From assembly GCA_039024555.1 (NCBI GenBank), contig JBCCQQ010000004.1:96001-160000 (forward strand): DNA of 64,000 nt, written 5' to 3'. Shown here piece after piece: positions 1 through 64,000 of the stretch (within the stretch, counting starts at the first letter, position 1; every line of letters starts with the position of its first letter). Source of the DNA: Cyanobacteria bacterium P01_D01_bin.156. GTDB taxonomy: Bacteria; Cyanobacteriota; Cyanobacteriia; Phormidesmidales; Phormidesmidaceae. A program made the position numbers and the translations under genes. Below the pieces are notes generated by a model. It searched no databases, was not told the DNA's origin, and saw nothing but the letters and a program-made list of their open reading frames with translations.

Positions 1-44
1 CTGCCACACCACTGGAACACGAATCATTTTGGTATCATTCAATA

Positions 45-77
45 CAAATTCATTGATAGTTAGTATCAATGAATTTG
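45..77. repeat. Inverted repeat, 14-bp perfect stem with 5-nt loop, upstream of the GNAT gene
   Basis: CAAATTCATTGATA-gttag-TATCAATGAATTTG; could be an operator or hairpin. Confidence 0.6.
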
Positions 78-173
78 ATGGTTGTCCCTGGTTCATCTGT
101 GTATCGTGAGAGCAACCTGGGACCTCAGTAGGTATTGGCCCGGTGGCGCCATGTTCTCACATAGCTTTTTCCT

Positions 174-641
174 ATGGATTTTCGAACAGTTCAATTTCGC
201 TACATAGAAGCACTATCTACAAAAGATTTGATACAGCTTCGAAATCTATTTAACAATTCAGCTTTTTGGGCAACCGAACGCAGCCTTGAAGATTTAGCAA
301 AAGCCATTAGCCATAGCTGCCCTGTGGTTACTGCCTGGCAAGGAGATACCCTCATTGGGTTTGCACGGGCCACCTCTGACGGAGTTTATCGTGCCACCAT
401 TTGGGATGTCGTCATTCACGACAACTATCAGGGTGCAGGGCTAGGTCGCAAGTTAGTTGAAACAGTGCTTGGCCATCCCCACATGAGCAATGTTGAACGT
501 ACCTACCTGATGACAACAAATCAAAAGAGATTTTACGAGCGGGTTGGCTTTTCAGAAAATGAAACAACAACAATGGTGCTCATAAATCAACCTCTGGATG
601 AACTGCTACTGCATCAACCAGAAAGTGCCGTTCGACACTAG
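174..641 (+). CDS. GNAT family N-acetyltransferase (Ycf52-like)
   Basis: GFARATSDG..RATIWDVV..YQGAGLGRKL acetyl-CoA binding motif A; FYERVGF. Confidence 0.85.
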   Translation: MDFRTVQFRYIEALSTKDLIQLRNLFNNSAFWATERSLEDLAKAISHSCPVVTAWQGDTLIGFARATSDGVYRATIWDVVIHDNYQGAGLGRKLVETVLGHPHMSNVERTYLMTTNQKRFYERVGFSENETTTMVLINQPLDELLLHQPESAVRH

Positions 642-758
642 GGCTATGGGAATATATCAAAGAATAGTTCCAGAGCTAGCGCTGCGGCTCATCGGAATGA
701 TCTAGATGCCAAATCCATAACCTTGGCCAGTTTCATAGAGCATTTCATTCTCAAAATT

Positions 759-851
759 GGCGTTGCTGATCCCCGGGATGATTTTATCGGTCAAATGCCA
801 GACGACCTGTAAGCTCTACGGAGCGCTTCATCCTCTAAATCAGCAACAGCT
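759..851. repeat. Palindromic dispersed repeat (MITE-like), copy 1
   Basis: GGCGTTGCTGAT..GGATGA ... TCATCC..ATCAGCAACAGCT; same ends as 20061-20152 in opposite orientation. Confidence 0.7.
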
Positions 852-912
852 CCAAATCAGCCATGCCATGGCCAAGCGCTAAAGACCCTGGGATTGCAAG
901 GGCTTTAATGCT

Positions 913-1170
913 CTATTCAGCGTCGTTTTCCTCAGCTTCTACTTGCTCGCGGCTATCGCCCCAATAGGCACTGTAGGTCCACTCTTCTCTCATGCCTTTT
1001 TCAACCATCTTCCAACGATAGATAGCTTTTTCGGGGTTAACACCCACCTCAATTAATTTAGCCCCCATGTAATATTCTGTCTGCTTTTTGGTACGGGCTT
1101 TTAGAAACTCTGACTGACTTTTAGAGATCAGCTTGGTAATGTGTGCCTGAGTGGGTCTTTTTCTAGCCAT
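913..1170 (-). CDS. Conserved hypothetical protein
   Basis: 85-aa ATG ORF, co-oriented with ycf66 and psbX; protein-like composition. Confidence 0.65.
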   Translation of the reverse strand: MARKRPTQAHITKLISKSQSEFLKARTKKQTEYYMGAKLIEVGVNPEKAIYRWKMVEKGMREEWTYSAYWGDSREQVEAEENDAE

Positions 1171-1238
1171 CGGATAAAAATACAGTTTGAAGTCTTTTGG
1201 AAACGCTCAGTAACTAAGCTATCGGATCATCACCTTAA

Positions 1239-2114
1239 TCAGTAGTTAACTGGAGGCTGAGGTGGGGGGGCATCTGGGTAAGAATCGGAGTCAGAACTAG
1301 GCGGCGGCGTAGGTCGAAAATCAGTATAGCTGCCCTCGTTAGGCCCTTCTGGTCGAGGCTTCACATTTAAAGGGGGACGTTGCTCGCTGCGAGGCGCTGA
1401 CTGCTGAGGGGCTCCTCCCACCGAATTATTGGCAACCATGCTGCCGCCGCTGGGAACAGGTGGGAAATCAGATGGGCGTTGAGGCGGTTGTTGCGGACGG
1501 CTGTTGCGGGCAGCACCACCATCATAACGACGTTGAGGCTCACCCCCTGAATAACTGCCGGGTCCAGCGGGACCACTGTAACTACCGCCACCGCCGCCAT
1601 CACGGCGGCCAGGAGGTTGCTGCCCTGGTTGCAGGCGAGCTGGTGGACGGCGATCTTCGTAGGGAGGACGCTGAGGCTCTAGTGGCCGAGCCTGGTACTG
1701 ATCGCCATAGCCATCCCGATAGCGATCGCTGGGGATGCGAGGTTGTCTTGGACCAGGAGAGTCCCAGTCATCCAATTCAGCACGATAAACCCGGCGGGGC
1801 GGCCTGTCGTCGTAGCGTCTTGGTGGTGCAACATCCCGCTCAGCCGGTCGAGCCCGACTAGAGTCTCGCTTGCTGATATCGTTAATGATGAGTGTGGTCA
1901 ACATACCCACTAACATCACCTGCTGAAAAGAAGCCAACAATTCCATATTCAGGTGAGCCAGCAAGAATATGCCCGACAGCAAAAGCAAAATGGAGTACAC
2001 CTTATCAGAGCTGCGTTCATAGCCCGGTTTGAGCTTATCTAAAAAGAACAGCCCAACTGCACCAAGAATTAGTATCAATCCAACCAGCAGAGGGACAGGG
2101 GTACCAAAATTCAC
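1239..2114 (-). CDS. ycf66: Ycf66 family protein with long Pro/Arg-rich disordered C-terminus
   Basis: VNFG N-terminus, three hydrophobic segments, KPGYERSSD loop; lies downstream of psbX; GTG start at 2114 follows a GAGG RBS (ORF track start 2165 is probably too long). Confidence 0.8.
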   Translation of the reverse strand: MNFGTPVPLLVGLILILGAVGLFFLDKLKPGYERSSDKVYSILLLLSGIFLLAHLNMELLASFQQVMLVGMLTTLIINDISKRDSSRARPAERDVAPPRRYDDRPPRRVYRAELDDWDSPGPRQPRIPSDRYRDGYGDQYQARPLEPQRPPYEDRRPPARLQPGQQPPGRRDGGGGGSYSGPAGPGSYSGGEPQRRYDGGAARNSRPQQPPQRPSDFPPVPSGGSMVANNSVGGAPQQSAPRSEQRPPLNVKPRPEGPNEGSYTDFRPTPPPSSDSDSYPDAPPPQPPVNY

Positions 2115-2256
2115 AATTGCTTCCTCGTACGATAGGGGCTCTTTAGGTAGGCAATTTGCCCACAATAGCTACCCATAGCCACCAATTCTATCCTAGCGGG
2201 CAGCTTTGGATTTGTCCTATTTCAGGATTGACCATTTCAGATAGAACTTAACCAGT

Positions 2257-2287
2257 AAAAAGGAGTACGGCTGTGCAGCCGTACTCC
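2257..2287 (-). terminator. Rho-independent terminator downstream of psbX
   Basis: GGAGTACGGCTG/CAGCCGTACTCC stem with A-run on the plus strand (U-tail on minus). Confidence 0.75.
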
Positions 2288-2400
2288 CAAATAATTCCTA
2301 TATGTACATAGAACTCTCACCAAAAATTGATCAAGGCTGCATCCAGCTGGAAACCATTAGAGGTCATGACAATTCAAATGAAAGCATTCAGCAATAGAGG

Positions 2401-2517
2401 CTAGCGACGAATCTTGTCTCGCTGACTAATAAAAACCAGAGCAACAGTGACAGGGACCACCACAATGACGGCACCTGCTACAAGGCTTAAAAGAAAATTA
2501 GTTAATGATGGTGTCAT
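2401..2517 (-). CDS. psbX: Photosystem II reaction centre protein PsbX (not in ORF track)
   Basis: Hand translation [45 protein letters not shown] and SQ-DK motifs; located between ycf66 and yggT. Confidence 0.95.
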
Positions 2518-2748
2518 GGCCTCTACTCTTCAAATCAGAAAACTTTTGTAATGCCTGATTAATATAGTATCGAGCAACGTTAACCTTGAGAAGCCTTTTA
2601 CCCTAAGCAAGTTATGAATTAAGAGCTTTGGGAACCGTGAAAAGGCTATTGATACGAAGAGTTTCTAAGATTTTAGAAAAGGTATCGTCACAGTCATCGC
2701 CCTAGGATTTACAATCCTTAATATGGATTAGTTATCTAGTGAGGTGAC

Positions 2749-3036
2749 ATGGCTATATCAGGGATCACAATTGGCAATTGGGTTGTGGGGCCACTGCTAG
2801 CGGTTATGACTCTGCTATTCATATTTCGCATCGTATTGACTTGGTATCCCGAAGCAGAATCCGCAAAGTTTCCGTTCAATCTGATTTATTGGCCGACAGA
2901 ACCCTTTTTAATTCCTGTACGAAAAGTGATTCCCCCCTTTGGTGGTGTAGATATTTCCCCGATTATTTGGGTCGCTTTTATTAGCCTGTTACGGGAAATC
3001 TTAGTGGGGCAGCAAGGATTACTAAAGATGTTCTAG
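2749..3036 (+). CDS. YggT family membrane protein (Ycf19-like)
   Basis: RIVLTWYP..TEPFL.P.RK.IPP.GGVDISP motif. Confidence 0.9.
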   Translation: MAISGITIGNWVVGPLLAVMTLLFIFRIVLTWYPEAESAKFPFNLIYWPTEPFLIPVRKVIPPFGGVDISPIIWVAFISLLREILVGQQGLLKMF

Positions 3037-3103
3037 TGGCACCAACTAGGACAAATGTATGCAAAATAGAGAAGCATCATTAGAGGACTTGGAGAACTCG
3101 TTC

Positions 3104-5005
3104 GTGCCTTCTGCTGCTGCTGCAACTACGCTGCTTAAAGATCCTGAACGTTTAGAAACCCGGCTTAAAGAAATTCCCCAGGAACCTGGTGTTTACTTTA
3201 TGCGGGATGGGGATGAACAGATCCTATATATAGGAAAATCCAAAAGCCTGCGCAATCGGATACGTTCCTACTTTCGGGATAAATACCACCATACGCCTCG
3301 AATTTCGGTAATGGTCACCCAGGTGGTAGACATCGAGTTTATCGTTACCGATACCGAGGCAGAGGCTCTGGCCCTAGAGGCAAATCTCATCAAGCAGCAC
3401 CAGCCTTACTTTAATGTGCTGCTCAAGGACGATAAGAAGTATCCATATCTTTGCATTACTTGGTCAGAGGATTACCCACGGATCTTTATCACCCGTAAAC
3501 GACGCAAGAGCACAAAAAAGGATCGTTACTATGGCCCTTATGTAGATACGGGTCTTTTAAGACGCACTTTGCATATTTCAAAAAAAATCTTCCCCCTGCG
3601 CCAGCGAAGACAACCCCTATTTAAAGACCGCCCCTGTCTTAATTACGATATTGGTCAATGTCCTGGGGTATGTCAGCAGCTAATCACCCCCGAGGACTAT
3701 CACAAAATAGTGCAAAAAGTGGCCATGGTATTCCAGGGTAGGGTGCAAGAATTGGAATCAATTTTGGCAGTCCAAATGGAGAAGGCGGCTGAAAAACTCA
3801 ACTTTGAACATGCCGCTAGGCTACGGGATCAAATTCGCGGATTACAGACCCTGAGTGCTCATCAAAAGGTAGCCCTGCCCGACGATACGATTTCACGAGA
3901 TGCGATCGCCCTATCGGGAGACGATCAACATACTTGTATCCAACTGTTTCAAATTCGAGCAGGGCGTTTGGTAGGGCGTTTGGGCTTTGTGGCAGAAACC
4001 GAATCTGGAACACCGGGGCAAATTTTACAACGGGTGCTAGAGGAACACTATCCGACAGTAGATGCGGTAGAGATTCCTAGCGAGATTATGGTGCAGCATC
4101 CGCTCCCCGACGCGGATATCCTGGCAGAGTTTTTGTCCCAGCAAAAGGGTCGCAAGGTAACCATTGAGGTCCCCCAACGGCAAACCAAGGCAGAGCTGGT
4201 GGACATGGTAGAACGCAATGCTCAATATGAGCTAGCTCGCACCCAGCGATTTGCCGATCGCAATAACCAGGCAATGCAGGATCTAGCAGAAATTGTTGAC
4301 CTACCTGGTTTACCCAAACGTATCGAAGGGTATGACATTTCCCATATTCAGGGTTCTGACGCAGTGGCCTCGCAGGTCGTGTTTGTGGATGGTTTACCTG
4401 CAAAACAACACTACCGCCATTACAAAATTAAAAATCCCAAGATAACCAGCGGCCACTCCGATGACTTTGCCAGCATGGCAGAGGTAATTCGTAGACGTTT
4501 CCGTAAGTATGCAGAAGATCCGTCTAAAGAACGTATTGGTAGTTCAGACTGGCCCGACTTAGTCATGATCGATGGTGGTAAGGGCCAGCTATCTGCGGTT
4601 GTCGAAGTGCTTAAGGAGCTCAATTTACTCAGCGAACTCAATGTGGTGAGTTTAGCCAAAAAGAGAGAAGAGATCTTTTTGCCGGGAGAATCCACGCCAT
4701 TGCCGACAGAAGCGGAACAGCCCGGAGTGCAACTGTTGAGGCGGTTACGCGATGAAGCCCACCGATTTGCAGTTAGTTTTCATCGCAAGAAGCGTACGGC
4801 TCGTATGCGGAGATCGCGACTTAGCGAAATTCCTGGTCTAGGCCACCATCGCCAAAAGGTTCTTTTAGCTGAGTTTCGTTCCATTGACTATATCCGTGAG
4901 GCTAGCGTTGAGCGCCTCACAGCCGTCTCGGGGGTGGGGCCTAAGCTAGCCCAGCAGATCTATGACTACTTTCATCCAGAATTGTCGGGAGAATCTAGCC
5001 ATTAA
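3104..5005 (+). CDS. uvrC: Excinuclease ABC subunit C
   Basis: GIY-YIG ([17 protein letters not shown]), UVR domain, RNase H-like (YDISH, DGGKGQ), HhH C-terminus; likely GTG start at 3104 after GGAG. Confidence 0.97.
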
Positions 5006-5026
5006 GCAAGGAACCTAATCAGAATA

Positions 5027-5182
5027 GTGGCGGAAAATTGGCTATTTGATCAGGCACACAATGTTGCTGCCATTACACTTTGACAAGTGTTGGAAGAAAA
5101 TCAACCGATTTTGAGGGGGATGCACTACTCACGTGCCGACTATTGGGCGTTTACCTGCAGCACAATTGACGGCTTTTCTTAG
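5027..5182 (+). pseudogene. Remnant of a small protein gene with in-frame stop (DUF2185-like by recollection)
   Basis: Frame reads VAENWLFDQAHNVAAITL*QVLEENQPILRGMHYSRADYWAFTCST; TGA at 5081-5083; truncated at the convergent arfB end. Confidence 0.55.
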
Positions 5183-5598
5183 TCTGTATATTTGACTCGT
5201 CCTCGCAGAGCTTTTTGCTGACTGCGCTTAGACTTCTTATCTAGTCTTTTCTGAGTAGATGCCTTGCTGGGCTTAGTGGGTTTGCGCTTTTTCTTTACCA
5301 CCACGGCAGCACGAATCAGCTGCTGTAGCCGTTCGAGGGCATCCGTTTTATTGCGTAACTGAGTGCGATAGCTCTGGGACTTGAGGTTAACTACCCCGTC
5401 CTTAGAAATACGACTATCGTTTAGGGCAAGCAGTCGAGTTTTGTAATGCTCTGGTAAAGACGATGCGGGGATATCAAAGCGGAGATGAATCGCGGTGGCG
5501 ACCTTGTTCACATTTTGACCGCCTGCACCTTGCGATCGCACCGCTTGTAATTCAATCTCACTATCTGGAATCGACACCTGGTTAGAAATTCTAAGCAT
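5179..5598 (-). CDS. arfB: Alternative ribosome rescue peptidyl-tRNA hydrolase ArfB
   Basis: RSQGAGGQNVNKV GGQ motif; basic C-tail RKPTKPSK..KRL..K; start probably MLRIS at 5598. Confidence 0.93.
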   Translation of the reverse strand: MLRISNQVSIPDSEIELQAVRSQGAGGQNVNKVATAIHLRFDIPASSLPEHYKTRLLALNDSRISKDGVVNLKSQSYRTQLRNKTDALERLQQLIRAAVVVKKKRKPTKPSKASTQKRLDKKSKRSQQKALRGRVKYTD

Positions 5599-5669
5599 CC
5601 CCTGTTCCCCATTCACCTTACCGTCAGCATAACCAACTACACTAAGCCTGTGCCTGCTGTAATTCCCCC

Positions 5670-6470
5670 ATGTCCCTATTCGGTTACCTTCAGCGTCCCC
5701 TACGCATACTCCAGACGCTACTATCGGTTTACTATGCCTACATGCTGGAATATCGTGCCGAGCTCATGTTTTGGGTATTGTCAGGTTCGTTTCCATTAAT
5801 CCTCATGGGTCTGTGGCAAGAAGCCGCCAGCAGTGGCCAATTTGACCTCAATCCTGATACGGTGGTGCGCTACTTTCTAGCTGTTTTTGTAGTTCGTCAG
5901 CTGACCGTAGTGTGGGTTATTTGGGACTTTGAACGAGAAGTCCTGGAGGGTAAGCTATCTCCCCTCCTATTGCAGCCTTTGGATCCAGGTTGGCGGCATT
6001 TTTCATCGCATTTAGCAGAACGTCTGGCTAGGTTGCCCTTTATCGCAGCATTAGTCGGTTTATTTCTGTGGCTGTATCCTGTAGCTCGTCAACAACCAGA
6101 GCATCTTTTTTGGGGTCTGCTGGCCACTAGCTTAGCCTTTTGTCTGCGCTTTTTGATGCAGTATACCTATGCCATGGTGGCCTTTTGGGTAGAACGAGCA
6201 ACAGCCATCGAGCAATTCTCATTTTTGCTCTACACCTTTTTCTCAGGCATGGTAGCTCCATTAACCCTATTTCCAGAGGCTATCCACACAGCGGTTCTGT
6301 GGACGCCATTTCCCTATCTAATTTATGTGCCAGCAGGCCTACTGGTTGGCTTACCTGTAAATATTTCAAAAAGTATTGTTATTACCCTGGCATGGTGTTT
6401 GCTGTTTTGGCTGCTAAACCGTTTGCTCTGGTGGCTTGGGCTCAAACGTTATAGCGGCATGGGGGCATAG
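5670..6470 (+). CDS. ABC-2 type transporter permease
   Basis: YRAEL, G.LS..LLQP, PL.LFP, PFPY motifs; C-terminal YSGMGA; multiple TM segments. Confidence 0.85.
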   Translation: MSLFGYLQRPLRILQTLLSVYYAYMLEYRAELMFWVLSGSFPLILMGLWQEAASSGQFDLNPDTVVRYFLAVFVVRQLTVVWVIWDFEREVLEGKLSPLLLQPLDPGWRHFSSHLAERLARLPFIAALVGLFLWLYPVARQQPEHLFWGLLATSLAFCLRFLMQYTYAMVAFWVERATAIEQFSFLLYTFFSGMVAPLTLFPEAIHTAVLWTPFPYLIYVPAGLLVGLPVNISKSIVITLAWCLLFWLLNRLLWWLGLKRYSGMGA

Positions 6471-6922
6471 AGCTACAGTTTCTATGCATATTGGACGGTT
6501 AAGTATATGTAGGAAATATAAACTCCAGAGATATTTTCACGAAGAGACTATGTTGTTTGTTTGTAGTCATTTTAAATCTCAGGAAATTCTCTTCATGATC
6601 CCTCTATTTTCTCGATTGAGTTGATTTTTTTCGCGAAACAAACGTGGTTTTCACCTATCTCTTAACTAACACTTTACGGACTACTCTTTAGGTACAGACT
6701 AAAGTGGTATTGAACGATTTTTCCTGGGAAAAGTTGCTCGGTTAGATGGCTGATGTTTAAAGGAAGTAGCTTTTACAAGCTGGTAAACAAGCTTAGTGAA
6801 TCTCACCAAAGTGTTTGTTTTGCTAGGTTTCAAATCGCTTTTATTCTCTCTAACTAAACTTAGGTATATACCTAATCAATTCAGCCCTCAGTATTAAACA
6901 AGTTTCCTGAATTGTTTTTATT

Positions 6923-7642
6923 ATGACTACTATCCAACTTGACGCGCCCTCCTTATCCACTGGAGTTCTTGATTCTGTCACTACACTTTCTGGGCTTTCA
7001 GCTGTTCCAAATCACCATGAGAAACTCGATGCTGAACAGCTTAATCAGTTGGACTTAGCAGACTTAATAAGTGTATGTCAACAACATCGTTATCCTGAAC
7101 AAGCTCCTTTTGCTGAGCTGATGCGCCGCTATCGCTCCCATGTGGATCGTCAGCTCTATCATCTGGCACCCGATTGGTCCGATCGAGCCGACTTAGCTCA
7201 AGAGGTTTGGATTCGCGTTTATCGCAACCTAAACCGATTACAGTCCCCTGTAAAATTTAAGGGCTGGATGAGTCGTATTACCACTAACTTGTTCTACGAT
7301 GAGCTACGCAAGCGTAAGCGTCATGCAGGCACGCTGTCCTTAGATGCTCCTCGTCATTTAGATGATGGCCAGGTTGATTGGGAAATCGCCTCAGAAGATC
7401 CTAGCCCTGTAGATACCATGATGACCCACGAGTTTTACGAGCGGTTGCAAGCGGCTATTGCAGAACTGCCCGAAGTCTTTCGGACTACGATCGTGCTAAG
7501 AGAGATTCAAGGTCTTCCCTACGAAGAGATTGCTGAGATTACTGGGGTTTCCCTAGGTACAGTCAAGTCTCGCATTGCTAGAGCTCGCTACCGTCTTCAG
7601 GGCGAACTTAAGCGTTACATTGATGGTCAAAAGTCTGCTTAA
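6923..7642 (+). CDS. ECF sigma-70 factor, SigG/RpoE-like
   Basis: DLAQEVWIRVYR, FKGWMSRITTNLFYDELRKRKR (region 2); LREIQGLPYEEIAEITGVSLGTVKSRIARAR (region 4). Confidence 0.92.
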   Translation: MTTIQLDAPSLSTGVLDSVTTLSGLSAVPNHHEKLDAEQLNQLDLADLISVCQQHRYPEQAPFAELMRRYRSHVDRQLYHLAPDWSDRADLAQEVWIRVYRNLNRLQSPVKFKGWMSRITTNLFYDELRKRKRHAGTLSLDAPRHLDDGQVDWEIASEDPSPVDTMMTHEFYERLQAAIAELPEVFRTTIVLREIQGLPYEEIAEITGVSLGTVKSRIARARYRLQGELKRYIDGQKSA

Positions 7643-7741
7643 TTATTTGAATTTTAGCCATTGTTGAATTTGAGGAAACTTGGATCTTACAAGGGCTTTA
7701 TATATTTGATTAGTTCACCATAAATCGTGATTTTCATCACT

Positions 7742-7775
7742 GCCTCCAGAGCTGTTAGAGCCTTTGGAGGCTTTT
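7742..7775 (+). terminator. Probable terminator after the sigma factor gene
   Basis: GCCTCCAGAG...CTTTGGAGGC followed by TTTT. Confidence 0.6.
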
Positions 7776-7809
7776 CATGTGGGGTTCCGTAATCTGCCAA
7801 TTTGTACAA

Positions 7810-7872
7810 GCCGAACTAGCTGAAGTTTTTCAAACCAGTATCATCTTGAGAGAAATTCAAGACCTCTCTTAG
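7810..7872 (+). pseudogene. Decayed fragment of a paralogous ECF sigma factor (region 4)
   Basis: Reads AELAEVFQTSIILREIQDLS* against AELPEVFRTTIVLREIQGLPY at 7460-7522 (14/20 aa identical). Confidence 0.8.
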
Positions 7873-7913
7873 TCATCTTGCTATGATGAGCCTAAGCATA
7901 AGGGAGCAGTGGG

Positions 7914-8699
7914 TTGTTGCAACGATATTTCAAAGTACTGAAACTATTCTGGGAAGTTGCGATCGCAGCCGAGCTAGAATACCGTCTAAATTTTGTTATT
8001 GCTGCCCTGAGCAGTCTAACGGCTTTGGGTGGCAATTTGTTTGGACTATTTTTGTTTTATCGCACAGGCTATGAGTTTCAAGGGTGGCAATGGCAAGAAG
8101 CTCTAGTAGTCTTAGGAGTCTTTACCTTACTACAAGGGTTCGCTGCCACCTTTCTAAGCCCAAATCTCAATCGCATTGTCAAACATGTTCAAGAAGGCAC
8201 CTTGGATTTTGTTTTACTAAAACCCATTAGTTCTCAGTTTTGGCTATCCACACGAACAATTTCTCCCTGGGGATTTCCAGATCTAGTCCTAGGTATGGCC
8301 ATGATCATCTATGCTGGCGCGCAACTGGGATTGGGATTAAGCAATTATGTAGCAGCTGTAGTCCCCTTAAGTTTAGGTTTTATGAGCTTATATAGCCTAT
8401 GGTTTATGCTGGGTGCTACCAGTATCTGGTTTGTCAAAATTTATAATGTAACTGAGGTGTTGCGCAATTTTTTAGAAGCCGGACGCTTTCCCATCGTGGC
8501 CTATCCAGCCGCCTTTCGCATCTTTTTCACCTTTGTTATTCCAGTAGCATTTTTGACCACCGTACCGGCCCAGGTATTTCTCAATCGAATTGAAGTTACC
8601 TGGCTGGCTGGATCGGCATTGCTAGCAGCTGGTTTATTCTGGTTTTCTCAGTTATTTTGGCGATTTGCTCTACGGTTTTACACCAGTGCATCGAGTTAG
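7914..8699 (+). CDS. ABC-2 type transporter permease (partner subunit)
   Basis: EYRLNF, G.LDF.LLKP, GRFP, TFVIP.AF motifs; C-terminal YTSASS. Confidence 0.85.
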   Translation: MLQRYFKVLKLFWEVAIAAELEYRLNFVIAALSSLTALGGNLFGLFLFYRTGYEFQGWQWQEALVVLGVFTLLQGFAATFLSPNLNRIVKHVQEGTLDFVLLKPISSQFWLSTRTISPWGFPDLVLGMAMIIYAGAQLGLGLSNYVAAVVPLSLGFMSLYSLWFMLGATSIWFVKIYNVTEVLRNFLEAGRFPIVAYPAAFRIFFTFVIPVAFLTTVPAQVFLNRIEVTWLAGSALLAAGLFWFSQLFWRFALRFYTSASS

Positions 8700-8746
8700 C
8701 CACCACGGGGTATGCTGAGAGAATTCACACCAGCCCCACATTTTCC

Positions 8747-10003
8747 ATGAACCTCTCTCGCTGCTTAAGTGTATTGATTGCGCTGTTGTTAACCTCTTGT
8801 AATACAGATTCTAGTAGCGATCAAAAAGAAAAGAGACTTGTCATCTTAGGGTCATTAACAGGTGTGGGACAAGAGATTGTAGAGGAAGCGTTTGCCCCCT
8901 TTACCGCTGAAACAGGCATTGAAGTTGTTTACGAAGGTACTGATGCCTTTACCACGGTGTTGCCTATCCGCGTAGAGGGGGGTAATGTGCCGGATTTAGC
9001 CATTTTTCCACAGCCGGGGCTGATGAGAGATCTGGCGAGAGAAGGGGCTCTCACTCCTTTAAATAATGTGGTGGATACAGCCGCCTTAAACAACGCTTTT
9101 AGTCCTGACTGGGTAGACTTGGGTTCAGTGAATGGTCAGATCTATGGCATCTGGATGCGGTCCGACCCCAAAAGTTTAGTCTGGTATAACCCAGAAGCAT
9201 TTGCAGCGGCAGGGTATAACATTCCTGCAAGCTGGGCTGAACTAATGGCCCTAACTGAAACAATTGCCGCGACAGGAACTCCCCCTTGGTGCTTGGGCAT
9301 GGAAAGTGGGGAAGCCACCGGCTGGGTAGGAACAGATTGGGTGGAAGATATTTTGTTGCGTACCGCTGGACCTGAGGTTTACGACCAGTGGGTGGCCCAC
9401 GAAATCCCCTTTAATTCTGCACCCGTTAAAGAAGCCGTAACAACATTTGGCCAAATTGTTCGTAATGAGCGCTATGTGCTAGGGGGCACCATCGGAGCCA
9501 TCAGCACCCCCTTTGGAGATGCACCTGCTCCTTTATTTGATCAGCCGCCAGGATGTTACCTACACCGACAAGCTAGCTTCATCACAGATTTTTTACCAGA
9601 AGAGGTCCAACCGGGTGTGGATACACAAGTGTTTCTACTACCGGGAGACAACGCCTCAGCGCCTCTACTCACCGGAGGATTAGTGATAGCCATGACCAGC
9701 AACACTTCTGCAGCCCAGGCTGCCATGAACTATCTAACCACCGTTACGCCCCATGAAAGCTGGGCCGCTCGCGGCTACATTAGCCCACACACTCAAGTCG
9801 ACCTGGCCATTTACCCCAACGATGGAATCAGGCAAATGGCAGAGGTATTAGCTCAAGCAGACACGATTCGGTTTGATGGCTCTGACTTGATGCCAGCAGC
9901 CGTCGGCACTGGCACATTTTGGACTGAGATGGTGAACTACGTCAGTGGCACGGACATCGAAACAGTTTTATCAGCCATTGATGATAGTTGGCCTGAAGAG
10001 TAA
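8747..10003 (+). CDS. Sugar ABC transporter substrate-binding lipoprotein (AglE/GgtB-like, alpha-glucoside or glucosylglycerol type)
   Basis: Lipobox LLTSC; PQPG, KSLVWY, PWCLG.ESG.ATGW..TDWVED, RQASFI, RFDGSDLMP motifs; ATG at 8747. Confidence 0.85.
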   Translation: MNLSRCLSVLIALLLTSCNTDSSSDQKEKRLVILGSLTGVGQEIVEEAFAPFTAETGIEVVYEGTDAFTTVLPIRVEGGNVPDLAIFPQPGLMRDLAREGALTPLNNVVDTAALNNAFSPDWVDLGSVNGQIYGIWMRSDPKSLVWYNPEAFAAAGYNIPASWAELMALTETIAATGTPPWCLGMESGEATGWVGTDWVEDILLRTAGPEVYDQWVAHEIPFNSAPVKEAVTTFGQIVRNERYVLGGTIGAISTPFGDAPAPLFDQPPGCYLHRQASFITDFLPEEVQPGVDTQVFLLPGDNASAPLLTGGLVIAMTSNTSAAQAAMNYLTTVTPHESWAARGYISPHTQVDLAIYPNDGIRQMAEVLAQADTIRFDGSDLMPAAVGTGTFWTEMVNYVSGTDIETVLSAIDDSWPEE

Positions 10004-10521
10004 CTATGGGCAGCTAAACCATAAAGTTCAAGGGTCTGGGCATAGTAATCATCAGTAAAGCCCAGAGACTGCAGGTTTAAACGGGCCATGACTCGTTGAG
10101 AGCGAATGTTATCCGCCATGGTGACCGCGTAAATGGTCTCTAATCCCACTGCTGTAAATCCGTAGTGCAGGATGGTTCGGGCTGCTTCGGCAGCATAGCC
10201 ATACCCCCAGCTGGCGGGACGAAAATGCCAGCCAATTTGAATGTTTTCGCTGTAGGTTTTGTCTCGTTTAGGCAACGGTACCAGCAATATATTCCCAATT
10301 ACCCGATCAATGGCTTTGTCTACAAAGGCCCAAACACCTAAGCCATCTTGAGTGCGATCGCAATAACGCATCAGCCGCTCTTGGGTCATTTGAATAGATC
10401 GGTCTGTATCCTCTGACAACCAGCGTGTAACCCGTGGATCGCTGTATATGTCAAATGCCTGTTGAGCATCGTAAATCGGTTGCCAATTACGGATAATTAA
10501 GCGATCAGTTGTCAGTCGCAT
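9937..10521 (-). CDS. GNAT family N-acetyltransferase (RimJ/RimL-like)
   Basis: LTTDRLIIR, IGW, WGYGYAAEAA, NIRSQRVM motifs; 3' end overlaps the convergent binding-protein gene. Confidence 0.85.
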   Translation of the reverse strand: MRLTTDRLIIRNWQPIYDAQQAFDIYSDPRVTRWLSEDTDRSIQMTQERLMRYCDRTQDGLGVWAFVDKAIDRVIGNILLVPLPKRDKTYSENIQIGWHFRPASWGYGYAAEAARTILHYGFTAVGLETIYAVTMADNIRSQRVMARLNLQSLGFTDDYYAQTLELYGLAAHSYSSGQLSSMADKTVSMSVPLT

Positions 10522-10650
10522 AGAAGCACAAAATGATAACGATAGCTGTTTGTCGAGCAGTAATGGACCACATTTTAGCGACACAAGATTAAGACGAACT
10601 GCCGAATTTAGTAATTGTTGAAGATTTAAAGCATTCTCAAACAGTTTGAC

Positions 10651-10827
10651 GATTCACAGCTCACCGTTTCAACCCAACCCTTTAAAGTTGACGGTCCAGT
10701 GGTCTGTTAGGATTCAATTTTCAGGTTTAAGAGACGATTGACAGTATGGCTGTCACAGTTGAAACGCTACTCACTACTCATGATTCACTGCTTACCCTCC
10801 CAACCCGAATATTTAAAGTTGACAGTC
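10651..10827. repeat. Diverged 46-bp direct repeat, two copies 131 bp apart
   Basis: 10651-10696 vs 10782-10827: 36/46 identical without gaps, exact core TTTAAAGTTGAC. Confidence 0.7.
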
Positions 10828-10829
10828 TA

Positions 10830-11240
10830 CTAGGAGCGGTTAACTAAGGGCCAGAGGGGATGGGACTCTCCCTGACGACGAATTTTAGCAAGCTGAGCTT
10901 CTAAACGTCTGCGTTCAAAGGGAGAAAGCCCTAGGGTAAGATGACGCAGCTCTCGAACAACAAGCATGCTGGCCAAACCAATGCAGAAGAAAAAGCCCAC
11001 TGCCCCGAGAAAGTTATACTTCAAACCATAGTAAACAGCCGTCCAAGTGAAATAGTCCACCAACAAACTGATTTCACGTCGCAACTGCCATAGGGTCAGG
11101 GGACCTACCGTTAACCATACGGCAACCGTAAGCCGCCACCAAAGGGTGAGCGTATGCTGCCGCAGTGCCTCAATAGCGCGCTCCGTCGCAATGTTTGAAT
11201 ATTGACTATCAATATGGCGAGAACTCTTAGAAGACGTCAC
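10830..11240 (-). CDS. Hypothetical membrane protein
   Basis: 136 aa, two TM segments, YFTW and G.SHPLW motifs; downstream of secF. Confidence 0.75.
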   Translation of the reverse strand: MTSSKSSRHIDSQYSNIATERAIEALRQHTLTLWWRLTVAVWLTVGPLTLWQLRREISLLVDYFTWTAVYYGLKYNFLGAVGFFFCIGLASMLVVRELRHLTLGLSPFERRRLEAQLAKIRRQGESHPLWPLVNRS

Positions 11241-11378
11241 GGCTTATCTCATGTCCGTTTTTTCTAGCTTAGCGCTGAGATGAAATTACTGCCGATGCTC
11301 GGGATGACTTTAGTCTTCAAATTCTTCACCTTGCAAGGGTTGACAGCTCGTTTCATCATCTAAATCAGAACCGAAAAA

Positions 11379-12332
11379 CTACTCGGCTGCCGGTTCCGGT
11401 GTCTCAGTCATAGGATTAGACCGATCCCGCCACCAGGCCAAAAGCGTACTCGCAATAAAAATACTGGAATAGGCTCCTGCTACAAATCCAACGATCAGAG
11501 CCAGCGCAAAGAACTTAAGCGTATCGCCCCCAAAAATAACAATGGCTACTAGCGGAAGCACCGTCGTCATTGTGGTGTTAATGGAGCGCCCCAGGGTCTG
11601 ATTGACCGCATCATTAACGACTTCGGTTACCCCCTGTTCCGGCATCAACTTAAAGTTCTCTCGAATCCGGTCATAAATAACCACAGTATCGTTCACAGAG
11701 AAACCCACAATGGTGAGTAAAGCCACAATAAACAAACTATCGGCCTCATACCCTAAAGCCAGACCCAAAATAGAAAAGATACCTAACGTGATGAGAACAT
11801 CATGAATCAGCGCCAGTAGCGCCAGCACCGCATAGTCAAACTTAAACCGCAGACTTAAATAAACGGTAATGCCTGCAAAAGCAACTAGAAGAGAAAGCAA
11901 CCCAGCCACAAGCAACTGTTTACCAATGGTAGGGCCGACCACATCAATCTTTGAGGCTGTGGGATCCACCGCCCCCAAGTTCTCCTCTAGGGCAGCTCGC
12001 AGGGTACTCTGCTCATCCACACTTAAATCGCGAGTACGAATGGCCAGAGCCTGCCCTGAATCGCCCACCAGCTGAACACTGCTGCCCTCCAGACCTTGCC
12101 CATCTAGAATGGTGCGAATATCGATAATATCAATAGGATTTTCACAGGCGGCGGCATCGGCACAGCTACGTTCTATCTGCAGTCGGGTACCACCCACAAA
12201 ATCTAACCCTGGTTTAACGGGGCCCTTAAACTGGGTCCATGAGAATGCCATGGCAGCAATGCTGACAACAATCAGAAGACTAGAAACCAGCCACCAAGTG
12301 CCCCGTTGTTTAACAATGTTTAGTTTCATCAT
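11379..12332 (-). CDS. secF: Protein translocase subunit SecF
   Basis: [38 protein letters not shown]. Confidence 0.97.
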
Positions 12333-12334
12333 AG

Positions 12335-13759
12335 TTATCCGTTAGAGGGCAGCTCGGTATTAAGGCTAGGTGAAAAGTATCCCACCTTCCGAAATTGAGG
12401 AAAGCTAATCACAAAGAACAAGAGATTACGCGTGCAGGTAAATGCAGTAAACAAACTAACGGCCACACCAACAGCAAGCGTCAGGGCAAATCCCTTAACG
12501 AGACCGGCACCAAACCAGAACAAGGCAGCACAGGCAATAATCGTGGTTACATTACTGTCGAGAATACTGGAAAATGCCCGATAAAAGCCTGATTCGACAG
12601 AACGATAGAGGGTTTTTCCGGCCCGCAGTTCCTCGCGGGTACGTTCAAAGATAAGCACATTGGCATCAACCGCCATACCAATGCTCAGAATAAACCCAGC
12701 AATACCCGGCAGAGTCATCGTGACACCCAAAATGTTATAGGCGGCCCAGGTGAGTAGGGCGTAAACCACGAGAGCGATATCGGCAAGAATCCCAGGTAGC
12801 CGATAGTACACAGCCATAAAAACAAGTACTAGAACAAGACCGACAATGCCAGCATAGAGACTGCGCTGGATGCTATCGCGGCCCAAAGTTGCGCCCACGG
12901 TACGATTTTCAACAACTTCTACAGGAACCGGTAATGCCCCACCTCGCAGTTGAATTTCTAAATCCCTAGCGGCTTCGGCATTGAAGCTACCGGAGATCGT
13001 TGCACTATTGCCAGGTATGCCGGTAGCCGCGTACTGCACATCAACTGTTGGGGCACTAATTAGGCGATTGTCAAGAAAAATACCCAAGACTCGACCTGTA
13101 CCGGCAATATTGCGAGTCATTTCAGTAAAGAGATTGCCACCTTCGTTATTGAAATAGATAGAAACCTGCCATGACTGACTTGTACCAATAGGACTTGCTA
13201 AAGCATCGGTCAGCTTGTCGCCCTTAAGGTCGGTGTCGTCAAACAGCTCAAGCAGGGTTTCTCGACTAGATCGAAGATTGGATGTGATTTGTTCTAGCTC
13301 AGCTAATTGATCATCGGTAATGTTTTCACTACCGACAGCAAGAATTGTTGCCTGTTGAACTTCTTGTTGATTGATAATGTCCGAAATGGCTCTTAGCTCA
13401 CCTTCGGTGTCCGGTTTTTGGGATCGAAACTCCAGCTGAGCAGTACCGCCCAAAACCCGCTGGGCCTGGCCAGGGTCGCTGACGCCAGGTAACTGAATCA
13501 ATAATTGATCTTGACCAGAGGTTTGTACAATCGCTTCGGAAACCCCTAGGCCATTGACTCGGTTTTCAATCACCCGTTGAACGGCTTCGAGTTCGCGTTC
13601 AGAGATGCGGGGAATCTCCTCGTTGGTTAGGACCTGGAGAGTCAACTGCGACCCCCCGCGCAGATCGAGGCCTAACTGGGTAGGTAGTTGGATAATGGTA
13701 AATATGGCTGCGATCGCAAGCGCCACAATCACCACCAACATCGAGCGCTGTTTACCCAT
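12335..13759 (-). CDS. secD: Protein translocase subunit SecD
   Basis: [36 protein letters not shown]. Confidence 0.97.
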
Positions 13760-13859
13760 GGCCGTTCTCCATTCTATCCATACACCAGTTTATGTAAGCG
13801 TTCCAACAGGACATCCTAGTATAGGATGCCACTGATACCCCAGAATTCTCGACAAAAGT

Positions 13860-13895
13860 AAAAAAAGCGCGGAAGCCCCTTAGCCTCCGACGCTT
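13860..13895 (-). terminator. Possible terminator after pdhB
   Basis: A-run then imperfect AAGCGCGGAAGC/GCCTCCGACGCTT hairpin. Confidence 0.45.
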
Positions 13896-13915
13896 CGTTG
13901 ATATGTTCTGAGCAG

Positions 13916-14899
13916 CTACACCCGAGCAGTCATCATCTTTTCAACCGCTTCAACAATTTGTTTAGGTTGCACAATCGTCAAACTTTCCAATCGGCCATTG
14001 TAGGGCGTAGGAATGTCCTGAGACGACAGACGCATAACTGGCGCATCAAGCTCATCAAAGAACCGATCGTTAATAGAAGCGATAATTTCTGCCGCAATCC
14101 CCCCGGTCCGCATACACTCTTCCACAATAATGACTCGGTGGGTCTTACGAAGAGACTGACCAATAGTGTCGTAATCGATGGGCTTAAGAGAGATTAAATC
14201 AATGACTTCAGGATCAAATCCTTGCGCTTCAATCGCTTTAACCGCCTGCAGTACATGATGGCGCATCCGAGAATAGGTCAAAATTGTGACATCCTTACCA
14301 GGACGCACCACATCAGCCTTGTCTAACGGCACCAAATATTCATCATCAGGCAAATCCTCTTTCAAGTTGTAGAGCAGCACATGCTCAAAAAAGAGGACAG
14401 GATTTTTATCTCGAATTGCGGACTTAAGCAATCCCTTAGCATTGTGAGGTGTTGAGCAGGCCACAATTTTCAACCCAGGCACCGCCTGAAAATAAGCCTC
14501 CAAGCGCTGGGAGTGCTCTGCCCCTAGCTGCCGACCCACACCACCAGGGCCGCGAATCACCATCGGAATATGATAGTTGCCACCGGAAGTATAGGGCAAC
14601 ATGCCGGCATTGTTGGCAATCTGGTTAAAGGCCAACAGCAAAAAGCCCATATTCATGCCTTCAACAATGGGTCTTAGTCCGGTCATGGCTGCCCCCACTG
14701 CCATTCCCGTAAAGCTATTTTCAGCAATGGGAGTATCAAGTACCCTCAGAGGTCCATATTTCTCATACAGTCCCTTAGTAACTTTATAGGAACCACCATA
14801 GTGACCCACGTCTTCACCCAAAACAAAGACGGTTTCGTCCCGGGCCATTTCTTCATCCACTGCTTCTCGCAGGGCATTAAATAAAACTGTTTCTGCCAT
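13916..14899 (-). CDS. pdhB: Pyruvate dehydrogenase E1 beta subunit
   Basis: [30 protein letters not shown]. Confidence 0.97.
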
Positions 14900-14945
14900 C
14901 AGATACCTATGAATAATGTGCTAACTGCGATCGGTTAAATATTGA

Positions 14946-15974
14946 CTACTCTTCAGCAAAGATGTAGCGGTATAGCTCATCGGGAGAAGGTTCAGGACTG
15001 GCCTCAGCAAATTTCACAGCCTCTTCCACATGGGCCTCAATGCGCTTTTTAATCGCCTTAAGCTCAGCATCATTGGCTAAATTTTGCTCGATTAAATAGG
15101 CTTCCATACGCGTGAGCGGATCGCGCGCTTGCCATTCATCCTTCTCAGATTTGGAACGCAGTTCATCAGGATCTGCCAAGGAGTGGCCCCGGAATCGATA
15201 GGTGAGACATTCAATCAGTGTCGGTCCTTCTCCAGCACGGGCTCGAGCAACCGCCTGCTGAGCTACATCCCGAACAGCCAGCACATCCATACCGTCTACT
15301 TCATACCCCGGTATGCCAAACACGCTAGCCTTGCGGTAGATTTCCGTCTGCGAAGAAGCTCGTTCGTGGGCCATACCAATCGCCCACTTATTATTTTCCA
15401 CAACAAATAGAATAGGCAGCTTCCACAACGCTGCCATATTCAAACACTCAAAGAACTGACCATTATTGGTGGTGCCATCCCCAAAGAATGCAGCCGTCAC
15501 CTGGTCAGCAGAGGCATCCCCCAAAGCATCGCGGCGGTAACGAGACTGAAATGCCGCTCCTAGGGCGACGGGTATCCCTTCTCCAATAAAGGCAAAACCA
15601 CCCAGCAAATTGTGCTCTTTGGAGAACATGTGCATGGAGCCGCCCCGGCCCTTACTGCAGCCGGTTTCTTTACCAAAAAGTTCTGCCATTACGGCATTGG
15701 CTGGGACACCAGCACTTAGGGCATGAACATGGTCACGATAGGTACTGCAGACAAAATCATCGGGGCGCATAGATTTAATAACCCCGGTAGATACGGCCTC
15801 TTGGCCGTTGTAAAGATGCACAAAGCCAAACATCTTGCCTCGGTAGTACATTTCGGCACATTTGTCCTCAAAGTACCGGCCCAGAACCATATCTTCGTAT
15901 AGCCTCAGGCCCTCTTGCTTATCAATCTTTGCTGAAGTCGCTTGAAATGTTGGTAATGTCCTTTCCTGAACCAT
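14946..15974 (-). CDS. pdhA: Pyruvate dehydrogenase E1 alpha subunit
   Basis: [24 protein letters not shown] motif, [12 protein letters not shown]; start MVQER at 15974. Confidence 0.97.
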
Positions 15975-16504
15975 TGGCTCGTCAATCGCCTCGCCGCAAC
16001 ACAAACTATGATTATTCCAAAAAAATGATCACTTCATGATCATCTTTGGAGGTACGCACACGCTCATTGGTCTACTTATGTAGACTCGACCGACCATAAT
16101 TTTAGACGACAACACACCATTCCAAGCGCGTTATGTCCATATAGGGTCTGCAAATGTTCAATGAATATTCAATTAGATTAAGTTGATGATAAAGATACAT
16201 GGGTAGGCTCTATCATGGCTGGCCAAGTGCCAATCTCGTCAAATGTTGCTGATAAGTGTGTCATCGAGCAAATGTAATCAGAAATTGACTCATTCCATCC
16301 CTAATCGAGCGCCTGAAAACCTTGATTTCTTGCTTTAGGCTTTCAAATATCAGCATTTCATAGCTATTATGTATGCGGTTTTTAGTAGGCCATCATTTTT
16401 TCAAAACGGATTCGGTACTATCTGGCCATTACTGGTGTTTATGTATCGAGCTCTAAGTCAGCCAAGACTCAATTTAAGTCAACTTAAGCGCTAAGGAAGG
16501 CACT

Positions 16505-18574
16505 GTGCAAATTCCGCTAGATTATTACCGAATCCTGGGGCTACCCATACAAGCGACAGCGGAACAACTGGAGCAAGCTCACCGTGACCGCATTCTACAG
16601 CTTCCCCGACGGGAATATTCAGACCTTGCTATTCAGTCACGGAAGCAGCTGATAGATATTGCCTACAGTGCGTTAGAAAATTCTAGTCAGCGCCGCGACT
16701 ACGATACTCAACTCATCGCAGCAAGTGGACCAACGGGCTCTGCTCCAGTCACCATCGATATCTATGATGGGCAAGTCATTGGTGCCTTGTTGATTTTGTT
16801 AGAGCTAGGAGAATACGAGCTCGTTATTCGCCATGGGCGGCCTTACTTGAGCAGTGGCTCTGACCAGCTCCAAGGAGCCGGTGAAGCGTTGGCTGATGTC
16901 GTGTTAACCATTGGCTTGGCCTGTTTGGAGCTAGGACGTGAGCAATGGCAGCAGCATCAATATGAAAATGCTGCCGAGTCCTTGGAAACTGGCCATGAAC
17001 TGATGGTTAAGGAAAACCTATTTCCAGCGGTTCAGGCTGAAATTCAAGCTGACTTGGACAAACTCAAGCCCTACCGAATCCTTGAGCTTGTGGCGCGTCC
17101 TTTAAACGATAAGGCGGCACGTAGACAAGGCATAGAGTTACTCAAGGCCATGCTGGCCCAGCGCGGGGGAATTGATGGGGCTTATGACGATGCTTCGGGT
17201 CTCAATGTTGAAGATTTTTTGCGCTTTGTACAGCAGTTGCGCAGCTATCTAACTTCGGCAGAACAGCAGGAAATTTTTGAAGTAGAAGCCCAGCGCCCTT
17301 CATCTGTCGGGGTTTATTTATCGGTGTATGCCCTATTGGCGCGAGGGTTTGCTAAGCATCAACCCAGCCTAGTACACCAAGCTAAACAACGGTTATCATC
17401 CTTGACAGAGCGTCAGGATGTTTATCTTGAGCAAGCTGTATGTGCCGTCCTTCTGGGGCAAACCGAAGAGGCCACCTATGCCCTAGAGCGAAGCCATGAG
17501 CGGGACCCGATCTCTTTTATTAGGGAAAATTCTGCTGGAGCACCGGACTTATTACCGGGTTTGTGCCTTTACACTGAGCGTTGGCTACAGCAAGACGTTT
17601 TTCCATTTTTTAGGGACCTAGATCAAAGTCACGTCACCCTTAAACATTACTTTGCCAATGAACAGGTGCAAGCCTACCTAGAGGCCATGCCTTCTGAAAA
17701 TTCTGTAACCCCAGGTACCCAGTGGGGGGGTACAGATTATGGCAGTAGCACGCCAAGTAGTTACAAACGTCCATCTATAGGGGCCGCAGGTGCAGCTTTT
17801 GGTGCCGCCGGGACAGCTGTGGCAGCGGGTGCGGCAACGGGTCTAGGAGCAGCAACGGCCCCCCCACCACGCCCTAGATATACTGCTGAGCAGGTGTCGG
17901 ACCTCTCACCCGAGGGCTCTCTCGGCGAAGCCAGTATTAGCTCGACTGTAGCCTTTGAGGATGACACCAACACCAGCCCATCACGGAGACGTTCCTCTGC
18001 GCCCAAGTGGGGACGGCTGGCATTGGTGTTCTTACTGGGCCTTCTAGGTCTGGGAATACTAGGATTTATCGTGGCTCAGCTATTAGGCTGGCTGGGAGGC
18101 CTGTTCAGTGGGCCACAGCTCCAGGGTGATCCGCTGGATGTAGATGTATCTCGGCCTGCTATTGAGCTACCGGAAGAAAGTACTCAGCCTTTGCCTACCG
18201 GCATTCAGGAAATTGCCGAAACCACAATTCAGTCCTGGTATCAGGCAAAATCTGAGGCCATGGGACCTCAGTGGAATGCAGATGCGCTTTCAGAGATTTT
18301 GCTGGAACCGGCTTTAGCAGAGTGGATTGGCCGAGTTGAAAAGAATCAGGCAGACGGTGTACACGTTGAATATCAGCAAACTATTCAAAATCTAACCGCT
18401 GAAGAAATTACTGAAGACCAAATCAAGGTTACAGCTGATGTGGATGAAACAGCTGAGGCTTATCAGTTTGGACTGTTAAGTGATGAAGCCTCCTATGAAG
18501 AACAATTAACGGTGGAATATACCCTCCAAAAGCAGGATGATAAGTGGATGATCGAATCCTTTGTTGTTCAGTAG
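16505..18574 (+). CDS. ftn2: Cell division protein Ftn2/ZipN (ARC6 homologue)
   Basis: IPLDYYRILG J-like N-terminus, DLLPGLC.Y.ERWL..VFP.F.DL, one TM segment, C-terminal IMS/DUF4101-type domain. Confidence 0.9.
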   Translation: MQIPLDYYRILGLPIQATAEQLEQAHRDRILQLPRREYSDLAIQSRKQLIDIAYSALENSSQRRDYDTQLIAASGPTGSAPVTIDIYDGQVIGALLILLELGEYELVIRHGRPYLSSGSDQLQGAGEALADVVLTIGLACLELGREQWQQHQYENAAESLETGHELMVKENLFPAVQAEIQADLDKLKPYRILELVARPLNDKAARRQGIELLKAMLAQRGGIDGAYDDASGLNVEDFLRFVQQLRSYLTSAEQQEIFEVEAQRPSSVGVYLSVYALLARGFAKHQPSLVHQAKQRLSSLTERQDVYLEQAVCAVLLGQTEEATYALERSHERDPISFIRENSAGAPDLLPGLCLYTERWLQQDVFPFFRDLDQSHVTLKHYFANEQVQAYLEAMPSENSVTPGTQWGGTDYGSSTPSSYKRPSIGAAGAAFGAAGTAVAAGAATGLGAATAPPPRPRYTAEQVSDLSPEGSLGEASISSTVAFEDDTNTSPSRRRSSAPKWGRLALVFLLGLLGLGILGFIVAQLLGWLGGLFSGPQLQGDPLDVDVSRPAIELPEESTQPLPTGIQEIAETTIQSWYQAKSEAMGPQWNADALSEILLEPALAEWIGRVEKNQADGVHVEYQQTIQNLTAEEITEDQIKVTADVDETAEAYQFGLLSDEASYEEQLTVEYTLQKQDDKWMIESFVVQ

Positions 18575-18667
18575 ATTTATTAATGTCGCAAGACCTTGTA
18601 GGTTATATCCGCAAGATACTGAACCCAGCGAGTTGTAAAATCACTTTGCATTCCAAATCAGCGACAG

Positions 18668-19333
18668 TTGCTACCCCATTACAAAGCTAAACAGGTATCC
18701 GTTAATCGTCGTCGCCATTACGAGGTTGAGGGACAACGTTTTCCAGGAGTAACCACGATTTTGTCTGCCACAAAACCACGAGAAGCTAAAGAGCGACTGT
18801 GGCGCTGGCGAGAGCGCATCGGTTCTGAAGAAGCTAACCGCATCACGGCTAAAGCTTCCCGATCCGGTACCCGTATTCACAAAGTGATCAAGGCCTATTT
18901 GCGTCAGGAAGATTGGGCACTGCCAGAAGGAACAGAAGGATTTTGGACATCCATTGAACCAGTACTTAAGGAGATAAACCAGGTTTTATTGGTCGAAGGG
19001 GCCGTGTGGCACCCGCTAAAATTTGCCGGCTATCCCGATGCCCTAATGGTGTATGACGGGCAACTGCTGATATGTGACTGGAAAACAGCTCGACGGCCTA
19101 AGCAAGCGGAGTGGATTGAGGATTATTTTTTACAGGTAGCGGCCTACTGCTGGGCCGTGAACTGGGTATACCGTGACCACGATATTACGGTAGAACGAGC
19201 TATGGTTGCGATCGCGCTAGAAGACCACCCAGCTCAGCTTTTTAAGCTAGAGCCCGATCAACTGAATCAGCACTGGAGACAATTTCAGCAAAGGCTGCAT
19301 CAGTATTATCGTTTTCACGCTCCAGCCACCTAA
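18668..19333 (+). CDS. PD-(D/E)XK family exonuclease (RecB/MGME1-like)
   Basis: PGVTTIL, GT.IH, E..V, G.PD, DWKT, QVAAY motifs. Confidence 0.85.
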   Translation: MLPHYKAKQVSVNRRRHYEVEGQRFPGVTTILSATKPREAKERLWRWRERIGSEEANRITAKASRSGTRIHKVIKAYLRQEDWALPEGTEGFWTSIEPVLKEINQVLLVEGAVWHPLKFAGYPDALMVYDGQLLICDWKTARRPKQAEWIEDYFLQVAAYCWAVNWVYRDHDITVERAMVAIALEDHPAQLFKLEPDQLNQHWRQFQQRLHQYYRFHAPAT

Positions 19334-19563
19334 AATCAGGGCTTTCTCTATTGCCCAAAGCAAATTAACGACTTTGCCACATTCTGACTTCTACGCGTAT
19401 TTGCTGAGATATACTGCCAAATTGACCGTAGTTAAGGCCATCAGAGCCGCGGCACTTAACACTCCTTTAATTACGACTAGAGAGAATTTGCTATACTTCG
19501 TTCGGTCAAATTTGATACGAGCACACGTTTTTCCTGTAGTTATCGCTTTTAAGGAGCTTTATT

Positions 19564-19911
19564 ATGGCCTATCTAATTCCGTTTATCGTTACCTGGTTGA
19601 TTACAACTATTGCCCTTGTAATCATCACCTTTCTACCCACTGGGGTCGAATCCGATAGCTTTGGCAAGACTGCTATTACAGCCTTAGTATTTGGTGTGCT
19701 AAACGGTATTGTTGGCATCATAGCCGGTCTACCAATCCTAGGGGGGTTGGTTTGGCTAGTCACCCTAGGAGGACTGCTACTTAACCTGGTTTTGTTTGGT
19801 CTGTCTGCCAAGCTAGTAGAGGGCTTCCGACTACGCTGGGGTGTCTGGAGTGCCATTATTGGTTCTTTTTTGCTCTCCGTCATCACATCTGTCCTGAGCG
19901 CCATCATCTAA
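19564..19911 (+). CDS. 4-TM phage-holin-family (YvlD-like) membrane protein
   Basis: AAGGAG RBS; TA.AL...PTGVE.DSF..A...A.V.G..N and GF....G.WSA..G pattern. Confidence 0.8.
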   Translation: MAYLIPFIVTWLITTIALVIITFLPTGVESDSFGKTAITALVFGVLNGIVGIIAGLPILGGLVWLVTLGGLLLNLVLFGLSAKLVEGFRLRWGVWSAIIGSFLLSVITSVLSAII

Positions 19912-20060
19912 CTAATAGCGCTTTGAATCATCCTTATTCCTAGGATCGGCAGTTTAATGATGTACCGATTTATCCCCTCTGGGGAGGGGACAGAATAGCT
20001 CACTTTGCTTCAAGCAAAATTATGGACGTTATTAAATCCTGATTCCTTAGGAACCGATTC

Positions 20061-20152
20061 AGCTGTTGCTGATTTTTTGGATGACCGAGCAGATGAACCA
20101 GCCTTATCACCCCCTTTTCTAGGCAAATTCATACCGATAAATCAGCAACGCC
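20061..20152. repeat. Palindromic dispersed repeat (MITE-like), copy 2
   Basis: AGCTGTTGCTGAT..GGATGA ... TCATACC..ATCAGCAACGCC. Confidence 0.7.
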
Positions 20153-20168
20153 CCATATCAATACATTT

Positions 20169-20201
20169 TTAAAAAAGGAGCGATCTACGCTCCTTTTTTA
20201 A
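20169..20201. terminator. Bidirectional-type rho-independent terminator
   Basis: TTAAAAAAGGAGCG-atcta-CGCTCCTTTTTTAA. Confidence 0.75.
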
Positions 20202-20533
20202 TGGGTCTGTTTCTATCCCGTCAAAATACAGGTACTTGCTAAAGCTTGACAACACAACAGCCGTATTTATTACAGACTGCTGCGGACTTTGACATGTAGC
20301 TTAGAAACGGTCAGATACCAACAGGGATAAATAAGTTCAACTTAACTAACGTGAAATTCAAATTTTTTTGTATTTTTCCATACTATGATGAAGATATTTA
20401 GCGTGGAGCGTCAGCTGTTAAAGGTACTGAGTGCTATTCACGTTGCTTAGGGCGAAGGCTGATGATGATACTCGTCCAACCCAGGTGTCACTGTGCCTTC
20501 TTGACTGAGCGTTTGCTTAGGAGATGAAGATGT

Positions 20534-22240
20534 ATGGCTGAGCTTGAAAAGATGCGGCGGTATGATGCGGTCGCGATCGCAGACTACTACCGTTTTCGTC
20601 TGATAACCGTATTTTGGCGTGCCCTCTCCGTAGCGCTGATGCTAGGCAGCTTTGTTCTAGGGTTAGTGTTTGACCGAGTTTTAGGACAACAGCAGGCCAA
20701 TGAACCCAAACGGGCCGCTCAGTTACGCAAGATACTGACGGACCTTGGTCCCACATTTATTAAGGTAGGTCAGGCTCTCTCCACCCGTCCTGACTTGGTG
20801 AATCCTAAATTTCTAGACGAGCTCATTAAGTTACAGGATCAGCTGCCGCCTTTCGATACTTACATCGCCAATCGAATTATTGAAAAAGAATTAGGCCGTA
20901 CTGCTGACGAAGTTTATAGTTATATTTCTACTGAACCGGTTGCTGCAGCTAGCTTAGGCCAAGTGTACAAGGCCCGATTATACACAGGGGAACAGGTCGC
21001 CGTTAAGGTACAGCGACCAGGTCTAGTACCCATCATTTGCCGAGACTTGTACCTGATGCGCTGGGCCGCAGGATGGATTGCTCCCTGGCTCCCCTTAAAT
21101 TTGGGCCATGATCTAACCTTGATCGTCGATGAATTTGGCTCCAAGCTATTTGAGGAAATTGATTACCTAAACGAAGGTCGCAATGCTGAAGCCTTTGCGG
21201 CAAATTTTGCCGATGAATCTAAAGTAAAAGTCCCAGCCATTTACTGGCGCTACACCAGTACTCGGGTCCTTACTCTAGAGTGGATTGACGGCATTAAGCT
21301 CACCGATATTGAAAAGGTCAAAGCCGCTGGTCTAGATTCCGATACCCTGGTTACCATCGGCGTCTCTTCAGGACTACGGCAGCTGCTGGAGTTTGGATTC
21401 TTTCATGCCGATCCCCATCCTGGCAACCTATTCGCCCTTGCGGATGGCTCCATGGCCTACATTGATTTTGGCATGATGGACCAGCTCAGTCAGGGAATGA
21501 AAGAAACCCTGGTAGATTCAGTAGTCCATCTAATTAACCAGGAATATGACAAACTGGCTGATGACTTTGTCAAACTGGGTTTTTTAACACCGGACGTGGA
21601 TGTTAGACCCATTGTGCCAGCCTTGGAAGCTGTATTTGATGGGGCCATTGGTGAAAGCGTTGGCAACTTTAACTTTAAGAGTATTACCGATGAGTTCTCT
21701 AAGGTAATGTACGAATACCCATTTCGGGTACCGGCCAAATTTGCGCTTATTATTCGCTCTCTAGTTACCCAGGAAGGGTTAGCGCTGACCTTAAACCCTG
21801 AGTTCAAGATTGTGGAAATTGCCTATCCTTACGTAGCCCGCCGCTTACTGATGGGCGAAACCGAATCGCTACGACAACGCCTCATCGAAGTCCTGTTTAA
21901 GAATGGTCGTTTCCAGTGGCAGCGTTTAGAAAATATGATTCGCATTGCCCAGAGCGATCAGGGCTTTAACCTGATTCCAACAGCCGGTTTGGGAATGCAG
22001 TTTTTAATATCTGACGAAGGCCGTTATTTACGGCAGCAAATTTTATCTGCCTTAACGGAAGACAATCGTCTTCATACCGAAGAAGTGGCAAGACTATGGG
22101 ATTTGGTGAAAGAGGATTTACAACCTAATCAGATATTCGAAGCTGCTTGGGATGTGTTTACAGACTTTTCCAGAAATCAGGCTGCAGCTCTAGTACCAGA
22201 TCAGCTAACATCGGTTTTTTCAAATACGGCCAGCAGTTAG
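20534..22240 (+). CDS. ABC1/AarF/UbiB family atypical kinase
   Basis: LGPTFIKVGQ, AAASLGQVY, VAVKVQRP, FHADPHPGN, IDFGM. Confidence 0.93.
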   Translation: MAELEKMRRYDAVAIADYYRFRLITVFWRALSVALMLGSFVLGLVFDRVLGQQQANEPKRAAQLRKILTDLGPTFIKVGQALSTRPDLVNPKFLDELIKLQDQLPPFDTYIANRIIEKELGRTADEVYSYISTEPVAAASLGQVYKARLYTGEQVAVKVQRPGLVPIICRDLYLMRWAAGWIAPWLPLNLGHDLTLIVDEFGSKLFEEIDYLNEGRNAEAFAANFADESKVKVPAIYWRYTSTRVLTLEWIDGIKLTDIEKVKAAGLDSDTLVTIGVSSGLRQLLEFGFFHADPHPGNLFALADGSMAYIDFGMMDQLSQGMKETLVDSVVHLINQEYDKLADDFVKLGFLTPDVDVRPIVPALEAVFDGAIGESVGNFNFKSITDEFSKVMYEYPFRVPAKFALIIRSLVTQEGLALTLNPEFKIVEIAYPYVARRLLMGETESLRQRLIEVLFKNGRFQWQRLENMIRIAQSDQGFNLIPTAGLGMQFLISDEGRYLRQQILSALTEDNRLHTEEVARLWDLVKEDLQPNQIFEAAWDVFTDFSRNQAAALVPDQLTSVFSNTASS

Positions 22241-22894
22241 GTGGATGCTCAGTTTCGTCTAGAGCGTTGGGAAAACCTATGCCGCAGCTTGGGAATTATT
22301 TCTGCTGCAGCCATCGAAAAAGAGTTTGAACGATTGACGATGGCCTATGGTGAACCTCACCGGGCTTACCACACGTCCCAACATATCCATGAATGCTTGA
22401 CCTTGTTGGACGAACTATTGGAGAAGTGCAAACCTCCAGATCTTCTATCGCTGGAAATGGCGCTGTGGTATCACGACCTAGTGCATCTTCCGCAGTCCTC
22501 AAAGAATGAATCAGAGAGTATGGCTCAAGCGGCTATTTTTCTGAGAGACAACGATGTTTCAACGCCCTCGATTAAAACTATCACTCGTTTGATTATGGCA
22601 ACGCGCCATTTTTCTGACTTTGGTGCCACCACAGGGCTAGAAAAGTGGATGGTAGATATCGATTTAGGTATTCTGGGAGCCCCAACTAAACGTTTTTTGC
22701 AGTACGAGCAACAAATTCGTGAAGAATATTCTTGGTTATCGCCAGATGTATACAACTCTGAAAGACGACGTGTGCTGATTACTTTTTTGGAGCGTCCCAG
22801 GTTATATCACTCCACTTTGTTTTTTGAACGTTTTGAAAAACAAGCTCAAAAAAATCTGTTGTGCTTACTGTCACAGCCAAACTTATTACCTTGA
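22241..22894 (+). CDS. HD-superfamily metal-dependent phosphohydrolase
   Basis: Y.EPHRAYH, WYHD, NE..S, ATRH, DIDL.ILG, IREEY. Confidence 0.85.
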   Translation: MDAQFRLERWENLCRSLGIISAAAIEKEFERLTMAYGEPHRAYHTSQHIHECLTLLDELLEKCKPPDLLSLEMALWYHDLVHLPQSSKNESESMAQAAIFLRDNDVSTPSIKTITRLIMATRHFSDFGATTGLEKWMVDIDLGILGAPTKRFLQYEQQIREEYSWLSPDVYNSERRRVLITFLERPRLYHSTLFFERFEKQAQKNLLCLLSQPNLLP

Positions 22895-22998
22895 ATACCT
22901 GAGATTCACGGATGTTCCTCCTGAAAAGCCTAAATATTCGCTAAGCTAAGAACCTGTGCTCATAGGGGTAGCGGCATGATAACAGGGAGCATGAGTGA

Positions 22999-24327
22999 GT
23001 GAAAGGTTGGTTAAAGAGACGATCTTTAGTTGGGATTGTTGGTGCAACTGCGATCGCAATTCTAGGGATTGGTGCAGTTAGCCTACGGCGTGACAACCAA
23101 TACGACGTAGACGTACTGACGGTGCCTGTAGAGACCACTGAGGTCACTGTACGTATCAACGCTAGCGGTGAAGTAGAAGCCTTTCGTACCGTCAATTTGA
23201 GTCCTAAAAATGCCGGCATCTTAGATAAGTTACTAGTAGAACAGGGAGATTCCGTAGTCCAGGAGCAAATCATCGCTCGTATGGACATCGACGACTTAAA
23301 TGCTCAGCTACGCCAAAATCAAGCCAGCCTTGCTGAAGCCGAAGCCCAACTAAAGGATCTGTTGCAGGGTACCGATCGACCACAATTAGCCCAAGCAGAG
23401 GCCAATGTGGCTGCGGTACAGGCGCAGCAAGTGGAAGCTGAGTCCAGGTTACGACTGGCAGAAGGAGATTTGGCTCGAGATCGCGATCTCTACAGTCAGG
23501 GGGCCATTTCCGAACGAGAGTTAGACAATAGCCAAAATGCATTGGACAGTGCCCTAGCCAATGTTCGTCAGCTTGAGTCACGGGTAAATGAGGCTCAAGA
23601 GCGTCTGCAGGACCTAGCAGATGACCCGGACCCTGAAGATGTGGCCCAGTCCCGTGCCCGTGTGGAACGGTCACGAGGTCAGGTTGAAGCCGTCCAAACC
23701 CGTATTGAAAACACCATCATTCGTGCCCCTTTTAGCGGAGTCGTCACTCAGAAATTTGCCACCGAAGGGGCATTTGTTACCCCCACCACATCGGCCTCTG
23801 AAGCGGCATCAGCCACATCTAGCGCTATTGTTGCGATCGCTAATGGCTTAGAAATTGTTGCCGAAGTTCCCGAAGCCGATCTAGGCCAGATTCAAGTGGG
23901 ACAAAGTGTTGAAATTACCTCCACCGCTTTCCCTAACCAAGTCTTTGACGGTACAGTTCGTTTGATTGCCCCAGAAGCCATCGAACGTCAGAACGTTACA
24001 ATCTTCCAGGTGAGAATACAACTACAAACCGGATTAGAACAACTGCGCTCTAACATGAACGTGGATGTCGCTTTTTTGGGCAATCGTCTCAGTGATGCGC
24101 TAGTAATTCCTGCTGTTGCAGTCGTCACCCAGGGAGGAGAAACCGGAGTGCTCGTTCCCGATGAGAATAATCGAAATATTCGATTCCGGCCTGTTACCTT
24201 AGGCCCTCAGGTCGGGAATCAAATTCAGATTCTGGATGGAGTAACTCAAGGAGATCGCGTGTTTGTAGATTTGCCACCAGGCCAGACCCTAGATAATCTA
24301 CGATTCAACCGAGATGAGCAAAGCTAG
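22999..24327 (+). CDS. Efflux periplasmic adaptor (membrane fusion protein, MacA/HlyD-like)
   Basis: N-terminal TM, lipoyl half motifs (LVEQGDSV; IRAPFSGVV), long coiled coil, VPEADLGQIQVGQ. Confidence 0.9.
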   Translation: MKGWLKRRSLVGIVGATAIAILGIGAVSLRRDNQYDVDVLTVPVETTEVTVRINASGEVEAFRTVNLSPKNAGILDKLLVEQGDSVVQEQIIARMDIDDLNAQLRQNQASLAEAEAQLKDLLQGTDRPQLAQAEANVAAVQAQQVEAESRLRLAEGDLARDRDLYSQGAISERELDNSQNALDSALANVRQLESRVNEAQERLQDLADDPDPEDVAQSRARVERSRGQVEAVQTRIENTIIRAPFSGVVTQKFATEGAFVTPTTSASEAASATSSAIVAIANGLEIVAEVPEADLGQIQVGQSVEITSTAFPNQVFDGTVRLIAPEAIERQNVTIFQVRIQLQTGLEQLRSNMNVDVAFLGNRLSDALVIPAVAVVTQGGETGVLVPDENNRNIRFRPVTLGPQVGNQIQILDGVTQGDRVFVDLPPGQTLDNLRFNRDEQS

Positions 24328-24460
24328 ATATAGCTTGCGCCATTTACGTCAGGGTAGCAGTACAATTACCCTGCCTAGCAATAATCGAAATGGCGTCGCA
24401 GCCTTATCCTACCGTCGCTGGAAACTGCCATGACATCTGGCAGTCATCTTTCAACCATAA

Positions 24461-24501
24461 GAAAAAGGAGCAAAGACACCTGTTAAGCGTACTTTACTCC
24501 T
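24461..24501 (-). terminator. Rho-independent terminator closing the small-ORF unit
   Basis: Minus strand AGGAGTAAAG...CTTTGCTCCT followed by TTTT. Confidence 0.7.
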
Positions 24502-24592
24502 CACTGTCACAGCAAAACTAAAAACTTGATGGGGAAATTATTCTCAATGCATTAAACCTGTATCCCCTGAGAGCTATTGCCCTTCTTGAAAA

Positions 24593-24715
24593 TTAGCAGT
24601 AGTCCGCACTGCAGCTCTGAGTCTGTCTGAGCTTATTCCACACGGACAACACCAGGCCCAGAAAAAGTGCTGTGCGCTGTGTTCTCATTGCTTTAATAGA
24701 AGATAGAACAATCAT
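24593..24715 (-). CDS. Unannotated 40-aa peptide ending in CSADYC
   Basis: MIVLSSIKAMRTQRTALFLGLVLSVWNKLRQTQSCSADYC; strong RBS TAGGAGG about 8 nt before ATG. Confidence 0.6.
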   Translation of the reverse strand: MIVLSSIKAMRTQRTALFLGLVLSVWNKLRQTQSCSADYC

Positions 24716-24762
24716 GGTGAAATCCTCCTAATTCGAGTGGTAGTACTTAACTCAGATGACCG

Positions 24763-24906
24763 TTACTTTTTGCTATCGCTAGCACTTTTAAGCTCAATCA
24801 CCAGTTTGGGACTATTATCTTTCTTCTCTTTTTTCTTGGGTTTCGAAGATGTCTCAGAGACTAAGAAGAAGATAAAACAAACTACAAAGAAAGGGAAGAA
24901 GGGCAT
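24763..24906 (-). CDS. Unannotated 47-aa small protein, hydrophobic N-terminus plus Lys-rich tail
   Basis: MPFFPFFVVCFIFFLVSETSSKPKKKEKKDNSPKLVIELKSASDSKK; AGGA RBS about 8 nt upstream. Confidence 0.65.
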   Translation of the reverse strand: MPFFPFFVVCFIFFLVSETSSKPKKKEKKDNSPKLVIELKSASDSKK

Positions 24907-25284
24907 AGCACAGATCCTGAAAGGTGAGAGATTGTTAGAAAAAACATAGCCCTTGACTGAAGGAATCTATCAACTGGCGCTCTGAACAAATCAGCTAGCC
25001 GCGTAATAAAGTCAGCCAAATAACTGATGTTTTATCCAACAATCACAGAATATCGAAGCTGCCCTATCAATACAATTTGCTTTTTTACAGACCTCTGTTA
25101 GCTTTTCTGTAGCATCCTTATAACTTCTCGCTAAATACCCTTTGTAGTTTTGTTTAATACTGCAAGTACTTTAATGACAAAATGCCCTGATCCTTTCAAA
25201 ATCACAATGTCCGTGTGATCTAAATCATTTTGCAATAGCCCCAAATTACGAATCGAGGACTCCAAATGATGGGACCATACTACG

Positions 25285-25332
25285 AAGCCACGAGCGCAGT
25301 AAGTTCATATGAACTTACTGCGCTCGTGGCTT
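25285..25332. repeat. 48-bp perfect palindrome without loop; probable terminator of the peptide gene
   Basis: AAGCCACGAGCGCAGTAAGTTCAT|ATGAACTTACTGCGCTCGTGGCTT. Confidence 0.8.
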
Positions 25333-25355
25333 TTAAACTTTCCATGTAGAAAGTT

Positions 25356-25556
25356 TTAACGACTAGAACTACCCGTTCTACCAGTTGTCCGATTTGGATC
25401 CGGTGGTGGGGGTTCAAAGCCAGCAACAGCAGAGCTACCCATCACAGAAATAATCGGCATCGAAATTAAAACAGCTATGACTAAACGGAGCCATAGTTGC
25501 CTTGTCACTTTTAATGTAGACGTTTTAATCACCTCCTTTATTAACATAAGTGACAC
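25356..25556 (-). CDS. Small secreted peptide precursor (signal peptide plus Pro-rich, Gly/Ser/Arg-ending tail)
   Basis: Basic n-region, hydrophobic h-region, AVA cleavage motif, predicted mature GFEPPPPDPNRTTGRTGSSSR; near-perfect SD AAGGAGGTGAT at 25528-25538; true start uncertain. Confidence 0.75.
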   Translation of the reverse strand: MSLMLIKEVIKTSTLKVTRQLWLRLVIAVLISMPIISVMGSSAVAGFEPPPPDPNRTTGRTGSSSR

Positions 25557-25677
25557 CTGTAAGTCCCCATATAATGTCGTAGAGTCAAGGGGTAAAGTTT
25601 AGAAACCATAGCTCGTTTACCTTAATCTTTATATGCCCAGTACAGCTGCAAAATAGAAGCTTAAAAGCAGCTTTTTA

Positions 25678-27639
25678 TTACGTCGATAAGGGAAACGTCA
25701 ACTGACAGAAAAATCCTTTTGGCTTGTTTGGTCGCCGTACAAACGTCCCCTTCGTTAGCTTTTCAATTTCTTGACCAATGCGTGTACCTTCACCGCTGCC
25801 AGCTTCATGCATATCCACTCCAGGGCCATTGTCAGCCACCGTTATCTCATAGTGTTCATCTTTGTGTTTTCCAGTCACCACTAGCTGTGTAGCTCCAACG
25901 GCGTGTTTGCCAACGTTCCCTAGGGCTTCCTCCACAAATCGACATAGCTTACGCTTAACTTCAACGTTTAAGATGTCTGATTCGAGCGGATCAAAAGAAA
26001 TAATTGTGAATTTAAGGCTTGAAAAGCCCAACAAGGGCCTTGATAGCATGGCATCGTACACCTCCTGAAAAAGTTCGTGTAGAGGAATATCTAAGTCAAA
26101 CTTGGTGCCCGCATAGCTAACATCTAGGCTATTTTTTCGAGCCACTACATCCTCCTTGATCGAATCCCCAATGTATCGAATCTCTCGATTGAGATCTTCT
26201 AGCCCTAGGCAGATATCCGGTATATTAATCGTTTCGTCACGGGTGCGTCTAAGCAAGTTGGCCAGAGTTTGAAGCGGCCCATTGTGAATGGAGTCAAATA
26301 CGTTTTCAATCGTTTTTTGCCGTGCAAAGGCTAACTTTTCAGAAACGTGGCGTTCCTTTTCTAGAGCCAGATTACGCTGTTCAATTAGCTTGGCCCAGCG
26401 GCGTTCGTTTTGAGCATAGTTGATATAGATCAAACCATTGGCCGTTATAGAGACCAATGTTACGGCCAGCGGTAACCATAGGCCAACTTGCAACAGTAAA
26501 ATATAGCTAACAACAATGCTTGAACCAGCAATTAGTGATAATCGGACAAAACCGCTAATCACCCCCTGAGAAAAGCGACTGGCGATAATACTGAGAATTG
26601 AAAAAGAGATTAAGAATATTAGTTGAGCAATTCCACTAGTCCAAAGTAACGGTTGTTGCTTTTCGACTGCCTTAATAATTTGACTGATCGTGTAGGCTTG
26701 AATTTCTGCGCCACTGGCCAGCTGCTTATTATTTACAACACGATTAAAAACGGTTAGCGGTATTTGGTTTCCTTGAAGCGGATCTACCAAACTAACAATG
26801 ACAATTTTATCTTTAATTCGCTCGTCTTCTTGTCTTTGGGACGTTAGTAAATCTGTTCTACCGATTAGGTTAAAAGGTTTAACTTGCCCCCGATAGTTAA
26901 TCAAAGCCTGAATATCGGATTCATCATTGTTGACATATCCGTAGGCAGATTTAATCCTAGGAATCTCAACCGGTCCGAATCGCATTGCGAGCTCATCCTG
27001 AATACCATTCTCTAGCTCAAGATCTTGATTGCTGAAGCGCTCACTTTTGAAATAGCTTTGAATAATTTGGATAGCAAAAGACGTCTCAAATTCATCATCA
27101 GTGTTATAAGAACCTAACAAAGCTCGACGAACTGTACCATCACGATCAAGCGACAGGTCGTTAAACCCAACTTGTTGATTGAGTTGAGTTTGAGAGAGTT
27201 TTGGCAACGGTTCTACGGGATTAGAAAGAATCCGCTCTACCAAAATTAAATTAGAATTCCTTCTAATAAGCGGCAACAGAGTTTTATCTAGGTCCCCTGT
27301 AATTCGATGAGATAAAATATCGATACCGACAACAGCCGGCTCGTTTTCGAAGATATTCTCTAGAATCTCAGTCAACTCCGCTGCATCAATGGTATCGATG
27401 GTCTCATCTGTATCGTTAGTCTCCTCAGTAGATAGAGAATCAATTCCAACAATTGTGATCGGCTTATCACCAGTTTGAAACGATAGCTGAGTCGCCAGCA
27501 ACCGGTCCAAGGCCATGAGTTCAACAACCTGGAATGCCCCGAGAGAACGTGCACCTATCACAGAAGCCACGATACCCAGACCCCAAAGACCAGTTTTGAG
27601 TCGCTCTAAAGACTTCTCCCAACGGCTTTGGTCTTCCAT
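25678..27639 (-). CDS. CHASE2-domain sensor histidine kinase
   Basis: EL.ALD, ITIVGID, PAVVGIDI, VGFND...D.DG.VRR, G.EIQA (CHASE2); three TM segments; H-box IHNGPLQ, N-box EALGNVGKHA, DNGPG, GEGT. Confidence 0.9.
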   Translation of the reverse strand: MEDQSRWEKSLERLKTGLWGLGIVASVIGARSLGAFQVVELMALDRLLATQLSFQTGDKPITIVGIDSLSTEETNDTDETIDTIDAAELTEILENIFENEPAVVGIDILSHRITGDLDKTLLPLIRRNSNLILVERILSNPVEPLPKLSQTQLNQQVGFNDLSLDRDGTVRRALLGSYNTDDEFETSFAIQIIQSYFKSERFSNQDLELENGIQDELAMRFGPVEIPRIKSAYGYVNNDESDIQALINYRGQVKPFNLIGRTDLLTSQRQEDERIKDKIVIVSLVDPLQGNQIPLTVFNRVVNNKQLASGAEIQAYTISQIIKAVEKQQPLLWTSGIAQLIFLISFSILSIIASRFSQGVISGFVRLSLIAGSSIVVSYILLLQVGLWLPLAVTLVSITANGLIYINYAQNERRWAKLIEQRNLALEKERHVSEKLAFARQKTIENVFDSIHNGPLQTLANLLRRTRDETINIPDICLGLEDLNREIRYIGDSIKEDVVARKNSLDVSYAGTKFDLDIPLHELFQEVYDAMLSRPLLGFSSLKFTIISFDPLESDILNVEVKRKLCRFVEEALGNVGKHAVGATQLVVTGKHKDEHYEITVADNGPGVDMHEAGSGEGTRIGQEIEKLTKGTFVRRPNKPKGFFCQLTFPLST

Positions 27640-28328
27640 TAGTCCAATAGACCCCGCTCGCGGGCACGGATTTCAGTCAGACTGCGTAGATTTTTGCCTT
27701 CCTTTTTGTCTAGTTCAGGATCTATTTCTAGAACATCGTAGAGTTTGTTCCAGTAGTGGCGAATAGTACTAGGCTGCACATTCAATTCTTGAGCAATAGC
27801 CTTGTCCTGCAATCCTTCGTAAAATGCCAGGGTCAGGACTTGAAGCCATTCAGGTTTGAGTTCAATTCCTGCCTGAAGAGCTTTAATACCTCGGGTATGG
27901 CTAAAGCCTTTGAGGGCACCATCGATACGCTGAAAAATATCCTGGCTCGACATGCTCTTGTCAACAATCGTAAATCCGCCCTGGTGGCTATCAATTTCTG
28001 AACGCACGCGCACCAGTGCCTTAATGTAGGTGCTTTGAATGGCAATATTTTGCTCAGGGTAATTTTTCATTACCTGTCTGAGCAACTCAATGCCTGTTTC
28101 CACTTTGGCATCTTCTTGATATGCCTCAGGTATGGACAGGTCTAAGATTGCTAAATCAAGGTTGTAAGTTGCTAAATGTTCTAACGCTTCCTGAGCAGTC
28201 TTTGCAGTTACAAGATCGTAGGTGGGATAATGCTGTCGCAGGATGTCGATGGTACCGCTCAGTACAACTTGATGATCATCGACAATTAGAATTTTGCCGG
28301 TAGGTGCTTCACTAGATGAGGGGCCCAT
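27639..28328 (-). CDS. NarL-like DNA-binding response regulator
   Basis: ILIVDDH, phosphoacceptor in LAILDL, conserved Lys in VDKS; HTH GLQDKAIAQELNVQPSTIRHYW; stop overlaps kinase start (TAATG). Confidence 0.92.
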   Translation of the reverse strand: MGPSSSEAPTGKILIVDDHQVVLSGTIDILRQHYPTYDLVTAKTAQEALEHLATYNLDLAILDLSIPEAYQEDAKVETGIELLRQVMKNYPEQNIAIQSTYIKALVRVRSEIDSHQGGFTIVDKSMSSQDIFQRIDGALKGFSHTRGIKALQAGIELKPEWLQVLTLAFYEGLQDKAIAQELNVQPSTIRHYWNKLYDVLEIDPELDKKEGKNLRSLTEIRARERGLLD

Positions 28329-28559
28329 AGGTTCATGTTCACTATCATTCGCTGGTGTAGATGCTAAAGCATAATGGTCAGTTGCCCCAGATGTTTAAAA
28401 CTCGCCTTTAACGAGTTAGATGCACAAAGCGTTAAAGCATTTCGTTGATCCCGCAAAAAATGTTCTAGTAAGAGTAGAGAACCTTTCAGAGGATATACCT
28501 ACACTAAAGTCGAATCTTAGTTCTCGACAATAAGCAAAGCCAGAAACCTAGTGCAAAAA

Positions 28560-28605
28560 AATTGCCAGGCCACTTTGTAGTTTTCTACAAAGTGGCCTGG
28601 CAATT
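28560..28605 (-). terminator. 21-bp perfect stem-loop; terminator of the exonuclease gene, possibly also an operator
   Basis: AATTGCCAGGCCACTTTGTAG-tttt-CTACAAAGTGGCCTGGCAATT with adjacent A-run. Confidence 0.75.
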
Positions 28606-28641
28606 CAGCAAATCAAGCCTCAGTTGAGCAGAATGCTTAGT

Positions 28642-29634
28642 CTAACTGTCCACCTCCCCTTCGAAAAGAGTATCTAGAGGCATTGCAGTGATATTCAAAT
28701 GTTCTGTCAAATACCGCGACAGTACATCATTCTGCCCATGGGTCACATAGACTGTCTGTGCTTTAGTCTCTTGCACAGTTTTGATTAAACTGGGCCAGTC
28801 TGCATGATCCGACAACACAAAGCCTCGCTCATAGCCTCGTCGCCGCCGTGCGCCCCGTACGGCCATCCAACCTGACGCAAAGGCTGTCTGCGGTCGCTTA
28901 AATCGTTTCATCCAAGAAGAACGATGCCCCGATGGAGGCGCAATGACTAAATCTCCTTGAAATTTGTAAGATTTTTCTGTTTGGCTAGTGGGTATCGTTG
29001 GTAGCATATTCACCCCCACCTGACGATAAATCTCTGTCAGGGCCTGCACTGCACCATGGACATAGACTGTTTTATCTGTGAACTGGGTGAGTTCTGCCAA
29101 CACTCGCTGGGCCTTACCAAAGGAATAACAAAATAAGAGTGAAGGTCGTTCTAAATCACTTTGCCACCAGTGATAGATTTGTTCAGCTGTTTTTGCCCCT
29201 GACTGCCAACGATAGATGGGTAACCCAAAGGTGGCTTCGGTAATATAGGTGCCACACTCCACGACTTCAAAGGGTTCACAGGTTGGATCGTTACAGCGTT
29301 TATAGTCCCCTGAGACACACCACACGTCATCCTTGTATTCCACACGGATCTGGGCAGATCCTAGAACATGTCCTGCTGAGTGAAAAGATACCCAGGTGTT
29401 GCCTAGCTTAATTTTGTTGCCATACTGTATCAAGTTTAGGTCAATATCTTTGCCCAGTCGTTTGCGCAGAATACCTTCTGAGATGTCGATGGCGTAGTAA
29501 TGCTCAGAGCCAGAGCGGGCATGGTCCGAGTGAGCATGAGTAATGAGTGCGGTCTCTACTTTACGCCACGGGTCAATGTAAAAACCACCTTGCTCACAGT
29601 ACAACCCTTCAGGCCGGACGCTAATTAGAGACAT
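28642..29634 (-). CDS. Ligase-associated DNA damage response exonuclease (metallo-beta-lactamase/beta-CASP)
   Basis: YIDPW, ITHAHSDH, AGHVLGSAQ, GDYK, ITEATFGLP, ASGWM, LSDHADW, VTHG. Confidence 0.92.
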   Translation of the reverse strand: MSLISVRPEGLYCEQGGFYIDPWRKVETALITHAHSDHARSGSEHYYAIDISEGILRKRLGKDIDLNLIQYGNKIKLGNTWVSFHSAGHVLGSAQIRVEYKDDVWCVSGDYKRCNDPTCEPFEVVECGTYITEATFGLPIYRWQSGAKTAEQIYHWWQSDLERPSLLFCYSFGKAQRVLAELTQFTDKTVYVHGAVQALTEIYRQVGVNMLPTIPTSQTEKSYKFQGDLVIAPPSGHRSSWMKRFKRPQTAFASGWMAVRGARRRRGYERGFVLSDHADWPSLIKTVQETKAQTVYVTHGQNDVLSRYLTEHLNITAMPLDTLFEGEVDS

Positions 29635-29867
29635 ACTGATTTAGTAAGTGGGCATTTTCATCAATTCTATTTAGGGAAAGTCGGTCTAAAGAGAGTTTAC
29701 GCAGGTTGTTTCTAACTGTGAGAAGATTTCGCCCAGATACATAATTTAGAGGCATTGCCAACTAAGGGCAATAAAGAACGGTTTTATTGGGAAAATTTAA
29801 CCCACTAGCCCAATTCCTCAGTCTATTGCCCCTCACTTAGCAAATCAAGTTGTCTGCTGTCCCATTT

Positions 29868-29886
29868 CCATGAAAGCTATAGATGG
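29868..29886. promoter_or_regulatory. Putative LysR recognition box (T-N11-A)
   Basis: CCAT-GAAAGCTATAG-ATGG dyad in the divergent region upstream of the LysR gene. Confidence 0.5.
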
Positions 29887-30082
29887 ATTTAATCGATTTT
29901 ATTTAGCAATCTAGGTCAATATCAAGAGATGTACCCTCTGTTTTACGGGCATGGGGTCCTATCTACAGTGATTCGCTAAAGTTATTTGGTGAGTTGCGCT
30001 GCACATAGCTTTGTAATTCGAGGGTTCTAGCAATCAAATTGCCATAAGCTGTGAGCACCAAGTTATACATTCCAGGGGCTCT

Positions 30083-31006
30083 ATGGCTGAGAGCAATCCC
30101 AATCGATTAAAACTTTCCCAACTGCGGGCGCTGGTGGCGATCGCAAAAACGGGGACCTTTAGTGACGCGGCGTTGCAGCTAGATTTGTCCCAGTCTGCCG
30201 TGAGCCATGCGATCGCAACCCTAGAAGCAGAATTAGGAGTGGTTCTCCTAAATCGAGGCCGCCAGGGAGCTGTGCTCACGCCAGTAGGTGAGGCCATTAC
30301 TGCTGAAGCTCAACAGGTACTCGATCGATTGGATAACATTTGCCAACAGGCACAGCTGGCCAAGGGATTACAGTCGGGACATGTGCGGGTTGGTGGCTTT
30401 CGCAGTGTTGCCACCCACATTTTGCCAGCAGTGATTGAGCGCTTCCGTCAACAGTATCCTGGCATCAGTGTCACCATTGACGAATTTAGTCACTATCATC
30501 GTGTCGAAGAGTTGCTACGCCAAGGACGCCTCGATATTGGCTTTAGCTATTTGCCGACTAGTAAAGACTTTGACGCCTGGGAGCTTTTGCGGGATGAATA
30601 TGTAGTGTTGTTACCCCCATCTTCTAAGCCGATGGATGTCCAGCTCACCTGGGAACACCTCTTGAACTATCCTCTAATTCAAACACCGCCTGGGGATGGC
30701 TGCCGTTACAACATCGAACAATATCTCACTCGTCATAACCAACCACTAAGATTTGCTTACGACGTAAGGGAAGATTCAACCATCGTTAGCATGGTGAGAC
30801 GGGGGCTAGGTGCCTCAATTATGGCAAAGTTAGCCGCTGAACCGATTCCCGAAGACATTATTGTGGCCCAGTTGCCTGAACCATTTGAACGAGTGATTGG
30901 CATAGTTACCCTAGCCGAGGCCCTACAACCACCATCAGTTTTTGCCTTCCTAGACACCATCAAAGCAGTGTGGGGTGGTAAGCCTGGAGGTTCCCAAGCC
31001 GCTTAG
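30083..31006 (+). CDS. LysR family transcriptional regulator
   Basis: GTFSDAALQLDLSQSAVSHAIATLEAELGV HTH, LTPVGE, substrate-binding domain. Confidence 0.95.
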   Translation: MAESNPNRLKLSQLRALVAIAKTGTFSDAALQLDLSQSAVSHAIATLEAELGVVLLNRGRQGAVLTPVGEAITAEAQQVLDRLDNICQQAQLAKGLQSGHVRVGGFRSVATHILPAVIERFRQQYPGISVTIDEFSHYHRVEELLRQGRLDIGFSYLPTSKDFDAWELLRDEYVVLLPPSSKPMDVQLTWEHLLNYPLIQTPPGDGCRYNIEQYLTRHNQPLRFAYDVREDSTIVSMVRRGLGASIMAKLAAEPIPEDIIVAQLPEPFERVIGIVTLAEALQPPSVFAFLDTIKAVWGGKPGGSQAA

Positions 31007-31022
31007 GGAGGGGAGGGAAGAG

Positions 31023-31150
31023 TTCGGAATTTAGAAGTCGGAATTTAGCAAGGGAAGGCATTCCACGGAGCTGTGCTTCGCCTATCGAACACTTCGACTT
31101 TCGCCCCTAGCCCTTTTCCTAATTCCGAACTCCTAATTCCTAATTCCGAC
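31023..31150. repeat. STRR-like heptamer repeats in inverted arrangement
   Basis: CGGAATT-type units on the left, AATTCCG/AATTCCT units on the right. Confidence 0.6.
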
Positions 31151-31209
31151 CTCATTTTCGCCAAAGATGCCACACAATAGGAGGCGTCGGCCTATACCAA
31201 TGCTCTGTT

Positions 31210-31926
31210 GTGGTTCCTTTAAGTGACAATAATCCCACCCGCACAACACCCTATGTTGTCTTTGGGCTGATTGCTCTAAACGTGGTGCTGTTTTTCTATG
31301 AGCTCTCCTTACAGGGATCTGGTGAGCAAGCTCTGGATCGTTTTTTTCGGGTGTGGGCCATTGTTCCAGCAGAGCTGACCGACAGTTTTGTAGGACGTTC
31401 CATTAACCCGATTGGCGAGTGGTTTACGCTCATTAGCTCTCAGTTTCTACACGGGGGGTGGGCTCACCTAGGGGGCAACATGCTCTACCTGTGGATCTTT
31501 GGTAATAACATCGAAGACCAGCTAGGCCATGCCAAATTTATCGTGTTTTATTTGGCCTGTGGAGCTTTAGCAGGTCTGGCTCAGTGGTTCTTTTCACCCG
31601 GATCTATGGTGCCAACGCTGGGGGCAAGTGGTGCGATCGCAGGGGTGATGGGAGCCTATATTATTCGTTTTCCCAAGGCTCAGATTCTTACCTTGCTCCC
31701 CTTATTTATCCTGATTACCACGGTGCGTATTCCCGCCATTTTCTTTTTAGGCTGGTGGTTTGTCCAACAGGCATTTTACGGAGTAGCTAGCCTCGGGGCA
31801 AATGCTGACATGGGAGCAGGAGGGGTTGCCTACTGGGCTCACGCTGGAGGGTTTGTATTCGGAGTTATCTTAGGACCCTTATTGGGCCTGTTTCCCAAAG
31901 GACAAGGACCTTTTAACCGAAGATAA
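31210..31926 (+). CDS. Rhomboid family intramembrane serine protease
   Basis: FLHGG.AHL.GNM, GASGA (catalytic Ser), AH.GGF (catalytic His). Confidence 0.95.
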   Translation: MVPLSDNNPTRTTPYVVFGLIALNVVLFFYELSLQGSGEQALDRFFRVWAIVPAELTDSFVGRSINPIGEWFTLISSQFLHGGWAHLGGNMLYLWIFGNNIEDQLGHAKFIVFYLACGALAGLAQWFFSPGSMVPTLGASGAIAGVMGAYIIRFPKAQILTLLPLFILITTVRIPAIFFLGWWFVQQAFYGVASLGANADMGAGGVAYWAHAGGFVFGVILGPLLGLFPKGQGPFNRR

Positions 31927-31931
31927 TATGT

Positions 31932-32645
31932 TTAGAGCTCAGGTAAGCCAAAACTAGGCAGTTCAAATACATCTTCTTCTTTTTGTTCAGGATTAACCGG
32001 CGTAATTTCCTGAGCAGAGCCGTCGGAGCTGTCCGTATCTCCCACTCGAAACAAATATTCTCGACCAAATTGATTCGGCTGGCTAACCCCCTCATAAGTA
32101 GTTGTTACGCCCCGATTCAAAATAGTTAAGGTATAAGGCACCGTTAGAACATCGTAGGCACGACTTGCCGCATCAGCATCTTGAGCCGCTAACTCTTTCA
32201 AGCTACAGGGAATTGCCAACGCAACATAGGCCAAATAATTACCATCAGGTGCTGCTCCCGTTGGCCAAAAAATGTTCTCCACCGGAGCAATGCTTTGGGT
32301 CTCACAAAATCCATTAGCATCCACATCTAGTTGTCCACCAGACGGTGATGTGGGTGAACCAAAATCGATAATGTCACTGCCTGGGTCCACCACGATTAAA
32401 TCCAAGTCATCCTGGGTATCCCAACGTAGAGTGACTTGAATATCCCCCGTTTGCAAGATGGGCTGTCTAGGCTCGCCCACGGTATCCAATTGCTGCGGGC
32501 AAAGCGCCCCCAGGTCATAGATTTGACCATTGGCATCTTGGAGATAGCAACTGCCATAGGTTGCTTGCCCCCGAGCAGCGGTTTGTAGGCTGGCCCATAG
32601 AATCATCGGCCCCAGAGAAAGCAGAGTAACTGTCTTTTTTTTCAT
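31932..32645 (-). CDS. Secreted protein with YfaP/DUF2135-like domain
   Basis: Signal peptide, CYLQDANGQIYDLGALC motif, GDIQVTLRW...DDLDL.V.DP, GG.LDVD.N, ENIFW; start likely MKKKTV at 32645. Confidence 0.75.
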   Translation of the reverse strand: MKKKTVTLLSLGPMILWASLQTAARGQATYGSCYLQDANGQIYDLGALCPQQLDTVGEPRQPILQTGDIQVTLRWDTQDDLDLIVVDPGSDIIDFGSPTSPSGGQLDVDANGFCETQSIAPVENIFWPTGAAPDGNYLAYVALAIPCSLKELAAQDADAASRAYDVLTVPYTLTILNRGVTTTYEGVSQPNQFGREYLFRVGDTDSSDGSAQEITPVNPEQKEEDVFELPSFGLPEL

Positions 32646-32815
32646 TTCAGGGTGCACTGTTAACTTTTTCAACGCAAAATCATTGACCGAACCCGTTTAT
32701 TCACCAGACCCAGGGAATCTAGAAGGCAGAGTATCGTAATTTCTGCTCTGTACGCTAGACAGAAACTCAAAAGATGTGCTATCCATGGGCACATTCACTC
32801 GTGCTTTGGTTTTCC

Positions 32816-33634
32816 ATGGGCTCTTCTATCCTGGCTATGCTCTCATTGATTGTTATCAGCTATTCAGTTGCCTCAGTCCGGGTTATTAAAGAAGGGAATG
32901 CCGCCCTGGTGGAACGTCTAGGCCGATACAAATCCACCCTAGACCCAGGTGTGAGGTTTATTGTGCCGCTGTTAGATTCTTTAGTCATTGAAGACACCCT
33001 GCGAGAACAGGTCTTTGATATCGAGCCGAGAACGGCCACTACCCGAGACAACGTCAACGTCGATGTCGATGCCGTTATCTATTGGCGCATTTTAGACCTT
33101 GAGAAAACCTATTACGCCATTGAAGATGTAGAAATAGCCATCAGAGAGCTCGTCACCACCACACTGCGTTCCGAAGTCGGCAAGATGGAGCTTCAAGAAA
33201 CCTTTTCCTCACGGGATACTATCAACAAGGCCCTATTAGATGTGCTTGATGAAGCCACTGAGCCCTGGGGCGTAAAGGTAAATCGTGTCGAATTACAAGA
33301 GATTAAGATCCCCCCCGAAGTTGAAGAATCTATGCGACGAGAACAGGCCGCTGAAATCGCTAAGCGGGCGGCCATCACCGAAGCTGAAGGTCTTAAGCAA
33401 GCCGCGATCCTTGAAGCCGAAGGCAGCGTACAGTCTATGCAGTTAATCTCCCAAGCTTTTGATGGTCAACTTAGCCAGGGCGACATCATGAAGTTTCTCA
33501 TTGCACAGCGCTACGTTGATGCCAACCAAAAGCTAGGGGAGAGTGATAATTCCAAAGTAGTCTTTATGGATCCTCGAGCGTTGACAGAAGGCTTAGTGGA
33601 TCTAATTAATGAACCCCCTGATACTAATAACTAG
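32816..33634 (+). CDS. SPFH/Band 7 (stomatin-like) protein
   Basis: LVERLGRY, TRDNV.V.VDAV, LRSEVG, WGVKV.RVE, AE..KRA. Confidence 0.93.
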   Translation: MGSSILAMLSLIVISYSVASVRVIKEGNAALVERLGRYKSTLDPGVRFIVPLLDSLVIEDTLREQVFDIEPRTATTRDNVNVDVDAVIYWRILDLEKTYYAIEDVEIAIRELVTTTLRSEVGKMELQETFSSRDTINKALLDVLDEATEPWGVKVNRVELQEIKIPPEVEESMRREQAAEIAKRAAITEAEGLKQAAILEAEGSVQSMQLISQAFDGQLSQGDIMKFLIAQRYVDANQKLGESDNSKVVFMDPRALTEGLVDLINEPPDTNN

Positions 33635-33767
33635 GTAGTATTGCCAATTCTCAAAATGAGCTGAATGGGCTGATTTTGCCCCTTGTAAGTTTCTAGAACT
33701 ATTGCCCAAATCTTCTAAGATGTAGGTCCGGCATTTATGGCTGGGCCTTTGTTTATTAGCTGAAATC

Positions 33768-34823
33768 ATGGTCTCAACCGTTGGTGACACAACTCAATCT
33801 GCCCAACGCCCTCTATTAGGGATGAATCAGACTGAGCTAACAGAATGGGTTAAGACCCAGGGCCAACCTGCCTACCGTGGGAAACAGCTGCACCAATGGA
33901 TTTACAACAAGGGAGTGCGATCGCTCACTGATATTACGGTTTTTCCAAAATCTTGGCGACAGGAGACAGAGCAGTTTCCCATTGGTCGCTCAGCCATTCA
34001 TCATCGGTCTATCGCCCCCGACCAAACAGTCAAATTTTTGCTGCGTTTGGAAGATGATCACATCATCGAAGCCGTAGGCATGCCTACCGAGAAACGCCTG
34101 ACCGTATGTGTCTCATCCCAGGTTGGATGTCCCATGGCCTGCGATTTTTGTGCCACGGGCAAAGGGGGGTTTATCCGCAACCTAGCCACCCATGAGATCG
34201 TGGATCAGGTACTAACAGTCCAAGAAGAATTCGACCAGCGGGTAAGCAACATCGTCTTTATGGGCATGGGAGAACCCCTGATCAATGCTCCAAACGTGGT
34301 AACCGCAGTCAAATGTCTCAATCAAGACATTGGCATTGGCCAAAGAAGTATCACCATTTCCACCGTGGGCATTCCTGGGCAAATTCGTCGATTAGCTCAG
34401 CATCATTTACAGGTCACCTTAGCGGTGAGTCTCCATGCCTCTAATCAGTCTTTACGCACCCAGCTAATTCCCAGTGCCCAGCAATACCCACTCAATGAAC
34501 TCTTAAATGAGTGTCGCGACTATGTAACAACCACAGGTCGTCGCGTCACCTTTGAATACATCTTGCTAGCCGGATTAAACGATCGCCCAGAACATGCCGC
34601 AGAACTAGCCAGCTTACTGCGCGGGTTTCAAAGCCACGTCAACCTGATTCCGTACAACCCTATCAATGAGGTTGACTACAAAAGACCATCTAAACAGCAG
34701 GTAAATCAGTTTACCGAAGCCTTAAAAGCAGCAGGCATCGCAGTCAGCGTACGCTACTCTCGCGGCCTAGAAAAAGATGCTGCATGCGGTCAATTAAGAG
34801 CCTCTAGAGTATCTCCAGCCTAG
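33768..34823 (+). CDS. rlmN: Radical SAM RNA methyltransferase RlmN
   Basis: [31 protein letters not shown]. Confidence 0.96.
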
Positions 34824-34846
34824 AAGCTCAGGATTGTGAAAAGAAT

Positions 34847-35035
34847 CTAGCTAGCAATTGCTGGAGCAATACCCGGTGCGTAAGCTTCAACAACCCTACC
34901 GGTTTTTTGACAAACAATCATTAAGTAATCACAGGAAGAACACTGGGTTCGAGTTAACTTTTGAGCCTCTAAATAATGACGCTCAGCCGGTTTGCCACAG
35001 TTAGGACAATGAATAGATTGAATGGTGGTGCTCAT
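34847..35035 (-). CDS. Small zinc-ribbon protein
   Basis: CPNCG..AERHY...TQCSSCDYLM..C..TG.V.EAYAPG. Confidence 0.8.
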   Translation of the reverse strand: MSTTIQSIHCPNCGKPAERHYLEAQKLTRTQCSSCDYLMIVCQKTGRVVEAYAPGIAPAIAS

Positions 35036-35547
35036 AAGGATTAGGTGTAGGGGGAATAGGTCTTAATTATGGCAATTCCCAATAGCTACAACAAGGTACC
35101 AAAGGACATATAAAACGCGGGGATCGCCCATTATTAAAGCGATCCCCATATCCATCCGGCACCTTGACACAGCTTATTTTGAGACTACTTAGAGGATTCA
35201 AAAATGATAAAAATCAACGCTAGATTTAAAGACAAAAGTTATTAATCCCATGAAGAATGTGTTTAGTCACAACAATTCAAGCACTTTTTTTCTAAAGAAA
35301 AATTTTAGAAAGTTTGCTGCATTTACTACTGTTTTGTCAGTCGCCCATGCTCTACATCAAAGAATATTGACATATGCCCACGGCAAGTTAGGATTCCTTG
35401 GTTATATGGCCATTTTCTGAAGTCATTGGGTAGATTTTTTTCCAGAATTCCTTTTTGCCACATCAAGTTTTCATAGCCCACTGGTACTTGTAAACTGCGC
35501 TGAGAGCAGCATCCAATACGTGACTTACACAAAGCTTTGCGCCACCC

Positions 35548-36678
35548 CTAAGACTCTCTACCTGGAATCAAGCTACCGCTAATGCGTTTAATCACACGAT
35601 TAGCCAGATCGGCGTAACGAATCTCACCCGCCAAAAGCTGCCCTAGTCGTTTGGTGGCTGTCGGGCGTTTAATGCCAACCCGGTACCCAATTTTTTGCAT
35701 ACGGAAAAAGATATTGGCAATGCGCTGACTCCACTGAATGTCATTTCCCCATTCAGTTTGGATAGTTTGGCTGTACTGTTCTAGAGCGTTACTATCCCCG
35801 CTTAACCCCTTTTCTACAGCAATAGCCGCTTGAATGCCACTAAATATGGCCGGTCGAATGCCTTCAGCCGTCATGGGATCCACCAGAGCTGCTGCTTCAC
35901 CAACCAAGAGTGCTTGTTGAGCATGAAGCGGGCGATTTCCACTCCATAGCTTTAATCCATGGGAATACAGCTGCCCGTGGGAAGCATCAGTCCCCAAAGA
36001 ATGGGCATAAGTCGCTAAGGATTCCTGGGGATTTTTGAGTTTATCTCCGAGAAAACGGGTAATCCCCAGAGAATGACGCTGCTGCTTTGGAAAATTCCAA
36101 AGACACCCCTGCTTAACCAAACCAAATTCAAAGGCCATGGTTGGTTCAGGCACCGGGTCGGGCAAATCTAGTTCTAAAACATAACTCTGGCGAACTTTCT
36201 CGGATTTAAACCCAAGCCATTGGGCCATTGGGCCATCTGCGCCATCAGCAGCAATTAAGTATTGGGCTTTATGTGAACCCTGCTCTGTATTCACAGTCCA
36301 TACTCCATCCTGGAGCTGAATTCCTAGGACTGAGGTACCATCCTGAACAGTCACCCCCTGTTTTACAGCCTGGTCCACCAGATAGTGATCAAACACATCA
36401 CGACGCACAACCCACATGGGTTCTTCTGTTTCTAGGACGGCTTCGATGGGATCCTCTAGCTGCCAGGTGTAGCGAATCCGACGCAGCTTTTGATCAATGA
36501 CAGGAGTGAGATCAAAGTCTAGCCATTGAGCAACGCTTGGTGCGATCGCACCTGTGCAGGGCTTATAACGGGGCAGCCGATGCTTCTCCAACAGCAGTAC
36601 GGAACGACCGCGTTTACCCAGCTGATGAGCCGTCGTACTACCCGCAGGACCAGCACCCACGACAATACAGTCAAACAT
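35548..36678 (-). CDS. Geranylgeranyl reductase family FAD-dependent oxidoreductase
   Basis: GAGPAG, PRYKPC, ADG, GEAA..VDP.TAEGIRPA; ATG at 36678 after AGGAG. Confidence 0.88.
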   Translation of the reverse strand: MFDCIVVGAGPAGSTTAHQLGKRGRSVLLLEKHRLPRYKPCTGAIAPSVAQWLDFDLTPVIDQKLRRIRYTWQLEDPIEAVLETEEPMWVVRRDVFDHYLVDQAVKQGVTVQDGTSVLGIQLQDGVWTVNTEQGSHKAQYLIAADGADGPMAQWLGFKSEKVRQSYVLELDLPDPVPEPTMAFEFGLVKQGCLWNFPKQQRHSLGITRFLGDKLKNPQESLATYAHSLGTDASHGQLYSHGLKLWSGNRPLHAQQALLVGEAAALVDPMTAEGIRPAIFSGIQAAIAVEKGLSGDSNALEQYSQTIQTEWGNDIQWSQRIANIFFRMQKIGYRVGIKRPTATKRLGQLLAGEIRYADLANRVIKRISGSLIPGRES

Positions 36679-36809
36679 TAATGCACTCCTGAAATGGCCC
36701 ACTTGCCGTCGCTATGCGGGAAGTATCGATGCCCATTATTTTAAGGGGCAACGGTACAAAAACAGTTCAGGAGTGCGTTTCTATCCGTCAACTAAGCCTA
36801 ATTGACAGA

Positions 36810-37367
36810 TTAGACCTTCATAATTTCCTTTTCTTTGTCGCCCAGAACCTGATCAATATTCTTGATGTATTGATCCGTCAGCTTTTGCACCTTGTCCTGC
36901 AGGTCACGAGATTCATCTTCAGAAAGGTCGCCGCTTTTTTCCTGTTTCTTAGCAAAATCCATCCCTTCTCGTCGGATATTGCGGATAGCGACTCGGCCTT
37001 CCTCGGCATATTTTCCAGCCTGTTTCACAAATTCCTTACGGCGTTCTGTCGTCAAAGGCGGAATATTCAACCGAATCACAGAACCATCATTGTTAGGCAC
37101 CAGACCCACATCTGATAAAGAAATGGCCTTCTCAATCTGGCTCAAAATACTAACATCGTAGGGTTGAATCATCAGCGTGCTTGGATCAGGAGTGCTGATG
37201 TTTGCCATGGACTTCAGCGGTGTAGGACTGCCGTAATATTCAACAGAAATACGATCTAACAAAGATGCATTGGCACGCCCAGTGCGAATAGTATTAAAAG
37301 AACGCTGGGTGGCTTCAACAGCCTTCATCATCCCCATTTCGACGTCATCGATATTAGCTAACTTCAC
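36810..37367 (-). CDS. frr: Ribosome recycling factor
   Basis: IRTGRAN, YYG.PTPL, P.NDG..IR...PPLT.ERR, IRNIRR; GTG start overlapping the pyrH stop. Confidence 0.97.
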
Positions 37368-38082
37368 AAGATCCTCCCACAATTGTGCCAATCGGTTCCC
37401 CAGTCATGGCGCGCTGAATGTTACCAGCAACGGCTAGATTAAACACCATGATGGGGATGTTGTTATCTTTACATAGTGCAATGGCTGTGCCATCCATCAC
37501 TTTTAGATCTTTGGCGAGCACATGGCTATAGGTCAAGCTGGTATAGCGTTTAGCGTTGGGATTCGTCTTTGGATCGGAGTCGTAAACACCGTCCACCTTG
37601 GTCGCTTTTAATAAAACTTCGGCACTGATTTCGGCAGCACGCAGGGCCGCAGTTGTATCGGTCGTAAAGAATGGGTTACCAGAACCTGCACCAAAAATCA
37701 CCACACGATTTTTTTCCAGATGACGAATCGCTCGACGACGGATGTAGGGTTCTGCCATTTCCTGCATAGAAATAGCTGTTTGAACTCGGGTGGGAACATC
37801 GATACGTTCCAAGGCATCCTGCAAGGTCATGGCATTCATGACGGTGGCTAACATACCGATATAGTCAGCCGTAGCACGATCCATACCAGAGGCAGCTCCC
37901 TTAACACCGCGAAAGATGTTACCACCGCCAACCACAACGGCAATTTCAATGCCTTGGTCAACCGTAGCGGCAATTTCTTGAGCAATGGTGTCTACAACGG
38001 CGGGATCAATGCCATAGGCAAGGTTACCCATGAGGGCTTCGCCGCTAAGTTTGAGGAGTACTCGCTTGTAAGTGTTGCCCAT
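37354..38082 (-). CDS. pyrH: UMP kinase
   Basis: [32 protein letters not shown]. Confidence 0.98.
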
Positions 38083-38203
38083 GCGGTGGCCTGTGACTGA
38101 ATTTCCCCATCAAGATAGCAGTCCAAGCGTGATTGGGGAACCGCATTTATAAAGGAGGGCGTGTACGCTTTACAATCGCGTTGGGTTCTTTACATAGACG
38201 CTT

Positions 38204-38887
38204 ATGGAACACCTGCAATCAAGTGTGATTGTCTGGCAAGTGGGCACGGTTCTACTTTGGTTGGGTTTGATCGGTGGTGCATCTGAAGGAGCGCGCCGAT
38301 TGGGTTACAGCCCGGAAATCACCCGCAAAATTGTTCATATTGGCGCAGGCCACGTCATTTTATTAGCTTGGTGGTTTAAGCTCCCAGCCTGGCTCGGTGT
38401 AGCGGCATCAGTCTTATTCGCTGGAGTAGCTTTGATATCTTACCAGTGGCCAATTTTACCGGGTATTAATAGCGTGGGACGCCGCAGCTGGGGGACATTT
38501 TTCTATGCCGTCAGTATCGGTGTTGTCATGGGCTGGTGCTGGCCCCAAGGCTATCCATATTTTGGGGTAATTGGCATATTAACCATGTGTTGGGGAGACG
38601 GCCTAGCGGCATTAGTCGGACAACGATGGGGACGTCATAGCTATGAGATATGGGGCGAACAAAAAAGTTTGGAAGGTAGCCTAACAATGGCTATGGCTAG
38701 TGCTTTGGTAGTGGTTGCCGTTTTAGGAGGATTACAGGGCCTATCGTTATCACTACTACTAGTGGCTTTTGGTGTTGCGATCGCAGCCACCCTGCTGGAA
38801 GCCATTTCTAAATACGGCGTGGATAATCTCACCGTTCCCCTTGGCACAACAGCTACGACCCTTACTTTAATGCATTGGTTAGCTTAG
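38204..38887 (+). CDS. Phytol/polyprenol kinase family membrane protein
   Basis: RKIVHIG, WGDGLAALVG..WG, KSLEGS, G.DNLTVP. Confidence 0.88.
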   Translation: MEHLQSSVIVWQVGTVLLWLGLIGGASEGARRLGYSPEITRKIVHIGAGHVILLAWWFKLPAWLGVAASVLFAGVALISYQWPILPGINSVGRRSWGTFFYAVSIGVVMGWCWPQGYPYFGVIGILTMCWGDGLAALVGQRWGRHSYEIWGEQKSLEGSLTMAMASALVVVAVLGGLQGLSLSLLLVAFGVAIAATLLEAISKYGVDNLTVPLGTTATTLTLMHWLA

Positions 38888-39234
38888 GCCTCATCGCTGA
38901 CTAGAGCCTAAAAGTCATGAGACGCTCACCCTAGCGAGCTCACCAGACACCTTAGAGTGATTTTTTTAGATCTGTAGAAAATAAATAATAAACAAATAGC
39001 CTAGGCCACAAACTGGAACAAAAACTGATGCTAAAGTTTAGGCAGTAAAGTTTGAAAAACGTTCCTCAGGCACCATTAACCTTGCGAACGGACAAGCTTT
39101 TAACCTATGGTTCAATGATTCAACAGCTTTAGATTGAGGGGCAATCTTAGCTCGTAACATGTGCATCTGGGAACGTTCCCACAGCTAAGTCTTAGATTTT
39201 TACTGCTGTCCAGTTAAACAGGTACCAAATTATC

Positions 39235-39657
39235 GTGTTTATGTTTAAGCGAAAGCCGACGACTTCTTTTACTTATCTCAGTCGTACATGTGAACTGGAA
39301 GGAAATGTGCATGCTGAGGGTCGTTTGCAGGTTGACGGCATCATTCATGGAATCGTAGATATCCAGGGAGATTTGGAAATTTCAAAAACGGGACTGATCG
39401 AGGGTCAAGAAGTTCGCGCCCACAACATTTCAGTCCAAGGGGTGCTAAAATCCCGCGTTTTTGCTGAGGGTAAACTTACCCTTAGCAGTACAGCTCGACT
39501 GGAAGGAGATGTAGTGGCCGGTTCCTTAGAGATTGAACCGGGAGCTTATTACACGGGCTATATTGAAACCCGTGAATCCAAGACTCTGCCCCCATCTCGG
39601 GATATTCCTGAGCTATATGGGACAGCTGAACCAAAGGAAAGCCGTACATCCGCTTAG
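39235..39657 (+). CDS. Bactofilin (polymer-forming cytoskeletal protein)
   Basis: Beta-helical repeats: LEGNV..EG.LQVDG, G.IEG.EV.A.NI.V.G, A.LEGDV....LEIE.GA...G. Confidence 0.9.
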   Translation: MFMFKRKPTTSFTYLSRTCELEGNVHAEGRLQVDGIIHGIVDIQGDLEISKTGLIEGQEVRAHNISVQGVLKSRVFAEGKLTLSSTARLEGDVVAGSLEIEPGAYYTGYIETRESKTLPPSRDIPELYGTAEPKESRTSA

Positions 39658-39698
39658 CACCTTAATTATCGATGTACTTTTCGTAATATTCGGAATAA

Positions 39699-39743
39699 GT
39701 AAAAGCCCTTCCTAAACCTGCTAAGTCTAGGGAGGGCTTTTAC
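39699..39743. terminator. Terminator hairpin after the bactofilin gene
   Basis: GTAAAAGCCCTTCCTA...TAGGGAGGGCTTTTAC. Confidence 0.7.
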
Positions 39744-39999
39744 CTTAGTTGAAATTGATGCCCCATATGGGCTCCTATTTACCGTTGCCGATTTAGGTGA
39801 CGAAACGATAAATAAAACAAACTGTAAGCTGGAGCATGACAGATAAAATCATCCTAAGGAGCAATAGAAAACCAAATTTTCCTTGTTGTATCAATGGCTA
39901 AAAAATTGATATTTCCTAACCACCCAATCCTAAAATTTAATCCGAAGAGCAAATGTTCTAACGCATCGAGGCATTTGCTGTTTTTATACAATTGTGGCG

Positions 40000-40326
40000 T
40001 TATCTGGCAAGGCGCTTGATTTCGCTTTGTAGCGTCTGCAACTGGCGTAAACTATCAGGTGCGTCCTGAATACTACCTGTTTTAGCTCGTTTTTCCATTT
40101 GAGCGGATATTTTAGACATCCCCACTGCCCCTACGTTAGCACTGGCCCCTTTGATATAGTGGGAGACTTCTTGAACGCTCACTGGATCCCCAGCTGAAAT
40201 TGCAGCCGCTAGTTGAGTAAAACTGTTGTCCATATCTTCAACAAATAAGGTCAACAGCTCTTTTTCAAATGCTGTATCACCACCAGCAAGTTGCTTTAAC
40301 TGTTCGAGGTCAAAGTTGCTAGCCAT
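40000..40326 (-). CDS. Stand-alone Hpt (histidine phosphotransfer) protein
   Basis: GGD..FE.ELL..F, H.IKGASANVGA. Confidence 0.92.
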   Translation of the reverse strand: MASNFDLEQLKQLAGGDTAFEKELLTLFVEDMDNSFTQLAAAISAGDPVSVQEVSHYIKGASANVGAVGMSKISAQMEKRAKTGSIQDAPDSLRQLQTLQSEIKRLAR

Positions 40327-40518
40327 AGTTACCCCCTGAGACTGTAGTAGACGTGTAGTAAAAGATTAGCGGTTCACACCTTACATAAGGATGACCCATT
40401 TTTAGAGCAGATCTTTCTATGTAAAAACGCTCTATTACTCTAGAAAGCATTGATAACCTTCAGTGTAACCGCACATACACCTCAGACTTACAGCTACCTA
40501 TGCAGTACTACAAGACTT

Positions 40519-40677
40519 CTAATCCTTAAGCAACCAGCTCAGCACAACCGAGCCTACAACCAACCATGACCACCAAGGAGTCACCGAAACCCCGGAAAAA
40601 ACCTCAGGAATACCATCAATAATCTGGCACAGCCAAAAGCTAATGATAAGAATGAGCAGACCAGCAAGGGATGTCAT
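40519..40677 (-). CDS. Unannotated 52-aa two-helix membrane protein
   Basis: MTSLAGLLILIISFWLCQIIDGIPEVFSGVSVTPWWSWLVVGSVVLSWLLKD; fills the gap between the hpt and CDF genes. Confidence 0.6.
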   Translation of the reverse strand: MTSLAGLLILIISFWLCQIIDGIPEVFSGVSVTPWWSWLVVGSVVLSWLLKD

Positions 40678-40743
40678 TAGATGCGTTGAAGCTATGGCTT
40701 CATTTATAACGTCTTTCGGTACTATTAGACATGCTGAGGAGAG

Positions 40744-41655
40744 GTGCCCATGTCTACTGAAGTGTCTGGAGCTTGCTATCGGTCAGAAGTAAGGCGGGTA
40801 TTAATCGTTACCTTGCTTCTTAATATTTTGGTACTGGTGCTGAAAATCATTGTAGGTTCCTGGACCGGCTCCTTAAGTCTGTTAGCGGATGCCCTTCACA
40901 GTGTGACCGATAGCGCCAACAACGTACTGGGATTAATCACTAATCAATTAGCATCGCCGGAACCTGATCGAGAACATCCCTACGGTCACCAAAAATACGA
41001 AGCCGTTGGAGCTCTGGGTATTGCCGCTTTTCTAGGCATTGCTTGCTTTGAAATTTTACGAGGGGCCTTCGAGCGTTTGTTATTAGGATCGGCCCCCGTT
41101 ACGCTAACCCCAATTGCCCTATGGCTGATGTTGCTAGTGCTCGGTATCAACATTTTAGTAGCGGTATACGAGCGGCGCATCGGCGTGCGGCTGGGCAGCA
41201 ACCTGCTCATTGCCGATGCCCACCATACAATGAGCGACATCTGGATAACCATTGTGGTCATTGCAGGATTAATGGGTGTTTGGCGTGGACTAGTTTGGCT
41301 AGATATTGTGATGGCCCTGCCAGTGGCAATTCTTGTACTTCATAGTGGCTGGGTAGTATTGTCGGCCAACTTGCCCTGGTTAGTAGATGAAATGGCGATC
41401 GCACCAGAAGCCATTCATCGAGAGGTGATGAGAGTTCCAGGTGTTCTCAATTGCCATAGCATTGCATCACGGGGGCTATTGGGACGTCAGGTTTTTATTG
41501 ATATGCATTTGATCGTAGAACCTAAGGATGTGGTCAGTGCCCACACCATTACTGAACTAGTGGAGCAGCGATTGGAAAAAACCTTTGGCCCAATTCGCGT
41601 CACCATTCATGTAGAGCCTCCCAGCTATCGGGAAGAAAATATTAGTTATCGATAA
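40744..41655 (+). CDS. Cation diffusion facilitator family transporter
   Basis: SLSLLADALHSVTD, PDREHPYGH.KYE, ADAHHTMSD, IHVEP. Confidence 0.93.
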   Translation: MPMSTEVSGACYRSEVRRVLIVTLLLNILVLVLKIIVGSWTGSLSLLADALHSVTDSANNVLGLITNQLASPEPDREHPYGHQKYEAVGALGIAAFLGIACFEILRGAFERLLLGSAPVTLTPIALWLMLLVLGINILVAVYERRIGVRLGSNLLIADAHHTMSDIWITIVVIAGLMGVWRGLVWLDIVMALPVAILVLHSGWVVLSANLPWLVDEMAIAPEAIHREVMRVPGVLNCHSIASRGLLGRQVFIDMHLIVEPKDVVSAHTITELVEQRLEKTFGPIRVTIHVEPPSYREENISYR

Positions 41656-41665
41656 CCTGTGGCCC

Positions 41666-42184
41666 ATGAATTTGCCTACCTGGATTACGGTATCTCGACT
41701 CGTTGCTATTCCGTCAGTGTTTTGGCTATTGGCTAATCCCACTGTGAGTCATCGCTGGTGGGCGGTAGCCGTATTCTTATTAGCCGCCTGTACCGACTGG
41801 CTCGATGGTTATTTAGCTCGTCGCCTCAACCAGGTTACCGATTTAGGCAAGTTCTTAGATCCCCTGGTGGATAAGCTATTGGTCCTGGCACCTTTAATGA
41901 TGCTGGTGCAGCTGGGCACAGTACCGGCTTGGGGCGTATTCTTGATTTTGGCCCGAGAGCTAACCATCGCTGGCTGGCGTGTAGGCCAAGCCAAAATTGT
42001 AGGAGCTAACCTATGGGGTAAGGCTAAAACAGTCATGCAAATTGTTGCGATCTCAGTCTTGATATCTCCTTTATCCCAGTCTTATGCTCAACTTTCCCAA
42101 GGACTATTTTGGTTAGCTGTATTGCTCACTTGGTGGTCCGGGCTCATCTACTTAACAGCACAACTAGGAACAAACAATACCTAA
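41666..42184 (+). CDS. pgsA: CDP-diacylglycerol--glycerol-3-phosphate 3-phosphatidyltransferase
   Basis: TDWLDGYLARR...TDLGKFLDPLVDK, GKAKT..Q. Confidence 0.95.
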   Translation: MNLPTWITVSRLVAIPSVFWLLANPTVSHRWWAVAVFLLAACTDWLDGYLARRLNQVTDLGKFLDPLVDKLLVLAPLMMLVQLGTVPAWGVFLILARELTIAGWRVGQAKIVGANLWGKAKTVMQIVAISVLISPLSQSYAQLSQGLFWLAVLLTWWSGLIYLTAQLGTNNT

Positions 42185-42185
42185 A

Positions 42186-42398
42186 ATGGATTCAGCCTCT
42201 CATCAGACATCGTCTGACAGTAGCCTTAACCAGTGGCATATCGTGCAACAAAGCGAAGGCCACTGCGACATCATAGACCAGGGTGAACTTGACCAGCTCA
42301 CAGGTACACCTCAAACGTGGGGGCCATTTTCGAGCCGTCCAGATGCTATTGCTAAACGGGTGGGGCTTATCCGTGCTGGAAAATGTGCACCTAAATAA
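42186..42398 (+). CDS. Small conserved hypothetical protein
   Basis: W.IV....G.C.I...WGPF.S...AIA.RVGLIRAGKC.P; directly follows pgsA. Confidence 0.75.
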   Translation: MDSASHQTSSDSSLNQWHIVQQSEGHCDIIDQGELDQLTGTPQTWGPFSSRPDAIAKRVGLIRAGKCAPK

Positions 42399-42481
42399 TC
42401 AAGACAATTGGCTCGCCTTAAATGCCACCATACGATGGCCTAAAAATACTGCGGTTTGATTAATCTTGAGAGCCTAGCAGT

Positions 42482-43783
42482 CTAGTTAACCGAAGATACC
42501 GTACCAGCACTAGCAGCCTCTCGCTGAACACGAATAACATCGTTGAGAACTTCAATCGCCTTGGAGTATTGAGGATCGTCTACGGTGCCAATGCGCTCAC
42601 GATCTTCGCTCAGATATTCTCGCTCTTCATCGGTCAGCTCTACAGTGACATCTGGTTCAATACCCAAAGTATTAATATCTCGACCGCTAGGAGTTAGATA
42701 TTTAGCAATGGTCACTGCAATGCCAGAGCCATCTCCCAAACCACGCACCGACTGCACTAGGCCCTTACCAAAGGTAGTCGTGCCCACTAACACAGCTCGA
42801 TTATTATCCTGTAATGCACCAGACAAAATTTCACTGGCACTGGCAGAACCCCCATCAACAAGAACTACTAGAGGCTTATCTGTTAACGCGCGATCGCTAG
42901 CCACATTTTCATCAACGGAGCCTTCACGATTCACTGTGGAAACAATCTTGCCCTCGCTGAGCCACATACGCGAAATATCAATGCTCGAATACAGCAAACC
43001 ACCTGGGTTAGACCGTAGGTCTAGAACGTATCCAGTGACATCCCGTAGCTCAAGTTCTTGAATGGCTTCCCGCATCTCAGAAGCCGCATTCGCACTAAAC
43101 TGAGTCAGCCGAATGTAGCCAACACCGCCCTCTGGCTCAGGATTATAGGCATAACGCACCGGATGAATTTCAATTCGGGCCCGTACAAGCTCAAAGTTAA
43201 TCCGCTCGCCCTCTCGAATAACCGTTAAGGTGACATCAGAATTGACCGGTCCTCGAATCAAATTCACCGCATCACTCAGATCCATGCCTTCGGTGGTCTC
43301 GCCATCGATGGCGTAAATCACATCACCGGAACGAATGCCGGCTTCAAAGGCAGGCGTATCTTCGATAGGCGAAACCACTACAATTTCTTCAGTCTCTTCC
43401 TCTTGAGAAATTTGAATACCCACCCCCGTGAGCTCACCGGAAGTATCGATCTGCATATTCCGAAACTCCTGGGGATCCATGAAGCGCGTATAGGGATCTT
43501 CCAGGGAATCCAACATTTCCCGAATCGCCTCGTAGGCTGCACCGCTGTCCGTATAGTCGCGGTTCAAATAATCGTTGCGAATAGACTGCCAGTCTTGGTC
43601 GTTAAATGTATCGTCTACATATTCATGATCGATGAGCTGCCAAACCTCATCAATTACCTCCTTAGGGCTCTCTCTAAAGAATGCCTGACTTTGAGACCAG
43701 TGAATGCTTGTACCTGCAACAACTACAGCTATAGTCGTCAGGGCTGCTGCACTCAAAATCAGGCCATGCTTTTTAGTTGCCAT
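42482..43783 (-). CDS. Carboxyl-terminal processing protease, S41 family (CtpA/B/C group)
   Basis: DPYTRF, PDZ GVG, GYIRL..F, LDLRSNPGG, SASASEI, TFGKG.VQ; paralogue identity not resolved. Confidence 0.93.
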   Translation of the reverse strand: MATKKHGLILSAAALTTIAVVVAGTSIHWSQSQAFFRESPKEVIDEVWQLIDHEYVDDTFNDQDWQSIRNDYLNRDYTDSGAAYEAIREMLDSLEDPYTRFMDPQEFRNMQIDTSGELTGVGIQISQEEETEEIVVVSPIEDTPAFEAGIRSGDVIYAIDGETTEGMDLSDAVNLIRGPVNSDVTLTVIREGERINFELVRARIEIHPVRYAYNPEPEGGVGYIRLTQFSANAASEMREAIQELELRDVTGYVLDLRSNPGGLLYSSIDISRMWLSEGKIVSTVNREGSVDENVASDRALTDKPLVVLVDGGSASASEILSGALQDNNRAVLVGTTTFGKGLVQSVRGLGDGSGIAVTIAKYLTPSGRDINTLGIEPDVTVELTDEEREYLSEDRERIGTVDDPQYSKAIEVLNDVIRVQREAASAGTVSSVN

Positions 43784-44396
43784 AAAAAGAGATCCAGAAA
43801 AACTTAGAGACGGCGCGAATGTAGCCAGACAGTATAAAAGTTAGATCACACCCTACAAATACCCTACAGATATAGGCTGCATTTAGCTGCTGCAGGAGTT
43901 GAATAAGGAATTAGCCATTCTTTTGCCATTGTACGCAGCTTAGCAACTTCCTGTAGAAACCGACTACGGTTCCGACAAAATTGCCACAACTATTGACATT
44001 GGTAGCAATTTTCAAAGGCAGTTTATTCGAAAAATTCACTAAGATTTATAGACATTTGATGACCATACTCGAAGAATAATACTGCTGTACTCCTAAGAAA
44101 GTGCTTAGCAGTTTCACTAATCCATTACATTGCATTCCTAAGGCTACCTGGTCAGAATGAAAACCCCATGAAAATCACCTGAATTTAGAATTGACATCCA
44201 CACACCTCAGAATGACATCATCTGAAAAATACGGATATATTTTGCATCATTAACAGGTCGATCCATTTATTAAGCTAGCAACTTTCTAGCATTAATCCCT
44301 CCCCGGAATAACGGTTCCAGAAAGGGATGAATAATTCAGTGATTCAATTTCAAAAGCGAGGCTCTACGTCAGGAAATCGTCCCTGCAGACAACGGC

Positions 44397-45623
44397 TTAA
44401 TTTTCCGGATCGATCCAACGACCATCACTCTTAATCAAATTAATCAGCTCTTCCACGCCACTTTCTTCAGGCACCCGTTTAATTTCTTCACGGCCTCGAT
44501 AAAGTGAAATATAGCCAGGGGTTTTACCCACATAGCCATAGTCAGCATCAGCCATTTCTCCAGGGCCATTAACGATGCAGCCCATAACGGCAATATCTAA
44601 TCCCGTTAGATGATCGGTTGCAGCTCTAACTTTGTGAAGTACCTCTTCTAAATTAAATAATGTGCGACCACAGGATGGACAAGCAACATATTCAACCATC
44701 GTCTTCCGCAGCCCTAACGCCTGCAGAATGCTATAGCATACCGGAATTTCTTTTTCGGGGGCTTCCGTTAGGGAAACACGGATCGTGTCACCGATGCCCT
44801 CAGCCAGTAGAGTGCCAATACCAGCGGTAGACTTGATACGCCCATATTCACCATCCCCCGCTTCGGTAACGCCAAGGTGTAAGGGATAGTCCATCCCGAG
44901 CTCATCCATACGCTTAACCATCAAACGATAGGCTGCTAACATCACCGGTACTCGTGATGCCTTTAGAGAAATCACCAGATTATAGAAATTAAGGGACTCA
45001 CAGATGCGAATAAATTCCAGGGCAGATTCCACCATGCCTTCAGGAGTATCGCCATAGGTGAAGAGCATTCTCTCGGCTAGAGAACCATGGTTTACACCAA
45101 TCCGCATAGCCTTATTTTGGTCCCTCAAGGAAACAACCAGAGGTTCCAGAGTTTCCTTAATTTTGTCACCAATAGCGTCAAATTCAGCTTGGCTATACTC
45201 TGTACGAGTGTCACTCGGTTTTTCAAATACGTACAGTCCTGGATTAATGCGCACTTTATCAACATGCTTAGCCACTTCTAGGGCAATTTTCATGCCATTG
45301 TGGTGAACATCTGCTACTAGAGGCACTGTTTGGTACGTAGCGATTAGTTTCTCTTTAATCGTTGCCAGAGCTTTAGCATGGGCCATACTGGGCACCGTTA
45401 CCCGAACAATTTCACAACCAATTTCGTGCAATCGACGAATTGCGGCCACTGAACCCTCGATATCCAGCGTATCCTCATTGATCATCGATTGCACAACGAC
45501 AGGGGCTCCCCCCCCAATCACAACCTCACCCACAGGAACTGGACGGGTTTTACGGCGCACAATTTGGGTATCGATCAAAGGGGTGGCACCAGAGTTTGAA
45601 GCAGGAGGCGTCAGGGTTTGCAT
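44397..45623 (-). CDS. ispG: (E)-4-hydroxy-3-methylbut-2-enyl diphosphate synthase
   Basis: [54 protein letters not shown]. Confidence 0.98.
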
Positions 45624-45950
45624 ACGTCGGGAAACAGACTGGATTTATCTATTGTAATTTTTGAGCGTAGTTAATCGTTGAGAAAACGTTACCTAAAAAG
45701 CTCTTCCATGTAGGCTCTTTCTAAAACAACGTTTCCAATCAAATCGTTAACGAGCTTGATCGATAGGATCCCATAAAATGCGTAACACTACCGGCAGTCT
45801 GGGTAACAAAGCAGCCTATGTAAAAACTTTTTTATGGGGCTTCTGCTTTGATAACTAGAAATACCCCTGAAATCGCCAAGATTTCTTTAGGGACAATCGG
45901 CACTGGCAATTAACCAAAGCAATGAGACCCTATCCTTGGCCCATCAGGCT

Positions 45951-46418
45951 CTAAAGCTTGGCAATACATTCCAGAATTAGTCGCTGATTAATCAAAGAAA
46001 AGGGCTGAATATCTAAGGTGCGGCGAAAACATTGGATAGCGTCACCGTAGTTACCGACCGAAGCATAGCAAAGGCCTAGACCGTGGAGAGCACCAAAATG
46101 ATGGGGGACCAGTTCAAGGGTTTTCTGACAATCTTCAATGGCAGCCAGATAGTCTCCTTCCATGAAATAAAGAACCGCTCGGCGATTCCAAGCTTCCGCA
46201 AAATCTGGCTGATTGGCAATTAGCTCATCTAAAATTGCCTTGGCTTCTGCACTCCGCTCTGCCTCTACTAGGGTCTGGCTTTCAATTAAACGCTTGGCTC
46301 CCTGTATTCCCTTTTGATGAAACCACATATGCCAGAACTCACCTATGGCTTGGTTGCGAACTGTTTCATTTTGATCTTTCAGGGACTGCAATAGACGTTC
46401 AATGTAACCAGAATCCAT
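45951..46418 (-). CDS. TPR repeat protein
   Basis: PDFAEAWNRRA, P.HFGALHGLGLC. Confidence 0.88.
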   Translation of the reverse strand: MDSGYIERLLQSLKDQNETVRNQAIGEFWHMWFHQKGIQGAKRLIESQTLVEAERSAEAKAILDELIANQPDFAEAWNRRAVLYFMEGDYLAAIEDCQKTLELVPHHFGALHGLGLCYASVGNYGDAIQCFRRTLDIQPFSLINQRLILECIAKL

Positions 46419-46730
46419 CGTAAGCGTTTTGTACAGACAAGTGTGCCAGATCAAGCGAATCAGCTAGGTCATTGTAATTGAGCAAAAACCTCAAGCGCGA
46501 AAGATGCGGAAAGTCCCTGGGGGATGGTGAATCAAATTAGAGGGTAACCATAGGGATTGGTATACCCCACCAGGGAATGCTAAGGCAAATTTGCGACTAC
46601 GGTGGGGACGCGATTTGGCTGCTACCAAAACTTGCTCACGACCCATTGATGTAAAGGTCAAACTGAGCTTTTACGACAGGTTTCGATATGGGTAGTGCTC
46701 AAGTTATAGCCCATACTCCACATAGATAGG

Positions 46731-47600
46731 ATGGATATTTTAGTGTCCACAATAATTAAGACACACTCCCTGCAGTTTATTCAGACCGATGTCCTAGAAC
46801 CGGTCACGCAGCGAGCAATACGTTACTTACAAGCGGGTTACTCACTGCACTTAGAGGGACCAACAGGGATTGGTAAAACCACCTTGGCCGCTCATTTGGT
46901 CCAATGTCGTCAGCGCCCCAGTCTATGGATGATGGGAGGGCAGAATACAGGCCTCCCGGACAGCGCATCATCTTTTAAGCAGGCCTGCGCCGAAGGATGG
47001 ACAGTAGTCTATGACGAATTTAATCGGTCGCGTCCGGATGTGAATACGGTATTGCTATCCGCTGTCGAACCACGAATAGTCAGCCTAATAAGCAACCATG
47101 ACAGCAGCGATGTCACAATTCACCCTGAATTTCGGGTCATTGTGACATCCAATGCTGAAGCGTATTGCGGCACCTACGCTGTCCAGCATGCATTGCTAGA
47201 TAGATTAATTACTCTCCGGCTACCAGAGCCTAGTATCCTGGCACAGCAAAAGCTTTTAGTGAAGTTGACGGGAATCTCCCGAGAACAAGCGGCACTAATC
47301 ATCAGCATTGTGCAGCAGTTTTTGCGGCAGGTTGGCCCTGAACGCTTATCAAGCGTGCGTCCGAAGCTGATGATTGCAAAAATATGTCAGCGACTGAGCA
47401 TCACGATTTCAGCTGACGACTCAGAATTTCGCCAGGTATGCCGCGATATCTTACTATCCCGGTCGTGCCAATCTGCTCTGGATGCCAATGAAGTGCTTTG
47501 GGAGCTGTTTAACCAATGCTCAAGACCCATGCCCATGATTGAGCATATCCCCTCCCGACTACCCCCCACGGCTAGCTACGCGGGCACTTCAACTTCTTGA
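46731..47600 (+). CDS. GvpN-like (MoxR-type) AAA+ ATPase
   Basis: [55 protein letters not shown]. Confidence 0.8.
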
Positions 47601-49369
47601 CTACCGGCTAATCCAAAAGCGCTATGAACGGCTTTGAGGGCATCAACACCACTGGTTTCAGCTACCACACAGCTAATCTTGATTTCTGATGTGGCAATCA
47701 TTTGGATATTGATGTTGTTATCGGCAAGGGCTTGAAACATTTTGGCAGCGGTACCAGATGAGTGAACCATACCAATGCCAACGACACTGACTTTAGCGAT
47801 CGCAGTATCCACTACAATTTCGCTGCCGCCAAATTCGGTCACTAGGGATTGCAATACGCTATGGGCCATATCTGCATCTGCCTGGTCCACCGTAAAGGCT
47901 ATGTCGCGAGTTTGAACGCTATTTTGTTCACGACAGCGCTGGGACTGAATGATCATATCCACACTAATGCCGCGATCCGCCAGCACCTGAAATAGCTTAG
48001 CCGCCATGCCTGGTTGGTCAGGTACATGGCGCAGAGCTAAGCGCGCTTGGTTACGATCTAGGGCCACCCCCCTCACGGCAGGACCTGGCATCACTTGGGG
48101 TTCTCGAGCTGGGGACTGGTGTAAATCGAAGGCATTACAGAGGGCCGCAATGGTGCGATCGCAATCTTCAGCCGCAATGGTACAGCTCACCTTCACTTCC
48201 GACGTAGCAATCATTTGAATATTTACCCCAGCCGCCGCCAGCGTCGAAAACATTTTGGCAGCCACCCCCGGTCGTCCAATCATGCCAGCTCCGGCAATGC
48301 TGACCTTAGCGATTTGGACATCGCTAACCAGCTCTACGGGTTCGCCAGACGTCCCTTGTAGTTCAGGTATCAGGGATGATGCCACGGTAGTGGCCTGGGC
48401 CAGTACTCCACTCTCAACCGTAAAGGCAATGTCATTAAAATTGCCTTCATTAATAGATTGGATAATCAAATCCACATTTAGCTGTTGCTGAGCCACCGTG
48501 CCAAACAGCTGTGCCGCGATACCAGGACGATCTGGCACCCTAAGTAGCCCTACCTTGGCCTGATTGGTATCAAATTCAATACCATCCACCGGATGAACTA
48601 GCTCCAGCCCCTCTAAAGCTCTAGGCTGCCGACTAGCAGACGTCACTCGGGTCCCCGGCTCCTGAGTCCAGCTAGAGCGGACCACCAAAGTAACTCCATA
48701 GTTGCGGGCAATTTCCACCGCTCTTGGATGAAGCACCTTCGCACCTAGACTGGCCAACTCCAGCATTTCATCACAGGTGATTTCGCTCATCAACTGTGCC
48801 GATGGCACCAGACGAGGATCCGTCGTCAAAATGCCAGGAACATCCGTATAAATCTCGCAGGCATCGGCTTGAAGCGCAGCGGCCAAAGCAACAGCAGACG
48901 TATCAGAACCACCCCGACCTAGGGTAGTAATTTCTAGATCAGGTGCATCACTAATCCCTTGAAAGCCGGCAACAACGACAACTTTACCCTGATCCAAACA
49001 ACGCTGTACCCGCTCAGTTTCAATTCTCAAAATCCGGGCCTGGCTATGGCGAGCTTCCGTTACGATACCAACCTGAGCTCCAGTCATGGATACTGCCGCT
49101 TGACCCCGTTCCTGTAGAGCCATAGATAGGAGCGCAATGGACACTTGCTCACCCGTTGAGAGCAACATGTCCATTTCCCGACGGCTAGGCTGACTAGAAA
49201 TTTCACCGGCCAATTTCACCAAACCATCGGTGGTTTTTCCCATGGCAGAAACAACGACCACCACCGAGTTACCCGAATGCACAGTGCTCTGTACGCGTTT
49301 AGCAACCGATTGAATGCGCTCAACGTTGCCTACCGATGTTCCACCATACTTTTGGACGATCAACCCCAT
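47576..49369 (-). CDS. lysC: Aspartate kinase with duplicated ACT domains
   Basis: [46 protein letters not shown], two TSE.K.SC ACT pairs; start MGLIV at 49369. Confidence 0.95.
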
Positions 49370-49414
49370 AGCCTTGCCCCTATTCCCCCCGCGCAATTGA
49401 TGCTGTTCCAGCAC

Positions 49415-49444
49415 GCACTGTCAATGTAGCTACATTGACAGTGC
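49415..49444. repeat. 30-bp perfect palindrome without loop upstream of lysC
   Basis: GCACTGTCAATGTAG|CTACATTGACAGTGC. Confidence 0.8.
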
Positions 49445-49831
49445 CCAGACATGCGAAACATGTACAGTTGCCAATGATGACATGTAAACCTGGTTAACCA
49501 GATTACCAAGGGACGTCCCACTTGATGCACCACAACGCAACCTAACTATTTAAAGACTAAGCCGGATAAGCAGGACATTAATACAATAGTTACTCAACAT
49601 TCTGAAACAACTTATTGAGTAAATACATCGTTATTTATAGAAGCGATTTGTGCCTAGCTACCAGGATTTTACTTTTTATGATGGGAATACTTAGCAATGT
49701 AAAATCCCTACGCACAATCAACTTAATCCGGTTGATGTGTAAACAATTCTTGAAGAAGGTGACAGTTTAAGCGTTCAACTCAGAGATAGACGATATAAGA
49801 TTATTAATTATCCGTAATAGTTTTTAACGCT

Positions 49832-51247
49832 ATGACAGCAGCCCTTCCTGGTCAGGCTCCAATAGCCCAAAAGACAACCGCTCAGCAAAAGTCGTTACAC
49901 CATGTCGTTATTGTTGGTGGTGGTTTTGCTGGCCTCTATGCCGCGCAGTCCTTGGGTAAGGCCCCGGTCAGGGTGACGCTCATTGATAAGCGTAATTTTC
50001 ACCTGTTTCAGCCGTTGCTATATCAGGTAGCCACTGGCGGACTGTCAGCCGGAGATATTTCATCTCCATTGAGATCGGTACTCAGCCGTCAGAAAAACGT
50101 CAAGGTATTGATGGGTGAAGTGGTTGATATTGACCCCGATGCTCAGCAAGTTACCCTCAAGCGAAACGAGGTTATTACCTACGACAGTCTAATTTTAGCC
50201 ACTGGCTCTAGTCACCATTATTTTGGTAACGACCACTGGGCCGACATCGCTCCAGGGATGAAAACCATTGAGGATGCCTTGGAGGTACGACGTCGGATCT
50301 TTTTAGCATTTGAAGCTGCTGAGAAGGAAACTGATCCCGAACGACGTAAAGCGCTATTAACCTTTTTGGTAGTCGGTGCAGGTCCCACTGGTGTGGAGCT
50401 TGCTGGTGCACTGGCAGAATTAGCCTACGAAACAATCAAGGACGACTTTACGGACATTAACCCCCAAGAAACTAAGATTATTTTGCTAGAGGGTATGGAT
50501 CGGGTATTACCTCCCTACCCTGCAGATTTGTCGGTAGCGGCCAAGGCATCTTTGGAAAAACTGGGAGTGGAAGTACGCACCCAGTCCCTGGTCACTAATA
50601 TTGATGGTGATAGCGTTTCCATCAAGAATGATGGCGAAATCACTGAGATGCAAGCCTGCACAGTTCTTTGGGCAGCGGGCATTAAAGCCTCACCCTTGGG
50701 TAGAGCCATTGCAGAAAAAACGGGCGCAGAAACTGACCGCATTGGTCGGGTCATTGTCGAGTCAGACATGAGCGTCCCCAACTACTCCAACCTTTACATT
50801 GCTGGGGATTTGGCACACTTTGCCCATCAAGGGGACAAGCCTTTACCTGGTACAGCGGCTGTGGCGATGCAAATGGGTAGCTACCTGGCAAAGACCGTCA
50901 AGGCCAAACTTGCTGATAAGCCCGTTGCCGCCTTTAACTACAAGGACAAGGGCAGCATGGCTGTGATTGGTCGCAACGAGGCGGTAGCTGACCTCAACTT
51001 CATGAAGCTTTCGGGCTTCCCAGCCTGGTTTATCTGGATTTTTGTTCACATCTACTTCCTGATTGAGTTTGATAACAAACTTTTGGTCCTGCTTCAGTGG
51101 GGGTGGAACTATTTCACCTATCAGCGCGGTGCCCGTCTGATCACAGGTGATGATTCCATTCCTGCTCTATCTGAAACAGTCATGAACGAGATGGAAACGG
51201 AAATTGTTACCGTGGGTGATGGCGAAAAGAAGATGGTGCAAGCTTAA
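49832..51247 (+). CDS. Type II NADH:quinone oxidoreductase (NDH-2)
   Basis: GGGFAG, FQPLLYQVATG, GAGPTGVELAG, WAAG, GD.A, F.YKDKGSMA.IGR. Confidence 0.93.
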   Translation: MTAALPGQAPIAQKTTAQQKSLHHVVIVGGGFAGLYAAQSLGKAPVRVTLIDKRNFHLFQPLLYQVATGGLSAGDISSPLRSVLSRQKNVKVLMGEVVDIDPDAQQVTLKRNEVITYDSLILATGSSHHYFGNDHWADIAPGMKTIEDALEVRRRIFLAFEAAEKETDPERRKALLTFLVVGAGPTGVELAGALAELAYETIKDDFTDINPQETKIILLEGMDRVLPPYPADLSVAAKASLEKLGVEVRTQSLVTNIDGDSVSIKNDGEITEMQACTVLWAAGIKASPLGRAIAEKTGAETDRIGRVIVESDMSVPNYSNLYIAGDLAHFAHQGDKPLPGTAAVAMQMGSYLAKTVKAKLADKPVAAFNYKDKGSMAVIGRNEAVADLNFMKLSGFPAWFIWIFVHIYFLIEFDNKLLVLLQWGWNYFTYQRGARLITGDDSIPALSETVMNEMETEIVTVGDGEKKMVQA

Positions 51248-51280
51248 ATTGGGCTACGCCCAACGTTCTTGAAGCAAAAG

Positions 51281-52198
51281 TCAAGCTTCATAACCAGGAA
51301 ATGACAGCAGGCCAGGGCCATCGGCGCTGGCCTCTATTTTTGCCGTTATTCCAAAGGGTAGGGCTGCATTTACACCATCGTGGCCAAAGGGTAGGTTAGC
51401 CACAATGGGAACGCTGAGGTCTCCTAGGCGTTCTTGCAACACTTCTACAGCAGAAAAGCTAGGTACGTTAGCAGGCGGTTCACACTGACTAAAGCGACCC
51501 AGGGCAATACCTGCAATCTGTTCAAATTTGCCTAACATGCGCCAGTAAGTCAGCATGCGATCCAGACGATAGGGAGCTTCGGTAACATCCTCAAAGGCAA
51601 GAATTGCTCCGGTTAGATCAGGTTCATGAGGAGTCCCCAGCAGGCAGGTGGCTACAGTGAGGTTGGCCGGAAGCAGTTTTCCGATTGCAGTGCCGCCGCC
51701 CCAGCTATCGCCTGTAAGGGGTTCTAGGGTGTGATGCTCTAGCCAGTTAAATAGTCTATTTAAGGACCAGTCAGGCTCTTGGCTAATAGTGGTCAGCAGT
51801 GGGCCATGGATGCCGCCGCTTAGCTGCCCGCTCCACAGCAGACTGGTGATATCAGAAAAGCCGACTAGCCATTTGTTGGTGTGCTGGTTATCAGAGGTTT
51901 GGGGCCACTGCCAGTTTTCTAATAGGCGGGTGCCACCGTAGCCGCCTCGAACGCACAGAATAGCTTTGTAGTTGGGATTTGTGATGGCTTCTAGCAGCTG
52001 TCCTCGCCGTTGATTATCGTTGCCTGCTAAGTACCCCCAACGTTCGTTATAGGTAGGACTTAGCTCTATTTGATAGCCGCGATCGCGCCAGACTTGTAAC
52101 CCTGCCTGGAATTTTTCCGTTGCTCGTAAAGTCCCACTGGGTGCGATCGCAAAAAGAACATCGCCAGAGGTCAGAGGCACGGGCAGGCTGTCATTCAT
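51281..52198 (-). CDS. LD-carboxypeptidase (S66 family)
   Basis: APSG, YLAG.D..R, RGGYG, GFSDIT, EDV.E.PYR.DR, FGH. Confidence 0.93.
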   Translation of the reverse strand: MNDSLPVPLTSGDVLFAIAPSGTLRATEKFQAGLQVWRDRGYQIELSPTYNERWGYLAGNDNQRRGQLLEAITNPNYKAILCVRGGYGGTRLLENWQWPQTSDNQHTNKWLVGFSDITSLLWSGQLSGGIHGPLLTTISQEPDWSLNRLFNWLEHHTLEPLTGDSWGGGTAIGKLLPANLTVATCLLGTPHEPDLTGAILAFEDVTEAPYRLDRMLTYWRMLGKFEQIAGIALGRFSQCEPPANVPSFSAVEVLQERLGDLSVPIVANLPFGHDGVNAALPFGITAKIEASADGPGLLSFPGYEA

Positions 52199-52246
52199 GA
52201 AGAAACCTAGCAGAAATCGCTTCCGATCATGTCACATACCACGCCA

Positions 52247-53980
52247 TCAATCATTGTTACGTTGCCAAATAGTGACGGTTTCATCTTGGCTGCTGCTTAT
52301 AAGTGTGTGCCCATCAAAGGCAATGGCAACGACTCCCCACCCTTGAGCGAGTTCTGAAACACATTGTCCACACGCCCCGTCATAAACCCGCAGTGCATTG
52401 CCATCAGTACCTACAGCTAAGAGTCGAGCATCGGGACTTAGGGCAATGCTGGTAATGCTATCTAGCCCGGAACATAGCTGCATCGCCTCAAGGGGCTGTC
52501 CCACTACCTGACCGACAGGCCAAACCGTTACCTCCCCACGATCATCACCAATGACCACATAGTCGCCGTTGGGATGTAGGGCTAATCCTTTGCTTGCAGT
52601 AATCGGCACGGTTTGTAGCAAACGCTTTTCTGATAAGGACCAAACCCGCAAGGTGAGATCGCGACCAATGCTCACTAGTCGTTTACGCTTAGCTGCAATA
52701 CGATTCACCCAATCCTGGTGCTGATTAAACCGATGGCAAATCTCCAACCGGTCTAAGTCCCATACGGCAATCAGTCCAGCACCATCACTGACAATCAGGT
52801 AGGGAAGCGCAACAGCTAGATCCGTGGGCTGCCACCCTGATTGCTTTAGGGTCTGAATCACCGTTCCCTGGACAAGGTCCCAAAGTTTCACAGTGCCATC
52901 ATTGCTAGCACTGTAGAGAATCGATTTGTGGGGATGAAAGGCTAACGCCGTGATGCGATCGCGATGGCCGCGCCCCGGCAACGGATAGACATTGGTGGCA
53001 TCAGCCAAGTTGCAAAGTAATACCTTGCCGTCATTGGCCCCTAAAGCTAGGGTGCCATTTTTCAGGGCCAGGGCAGTGGTAATCCCCGTTTGCAGCTGGT
53101 AGAGGGGCTGCCAAGAAATGCGTTCTAACGAGTTAGGTAGGGCTGGAGCAGGTGCGATCGCTCTAGACAGGGCTTTGTTGATAGTCAGATTTTTGGGCAG
53201 GAAGCCCCGAGCTTTGTTTAACAGCGTTTGTGGACTAGTCTGCTTGAGATCTTTAATAACGTGTTCAGCCTTGGCATAGCGGTCTTCCAAGGAGCGTTTT
53301 AGCATTTTATGAAGCACCTGGCTCAGTTTTTTGGGCAAGGGCTGAGCCACAAGATCAGGCCAAATCCAGCGATTATCCGCTACGGAATAGAGATCGAATG
53401 GGGAAAAGCCAGTCAGTAGGTGAATGGCCACTAGACCTAAGCTGTAGAGGTCGCTAGCGTAAACCAACGTACCTAAAGCCTGCTCAGGAGCAGCATAAGC
53501 GGCATCTCCTCCAGTCGTGGCTAAAGTCGGATTTTGCCGTTTTAGACGCTGGGTAATGCGAAAATCCACCAGAATGGGTTGCCCAACCTGACGAATATTA
53601 ATGGGTCGAATATCACCGTGGACTAAACGAAAGCTATGAAGATGCTCTAACAGGGTCAGTAGCGAGAGCAGCCAAGCTTCCACTTGATGTGGAGGCCACG
53701 GAAGAATTTCTGTTTGATTAATGGAGGCAGCTGTGATGTACTCGAAGGAAAAAAACTGACCGTCAGGGGTTTGCCAACTGTTGAGCAAGGTGGGGAACTG
53801 GGGATGCTGGGTAACGGCAGTCAGGCGTTTTGTCAGACTCTCCAGCGGTTCTTGGGGGGTATAAACCTGTTTGACAACACAGACTTGAGATTCACCAGGA
53901 TTCAGCAAGCGGGCGAGATTTGTTTGTCCGTTAACCCCTTTGCCAAGAGGCTCGATAATTTCATAACGGGTGGAATGCAC
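52247..53980 (-). CDS. Ser/Thr kinase-like domain fused to WD40 repeats (probable pseudokinase)
   Basis: GKGVNG, VVK, HGDIRPINI, DFR in place of DFG, YAAPEQ, SDLYSLG; WD40 units SASNDGTVKLWD and SSSQDETVTIW. Confidence 0.85.
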   Translation of the reverse strand: MHSTRYEIIEPLGKGVNGQTNLARLLNPGESQVCVVKQVYTPQEPLESLTKRLTAVTQHPQFPTLLNSWQTPDGQFFSFEYITAASINQTEILPWPPHQVEAWLLSLLTLLEHLHSFRLVHGDIRPINIRQVGQPILVDFRITQRLKRQNPTLATTGGDAAYAAPEQALGTLVYASDLYSLGLVAIHLLTGFSPFDLYSVADNRWIWPDLVAQPLPKKLSQVLHKMLKRSLEDRYAKAEHVIKDLKQTSPQTLLNKARGFLPKNLTINKALSRAIAPAPALPNSLERISWQPLYQLQTGITTALALKNGTLALGANDGKVLLCNLADATNVYPLPGRGHRDRITALAFHPHKSILYSASNDGTVKLWDLVQGTVIQTLKQSGWQPTDLAVALPYLIVSDGAGLIAVWDLDRLEICHRFNQHQDWVNRIAAKRKRLVSIGRDLTLRVWSLSEKRLLQTVPITASKGLALHPNGDYVVIGDDRGEVTVWPVGQVVGQPLEAMQLCSGLDSITSIALSPDARLLAVGTDGNALRVYDGACGQCVSELAQGWGVVAIAFDGHTLISSSQDETVTIWQRNND

Positions 53981-54037
53981 GATTTACGATGCCTATGATG
54001 GTGGGCTGTCTATCGTGGGGTAGGACACGGTGACAAC

Positions 54038-54319
54038 CTATGTGGGGATGGCTTCGCCAGGACGTAGTCTGGCCCATTTGCCCTGCTCTTGCTGGAAGCT
54101 GTCGCAGCCCACTACGTCATATTCAAAGCCAAAATCACCGGACTGTACAATGCGATCGCCTTCAACACTGACCACAGGGGGCTGAATATTGGCATTAATG
54201 GTTGGATTTTGAGGCTCAAAATCTGGGGTATTGGTCAGGTGAGGTTGCCGATGATTGGTTTCGACCGCATGATAAGTGATGCAACGATCCACATAATGGC
54301 AGTTGATGCAAATACACAT
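54038..54319 (-). CDS. ycf34: Ycf34 family protein
   Basis: MCIC.NC.YVDRC.TYH.VE..H..PHL, DVVGC.SF..E.GKW. Confidence 0.9.
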   Translation of the reverse strand: MCICINCHYVDRCITYHAVETNHRQPHLTNTPDFEPQNPTINANIQPPVVSVEGDRIVQSGDFGFEYDVVGCDSFQQEQGKWARLRPGEAIPT

Positions 54320-54618
54320 AGTGAGGGAAAAGTGGATTTATGGCTGGCCGCTAAAAATTGATGCGATAAATGATGAAGAGAACTGTAGTTACCTGCAAAG
54401 CAGCACCTACAGACAAGTAGGTTGAATACTTTGCCCCTACTTTAGCGCAGCTAAAATGTACACAAGGTATTTTGTTTCAAATTTTTCGGTTATCGACTTT
54501 TTCTGGAGAAGACCTAGCCAATCCTTGACCAATAGATTAAAAATGGCGTCGAAATAGGTGCTTACAGGCGACGCGATATAGGAGAATTGTAAGCCGCACT
54601 ACGTTTGGAGCTGCATCG

Positions 54619-55899
54619 TTGAATTTAGTTTCGTCTATGGCGTCTGCCTTAATCCCCAAAACATGGCCCTTTGATAGCCGCTTGCTGCCGGAAACAGCCT
54701 GCGTAGTCGGAGGCTCGGTACGGGATGCTTTATTGAAACGCCAGGCGGAGTATTTAGATTTAGACTTTGTGCTACCGGATGGAGCAGTTGCGATCGCTAG
54801 CGACATTGCCAAACGCTATCGGGCAGGCTTTGTCGTACTCGATGCCGACAACCAGATTGCTAGGGCCGTATTCGACGAAGCCACTATCGACTTTGCACAG
54901 CAAGTCGGGCCGACCTTAGAGACCGACCTCCAGCGGCGAGACTTTACCATCAACGCCATTGCTTACCATCCCCAAAGCGATCGCTTGATTGACCCCCTCA
55001 ATGGCATGGCTGATCTAAAGCAGCAAACCCTGCGTATGGTGAGCCGTGAAAATCTGGCGGAGGACCCGCTCAGGCTACTGCGGGCCTACCGTCAGGCAGC
55101 CCAACTAGGATTCACCATTGATAGCAATACCCGACGTACCATTCGTGAGCTAGCCCCGCTACTTAAAGGGATTGCAGCCGAGCGTATCCGCCATGAGTTG
55201 GATGCACTTTTAAGTCAGCCCAATGGAGCTACTTGTTTTCGGATGGCTTGGCAAGATGGGTTATTTAATAGCTGGCTACCTCATCTAACGGCCAACCATG
55301 CCGAACAGCTGACCCTGTTAGACCGAGCTCTGGCTAAGCTACCTAAGGTATCTGGCTATCTAGGATTACTCCACGGCTGGAAAGAACCGGTTCCAGCTGG
55401 ACACTACCGTAGCTGGATCAAAGCGGCGCGGCTGAGTCAGCTGTTGCCTAGCGAAGAAGAGGTCGCTAACCGTTGGCTGACCCGATTAAAGTACAGCCGC
55501 AGCGAAGGTCAAGCCATTTATCGGGTTATGCAAACCCAGACCTATGTGGAACGACTGGTTATCCAGGAAGGCTATCTCTCCCGAGCAGATGAATTTTTTA
55601 TGTTCAAAACTGCTGGTACCAGCTTTCCTGCGGTGTCTCTTGTCGCGCTTTCCGCCGGGGTCCCAGCTGAAACTGTGGTTGCTATGGTTAAGCGATATCA
55701 GAACGCTGAAGATATCATTGCCCATCCAGTCCCTTTAGTCAGTGGAAAAGATTTAATGCGTACCTTGAGGCTCAAATCGGGTCCCCATATCGGTCGTTTA
55801 CTCAGTGCGATTGAACAGGCTCAAGCTCAGGGAACCTTGACCACGGCCCAGGAAGCATTGGCTTGGGCGAGGAAATGGTCGGATCCAGTAGAGATTTAA
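54619..55899 (+). CDS. Class II tRNA nucleotidyltransferase (probably CC-adding)
   Basis: VGGSVRDALL, DLDF, DL.RRDFTINA, DP..G..DL, EDPLRLLR, ERI..EL; start may be ATG 54637. Confidence 0.88.
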   Translation: MNLVSSMASALIPKTWPFDSRLLPETACVVGGSVRDALLKRQAEYLDLDFVLPDGAVAIASDIAKRYRAGFVVLDADNQIARAVFDEATIDFAQQVGPTLETDLQRRDFTINAIAYHPQSDRLIDPLNGMADLKQQTLRMVSRENLAEDPLRLLRAYRQAAQLGFTIDSNTRRTIRELAPLLKGIAAERIRHELDALLSQPNGATCFRMAWQDGLFNSWLPHLTANHAEQLTLLDRALAKLPKVSGYLGLLHGWKEPVPAGHYRSWIKAARLSQLLPSEEEVANRWLTRLKYSRSEGQAIYRVMQTQTYVERLVIQEGYLSRADEFFMFKTAGTSFPAVSLVALSAGVPAETVVAMVKRYQNAEDIIAHPVPLVSGKDLMRTLRLKSGPHIGRLLSAIEQAQAQGTLTTAQEALAWARKWSDPVEI

Positions 55900-55902
55900 A
55901 AA

Positions 55903-55949
55903 TCAAAAAATACTCGCCGAGGTTGCATATCTCGGCGATTATTTTTTGA
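55903..55949. terminator. Bidirectional terminator
   Basis: TCAAAAAATACTCGCCGAG...CTCGGCGATTATTTTTTGA between convergent genes. Confidence 0.8.
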
Positions 55950-56067
55950 ACGGGTTTACCTAATCAGGTATTTAAGTTGGGTCTGTTGTTTTCGATGAAA
56001 CCCTCTAAGGGGTGAAATTTTCAAAACCTTATACTCCACCAAACACCAGAATCGGCGGGCAAACAAT

Positions 56068-56229
56068 CTACAGCTTGGGATTAACGGCAACATCTCCGTC
56101 CGCAATACGAACTACAAACTCAGTACCATTGGGCTTATCTTGAGAGGTTTTCTTGTCTGGCTTTTTGTTGCCACTCAACATCACGATTGAACCAGCTATT
56201 GCCAAACCGAGAATCATCGACATATCCAT
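56068..56229 (-). CDS. 53-aa small protein, hydrophobic N-terminus plus Lys-rich tail
   Basis: MDMSMILGLAIAGSIVMLSGNKKPDKKTSQDKPNGTEFVVRIADGDVAVNPKL; AAGGAG RBS before ATG 56229. Confidence 0.7.
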   Translation of the reverse strand: MDMSMILGLAIAGSIVMLSGNKKPDKKTSQDKPNGTEFVVRIADGDVAVNPKL

Positions 56230-56466
56230 AATCAGGGCTCCTTGGTAGCAATCCATAGTAAGAAACAAGCTTGCCAGCCCTTATTCCAGAAAAAACTCCA
56301 TGTTTTCTCGGATAGTCAATTTAATTATTACTGGGCTTTACACCCCCTCTCAGTACAGTCACGGGGGCTGTTTTATGAAGTTTTGAGCCTAGAGAATACA
56401 GCAAGCACCCACTGGATGAGTTAAGACCTTTGGTATAGTTATTGACCGACATTGTTCTAGTCGCCG

Positions 56467-57924
56467 ATGGTTCGCACCTCTACCCTCAGGTTTGATCGTG
56501 GCACGTTGATTTTGCATCCACCACCCCGAGGAAAAGGCTGGATTGAACATGCTGTTTGGGATGATCGCATTGAGCGCTTTCGTATTCCGGCCCATTGCTA
56601 TCGCACTCTGTTGGAAACGCTGCGACAGGAGCAAGTTACCATCGATGACCAGGTGGCTGACTTTAAGCCACTGGAACTGATTCCAAAATTAACCTACAAA
56701 CCCTATCCCCACCAAAGCGAAGCATTGACCGCTTGGCAACACAATCGGTGGCAAGGGGTAGTGGTTTTACCAACGGCAGCGGGTAAAACCTATGTGGCTC
56801 AGTTGGCACTGCAGGCAATTCCCCGCAGTACGTTAATAACCGTACCGACCCTAGACTTGATGCACCAGTGGTACGCCCATCTGGAAACGGCCTTTCCAGA
56901 TGCAGATATTGGTTTATTGGGTGGAGGCAGTCGCGATCGCAGCGATATTCTGGTAGCCACCTACGATAGTGCAGCAATCCATGCAGAGAACTTAGGCAAC
57001 CGTTACGGGCTGCTGATATGCGATGAGTGTCACCATTTACCCAGCGATTTTAACCGAGTGATTGCAGAATATGCGATCGCACCCTACCGTCTTGGACTCA
57101 CAGCAACTCCAGATCGAGCCGATGGTCGCCATAGCGATCTCGACCAGCTGCTAGGACCAGTTGTATATAGCCGAACAGCAGAAGAACTATCCGGACAGGC
57201 ACTTGCTCCATATCAAGTGATCCAGCTAAAAGTTTCCCTCTCCGAAATAGAACGTCGTCGTTATAGTGAGTTAATTCAACAACGCAACAGCTTTTTACAA
57301 GACTCAAAAATCTGGTTGAGCAGCCCTGAAGGATGGAAGCGATTTGTCACCGCCAGTGCCCGTTCCCAAGCCGGGCGGCGAGCCATGCTAGCCCACCGAG
57401 AGGCCAAAACCATTGCCCTAGGCACAGCCGGTAAACTGCACATTTTACAGGACTTACTCGCCCAGCATTATCCAGAACGCACCATTATTTTTACCAACGA
57501 TAACGCCACAGTTTACAAAATCTCCCAAGACTTTTTGATTCCTGCCATTACCCATCAAACTCCCGTCAAAGAGCGACGACACATCCTCCAAAATTTTCGC
57601 AATGGTCACTACACCACCATTGTGGTTTCCCACGTGCTTAATGAAGGGGTGGACGTGCCCGAAGCCCGGGTGGCCATCTTGCTATCGGGCAGTGGTTCCA
57701 CAAGAGAATATATCCAACGATTGGGACGAGTGCTGCGCAAAGGCGATGGCAACAAACTAGCGTTGCTATATGAGGTCATTGCAGAAGAAACCACAGAGGA
57801 GAATATTGCCCGCCGCCGTAAACAATCTCCCAGCAAACGCAATCAAAACCCATACTCAGTCAAACCCACACAGCTGCCTCTAGCAGCTGAGCAAGGCTGG
57901 GAATCAGAAGATTTGCCTTACTAA
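56467..57924 (+). CDS. XPB/Rad25-like superfamily 2 helicase
   Basis: LPTAAGKT, DECHH, GLTATP, EGVDVP, QRLGR.LR. Confidence 0.9.
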   Translation: MVRTSTLRFDRGTLILHPPPRGKGWIEHAVWDDRIERFRIPAHCYRTLLETLRQEQVTIDDQVADFKPLELIPKLTYKPYPHQSEALTAWQHNRWQGVVVLPTAAGKTYVAQLALQAIPRSTLITVPTLDLMHQWYAHLETAFPDADIGLLGGGSRDRSDILVATYDSAAIHAENLGNRYGLLICDECHHLPSDFNRVIAEYAIAPYRLGLTATPDRADGRHSDLDQLLGPVVYSRTAEELSGQALAPYQVIQLKVSLSEIERRRYSELIQQRNSFLQDSKIWLSSPEGWKRFVTASARSQAGRRAMLAHREAKTIALGTAGKLHILQDLLAQHYPERTIIFTNDNATVYKISQDFLIPAITHQTPVKERRHILQNFRNGHYTTIVVSHVLNEGVDVPEARVAILLSGSGSTREYIQRLGRVLRKGDGNKLALLYEVIAEETTEENIARRRKQSPSKRNQNPYSVKPTQLPLAAEQGWESEDLPY

Positions 57925-58126
57925 CATTCTGACGTTTCTGATTCTCAGGATTATTGTGTCTTTAAAGTTCTGCACTATGCAAAAGATTACAGATTATTTC
58001 TCTTCCTAAATCAGGAACTGTAGGTCTTAGGAGCTGTCAAGAAACGACTTCACGGTTTAAGCTTGAAAAGCTTGTTAAGCCATGATTTAAATGCACAAGG
58101 CCAGGGTTCTATTTTTTAACAAGCCC

Positions 58127-60145
58127 TTAAACAGCCTGTGATGCAGCAACGGCCTTATTGATAAAATCAGTAAAGGTAGGTTCATCAGATAACGCATTGA
58201 TCGGCAAGGCAATCAAAAATTCAGTTCCCTTACCCAGCTTAGAGCGCACATTGATCGCTCCCTGATGTTGTTGAATGATCTTAAAACAGATTCCCAACCC
58301 TAGCCCTGTTCCCTTGCCCACAGGTTTGGTCGTAAAAAACGGGTCAAAGATCTTATCTTGAATATCGGCAGGAATACCCGGCCCGCTATCACGAATAACA
58401 ATTTCGATATGGCCGTTATCAACTTCACGAGTGATGATGGAAATACGCTTAGAGCTGCAGTTCGCGTCAAACATAGCATCCAAAGCATTGGAAATAATAT
58501 TGGTAAAAACCTGATTAATTTGGGCAGGCAAACAACGTACAAGAGGCAAATCACCATAATCTTTGATGACGGTCACGTCGTATTTAATGCGATGATTGAG
58601 AATCAACAGCGTGCTATCTAACCCCTCATGGATATCAACATCTTTAACAGTGGCCTCGTCTAAACGAGAGAAATTCCGTAGCGATCGCACAATCTCATGC
58701 ACCCGCTGAGTACCTACATTCATTGATGTTAAAACCTTATTTAAGTCCTCCAAAACAAAGTCAAAATCGACCTCTTTCCGTTTTTTAACGATAGCAGCAG
58801 CAGGCTCAGGATATGTAGCTTCGTAGGTTTTAATCAGTCCTAATAAATCTTGAAAATAATCTTCTAAGGGTTCAATATTACCTTGAATAAAACTGATGGG
58901 ATTATTAATCTCATGGGCAATACCAGCCACCATTTGCCCGAGACTCGACATCTTCTCTGTTTGAATCAGTTGCGCCTGGGTTTCCTTAAGCTTATGGAGG
59001 GTATCCGACAGTTCTTTTGTTCGCTCAGCCACACGAGATTCCAGGGTTTGAGCGGAAATTTCAAGCTCATAGGTATATTGGCTAACCCATTCAATCAACT
59101 GATTTACAGATAGGGCTAAAACACTGATATCATCTTTTGTATTTGCCGTTGCCCTTAGGTCAAAGCGATTTTCACCTGCAACTCGTTGAGCGATTAGAGA
59201 AATATCCAGAATAGGTCGTGCAACCCGTTGAGCAATCCAATAGCCCAAGATTGTTGTAATCAGCGCGCCCAGAATAGCCATAGGCAAAATAGACAGCCAC
59301 AGTGTTTGTAAAGACTGGGAAAAAGGTTTTTGAGATACCAACAGCACTAGCTTAAAAGTCTGTCCATCAATTCCTTCAAGCAGGGTAGACTGGGTTCCAA
59401 ATTCCTGCCCTGAGAAAGTAATAGACGGTTTTATGTTGTCTAGATATAGCTGATCCAGTTGACTTGTATTAAAATCAGCCGGAAACGTAGAAGCAACAAC
59501 GCCACTATCGCCAATAATCAAAATCTGTTCTTTGATCGATTCGTTAATCTGACGTAATAGCTCATTATTAAGGGCCGTACCTAAAATAATTCCACCGACA
59601 ACAGTTTGATCATTCTTAATGGGTGCAGCGCCCATTAGGATCGGTGGATTTGAAGAATCTGTAATGACTACTGTAGAAGCCGAAACGTCTGAGCCTTTAA
59701 GCAAACGCTTTTGCAATGGTTTAGATTGAATACGATCGCTCCCCAATAAGGAATCTTGAAGATGGAATAGCGGATATTGACCGCGTTTGATAATGGTAAC
59801 TATATGGGTATTGAGAATAGCAGCAGCGGGTAGAATACCTTGCCTAAGCTGATCAGGGTTCGCGCGGGTAGTGTTTTGAATAATTTGTTCTTTGAGAGCT
59901 AAAAGACGCGCTTCTTTTTCCAGATAATAAAGTTCCTTATCGATTTCTCCCTTTACTAAATCAATGAGCTCTTCAGCCTGACTTCTCTGCTGTTGCCCTA
60001 GCTGATTAGCAAATACAATACCCACAGCTGTTGCACTGCCTGCCCAAAATATCAGAAACATGACAATAAAAGGCACGCTAATTTTTAAGGGCAGCGAAGC
60101 ATTTTGATAGCTGAGTAATATTTTTTTATAGAAGGCTAAACCCAT
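58127..60145 (-). CDS. Sensor histidine kinase (periplasmic Cache-like domain plus HAMP)
   Basis: Two TM segments, HAMP, EKMSSLGQMVAGIAHEINNP, NQVF.NII.NA.DA, DSGPGI, FDPFFTTKPVGKGTGLGL. Confidence 0.93.
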   Translation of the reverse strand: MGLAFYKKILLSYQNASLPLKISVPFIVMFLIFWAGSATAVGIVFANQLGQQQRSQAEELIDLVKGEIDKELYYLEKEARLLALKEQIIQNTTRANPDQLRQGILPAAAILNTHIVTIIKRGQYPLFHLQDSLLGSDRIQSKPLQKRLLKGSDVSASTVVITDSSNPPILMGAAPIKNDQTVVGGIILGTALNNELLRQINESIKEQILIIGDSGVVASTFPADFNTSQLDQLYLDNIKPSITFSGQEFGTQSTLLEGIDGQTFKLVLLVSQKPFSQSLQTLWLSILPMAILGALITTILGYWIAQRVARPILDISLIAQRVAGENRFDLRATANTKDDISVLALSVNQLIEWVSQYTYELEISAQTLESRVAERTKELSDTLHKLKETQAQLIQTEKMSSLGQMVAGIAHEINNPISFIQGNIEPLEDYFQDLLGLIKTYEATYPEPAAAIVKKRKEVDFDFVLEDLNKVLTSMNVGTQRVHEIVRSLRNFSRLDEATVKDVDIHEGLDSTLLILNHRIKYDVTVIKDYGDLPLVRCLPAQINQVFTNIISNALDAMFDANCSSKRISIITREVDNGHIEIVIRDSGPGIPADIQDKIFDPFFTTKPVGKGTGLGLGICFKIIQQHQGAINVRSKLGKGTEFLIALPINALSDEPTFTDFINKAVAASQAV

Positions 60146-60865
60146 GGGTTAAGAAATCTAAGATAGGGTACCTGTTACCGAGTAGATAAATAGCAGCCAT
60201 AGCGCATGTGTGAGTCAGTAAAGGCAGTCATAAGCTGCTGGCATAAAACTAACCCTCATTGACAACCGAATATCTCACAAAATAGCGTTGTCGTGCATCA
60301 TACTTTTCTTTCAAAGCCTACCAAAGAAGAAAAACTGAAAGCTCGCGAAGCGTCTAATCCTTGCACAACAATCATTTAAACAACGCATACTCCTTGTTAA
60401 CCTACCGTCGTAGACTCAATCCCCCAGGCAGCTACTAAATGATTACGCCAACTCCTGGTTCGAATCCGCTATAAATTACCCTGAGAAATCTCTTTTTTCG
60501 TATTGTATTGATGAACTCTTCTCCAAAAATTGAGTTTTTTTGGCAAAGCTGCCGCCTTCCAGCAACCTGATGCCACAGCTAAGATTACTGGCAATACTTA
60601 CACAGTCCTCTCGTCAATTTAATGGGCACAATCAATATCTGCATTGCACTCCACGTATAAATTCATACATGCTACACCTTAGGAGACCCAGTGTTAGATA
60701 GTAACAACATTATCGTCCCTAGTCGGTGCAGCAACAACTTATACCCTAGGCAGCTCAATTATTTCAGCACTAGCACAGTCAAAAAAGCTAAACTGTGCAA
60801 TCAATCTACCCCCATAGATAGCTGCCCAGGTTACACTACTAGCCTATTGTTTTCTGCGTTTACTG

Positions 60866-62776
60866 ATGACTCTGCTGGCTTTACGGGATATCAATAAGGA
60901 CTTTGGCATTAAAGAAATTCTGCGGAATGCCAGCTTTAGTATCGAGGAAGGAGACCGGGTAGGGCTAATTGGCACTAATGGCTCGGGAAAGTCGACACTG
61001 CTGAAGATGATTGCAGGGCTGGAGCCCATTGATAGTGGCGACGTTTGGAAAAATGCCAGTAGTAAAATCGTTTATCTTCCCCAGCAGCCGAGCTTAGATG
61101 AAGAGCGTACAGTTTTAGAACAAGTTTTTGCCGATAGCGGCGACAGTATGGCTCTAGTGCGTGAATATGAGCTAATTTCGGCAAAGCTTGCAGATGCCAC
61201 GGGTGATACCGATCAGCTAATGGTGATGCTATCGCGGGTGTCTCAGCAAATTGAGCAAGCCAATGCATGGGAACTAGAAACCCAGGCAAAGGTGGTACTG
61301 AGTAAGTTGGGAATTGAGGATTTTAACGCCAAGGTTGGCACACTTTCTGGCGGTTATCGGAAACGAGTTGCGATCGCAACCGCCCTACTGGCCGAACCGG
61401 ACCTCATCCTCATGGATGAACCCACTAACCATTTGGATGCCCTGTCGGTAGAATGGCTCCAGGACTATTTAAGCCGCTATCGGGGGGCGCTGTTTCTAAT
61501 CACCCACGATCGTTACTTTTTAGACCGCGTTACCAACCGTATTTTAGAAATTGATCGGGGTGACCTATATCCCTATAGCGGCAACTACAGCTACTACCTA
61601 GAGAAAAAAGCAGCTCAGGAAGATGCTGCTGTCAGCAGTCAGAAAAAGCATGCAGGGGTGCTTCGGCGCGAACTCAAGTGGCTGCAGCGGGGTGCTAAAG
61701 CCCGAAGTACAAAACAAAAAGCCCGCATTGACCGTATCCATGAAATGCAAGCGACCGAATTTAAACAAGCCCACGGCAATGTTGAAATTGCCACGGCGGG
61801 GCGGCGCATCGGGAAAAAGGTGATTGAGCTAGAGAACGTTACCAAAGGCTATGATGGCCGCACTCTAATTAAAGATTTTTCCTATTTATTTACCCCAGAA
61901 GACCGCATCGGCATTATTGGCCCCAACGGCATCGGTAAATCCACACTAATGAACATTATTACCGGGCGAGAACAACCAGACACAGGGACTGTAGAGATTG
62001 GCTCAACGATCCACATTGGCTATTTTGACCAGTATTCCGATGATGTCAATATCAATGAAAATCAACGGGTTATTGACTACCTCAAGGATGTTGCAGAGCT
62101 CGTCACCACGGCTGATGGCACCGTGATTACGGCATCTAAAATGCTAGAGCGGTTCCTGTTTCCTCCAGATCAGCAGTATGCCCCCATTCATAAACTATCT
62201 GGGGGAGAACGTCGCCGATTATTCCTGTTGCGAGTTTTAATGCAGGCTCCCAATGTACTCATTTTAGACGAGCCCACCAACGATCTAGATGTGCAAACCT
62301 TATCAATTTTAGAAGAGTATTTAGAAGACTTTAACGGCTGTGTCATTGTGGTTTCTCACGATCGCTACTTTCTAGACCGTGTGGTAGACACTGTATTTTC
62401 ATTTGAAGGGTTAGGCAACCTGAAGCAATATCCGGGAAACTATTCTGTTTACTTAGAACATAAAGAAAAAGCTGAGCAAGCAGACAAACTAAAGCAGGAA
62501 GCTGAGGTAAAAACAACCGAAAAGAAACAATCTACCAAGTCTAACTCCAGGTCCAAAAAGGCATCTTACAAAGAAAAGCGTGAGTATACTTCTCTAGAAG
62601 AGAAAATTCCAGCGTTAGAAATGGAAAAAGAAACCCTAGAGAAACAACTGTACATCGATCCGCCAAACAACTATAACGACATGCAAACGCTGTCCCAACG
62701 GTTAGCAGATTTAACGACAGAAATTGATACGGCAACAGAACGGTGGATGGAATTGGCAGAACTCTTGGAAAACTAG
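60866..62776 (+). CDS. ABC-F family ATPase (Uup-like)
   Basis: Two ABC cassettes (GTNGSGKST/LSGG/DEPTNHLD; GPNGIGKST/LSGGE/DEPTNDLD), ARSTKQKARI linker, C-terminal coiled coil, no TM. Confidence 0.93.
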   Translation: MTLLALRDINKDFGIKEILRNASFSIEEGDRVGLIGTNGSGKSTLLKMIAGLEPIDSGDVWKNASSKIVYLPQQPSLDEERTVLEQVFADSGDSMALVREYELISAKLADATGDTDQLMVMLSRVSQQIEQANAWELETQAKVVLSKLGIEDFNAKVGTLSGGYRKRVAIATALLAEPDLILMDEPTNHLDALSVEWLQDYLSRYRGALFLITHDRYFLDRVTNRILEIDRGDLYPYSGNYSYYLEKKAAQEDAAVSSQKKHAGVLRRELKWLQRGAKARSTKQKARIDRIHEMQATEFKQAHGNVEIATAGRRIGKKVIELENVTKGYDGRTLIKDFSYLFTPEDRIGIIGPNGIGKSTLMNIITGREQPDTGTVEIGSTIHIGYFDQYSDDVNINENQRVIDYLKDVAELVTTADGTVITASKMLERFLFPPDQQYAPIHKLSGGERRRLFLLRVLMQAPNVLILDEPTNDLDVQTLSILEEYLEDFNGCVIVVSHDRYFLDRVVDTVFSFEGLGNLKQYPGNYSVYLEHKEKAEQADKLKQEAEVKTTEKKQSTKSNSRSKKASYKEKREYTSLEEKIPALEMEKETLEKQLYIDPPNNYNDMQTLSQRLADLTTEIDTATERWMELAELLEN

Positions 62777-63204
62777 CAAAAGCCATAGTCATTGATAATG
62801 TCTTGCTGTTTGAGAGTTTCCAGAAAAGTTGTTGTTATAGGATCATTGAAGGCAGCGCAGTTGAATGTATCGTAGGTTGCGATCGCAACTTTATCACCGA
62901 TTTCAAGCTCCAAATGCATAATGTTGCAATCAAGCTGTTCTTCATCCGTTAAAACGTTCACCAGAGATTCTACAGAACTTCGCTCCACAGATAACAGATA
63001 GCCAGTACCTGCAAGCTGGCTATTGCTACCAGCAAACGGGGACGCTGAAAGCTTTAGTTGAACAGCTGAAAGCTGACTCAAGTCATACTCATCGACTAAC
63101 CACAGCGCCAGACGAATCGGCTCGTTAGCAAACCCGACTGTAATAGCTCTCAGTAAATCTCCGATACAGTCTGCATAGATATCAATAAAGCCTTGATAAG
63201 CCAT
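62773..63204 (-). CDS. Hypothetical protein
   Basis: 143-aa ATG ORF, start overlaps the upstream stop (TAATG). Confidence 0.65.
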   Translation of the reverse strand: MAYQGFIDIYADCIGDLLRAITVGFANEPIRLALWLVDEYDLSQLSAVQLKLSASPFAGSNSQLAGTGYLLSVERSSVESLVNVLTDEEQLDCNIMHLELEIGDKVAIATYDTFNCAAFNDPITTTFLETLKQQDIINDYGFC

Positions 63205-63488
63205 TACTGTTTTCTTAGAAAGTCGACTTCAGGCACCAGCGGATCGTTGACTACACCCACGCCATCATAGCCCCAGCGGTCCATCATTTGCTTGAGCTGC
63301 TGGCCACTAATGGGCTCCACAGCAAAACGGTCTGCAACTTCAGCAGCATGCCGATTCACGTAGCTAAGGGCCTCATAGTCAGCATTAAACAGCATTAAAA
63401 ATCCCTTTGACTCTTGATTTCGGGGTTTTGCAGCTAAATATTGTCCATCGTGAGTAGAGCGGAGTAGATAGTAAGATTTACTGAACAT
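63204..63488 (-). CDS. Conserved hypothetical protein
   Basis: YYLLRS..DG.YL.A, F..DYEALSY.N.H, RWG..GVG.V.DPL.P pattern; GGAG RBS. Confidence 0.75.
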   Translation of the reverse strand: MFSKSYYLLRSTHDGQYLAAKPRNQESKGFLMLFNADYEALSYVNRHAAEVADRFAVEPISGQQLKQMMDRWGYDGVGVVNDPLVPEVDFLRKQ

Positions 63489-63637
63489 AAAGTCTGTATG
63501 GCTTTATCTCCTACGCTAAAAGATAAGTATCAAATGGATGAAGTTTTTGTTGTGAAGCTTAATCCATATCAGTAATTTGCGTTCAAGCTGTTGATACAGT
63601 AACCAGCTAATTAAATCGATATGCCCCAGTTTTAGAA

Positions 63638-63991
63638 ATGTTTAAAGTCCCTAAACCCAAAAGAATAAAACTCTTGTCAGGAACACGATTAATCATGCGT
63701 ATCAACATTATTATCCTGATGGGCATCTATTGTGCCTTTTTTTTATACGATCAGTCCGTTGGAGGAACTGTTTATATATTTAGGGAAGCCCTTCCTTCAG
63801 CTTATGGAGCCTTGGTTTTATTGCTCTACTATGGAATTAACTGGATAACACTATGGCAGTTGTTATATGTTATTCCACTTTTTATATGGCTACATTATTC
63901 AAGACGTAAAACCATGGCTAAAGGTGTTATTGTAGGCGAATTTTTAGTAAGCTTAGTCTCGGTTTTAGTCTTTATTTCTTTGGCTCTTTAA
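63638..63991 (+). CDS. Hypothetical membrane protein (AT-rich)
   Basis: Several TM segments, QLLYVIPL and AKGVIVG; start may be the internal Met. Confidence 0.6.
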   Translation: MFKVPKPKRIKLLSGTRLIMRINIIILMGIYCAFFLYDQSVGGTVYIFREALPSAYGALVLLLYYGINWITLWQLLYVIPLFIWLHYSRRKTMAKGVIVGEFLVSLVSVLVFISLAL

Positions 63992-64000
63992 TTCTTTAGA

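Follow-up and report, generated by a model that had tools for sequence, protein, structure and literature searches.

A conserved leader-only peptide gene behind a cyanobacterial CHASE2 histidine kinase, with the peptide as a predicted ligand of that kinase

Locus organization and features

The window, i.e. the whole stretch of 64,000 nucleotides analysed here, carries on its minus strand, in this order, the genes for a response regulator, a CHASE2 histidine kinase and a small peptide, followed by a hairpin. The features are listed below.

27639..28328, minus strand: NarL/LuxR-type response regulator, 229 aa, overlapping the kinase start (PF00072, 2.2e-11)
25678..27639, minus strand: CHASE2-HATPase histidine kinase, 653 aa, predicted receptor (PF05226, 1e-34; PF02518, 2.4e-6)
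26632..27528, minus strand: extracytoplasmic CHASE2 domain, kinase residues 38-336, folded and docked here
25356..25556, minus strand: longer reading of the peptide ORF from GTG 25556, 66 aa
25529..25537, minus strand: Shine-Dalgarno sequence AGGAGGTGA, 5 nt before the ACG
25356..25523, minus strand: peptide precursor gene, 55 aa, probable ACG start
25422..25523, minus strand: Sec-type signal peptide, residues 1-34, ending in AVA, predicted from hydropathy and the AxA motif
25359..25421, minus strand: predicted mature peptide of 21 residues, homologue of the DUF928 leader, predicted to dock on CHASE2
25285..25332, minus strand: hairpin, homologous to an intrinsic-terminator-like stem with U-tract in relatives

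In the regulator a GerE match (0.0077) lies below the cut-off. The kinase has the H-box IHNGPLQ, and H452 is invariant in 10/10. A convergent HlyD-family adaptor gene is located at 22999-24327. Neither a DUF928 nor a CHAT match was found within the window. An earlier sequence-only reading of this DNA had seen no protein-like continuation beyond the hairpin.

Peptide precursor and start codon

The ORF at 25356-25556 (-) runs from a hydrophobic stretch through AVA and the 21-mer GFEPPPPDPNRTTGRTGSSSR to a TAA stop, as the sequence-only reading had described it. The signal region has a hydropathy peak of 3.1 and a hydrophobic segment of about 20 residues, and AxA stands directly before x-[FY] in 18/18 same-genus peptides and in 28/32 peptides of the wider clade; Sec export and cleavage after AVA by signal peptidase I are inferred from these features. 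Mature leader-only peptides are mostly 20-22 residues long. The peptide does end at an Arg, a trait that is common without being universal, the final Arg being present in 14/18 same-genus peptides and in 21/48 overall, and several peptides of the wider set (n=48) carry tails past the motif. Because peptides with tails or without the Arg exist, a free C-terminal Arg cannot be a universal requirement. Variant peptides with YxPP-x-x-PP-R-R and a tail of 15-20 residues, often ending in a hydrophobic motif, occur at L019, L077, L078, L082, L085, L089, L095, L100 and L127.

The peptide gave zero family matches in Pfam, and a search of the ESM Atlas gave no usable lead (best score 0.82). All candidates from a word-based protein search (5/5) were close peptides of the same type, and 5/8 candidates of a further look-up were present in the protein collection; none of them is named. 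Additional stand-alone peptide copies were not found in this genome. A rule formulated post hoc (a hydrophobic stretch followed by [FY]xP..P or ..D at 15-45 residues from the stop) retrieved 55 of the 112,572 ORFs of the genome, and in its strict form this gene alone.

Translation probably starts at the ACG at 25523 and yields a precursor of 55 aa; the GTG at 25556, taken as the start at first, was not borne out. The Shine-Dalgarno sequence AGGAGGTGA is present in 18/18 same-genus loci, and 5 nt downstream of it (3 nt in L018) stands ACG in 15, ATG in 2 and ATA in 1 of them, while ACG makes up 14/91 of the other Thr codons of these peptide genes. One of seven metagenome loci, L140, has an ATG 4 nt behind AGGAGGTGA. 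Genes of other genera usually have an ATG 34-35 codons before the F/Y, and the ACG at 25523 lies 35 codons before it. A start at GTG 25556 is opposed by an in-frame stop at most 7 codons upstream of the ACG position in 10/17 relatives and by the occurrence of an upstream ATG/TTG in just 4/17; the GTG inside the Shine-Dalgarno sequence was rejected since L018 and L140 have it in another frame. The spacing to AGGAGGTGA, the codon counts, the upstream stops and the codon distance to F/Y all point to a probable ACG start. ACG is a weak initiation codon in bacteria. The sequence TGTCAC at 25550-25555 (-), which overlaps GTG 25556, shows DNA-level conservation ahead of the Shine-Dalgarno sequence in most relatives, with CCTGA further upstream, and is a possible promoter or regulator site.

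Conservation and selection

The orthologous kinase (53-71% identical) is found in 17 of 21 same-genus genomes, and 17/17 of these loci keep a short gene with its stop in place, instead of the full-length DUF928 gene that would have spoken against the sequence-only reading. The remaining 4 genomes (completeness 70, 75, 89 and 99%), all without the orthologous kinase, gave no peptide match, and presence of the peptide tracks that of the kinase in 21/21 genomes. Purifying selection, which the sequence-only reading had proposed as a check, is indicated by a dN/dS of about 0.3: pooled over pairs of 18 copies the values are 0.30 for the whole gene, 0.31 for the signal and 0.28 for the mature part, rough figures given the relatedness of the pairs and the gaps in the alignment of the mature part. 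The alternative frames contain 3-7 stops each across the 18 copies, TAA, TAG and TGA are all used as the stop at one place, and indels are in-frame. Over a clade of 31 loci, divergence is greater in the signal part (0.71) than in the mature part (0.64), and the short gene is kept in 31/31 readable loci with kinase identity down to about 30%. Judged by this sequence record the gene is real and no decaying fragment, and leader-only peptides form a conserved, apparently undescribed family.

Hairpin and downstream region

The strong hairpin expected about 24 nt after the stop is there, as a perfect 48-bp palindrome with a gap of 23 nt behind the peptide stop. Its stability is -50 kcal/mol (z -10.3), and 0/200 shuffles are as stable. 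In relatives the homologous stem-loop, with a U-tract, is conserved, and 10/15 of its pairs show changes on both sides over 17 sequences. Zero-loop perfection was dismissed as a special trait, the genome having 45 such palindromes with arms of at least 14 bp, and a mobile repeat was dismissed because the hairpin is single-copy in the genome. The 45 perfect zero-loop palindromes have arms of 14-26 bp and many are terminator-like; template switching or an assembly effect are possible readings.

Behind the terminator, a conserved non-coding block at 24990-25235 (-) contains a near-palindromic ATGATTTAAATCAC-type motif and may be a promoter or regulator site; in the window it has about 110 nt extra, resembling a local duplication of the terminator region. 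It is followed by an ORF of 47 aa at 24763-24906 (-), conserved in same-genus relatives, with a hydrophobic N-terminus, a Lys-rich tail and a Pfam hint below the cut-off only (PF25184, E 0.0027), and by an ORF of 40 aa at 24593-24715 (-) with an AGGAG motif, conserved in relatives and without a Pfam match.

Relation to DUF928

DUF928 proteins of this genome and of the loci collected consist of a signal peptide, a leader [FY]xPP...[GS][ST]R and a continuation starting with GGC; the leader motif is a feature observed here and lies outside the Pfam model PF06051. The leader is 18-22 residues long in 35/36. That the peptide is homologous to this leader had been proposed from general features of the family, and it holds by profile comparison (hhalign P 90.9, E 1.1e-6, 28 columns) as well as by a blind search that returned full DUF928. 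The mature part alone gave a profile score of 25.8 and its reversed form 9.3; 0/60 column shuffles reached the score. The blind search covered 1.84 billion proteins and yielded 41 hits, mostly of 47-75 aa, among them the full DUF928 protein P0041 (Pfam 3.7e-29) and proteins of 56-186 aa in which this leader is combined with remnants that vary. Inspection led to three hits (P0011, P0043 and P0036) being set aside as unrelated repeat proteins, P0036 being judged from its 8 short stretches only. An HMM of 33 DUF928 leaders is not diagnostic: it ranked the peptide 132nd among 112,572 ORFs with 5.3 bits. Compared with DUF928 proteins, the peptide has the leader and the CHASE2 neighbour, and the folded domain of about 184 residues is absent.

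For 115 distinct kinase loci the next 1.3-1.5 kb were scored for a partner gene, by a rule written after the data had been seen and with a background of about 0.005 per locus. The gene after the kinase is a short peptide at 45 loci, DUF928 at 39, both at 2 and neither at 23, with 6 unreadable. Of the 4 distant CHASE2 loci L027-L030, 3 were excluded as belonging to a different class, and so was the DUF928-bearing L028. When 151 whole genomes were searched with a profile built from 38 peptides, 48 matches turned up in 43 of them, a count that is partly circular as many matches are training sequences. Within 1 kb behind a kinase of the same class lie 45/48 of these matches, 7 of them in ORFs of 175-280 aa; of the other three, two are at contig ends and one is without kinase context. 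Tandem pairs of peptide genes occur at some loci. DUF928 is present in 101/301 genomes searched across the phylum, and the genome studied here has 12 DUF928 genes (13 matches), 18 CHASE2 matches (17 besides this kinase) and 43 CHAT matches.

A tree of CHASE2 domains, with 11 further CHASE2 domains of this genome as the root, places a 32-locus clade (31 short, 1 unreadable; support 1.00) at the first branch, a position that is weakly supported (0.82, 0.88); other short loci are nested among DUF928 kinases (0.96). A midpoint-rooted tree of full-length kinases groups all DUF928-only kinases and conflicts with the rooted tree on the order of events. A further lineage with 11 matches comprises 7 long ORFs (6 confirmed as DUF928) and 4 leader-only genes without domain remnant, one of which encodes a peptide that stops exactly at the Arg. 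The gene directly after these 4 genes is one that we take, from its motif, to be RNase Z-like. Two of the 4 have no local kinase; the kinase lies elsewhere in the genome without a partner gene, and these separated kinases are 76-78% identical to the adjacent type. One separated peptide (L157) has lost the Arg motif and looks decayed. These patterns suggest that leader-only forms probably arose more than once. As distant kinases carry full DUF928 in the same slot, the short gene is probably a product of truncation that was then kept.

A modelled DUF928 protein (L072:4301-4969) shows an Ig-like plus helical fold in which leader residues 1-10 are ordered (pLDDT 86). Elsewhere in this genome (C8:125908-126930), between a CHAT gene and a CHASE2 gene, a DUF928 gene carries five tandem leader copies, each ending in GGASR, which suggests a multi-copy precursor. 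A conserved small hydrophobic ORF of about 80 aa lies between kinase and DUF928 at L022, L025, L033, L034, L043 and L047.

CHAT genes were counted at 67 of 78 titled loci, those having at least 3 kb downstream. A CHAT gene lies beside 13/19 DUF928 loci, 0/32 short loci, 0/2 with both and 0/14 with neither, a contrast that is overstated since the loci are related, the flanks span just 3-3.5 kb and 43 CHAT matches lie elsewhere in the genome. In this genome the CHAT genes that neighbour DUF928 mostly encode a hydrophobic N-terminus together with His and Cys motifs. From this co-occurrence, an exported TPR-CHAT protease probably frees or controls the leader in the longer DUF928 proteins.

Predicted docking on CHASE2

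The CHASE2 model is confident (pLDDT 86.4). No CHASE2 relative was found in the PDB by sequence or fold, with no Foldseek match at E 0.001 and a best Z of 5.3; a weak fold match of this kind does not establish a new fold. The complex was predicted from CHASE2 38-336 and the last 30 precursor residues, with the membrane segment outside the model. It scored 0.66, 0.68 and 0.66, and the best of 3 controls scored 0.02; the controls were unrelated proteins rather than a scrambled version of the peptide, a CHASE2 paralogue or DUF928, and the model therefore bears on binding, not on cognate specificity. The docking mark is reached by 116/157 solved and 2/215 mismatched pairs, counts that are rough with the alignments used. 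The runs have at least 81% of contacts in common, with a partner pLDDT of at least 62. Confident contacts come from the last 22 precursor residues and none from the preceding 8 (26-33). In the model F36-P39 contacts L209, E210, N211, M219, F184, G176 and I243, and T50-S53 contacts CHASE2 160-164, S53 also touching D107, G310, I313 and Q314.

N211 is kept in 45/45 short-type kinases. The interface as a whole is not enriched in conservation over the rest of the CHASE2 domain (0.54 vs 0.50, p 0.25), and the partnerless kinases (23/115) keep the interface residues as well as others do. A mirror-tree comparison of peptides and sensors gave a partial Mantel r of 0.53-0.57; co-variation beyond shared ancestry was not separable, the periplasmic and cytoplasmic trees being largely congruent. 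Identical peptides pair with sensors that are 85-88% alike. The idea of a CHASE2 ligand, already voiced in the sequence-only reading, gains support from the complex prediction, and we consider it likely that the peptide is the ligand of the adjacent kinase.

Proposed mechanism and alternatives

Regulator, CHASE2 kinase and peptide probably form a cassette of three genes for peptide sensing. A precursor of 55 aa, translated from the weak ACG start, would be exported through the Sec system, with signal peptidase I cleaving it after AVA, and the released 21-residue peptide is predicted to bind the extracytoplasmic CHASE2 domain of the neighbouring kinase, with its F-x-P-P end on the hydrophobic patch L209-N211/M219/F184 and its T-G-S-S end along strand 160-164, near D107/G310/Q314. 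By analogy with two-component biology, the bound peptide would alter phosphorylation of H452 and of the NarL-type regulator. In long relatives this motif forms the N-terminal leader of DUF928 and would probably be freed or controlled by the exported TPR-CHAT protease; the present lineage would have retained the leader alone, with no CHAT gene beside it. Between an activating signal shared between cells and a tonic or feedback inhibitor, we lean slightly towards the former. A broader reading, in which the Pro-rich leader is the general direct ligand of cyanobacterial CHASE2 sensors, either cut from DUF928 by exported TPR-CHAT proteases or made ready-to-use, and serves as a lineage-specific signal diffusing between cells or filaments, is put forward tentatively, as a possibility that we rate clearly below even.

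Small membrane proteins such as MgrB and SafA act on kinases from the membrane, and an uncleaved precursor might regulate this kinase in the same way, with the Pro-rich end as a tethered tail. The length of the hydrophobic segment would allow it, as would the constraint on that segment, which within the genus equals that on the mature part. We nevertheless hold this to be unlikely, given the nearly constant AxA directly before x-[FY], the greater divergence of the signal part across the 31-locus clade, the fact that the same segment heads a soluble-looking domain in DUF928, and the absence of confident contacts from residues 26-33 (in a model without the membrane segment). Hardly more probable, and if anything slightly less so, is another target: the peptide could be a decoy or competitor for other DUF928/CHAT/CHASE2 modules, of which this genome has many components, or could bind DUF928 in trans. 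A positive complex prediction can also be obtained with near relatives of a true partner, and the ordered DUF928 leader could mean that it docks on its own domain; against this, nearly all profile matches (45/48) lie directly behind a kinase of the same class, and within the genus presence of the peptide follows the orthologous kinase without exception.

It appears improbable that the two-component system has the peptide as its output rather than its input, the peptide then serving some unrelated function (as an antimicrobial, a RiPP precursor or a surface peptide). Its downstream position, with two more conserved small ORFs behind it, would suit a regulated target, yet no modifying enzyme or dedicated exporter is a conserved neighbour among the loci listed, and the peptide fills the DUF928 slot and passes docking on CHASE2 in the model. 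Least probable of all, and for the present lineage largely refuted, is a functionless relic of a truncated DUF928 gene; the 56-186 aa proteins with varying remnants, the decayed-looking L157 and the weak ACG start would fit a relic, but they stand against retention in every readable locus of the clade despite the distance between the kinases, purifying selection, indels that keep the frame, the use of three different stop codons at a single position, and conservation of both Shine-Dalgarno sequence and terminator. The preferred reading thus remains that of a ligand for the adjacent kinase.

CHASE2 is a widespread extracytoplasmic sensor, and the peptide is a directly testable candidate for its signal: the peptide can be synthesized cheaply, its putative receptor is named and the contact residues are predicted. 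A natural gene cut down to 21 residues, conserved and homologous to the DUF928 leader, points to the motif itself as the active unit of DUF928, as the sequence-only reading had surmised. Leader-only peptides are the best single clue found here to the ligands of cyanobacterial CHASE2 kinases. They also represent a small-gene family, with a conserved probable ACG start, that is prone to be missed or mis-started by annotation. If the leader were a general CHASE2 ligand, this would be two-component peptide signalling in a diderm phototroph.

Comparison with known systems

With DUF928 (PF06051) the peptide shares the signal peptide, the [FY]xPP...[GS][ST]R leader, its length and the slot behind the same kinase class. 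It differs in having no folded domain, in stopping at the Arg where DUF928 continues with GGC, and in lacking an adjacent CHAT gene. PMC5587647, the one paper in the literature searched that mentions DUF928, reports a single CHASE2-DUF928 neighbourhood, and CHASE2 is termed a small-molecule receptor in PMC8195603. No direct CHASE2 ligand is named in the literature searched, nor is the present system described there, whether in connection with CHASE2 or with peptide quorum sensing in filamentous cyanobacteria. Nothing was found on leader-only peptides; bioRxiv supplements and most subscription papers lay outside the search, and a prior description is possible.

PatX of filamentous cyanobacteria is a short Sec-exported precursor that is processed outside the cytosol and yields HRGTGR, which inhibits HetR (PMC12756182). 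The short precursor with a (here predicted) Sec-type signal is common to both, but RG[ST]GR occurs in 0/48 of the peptides studied here, which bears out the earlier remark that the motif is lacking and rules out the peptide as a PatX. A separate PatX-like candidate in this genome (C88:5447-5698) is an ORF of about 80 aa that carries a signal sequence and four copies of RGSGR.

In Sinorhizobium meliloti, NsrA and the CHASE2 cyclases CyaD1, CyaD2 and CyaK respond to a plant protein signal via an outer-membrane barrel with cAMP as output; the portion of that paper available names no direct CHASE2 ligand (PMC13001267). CHASE2 signalling there, too, answers a signal of protein nature, but the signal is plant-derived, sensed by the barrel and relayed by cAMP, whereas here it would be a peptide from the adjacent gene acting on a two-component kinase. 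MtxA of magnetotactic bacteria is described as an exported protein encoded before a CHASE2 adenylate cyclase, its deletion giving no phenotype under the standard conditions tested (PMC4439547, PDB 4z29). Among fold matches of the DUF928 model, the C-terminal part of MtxA (4z29) ranks first (Z 8.8, rmsd 4.5, 152 aligned). MtxA has 313 aa and a different N-terminal region, and is a comparison for DUF928 rather than for the leader-only peptide.

The Agr, ComQXPA and ComCDE systems of Gram-positive bacteria encode an exported small peptide together with a membrane kinase and a regulator, and the peptide varies between relatives. Peptide, kinase and regulator genes stand together here as well, and the peptide again differs among relatives. 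Unlike in those cassettes, the host is diderm, the sensor is CHASE2, the signal is predicted to be of the Sec type and the peptide probably derives from the leader of a larger protein; a dedicated modifying enzyme or peptidase-bearing exporter is not among the neighbours scanned. We propose, by analogy, that the cassette works like the Gram-positive peptide-kinase systems, which does not imply membership in them.
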